A DNA stretch of 19,798 nucleotides from a virus (Duplodnaviria; Heunggongvirae; Uroviricota; Caudoviricetes), in IMG/VR virus record IMGVR_UViG_2547132280_000005, one strand, 5' to 3'. This document shows positions 1 to 19,798 of the stretch, piece after piece. The notes beneath the pieces were generated by a model. It was not told the DNA's origin, made no database searches, and worked only from the letters and a program-made list of their open reading frames with translations. The position numbers were made by a program, and so were the translations under genes. Position 1 is the first letter of the stretch. Every line of letters starts with the position of its first letter.

Positions 1-339
1 CTGTCGCGTCACTCAGATACGGCAAAAGCGTTCGCATACCTGCTGAAACAGTGGGATGCACTGAACGTGTACTGCAGTAATGGCTGGGTGGAAATCGACA
101 ACAACATCGCAGAGAACGCCTTACGGGGAGTGGCCGTAGGCCGGAAAAAGTGGATGTTCGCGGGTTCCGACAGCGGTGGTGAACATGCGGCGGTGTTGTA
201 CTCGCTGATCGGCACATGCCGTCTGAACAATGTGGAGCCAGAAAAGTGGCTGCGCTACGTCATTGAACATATCCAGGACTGGCCGGCAAACCGGGTACGC
301 GATCTGTTGCCCTGGAAAGTTGATCTGAGCTCTCAGTAA
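1..339 (+). CDS. IS66-family transposase (TnpC-like), C-terminal fragment; 5' end lies outside the window
   Basis: Frame 1 is open from base 1 to the TAA at 337-339. Translation (...NGWVEIDNNIAENALRGVAVGRKKWMFAGSDSGGEHAAVLYSLIGTCRLNNVEPEKWLRYV...) matches the conserved C-terminus of IS66-family transposases as I recall them. Confidence 0.8.
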   Translation: MSRHSDTAKAFAYLLKQWDALNVYCSNGWVEIDNNIAENALRGVAVGRKKWMFAGSDSGGEHAAVLYSLIGTCRLNNVEPEKWLRYVIEHIQDWPANRVRDLLPWKVDLSSQ

Positions 340-369
340 ATATCAATACGGTTCTGACGAGCCGCTTAC
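1..369 (+). mobile_element. Right end of an IS66-family insertion sequence (partial)
   Basis: Transposase 3' end followed about 30 bp later by ...GAGCCGCTTAC (reverse complement GTAAGCGGCTC), resembling the GTAAGCG terminal inverted repeat typical of IS66-family elements. The exact terminus is uncertain without the other end. Confidence 0.5.
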
Positions 370-735
370 GGTGAAAATCATGTTTATTTATATATTTCAA
401 TTAATTGTAAACTGGTCTAATGACAGGGAGAAAAAAATATTGTACAGGTAAAAAGATAAATAACTTTTAATTATCAATAAATTACCAAACATGCTGCCGC
501 CGCCATGGAAATGCAAAAACTAGCCTTTTTCCGCGACGCTCCCGCCCCGTGGCAGGGGCCCCCACCGGGAGGACCCGACAGCCTGACAGCCTGACAGCCG
601 TGATGAGCATCTGATACAGCGCTTTACATAATGGCATAGGAATAATTCAGAAGGACATCACAGCATGCCCACACAAATTAGTGTGAGTGTCCTGTTTCTT
701 CCTACGCACAGGACTGACGAGCATGAGGGGAAAAT

Positions 736-903
736 ATGCGAACCATAAATGCCTCATCTTCAGCAATGCAACCGGCATCCGAACAGGACGATATTGTAAA
801 TTCACCTAATTACGAGGACATTGCAGTAGTTGAATTGCAGCTCTGTATTAGCCTGACAGTGACAGAATGCGATATTGACTCTGTCACAGGTGAAATAGTT
901 TGA
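736..903 (+). CDS. Hypothetical small acidic protein (55 aa)
   Basis: ATG at 736 preceded by GAGGGG (SD-like); open to TGA at 901-903. Below the ORF-track length cutoff. No recognisable homology. Confidence 0.25.
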   Translation: MRTINASSSAMQPASEQDDIVNSPNYEDIAVVELQLCISLTVTECDIDSVTGEIV

Positions 904-923
904 ATGATTAGCAGTTATGGTGC

Positions 924-1130
924 TCAGTCAACCACCAGGGAATAATCCTTCGAATTCTTATCGTGCTTCACCAACGCTGCCTCAATTGCCCTGAATGCTT
1001 CCAGAGACACCTGATGTTCTATACATGCAATTACAACATCCGGGTAACTCATAGAAATGGTGCTATTAAGCATATTTTTTACACGAATCAGATCCAACGA
1101 GAGTTCATCAGCAGATTGTTCTTTATTCAT
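924..1130 (-). CDS. Hypothetical small protein (68 aa)
   Basis: ORF with GGAG about 12 nt upstream of the ATG; convergent with the 736-903 ORF. No family recognised. Confidence 0.4.
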
Positions 1131-1430
1131 TTTGTCGCTCCATGCGTTTGCTCGTCATCTAGCGGTTAAAATATTACTTCAAATCTTACTGCATAAAAGA
1201 GGAAAAGTATGAAAGTTTGAGTACATCGACCTTACATACATCTGTCGGTTGCATATCCCTCCTGGATGCCAGCAAGGCTCAATTTTGTTACGCAATCAAC
1301 ACTATTCATTAAAAACAGGCTTAATATTTGACATAAATCATCAACAAAACACAAAGAGGTCAGACCAGATTGAAACAATAAACACGATAATGCTAACTAC
1401 GCGCCATCGTATCACATGGAAGGTTTACCA

Positions 1431-1862
1431 ATGGCTCAGGCTGCCATTTTTAAAGAAATATTCGATCAAGTGCGTAAAGATTTAAACTGTGAATTATTTT
1501 ATTCTGAGCTAAAACGTCACAATGTCTCACTTTATATTTACTATTTAGCCACAGATAATATTCACATTGTGTTAGAAAACGACAACATAGTGTTAGTAAA
1601 AGGACTCAAAAAGGTTGTAAATGTTAAATTCTCCAGAAACAAACATCTTATAGAGACCTCCTATAATAAGTTGAAATCAAAAGAAATCACATTTCAACAA
1701 TACAGGGAAAATCTTGCTAAAGCAGGAGTTTTCCGATGGGTTACAAATATCCAGGAACACCAAAGATATTACTATGCCTTTGATAACTCATTACTATTTA
1801 CTGAAAGCATCCAGAAAATTACTGAAAGCATCCAGAAAACTACACAGATCTTACCACGCTAA
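1431..1862 (+). CDS. DUF1398-family prophage protein (YdfO/YbcV-like)
   Basis: ORF 1416-1862; the second ATG at 1431 has GGAAGG 9 nt upstream. Sequence and position (next to the gns/cspI cluster) fit the Qin ydfO locus. Contains an in-frame 7-aa duplication ([14 protein letters not shown]). Confidence 0.65.
1800..1842 (+). repeat. 21-bp in-frame tandem duplication (2 copies, 1 mismatch) inside the DUF1398 gene
   Basis: actgaaagcatccagaaaatt / actgaaagcatccagaaaact, read directly from the sequence. Confidence 0.85.
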
Positions 1863-2013
1863 ACCATAACGTCCGGCTTCTCTCACTCCTGAGCCGGACT
1901 GCATTGGTTTAATAAAAACCATCAACAATTGTGATTTAGATATTCGGAACCATTCAAATATAACAAAACCCCGTAAAAACGAGGTTTATGGATAAATTTT
2001 ATTATTGAATACA

Positions 2014-2190
2014 TCAGATTAAATTAATCTTGACATCATAGCTTTCAAGACCCGTCATTTTTTCCCGTGCGGTAAACTGAATACTGGTAACTTCTTTCCC
2101 GGTCTTTTTCTTAAGTTCAATAATTTTTTTTGTTATATATTCAGAAATATCTGCTTCTGCTTTTGTTTTTAAGTCTTCAATATTCATCAT
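2014..2190 (-). CDS. GnsA/GnsB-family small protein (58 aa)
   Basis: Minus-strand ORF MMNIEDLKTKAEADISEYITKKIIELKKKTGKEVTSIQFTAREKMTGLESYDVKINLI; SD AAAGAGGAAATG. Closely resembles E. coli GnsA/GnsB as I recall them (...NTGKEV..I.FTAREKMTGLESYDVKI...). Not in the ORF track because it is under 60 aa. Confidence 0.65.
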   Translation of the reverse strand: MMNIEDLKTKAEADISEYITKKIIELKKKTGKEVTSIQFTAREKMTGLESYDVKINLI

Positions 2191-2358
2191 TTCCTCTTTT
2201 AGTCTGTTATGACTTTCCAGTTACACAGTAAGTCGATTATATGGTGCAAACGTGTAAAAGATAAGATGAAACATCGCAATAATCAACATACGATAGTCTA
2301 AATTTTACACAAACAGACAAAGAGAATTTTCCTGAATTATCAATGCAATAGCATCAAA

Positions 2359-2550
2359 TCAACTCAAGAGCCTTATTGCTGCTTCCAGAATTTCTTCTGA
2401 AGTAACATGTCGATCCGCGGCTACATAAATGACTTTATGATCTCCGGTCAGAGATGGAAACCCTGCGGCCATTACAGTAAGGTGTGTTTTTTCGCCATTT
2501 GGATATTCACGCATGATGGTGTTAACTCCAGTCATCGCTGGCACTACCAC
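2359..2550 (-). CDS. Hypothetical protein (63 aa from GTG; possibly the 3' part of a frameshifted longer gene)
   Basis: ORF-track ORF starting at GTG 2550 with no convincing SD. An ATG at 2588 (MKKIIVFLTLNQQW*) sits in another frame, upstream of an A7 run. Confidence 0.35.
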   Translation of the reverse strand: MVVPAMTGVNTIMREYPNGEKTHLTVMAAGFPSLTGDHKVIYVAADRHVTSEEILEAAIRLLS

Positions 2551-2630
2551 TGCTGGTTCAGAGTTAAAAAAACTATGATTTTTTTCATGATGTTACCGTA
2601 GTATGTGAGTATCCATCGAATAGACACCAA

Positions 2631-2653
2631 GCAAAAAAGCTCCCGAAGGAGCC
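2631..2653 (-). terminator. Intrinsic terminator (GCTCC-CGAA-GGAGC hairpin followed by a U6 tract on the minus strand)
   Basis: Stem-loop plus T-run seen in the sequence, about 200 nt downstream of the cspI stop. Confidence 0.5.
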
Positions 2654-2859
2654 TTCATTTTCACTTTTTTAAATCCAACGACAGACGGCTGGCATTTAAG
2701 TATTGTGAAATATTATCAAATGTAATCATCATTGATTTACAAAAGATACATTTTGCCCCGAAAGGATTCATGTCAGAAACATCAAAAGATGATGTTCTAT
2801 ACTGGGAACCATGACAACACGGGCATCTAAAGTGAATATGGTTTGTAATATTGTCTACC

Positions 2860-3072
2860 TCAAAGCGCCACTACATGAACAGCGGCAGGACCTTTAGGTC
2901 CGTTCTCAATACCAAATTCAACTTCCTGATTCTCAGTTAATGTTTTGAAATCGTTGCTCTGAATTGCTGAGAAATGGACAAACACATCTTTGCTGCCATC
3001 TTTCGGCGTGATGAAACCAAAACCTTTTTCAGGGTTAAACCATTTCACTAAACCAGTCATTTTGTTAGACAT
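2860..3072 (-). CDS. cspI: Cold-shock protein CspI
   Basis: 70-aa CspA-family protein [70 protein letters not shown] with RNP1/RNP2 motifs; matches CspI as recalled. A long AT-rich leader follows upstream (3073-3430), typical of csp genes. Confidence 0.9.
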
Positions 3073-3433
3073 AATTATTACCTTTTGAAGAAATTAGCCC
3101 TTGGGCAGAATGGTCCGAAAAAAATATCAGAGAGAAAAACCAACAAGGAAATCTCAAGAGGTACAAATAATAAAATTATAACAATGACTGCTTCAGATAA
3201 ATTTGTAACAAACCAGAACACCATTAACGCATGATTAACCACCCATAGCAAGGATTACTTTTGTAAAGAAAAACACAGCAATGAAAGAATAGCTTTATTT
3301 ATTAATAAAACGTGTCATTCTGATTAAGACCTTTTATCTTACCCTTAAGATTTCAGGAATTTTGGCTCATGGAAGAGTCCTTTTTATTCAAATTTTACAT
3401 TCCGCGATGTAAATGTTCCGATTTAATATTACC

Positions 3434-4457
<1,024 letters not shown>

Positions 4458-4461
<4 letters not shown>

Positions 4462-4769
4462 AGATATTTATGATGAGGACGCTCGTGCTTATTGGCAGGA
4501 TTTTCAATCTTAAAGGAGTACTGATGCTGCAGATAAGACTCAACTTTTTCTGACAATTTTTCTGCTACTTCCAGGAAGACTTGCCGGACGCTCCTTCTGG
4601 CTGCTGCCTCATAAAACTCCAGCGCAGCTCCTTCAACACGGTCCATGGCGACATCCAGGTCAAAAATTTCACCGTCAAAGCGTTCTTTGTCCTGTAAGGC
4701 TACAGTTACCGTAACTTTATTCTCAAAATTACGGACTCCTTTCACAACCAGTTCATAGTCTTGAGTCAT
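4458..4769 (-). CDS. ydfR: DUF1327-family prophage protein YdfR-like (103 aa)
   Basis: ORF with AGGAGAG SD, sitting between holin and endolysin as in Qin; stop overlaps the endolysin start. Confidence 0.7.
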
Positions 4770-4773
4770 TGGA

Positions 4774-4989
4774 TTACTCTCCTCTCGCAGCCTTACGCCT
4801 GTCTTCTTTAATCTTGAAATAAAGATTTGTCAGATACGTCAGCAGGCCAAAAACCAGGCTACCCAGCACACCGATTGCAGCCCACTGTGACGGAGTTACT
4901 TTATCGAGTAACTGCAATGCCCAGAAACCAGCATTACCCGCCGATGTGCCATAGGCAACACCTGTTGTTAACTTATCCATTGATTTCAT
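4774..4989 (-). CDS. essQ: Pinholin, phage 21 S21-like class II holin (71 aa) with dual-start motif MKSM
   Basis: [71 protein letters not shown] is near-identical to S21 as recalled. Two TMDs, Met1/Met4 dual start, SD GGTGAGGAT. The ORF-track start at 5064 is probably not used. Confidence 0.85.
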
Positions 4990-5208
4990 ATCCTCACCCC
5001 GATGTACACGGATGGTGCAATATGTTTGAAAAGATCGGAGTCTACGGGGTAGTTTTGACAGCACACGTTGTTCTCAACGGCGCTAAAAAAACATACACAT
5101 TAAAAATGTGGGTAATTATTTTGAAAGAAAGTCATATATAAAATAATAATACGAGAAATGTTTTCATATTTAGTGTACTGTATACGGCCATTTATACAGG
5201 AAAAGCCT

Positions 5209-5379
5209 ATGTCAGAACGTAAAAACTCAAAATCACGCCGTAATTATCTCGTTAAATGTTCCTGCCCAAACTGCACCCAAGAGTCAGAACACAGTTTTTC
5301 AAGAGTACAAAAAGGTGCCCTTTTGATCTGCCCTCATTGCAACAAAGTATTCCAGACAAATCTTAAAGCTGTAGCCTGA
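5209..5379 (+). CDS. Small zinc-ribbon protein (56 aa, CxxC...CxxC)
   Basis: ATG 5209 preceded by AGGAAAAG; CPNC-x18-CPHC motif. Inserted between the holin and cspB on the opposite strand. Confidence 0.45.
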   Translation: MSERKNSKSRRNYLVKCSCPNCTQESEHSFSRVQKGALLICPHCNKVFQTNLKAVA

Positions 5380-5438
5380 TTGATTTTATTAGTAACAAGT
5401 ATTTTTTATATTTTAATAATATATTTAAAGCAGATAAT

Positions 5439-5461
5439 AAAAAACCCGCCTGAGCGGGTTT
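5439..5461 (-). terminator. Intrinsic terminator (CCCGC-CTGA-GCGGG stem with a U6 tract on the minus strand; weaker on plus)
   Basis: Hairpin and flanking A/T runs seen in the sequence. Confidence 0.5.
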
Positions 5462-5742
5462 GAGATTGTGGTGCTTTTTGTGGGAGTCATCCACTTACGC
5501 ACTTTGTTTTGCCATGCCAGCAGTTAGCTTCTGCTGTAAAACTATTCATGCAGCAAACCTGCACTTCACCACAATGGTTAGCATACTTTTCCTGATTAAG
5601 ATTTTGCCAAATATGCTAGCCATTGTTTCATGTATTGGACCTCCTTACTTTTTATTAAAGAGATCCAATATTCACTACTCTGTCCGTATCTCTACTCAGG
5701 CATCAGCCTTCTTCGTTATCGTATACAGACGAGCGATGAATT

Positions 5743-5958
5743 TTAATCAGTAATGATGACATTTGCTGCTGCAGGACCTTTAGCACCACTCTCTATAGAG
5801 AAGGTAACCTTTTGACCTTCAAATAAGGTTCGATAATTATCATTCTGAATCGCAGAAAAATGCACAAACACATCTTTACTACCATCAACAGGAGAAATAA
5901 AGCCGAAACCTTTATCAGCGTTAAACCATTTTACTAAACCAGTCATTTTATTTGACAT
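5743..5958 (-). CDS. cspB: Cold-shock protein CspB
   Basis: 71 aa [71 protein letters not shown], CspA family; divergent from cspF as in Qin. Confidence 0.9.
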
Positions 5959-6258
5959 TCTACATTCCTTAACTTGAGCCTTTCGGCATAAATGGTTTGC
6001 ATAACAGAAACGACTTCGTACTTAATTGGAGAGACTCAAAGAAGGAATAAGTGAATAACACCTGAAATGAGAACTGCTTTAGTAAACTACTTCGTATATC
6101 GTCTGTTCTTCAAACCGACGCAATCATTAACGCATAGTTGAACATATGAAGCAATGTTTATTTTAGACATCCAGCCATCTTCAACCCCATCAAAAAACTA
6201 TAGCTTTCTTCAGGAACGTGTGTATAGTGCGCCAAGTTATCAGTATTAAGGAATTTTT

Positions 6259-6471
6259 TTGTCCCGTAAAATGACAGGAATTGTCAAAACCTTTGACGGC
6301 AAAAGCGGCAAGGGTCTTATCACCCCATCCGATGGTCGTATCGATGTCCAGCTTCATGTTTCAGCGCTCAATCTCCGCGATGCAGAAGAAATTACCACCG
6401 GATTACGCGTGGAATTTTGCCGGATAAATGGTCTGCGTGGCCCTTCAGCTGCCAATGTTTACCTTTCATGA
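6259..6471 (+). CDS. cspF: Cold-shock protein CspF-like
   Basis: 70-aa CspA-family ORF ([70 protein letters not shown]). Apparent TTG start at 6259 with AAGGAA SD 5 nt upstream. Confidence 0.85.
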
Positions 6472-6525
6472 GCTATATTAAAGCTTTAATTTCAGGCCCC
6501 ATCGGATCACACATGGAGAGTTTTT

Positions 6526-6615
6526 ATGAATAACCCCGTCTGTCTTGATGACTGGTTGATTGGCTTTAAAAGCTTATGCTGTACTTTGGCCGTAATAGCT
6601 CTGCTAATAATATAA
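6526..6615 (+). CDS. Hypothetical 29-aa hydrophobic peptide ([29 protein letters not shown])
   Basis: ATG 6526 with GGAGAG SD 6 nt upstream; C-terminal hydrophobic stretch. Too short for the ORF track. Coding status unproven. Confidence 0.3.
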
Positions 6616-6764
6616 TAAGCAGACTCATTGTGTTTAGGGACATTGTACTGGAAGAAAACATTTTAAACATCAGGCAAATAACCAAGTCACCAGCTAAATA
6701 ATAAGTTAACAGACATGAGTCCCGGGATGAGATTCAACATTACCATTGCCCCATTTAAAGCACA

Positions 6765-6795
6765 AAACCCGCTCATCAGCGGGTTTTCTACTTTT
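6765..6795 (-). terminator. Intrinsic terminator hairpin (AACCCGCT-CATC-AGCGGGTT) with T-rich flanks on both strands; candidate tR'-like late terminator
   Basis: 8-bp GC-rich stem plus T-runs seen in the sequence, about 100 bp downstream of Q on the minus strand. Confidence 0.45.
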
Positions 6796-6832
6796 TCTTA
6801 ACGTCGGGTATACAAAGCCCATCGTTGAAAAA

Positions 6833-6861
6833 ATTTTATCCATATTTTTTGAAAAATGCAA
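6833..6861 (-). promoter_or_regulatory. Candidate sigma70 late promoter (PR'-like) downstream of Q: TTGCAT-17 bp-TAAAAT
   Basis: -35 TTGCAT (reverse complement of 6856-6861) and -10 TAAAAT (reverse complement of 6833-6838) with a 17-bp spacer. The position just 3' of the Q gene matches lambdoid PR'/qut organisation. Confidence 0.35.
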
Positions 6862-6892
6862 ACATCATGTCGCCATCTTCAGCAAAAATCAT

Positions 6893-7645
6893 TTATCTCG
6901 TCACCTTCCTCAATTGCGCTTCCGCGTATGCTTCTTCCTGCCAGCACTTTGTTACCAGTTTACCAATGACGTCCGCATACCCCTTATACCACTGATAATC
7001 GGTCAGGTCTGGTACCAGCTTCTGGACATGACGTCGTGCCAGCGTGGTCGGTAAACGACTAAACCGGTTTCCATTACAACGCCCACAAATCTTATATACC
7101 GGTACGCCATGAAACCGGGTTCTTTTTTCATCCAGAACAATCCCTTTACCCTTACACCCTCTGCACGCTGTGCTGGCTTCGCCCTTACCATGGCAATGCT
7201 GACATAGTTCCTTCACCCATTCTTCCTTGATTACAGATTCCCCGCGTCTGTAGTGTTTCACCACTTCGCGCAATACATTATAAAATCCCGTACCTGAACA
7301 ATGCTCACAGCGAGCCTTACTTGCCGCAGACCTGGAGTAATCAGCAAAGGCAAAACTCACGAGGTAAGGAATAATCTGTAACCGGATTTCTTCACTCAAT
7401 TTGTTCAATGTCGGGTTATCCAGTGCCATCGCGTAATTTAGCAGGCCTTCAATCGCAAACTGAGGGTCCTGAACACCAACTTTTGCCAGAAATAAGGCCA
7501 ACCCAAGTGGTGCTTTCGACTGCACCATCCCCTGCGCTGCCATTACATCCGTAATTGTTAAACAACCGGTGCCTGTCGCTGGAGCGTCATCGCTCAATTT
7601 TGGAGATTTTGGGGAGTAATATTTTGGTAAGGCTTCAAGGTTCAT
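6893..7645 (-). CDS. quuQ: Late-gene antitermination protein Q
   Basis: About 250 aa with multiple CxxC zinc-binding motifs (CEHCSGTG, CQHCHGKG, CRGCKGKG, CGRCNG) typical of Q-family antiterminators. ATG 7645 has GGAG SD and sits 13 bp after the ydfU stop; ATG 7675 is the alternative. Confidence 0.8.
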   Translation of the reverse strand: MNLEALPKYYSPKSPKLSDDAPATGTGCLTITDVMAAQGMVQSKAPLGLALFLAKVGVQDPQFAIEGLLNYAMALDNPTLNKLSEEIRLQIIPYLVSFAFADYSRSAASKARCEHCSGTGFYNVLREVVKHYRRGESVIKEEWVKELCQHCHGKGEASTACRGCKGKGIVLDEKRTRFHGVPVYKICGRCNGNRFSRLPTTLARRHVQKLVPDLTDYQWYKGYADVIGKLVTKCWQEEAYAEAQLRKVTR

Positions 7646-7658
7646 GCTCGTTCTCCAC

Positions 7659-8708
7659 TTACGCCAGTACGCCAATTGCCAGCGCGCGATCGATAAAACG
7701 AAATATCAGCTCCAGTTGGGAGCCATACTTATCTTCAAATGCCACTGTATCCGTATGCAGCTCGTTGTGATGCTTTCTGCACAAAGGCAACACAAAGAGA
7801 TCATGTGCTTTTGTTCCCATTCCGCCCTGCCCGTGACCAATCAGATGATGCGGATCGTCGGCTGGCATACCGCAGCAAGCACACGGCTGTGTCTTAACCC
7901 AACGTGTGTATTTCTCCTTAACCCAGCGGCGACGTTTAGGCAGCTTCATGAAAGATTCCGGAGACTCTGGATCAACGGTGATGCTTACCACCGTCTTTTC
8001 CTGTGGTGATTTTTGTTGCTGGTGGGCGTAAGGCAACGGTGCAAGATTTTTTGTGCGTTGTTTCAATATGCTGGTGGCGGTCTGCTCTCCCGGTACGATG
8101 TCGCTTTCGCGGTACACCGAGCAGATTTTTTCCGCTGGTAATCCCAGCGAACGACGCGATACAGCCTCAGGTAGTGCATCCACCACCTGATTGCAGACCG
8201 CCCACCAGGATAATTCAGCCAAAGATAATTCCCGCTCCTGCGTACCGCTTATTGCGTGACGGATGACGTCAATCACCCATGCTGTCAGATTTTGTTGAGC
8301 AAGCAGCTCCAGTGATTCCGATGTCTGGTCACGCAGTTGGTTGTCGCAGTGCCAGCACAACACCATTGCGCCGGTACCATAACGGTGAATGACTGTTTCA
8401 GTGTGATGGTAATCGCCATTAGGCCACTGGCAGGATGTAACATGACGTAATAGCCAGTCGGACAATGCGCCAACGCCGCCAGCAGCACGAATCACCCGTT
8501 CGTTACTAAAAAACGGCAGCAATGTTTTGTCTTCCGCCATCGGCTGGCGAACGGCAGGAACGACTCCGGATGGCAGATTACGCATGCTTTTTGGTTCCGG
8601 TTCCACCAGCACTCGAGGATTATGAAATATCTGTATGGATTCACGGCCCGGCTTAAGGACCACCAGCCCAAGCTCAGGCACCAGAACAGGTCTAAGTAAT
8701 ACCCGCAC
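7659..8708 (-). CDS. ydfU: DUF968-family prophage protein YdfU-like with C-terminal HNH-like motif (349 aa from GTG)
   Basis: GTG at 8708 with GGAGG 6 nt upstream, 1 nt after the upstream gene's stop; the ATG at 8747 would overlap that gene by 38 bp. C-terminus CACCGMPADDPHHLIGHGQGG...CRKHHNELH is HNH-nuclease-like. Confidence 0.7.
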   Translation of the reverse strand: MRVLLRPVLVPELGLVVLKPGRESIQIFHNPRVLVEPEPKSMRNLPSGVVPAVRQPMAEDKTLLPFFSNERVIRAAGGVGALSDWLLRHVTSCQWPNGDYHHTETVIHRYGTGAMVLCWHCDNQLRDQTSESLELLAQQNLTAWVIDVIRHAISGTQERELSLAELSWWAVCNQVVDALPEAVSRRSLGLPAEKICSVYRESDIVPGEQTATSILKQRTKNLAPLPYAHQQQKSPQEKTVVSITVDPESPESFMKLPKRRRWVKEKYTRWVKTQPCACCGMPADDPHHLIGHGQGGMGTKAHDLFVLPLCRKHHNELHTDTVAFEDKYGSQLELIFRFIDRALAIGVLA

Positions 8709-8709
8709 G

Positions 8710-8988
8710 TTACCTCCAGATCCGTTGCTGGAAAGTGCGGGACGCACGTGGTGGGCGTTCGGAATAAGGCAGCCTGACAGAGATTATCCAGTGCCGATAG
8801 TCGAGACTGAGAGCTTTCTTAACCTCGAACCCGCGCCTGCGGTAAGAATGAATCAGCCATTCGGCCTGTTCTGCAGTGCATGGAGGGTGCTGGAACCATT
8901 CAGACTTGAATGCGTGAGAATACCGCCCGTGCGTGCAGGCAAGAACGGGCGAATTATCAGAATTGTAATATTTTGCGTTGCGTGCCAT
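8710..8988 (-). CDS. Hypothetical prophage protein (92 aa, Cys/His-containing)
   Basis: ORF with GGAG SD 10 nt upstream of the ATG; translationally adjacent to ydfU. Family not recognised. Confidence 0.5.
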   Translation of the reverse strand: MARNAKYYNSDNSPVLACTHGRYSHAFKSEWFQHPPCTAEQAEWLIHSYRRRGFEVKKALSLDYRHWIISVRLPYSERPPRASRTFQQRIWR

Positions 8989-9054
8989 CGGTTTTCTCCG
9001 GTGGCACGGTGTTACTCAGCGGGAGTTCAGCCCCGCGCAAGATTGTAGATGAGT

Positions 9055-9306
9055 TTATTCTCCTGAAAAAGCAGAAAAGCCAGCTTTTATTCCGATCTCT
9101 TTCAATGCCTGTAATGAAGTGACAAACTCACCTTCGCGCAAGATAAATCCGTCCGTGACCCGAGCATCCACAAAATTAATTAACGCAGCCCCATTCTTTC
9201 GCAAACACATAATGCGGTAATGACTAACAAGATTTCCATTTTCAACGCACACAGCATAGAGGCCATCTTCACAAAAAATTTTACGCAGTTCTTCGATGTT
9301 CATCAT
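9055..9306 (-). CDS. rem: Hypothetical prophage protein, Rem-like (83 aa)
   Basis: 83-aa ORF between the relBE-hokD terminator and ydfU, the position and length of Qin rem. Sequence identity is not verifiable from memory. Confidence 0.5.
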   Translation of the reverse strand: MMNIEELRKIFCEDGLYAVCVENGNLVSHYRIMCLRKNGAALINFVDARVTDGFILREGEFVTSLQALKEIGIKAGFSAFSGE

Positions 9307-9420
9307 CAGAATCCTTCCGGATAATTAGCTCTCCCCTTTAAGGGACCATCCCTCTTATCCCTGCGCGCTACTTAAGTATTTTTGATTCTATTCCGGCACC
9401 GTCCAGAACTTCAAACGCGT

Positions 9421-9452
9421 TGAAAATAAAAACAAAAACCCGCCGAAGCGGG
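9421..9452 (-). terminator. Intrinsic terminator of the relB-relE-hokD operon (CCCGC-CGAA-GCGGG hairpin then UUUUUGUUUUUAUUUU)
   Basis: Strong hairpin plus T-tract on the minus strand, 70 nt downstream of the hokD stop. Confidence 0.6.

Positions 9453-19798: not shown

What the first reader, a model, noticed from the sequence alone, without database searches (positions are those of the whole stretch)
6526..6615. Unlisted 29-aa hydrophobic ORF with a strong SD between cspF and Q, antisense to late transcription
[29 protein letters not shown] has a GGAGAG SD at ideal spacing and a C-terminal membrane-like segment, the general shape of small membrane toxins. It lies on the strand opposite to the candidate late promoter and terminator (6765-6861), so late transcription would pass antisense through it, a layout seen in type I toxin/antisense pairs. 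It may also be non-coding.
Basis: inference. Interest (0 to 1): 0.5.

Follow-up and report, generated by a model that had tools for sequence, protein, structure and literature searches.

The report
Known small protein gene ynfS
The 29-codon reading frame is real, but it is the already catalogued E. coli Qin-prophage gene ynfS, whose translation others have shown, and nothing here supports it being a toxin-antitoxin pair.

Summary
The ORF at 6526-6615 (+), its GGAGAG Shine-Dalgarno 5 nt upstream and its hydrophobic C-terminal half are all present as described. It is not unlisted in public annotation. It is ynfS (b4750, YP_009518791.1) of the Qin cryptic prophage, PGAP calls it in every sampled genome, and it has its own Pfam family (PF23697, 80.9 bits). 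Translation is published: a chromosomal SPA tag was detected by immunoblot (VanOrsdel 2018), and strong initiation peaks were seen with retapamulin and Onc112 (Weaver 2019). Function is still listed as unknown (2024 y-ome paper).

The gene always sits in one context: cspF, then ynfS, then a bidirectional terminator (the late terminator tR'), then the late promoter PR', then a lambda-type Q gene. Among the collections searched, it was found only in E. coli and Shigella prophages and five phages, plus one Salmonella protein record.

Its nine variable sites are 1 synonymous, 7 missense and 1 nonsense, which looks neutral.

The geometry of antisense late transcription is correct, but any opposite-strand insert in this region would show it. 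No toxin-family match, antitoxin RNA, conserved antisense promoter or structured mRNA was found. The protein is made in healthy lysogens. The type I toxin reading is unsupported. The finding is ordinary and already known.

The parts
6515..6520 (+). Shine-Dalgarno GGAGAG, 5 nt upstream of the ynfS ATG
   Evidence: Read from the sequence. Unchanged in all 131 copies examined, in two flanking variants.
6526..6615 (+). ynfS (b4750) coding sequence, 29 aa, with a hydrophobic C-terminal half
   Evidence: Annotated at these coordinates in NC_000913.3. Pfam PF23697 YnfS at 80.9 bits. Published SPA-tag detection and initiation peaks.
6259..6471 (+). cspF, the upstream gene on the same strand and the probable co-transcription partner of ynfS
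   Evidence: Annotation and Pfam CSD. No terminator-like site on the + strand between cspF and 6764, and no + strand promoter-like site between 5841 and 7000. Co-transcription is inferred, not shown.
6764..6787 (.). G+C-rich hairpin with T runs on both sides. It is the late terminator tR' for the minus strand and the likely terminator of the cspF-ynfS transcript on the plus strand.
   Evidence: Terminator scan. The minus-strand fold has z = -5.5. The homologous position is annotated as a terminator downstream of Q in phage SfV.
6833..6862 (-). Late promoter (PR')-like site, TTTGCA-18-TAAAAT, downstream of Q
   Evidence: Promoter scan. It lies inside the 6764-6892 block shared at 79-93% identity with SfV, mEp460, Ayreon, the Stx2c phages and other phages listed. 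Function is inferred from homology and position.
6893..7645 (-). ydfT/quuQ, a lambda-type Q antiterminator
   Evidence: Pfam PF03589 at 181 bits. PDB chain 7ubm_Q, deposited as 'Antitermination protein Q', at E = 4.6e-36.
6607..6636 (-). AT-rich promoter-like site pointing antisense into ynfS. Considered as a possible antitoxin promoter and rejected.
   Evidence: 9/12 match. In the phage 2H10 allele the -35 changes from TAAACA to TAGATA and the -10 from TATATT to TACATT. The whole 1.3-kb region had 6 promoter-like sites against 3.4 expected by chance.

Best explanation
The ORF is ynfS, a catalogued and experimentally detected 29-aa small protein gene of the Qin-type lambdoid prophage.

It forms the Q-proximal end of an inserted gene cassette (cspB, cspF, ynfS) that lies between the late terminator tR' and the lysis genes. 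It is most likely transcribed in the lysogen together with cspF. It is translated from its own strong SD. Its transcript most likely ends at the same hairpin that serves as tR' on the other strand.

The product most likely sits in the inner membrane through its hydrophobic residues 10/11-29, as many E. coli small proteins do. Its function is unknown.

It is not a type I toxin-antitoxin module. Antisense passage of Q-modified late transcription simply follows from the cassette's opposite orientation. At most it would switch cspF-ynfS expression off during lytic growth.

Shown: identity, context, distribution and substitution pattern. Translation is shown by others. Inferred: co-transcription, membrane location, and any effect of convergent late transcription.
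For: Identity:
- Same coordinates and same peptide as b4750 ynfS.
- Pfam PF23697 at 80.9 bits against a cutoff of 27.
- UniProt name YNFS_ECOLI.

Translation (published):
- VanOrsdel 2018 (PMC6001520), Table 1, lists ynfS between cspF and ydfT with this exact sequence among the detected SPA-tagged proteins. The paper notes it was also positive in a tetracycline ribosome-profiling screen.
- Weaver 2019 (10.1101/511675) reports strong start peaks with both retapamulin and Onc112 and immunoblot detection in stationary-phase LB culture.

Context:
- cspF upstream, and the terminator, PR' and Q downstream, were seen in each locus whose context was examined: six annotated records and three genome-scan hits.
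- No + strand terminator between cspF and 6764.
- 6764-6892 is a Q-linked block shared with many lambdoid phages that lack cspF and ynfS.
- Q is lambda-type.

Hydrophobicity: residues 11-29 have mean Kyte-Doolittle 2.46.

Against: - No function is known. The 2024 y-ome paper still lists the gene as uncharacterized.
- The substitution pattern shows no purifying selection on the peptide: 1 synonymous, 7 missense and 1 nonsense among 9 variable sites. Neutral expectation is 22-27% synonymous. The neighbouring Q gene shows 70 synonymous to 37 non-synonymous (Fisher p = 0.002).
- Two viral contigs carry K15stop, and one genome has deleted the 5' half.
- Co-transcription with cspF and membrane insertion were not tested here.
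- The hydrophobic stretch contains a Lys and ends at the C terminus with no flanking charge, so the topology is uncertain.
Confidence: 0.8

Rival explanations
1. YnfS is translated but has no selected function. On this view it is a young, lineage-restricted ORF (a proto-gene) that arose by chance next to a good SD in the 3' region of the cspF transcript, and it is carried along with the cspB-cspF cassette.
For: - The substitution pattern looks neutral: 1 synonymous, 7 missense, 1 nonsense, against 22-27% synonymous expected under neutrality.
- Many single-residue variants exist. Position 22 is A, T, G, V or S.
- Premature-stop and deletion alleles exist.
- The scan of 185,579 species-representative genomes returned only three records, two E. 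coli and one Shigella flexneri. One Salmonella variant turned up in a protein cluster.
- No homologue was found elsewhere in 50,697 phage records.
- There is no paralogous sequence downstream of cspH, the chromosomal paralogue of cspF.
- The variable-site density of ynfS (7.8%) equals that of the non-coding cspB-cspF spacer (7.0%), so its conservation need not reflect selection.
Against: - The ORF is open in about 98% of copies sampled, and the SD is unchanged in all of them.
- The observed missense changes mostly keep hydrophobic character (L to M, V to L, I to M, A to T/V/G).
- Divergence rises threefold immediately after the stop codon.
- Total divergence is so small (at most 4 nt in 90) that the test has little power.
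Confidence: 0.35
2. YnfS is a type I-like membrane toxin, and the convergent Q-dependent late transcript, or a short antisense RNA from the site at 6636-6607, represses it.
For: - The size (29 aa) and hydrophobic segment resemble small membrane toxins.
- The antisense geometry is real.
- A promoter-like site points antisense into the ORF.
Against: - The peptide is translated and accumulates in ordinary cultures.
- The late transcript is absent in lysogens, so it cannot be the standing antitoxin.
- No toxin-family HMM hit and no antitoxin RNA family.
- The antisense promoter-like site is not conserved, and no minus-strand terminator lies beyond the ORF.
- The mRNA is not strongly structured and the SD is not stably sequestered.
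- Net charge is -1 and there is no basic C-terminal tail.
Confidence: 0.04
3. The region is non-coding, being simply the 3' UTR of cspF, and the ORF is a chance frame.
For: ORFs of this length are very common (67 of at least 20 aa in 3.5 kb). About three SD-preceded ORFs of at least 25 aa are expected by chance per window.
Against: Two independent kinds of published evidence show translation from this start codon: epitope-tag immunoblots and initiation-complex ribosome profiling.
Confidence: 0.02

Closest known systems
YnfS (E. coli K-12 b4750; UniProt YNFS_ECOLI; Pfam PF23697)
   Same: Identical 29-aa sequence, identical position between cspF and ydfT/quuQ, and an identical 421-nt intergenic region.
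   Different: Nothing differs in the gene itself. The window comes from a Qin-like prophage of a strain other than K-12: 98.8% identity over 9.2 kb, with an extra IS3-family element elsewhere.
Type I toxin-antitoxin systems (Hok/Sok, Ldr/Rdl, TisB/IstR-1, Ibs/Sib, ShoB/OhsC, Zor/Orz, DinQ/AgrB)
   Same: A small hydrophobic peptide under 60 aa, encoded in a prophage that also carries a true member (hokD at 9523-9678). Antisense transcription across the gene is possible.
   Different: - No sequence-family match.
- No dedicated antisense RNA gene.
- The peptide is made under normal growth.
- The mRNA is not highly structured.
- The only antisense RNA would be a long late mRNA produced solely after induction.
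Lambdoid phage 'morons' inserted between Q/tR' and the lysis genes (for example stx in Stx phages; the moron concept is cited from general knowledge of lambdoid phage genomics)
   Same: The cspB-cspF-ynfS cassette occupies exactly this slot and is absent from phages with the same Q-PR'-tR' block, such as SfV and mEp460. It is expressed in the lysogen.
   Different: cspF-ynfS points against late transcription and appears to borrow tR' as its own terminator. The cassette's own promoter was not identified here.
Other small proteins next to csp genes in E. coli prophages (YnfR, YnfQ, YmcF, YnaM)
   Same: All are short ORFs found by the same tagging study beside cold-shock-protein paralogues.
   Different: No sequence similarity was seen to the region around cspH/cspG, which includes ymcF. 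The other listed proteins were not compared. YnfR is cold-induced. No condition-specific induction of YnfS is reported in the passages read.

Membership tests
YnfS (Pfam PF23697 / b4750) | Sequence scores above the family's gathering threshold over the full length | tested here: met
   80.9 bits against a cutoff of 27, residues 1-29 on profile positions 1-29. A divergent allele scores 70.1 bits.
YnfS (Pfam PF23697 / b4750) | Genomic position between cspF and the Q antiterminator of a Qin-type prophage | tested here: met
YnfS (Pfam PF23697 / b4750) | Translated in vivo | not testable with these tools
   Documented in the literature: SPA-tag immunoblot (PMC6001520), and retapamulin/Onc112 start peaks plus immunoblot (10.1101/511675).
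Type I toxin-antitoxin system | Small (under 60 aa) hydrophobic peptide with a potential membrane helix | tested here: met
   29 aa. Residues 11-29 have mean Kyte-Doolittle 2.46. No dedicated TM predictor was run.
Type I toxin-antitoxin system | Homology to a described toxin family | tested here: not met
   No NCBIfam or PADLOC hit at E up to 10. Pfam hits only YnfS.
Type I toxin-antitoxin system | A dedicated antisense (antitoxin) RNA with its own promoter and terminator, present while the toxin is silent | tested here: not met
   - No Rfam antitoxin family; the best hits in the region are sub-threshold matches to the terminator.
- The promoter-like site at 6636-6607 is altered in the divergent allele.
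- No minus-strand terminator-like site between 6526 and 5919.
- These are computational tests only. RNA mapping was not possible.
Type I toxin-antitoxin system | Toxin translation repressed in normal growth, usually by a highly structured mRNA that hides the SD | tested here: not met
   Fold of 6472-6795 gives z = -1.27, and the SD pairs only in a weak hairpin absent from the centroid. The literature shows translation in ordinary cultures.
Type I toxin-antitoxin system | Overexpression is toxic (membrane damage or growth arrest) | not testable with these tools
   No report was found in the searchable literature.
Lambda-type Q / PR' / tR' late-control module (the context, not the ORF) | Q protein of the lambda Q family, followed by a conserved promoter and an intrinsic terminator | tested here: met
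   - PF03589 at 181 bits.
- PDB chain 7ubm_Q, deposited as 'Antitermination protein Q', at E = 4.6e-36.
- The 6764-6892 block is shared with SfV (annotated terminator), Ayreon, mEp460 and Stx2c phages.
- Hairpin fold z = -5.5.

The most novel reading that the evidence does not exclude
YnfS could be a lysogeny-only, membrane-active peptide of the cspB-cspF-ynfS cassette, for example a modulator of a host or phage membrane protein such as the holin, or a mild toxin. Its synthesis would be shut off by head-on Q-dependent late transcription through the shared bidirectional terminator. That would make the late transcript a conditional antisense switch rather than a classical antitoxin.
Probability: 0.06. 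Interest if true: 0.4.

Novelty: already known. Interest (0 to 1): 0.08.

Why it matters
It matters little as a discovery. The gene has been in the K-12 reference annotation since the 2018 tagging study, has a Pfam family, and has published translation evidence.

The residual value is modest. YnfS is still of unknown function. This analysis adds three points:
- In the collections searched it was found only in E. coli/Shigella Qin-type prophages and a few inducible phages, plus one Salmonella protein record.
- It is always tied to cspF and to the bidirectional tR' hairpin.
- It shows no detectable purifying selection.

It is therefore a candidate example of a translated but evolutionarily young small ORF, not a toxin.

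Tried and rejected
- tblastn against 50,697 phage records found only the same locus in five records from four phages, plus one chance hit at E = 8.
- I looked for a paralogous ORF downstream of cspH, the chromosomal paralogue of cspF. Homology stops at the cspF stop codon.
- Rfam at the gathering threshold found nothing in 6472-6892. At E up to 10 it found only sub-threshold hits centred on the terminator hairpin, including a weak isrK-like one.
- The PHROGs hit phrog_31207 (E = 0.12, unknown function) is not significant.
- The minus-strand promoter-like site at 6636-6607 was considered as an antitoxin promoter. I rejected it because it is not conserved and such sites are near chance frequency in this AT-rich DNA.
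- Other overlapping ORFs were considered (41 aa at 6576-6701 on the + strand; 51 aa at 6706-6861 on the - strand, which is annotated in phage PhiR42_1). Neither has a Pfam hit. The second overlaps PR' and tR'. The first is shortened by a 7-nt indel in phage 2H10.
- A lipoprotein signal was rejected by inspection: none of the three Cys residues is preceded by a lipobox.
- Literature searches for quuQ and for cspF with Qin gave nothing on transcription of this spacer.

Full report
**Observation**

The window carries an ATG at 6526 and a TAA ending at 6615 on the + strand. The frame encodes [29 protein letters not shown]. GGAGAG sits at 6515-6520, 5 nt before the ATG. The most hydrophobic 19-residue stretch is residues 11-29, with mean Kyte-Doolittle 2.46 and overall GRAVY 1.47.

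As a bare pattern this is not rare:
- There are 67 ORFs of at least 20 aa in the surrounding 3.5 kb.
- The whole window has 175 ATG ORFs of at least 25 aa.
- Nine of those have GGAG 5-10 nt upstream, against 3.1 +/- 1.8 in shuffles. At least five of the nine are annotated genes.

So the description is accurate, but the pattern alone would not prove a gene.

**Identity**

The 421-nt spacer between cspF and Q (6472-6892) is 100% identical to E. coli K-12 MG1655. Part or all of it is found in 1,629 of 5,426 complete E. coli genomes. In NC_000913.3 the ORF is annotated at exactly the corresponding coordinates (1642122-1642211) as ynfS, b4750, YP_009518791.1, 'protein YnfS', within the cryptic prophage Qin. 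PGAP calls the same ORF a hypothetical protein in every other genome inspected. Pfam has a dedicated family, PF23697 'YnfS', which the peptide matches at 80.9 bits against a cutoff of 27. UniProt names it YNFS_ECOLI.

**Published experimental evidence**

- VanOrsdel et al. 2018 (PMC6001520) list ynfS, flanked by cspF and ydfT, with this exact sequence among the 36 small proteins detected by chromosomal SPA tagging and immunoblot. They note that it was also an unidentified positive in a tetracycline-arrested ribosome-profiling screen.
- Weaver et al. [quoted passage not shown] They detect the tagged protein in stationary-phase LB cultures.
- A 2024 survey still places ynfS among the uncharacterized Qin genes (PMC11551758).
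- A transcriptome table lists it next to ldrB, ldrC and ynaM in NaF-treated cells, without further comment (PMC10100675).
- No functional or toxicity study was found.

**Anatomy of the surroundings**

cspF (6259-6471, + strand, Pfam CSD) ends 54 nt before ynfS. The consensus scan finds no + strand terminator between cspF and 6764. It also finds no + strand promoter-like site between 5841 and 7000. Co-transcription of ynfS with cspF is therefore the simplest reading, but it is an inference.

The hairpin at 6764-6787 (AAAACCCGCT-CATC-AGCGGGTTTT) has T runs on both strands. Read on the minus strand, the 81-nt segment 6830-6750 folds with z = -5.5.

The block 6764-6892 is shared at 79-93% identity with phages that lack cspF and ynfS, including SfV, mEp460, Ayreon and many Stx2c phages. 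In those phages it lies directly downstream of Q, and in SfV and Ayreon the hairpin is annotated as a terminator.

The adjacent gene (6893-7645, minus strand) is a lambda-type Q. It matches Pfam PF03589 at 181 bits and PDB chain 7ubm_Q, deposited as 'Antitermination protein Q', at E = 4.6e-36. A promoter-like site, TTTGCA-18-TAAAAT, lies at 6862-6833 on the minus strand.

So 6764-6892 is the late promoter and terminator (PR'/tR') module. The lysis genes lie further along the minus strand at 3434-4989. Q-modified transcription would indeed cross ynfS, and also cspF and ynfU, in antisense. However, this is what any opposite-strand insert in this slot would show.

**Distribution and variation**

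- A degenerate-codon scan for the N-terminal peptide found only three records among 185,579 species-representative genomes: two E. coli and one Shigella flexneri. All three have cspF upstream and the terminator downstream.
- A protein-cluster look-up adds one Salmonella enterica variant and shows 58 distinct but very similar sequences.
- Among 50,697 phage records the ORF occurs in five records from four phages: PhiR42_1, HannyBb, PhiR63_1 and 2H10, the last present as two records.
- The viral-contig scan hit its 120-locus limit.

Pooling all copies, the coding sequence has nine variable sites: one synonymous (C6), seven missense (N3K, L11M, I12T, S16I, A22T, V23L, I29M) and one nonsense (K15stop, in two contigs). 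Random substitution in this ORF would give 22-27% synonymous, 66-71% missense and 3-4% nonsense changes. The observed pattern is indistinguishable from neutral (binomial p = 0.70). It differs from the neighbouring Q gene, which shows 70 synonymous to 37 non-synonymous changes (Fisher p = 0.002). cspB and cspF together show 15 to 13, which gives Fisher p = 0.05 against ynfS.

One genome carries a deletion of about 167 nt that fuses cspF to the 3' end of ynfS.

Variable-site density is 7.8% in ynfS. That is similar to cspB (6%), cspF (7%) and the non-coding cspB-cspF spacer (7%). It jumps to 23% right after the ynfS stop codon. ynfS thus belongs to a recently spread, low-diversity cassette whose boundary lies just downstream of it. 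Its conservation need not reflect selection on the peptide. With at most four differences in 90 nt, the test has little power.

**Test of the toxin/antisense idea**

- The peptide matches no toxin family in NCBIfam, PADLOC or Pfam. The only PHROG hit is insignificant.
- Rfam finds no antitoxin RNA. The sub-threshold hits all sit on the terminator hairpin.
- One AT-rich promoter-like site (6636-6607, minus strand) points into the ORF. It is changed in both hexamers in the divergent allele. Such sites occur at near-chance frequency here, 6 found against 3.4 expected. No minus-strand terminator follows it before 5919.
- The ynfS mRNA region is not unusually structured (z = -1.27). The SD pairs only in a weak hairpin that is absent from the centroid structure.
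- YnfS is translated and accumulates in ordinary cultures of lysogens. Q-dependent late RNA is not expected to be made in an uninduced lysogen (inference from lambdoid phage biology, not measured here). A late transcript cannot be the standing antidote, and a potent toxin would not be tolerated.

Toxicity itself cannot be tested with these tools.

**Most likely mechanism**

ynfS is the last gene of a lysogen-expressed insert (cspB, cspF, ynfS) placed between tR' and the lysis genes of Qin-type lambdoid phages. It is probably transcribed from the cspF promoter and translated from its own strong SD. Its transcript probably ends at the bidirectional tR' hairpin. The product is probably a small inner-membrane protein anchored by residues 10/11-29.

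During lytic growth, head-on Q-modified RNA polymerase would be expected to suppress cspF-ynfS expression. This last step is inference.

The main rival is that YnfS is translated but not under selection, that is, a young lineage-restricted ORF. The neutral-like substitution pattern and the narrow distribution support this rival, and I give it about one chance in three. The type I toxin reading gets about 4%, and 'non-coding' about 2%.

**Verdict**

The object is the already annotated and already detected gene ynfS, and the toxin-antitoxin interpretation is not supported. Novelty: already known. Interest: low.

Noticed in passing
window 10580-11887 (ALIL pseudoknot 10913-11029; ORFs 10632-10958 and 10955-11845, + strand): The window is not K-12 itself. 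It is 98.8% identical to K-12 Qin over 1353-10510. An IS3-family element, marked by a full-length ALIL frameshift pseudoknot (116 bits), replaces the flxA-ydfX segment.
   Followed up: partly
window 6762-6828 (-): The short RNA expected from PR' to tR' gives a weak, sub-threshold Rfam hit to isrK (16.6 bits against a gathering score of 50). From my own knowledge, not checked here, isrK is the Gifsy-1 prophage sRNA located next to an antiterminator gene. The hit probably reflects only the terminator hairpin.
   Followed up: no
window 6477-6490: A perfect 14-nt AT-rich palindrome, ATTAAAGCTTTAAT, lies just after the cspF stop codon and upstream of the ynfS SD. It is too AT-rich to be an intrinsic terminator, and its role is unknown.
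   Followed up: no
window 6616-6763: Variable-site density jumps from 7-9% (cspB through ynfS) to 23% immediately after the ynfS stop codon, and phage 2H10 has a 7-nt indel here. This marks a mosaic boundary between the csp cassette and the Q-PR'-tR' module.
   Followed up: partly
L009 1269-1481 (E. coli DG342-2); L010 1345-1509 (E. coli 200112): In one isolate cspF is a pseudogene with an internal stop (Q31*) while ynfS stays intact. In another, a deletion of about 167 nt fuses cspF to the 3' end of ynfS. Both genes are therefore dispensable.
   Followed up: partly
window 6706-6861 (-): A 51-aa ORF annotated as a hypothetical protein in phage PhiR42_1 overlaps the late promoter and terminator and has no Pfam hit. 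It is probably a spurious gene call.
   Followed up: partly
YnfS residue 22 (window 6589-6591): Among the protein variants in public collections, position 22 is A, T, G, V or S. The three cysteines are nearly invariant, with single C6Y, C18Y and C19S variants seen.
   Followed up: no
protein cluster 1 (P0013): A 291-aa JGI protein named octaprenyl-diphosphate synthase is filed in the same 90% cluster as the 29-aa YnfS. This looks like a clustering or chimeric-contig artefact.
   Followed up: no
window 5209-5379 (+), 2592-2848 (-), 19688-19798 (-): Other recently named small-protein genes lie in the same window: ynfU (zinc-knuckle protein, 56 aa), ynfR, ynfQ and ynfP. ynfR and ynfQ sit next to cspI; ynfU lies between essQ and cspB; ynfP lies at the prophage edge near rspB. 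The ynfR/ynfQ coordinates are taken from the K-12 locus and may be offset by about 20 nt in the window.
   Followed up: no
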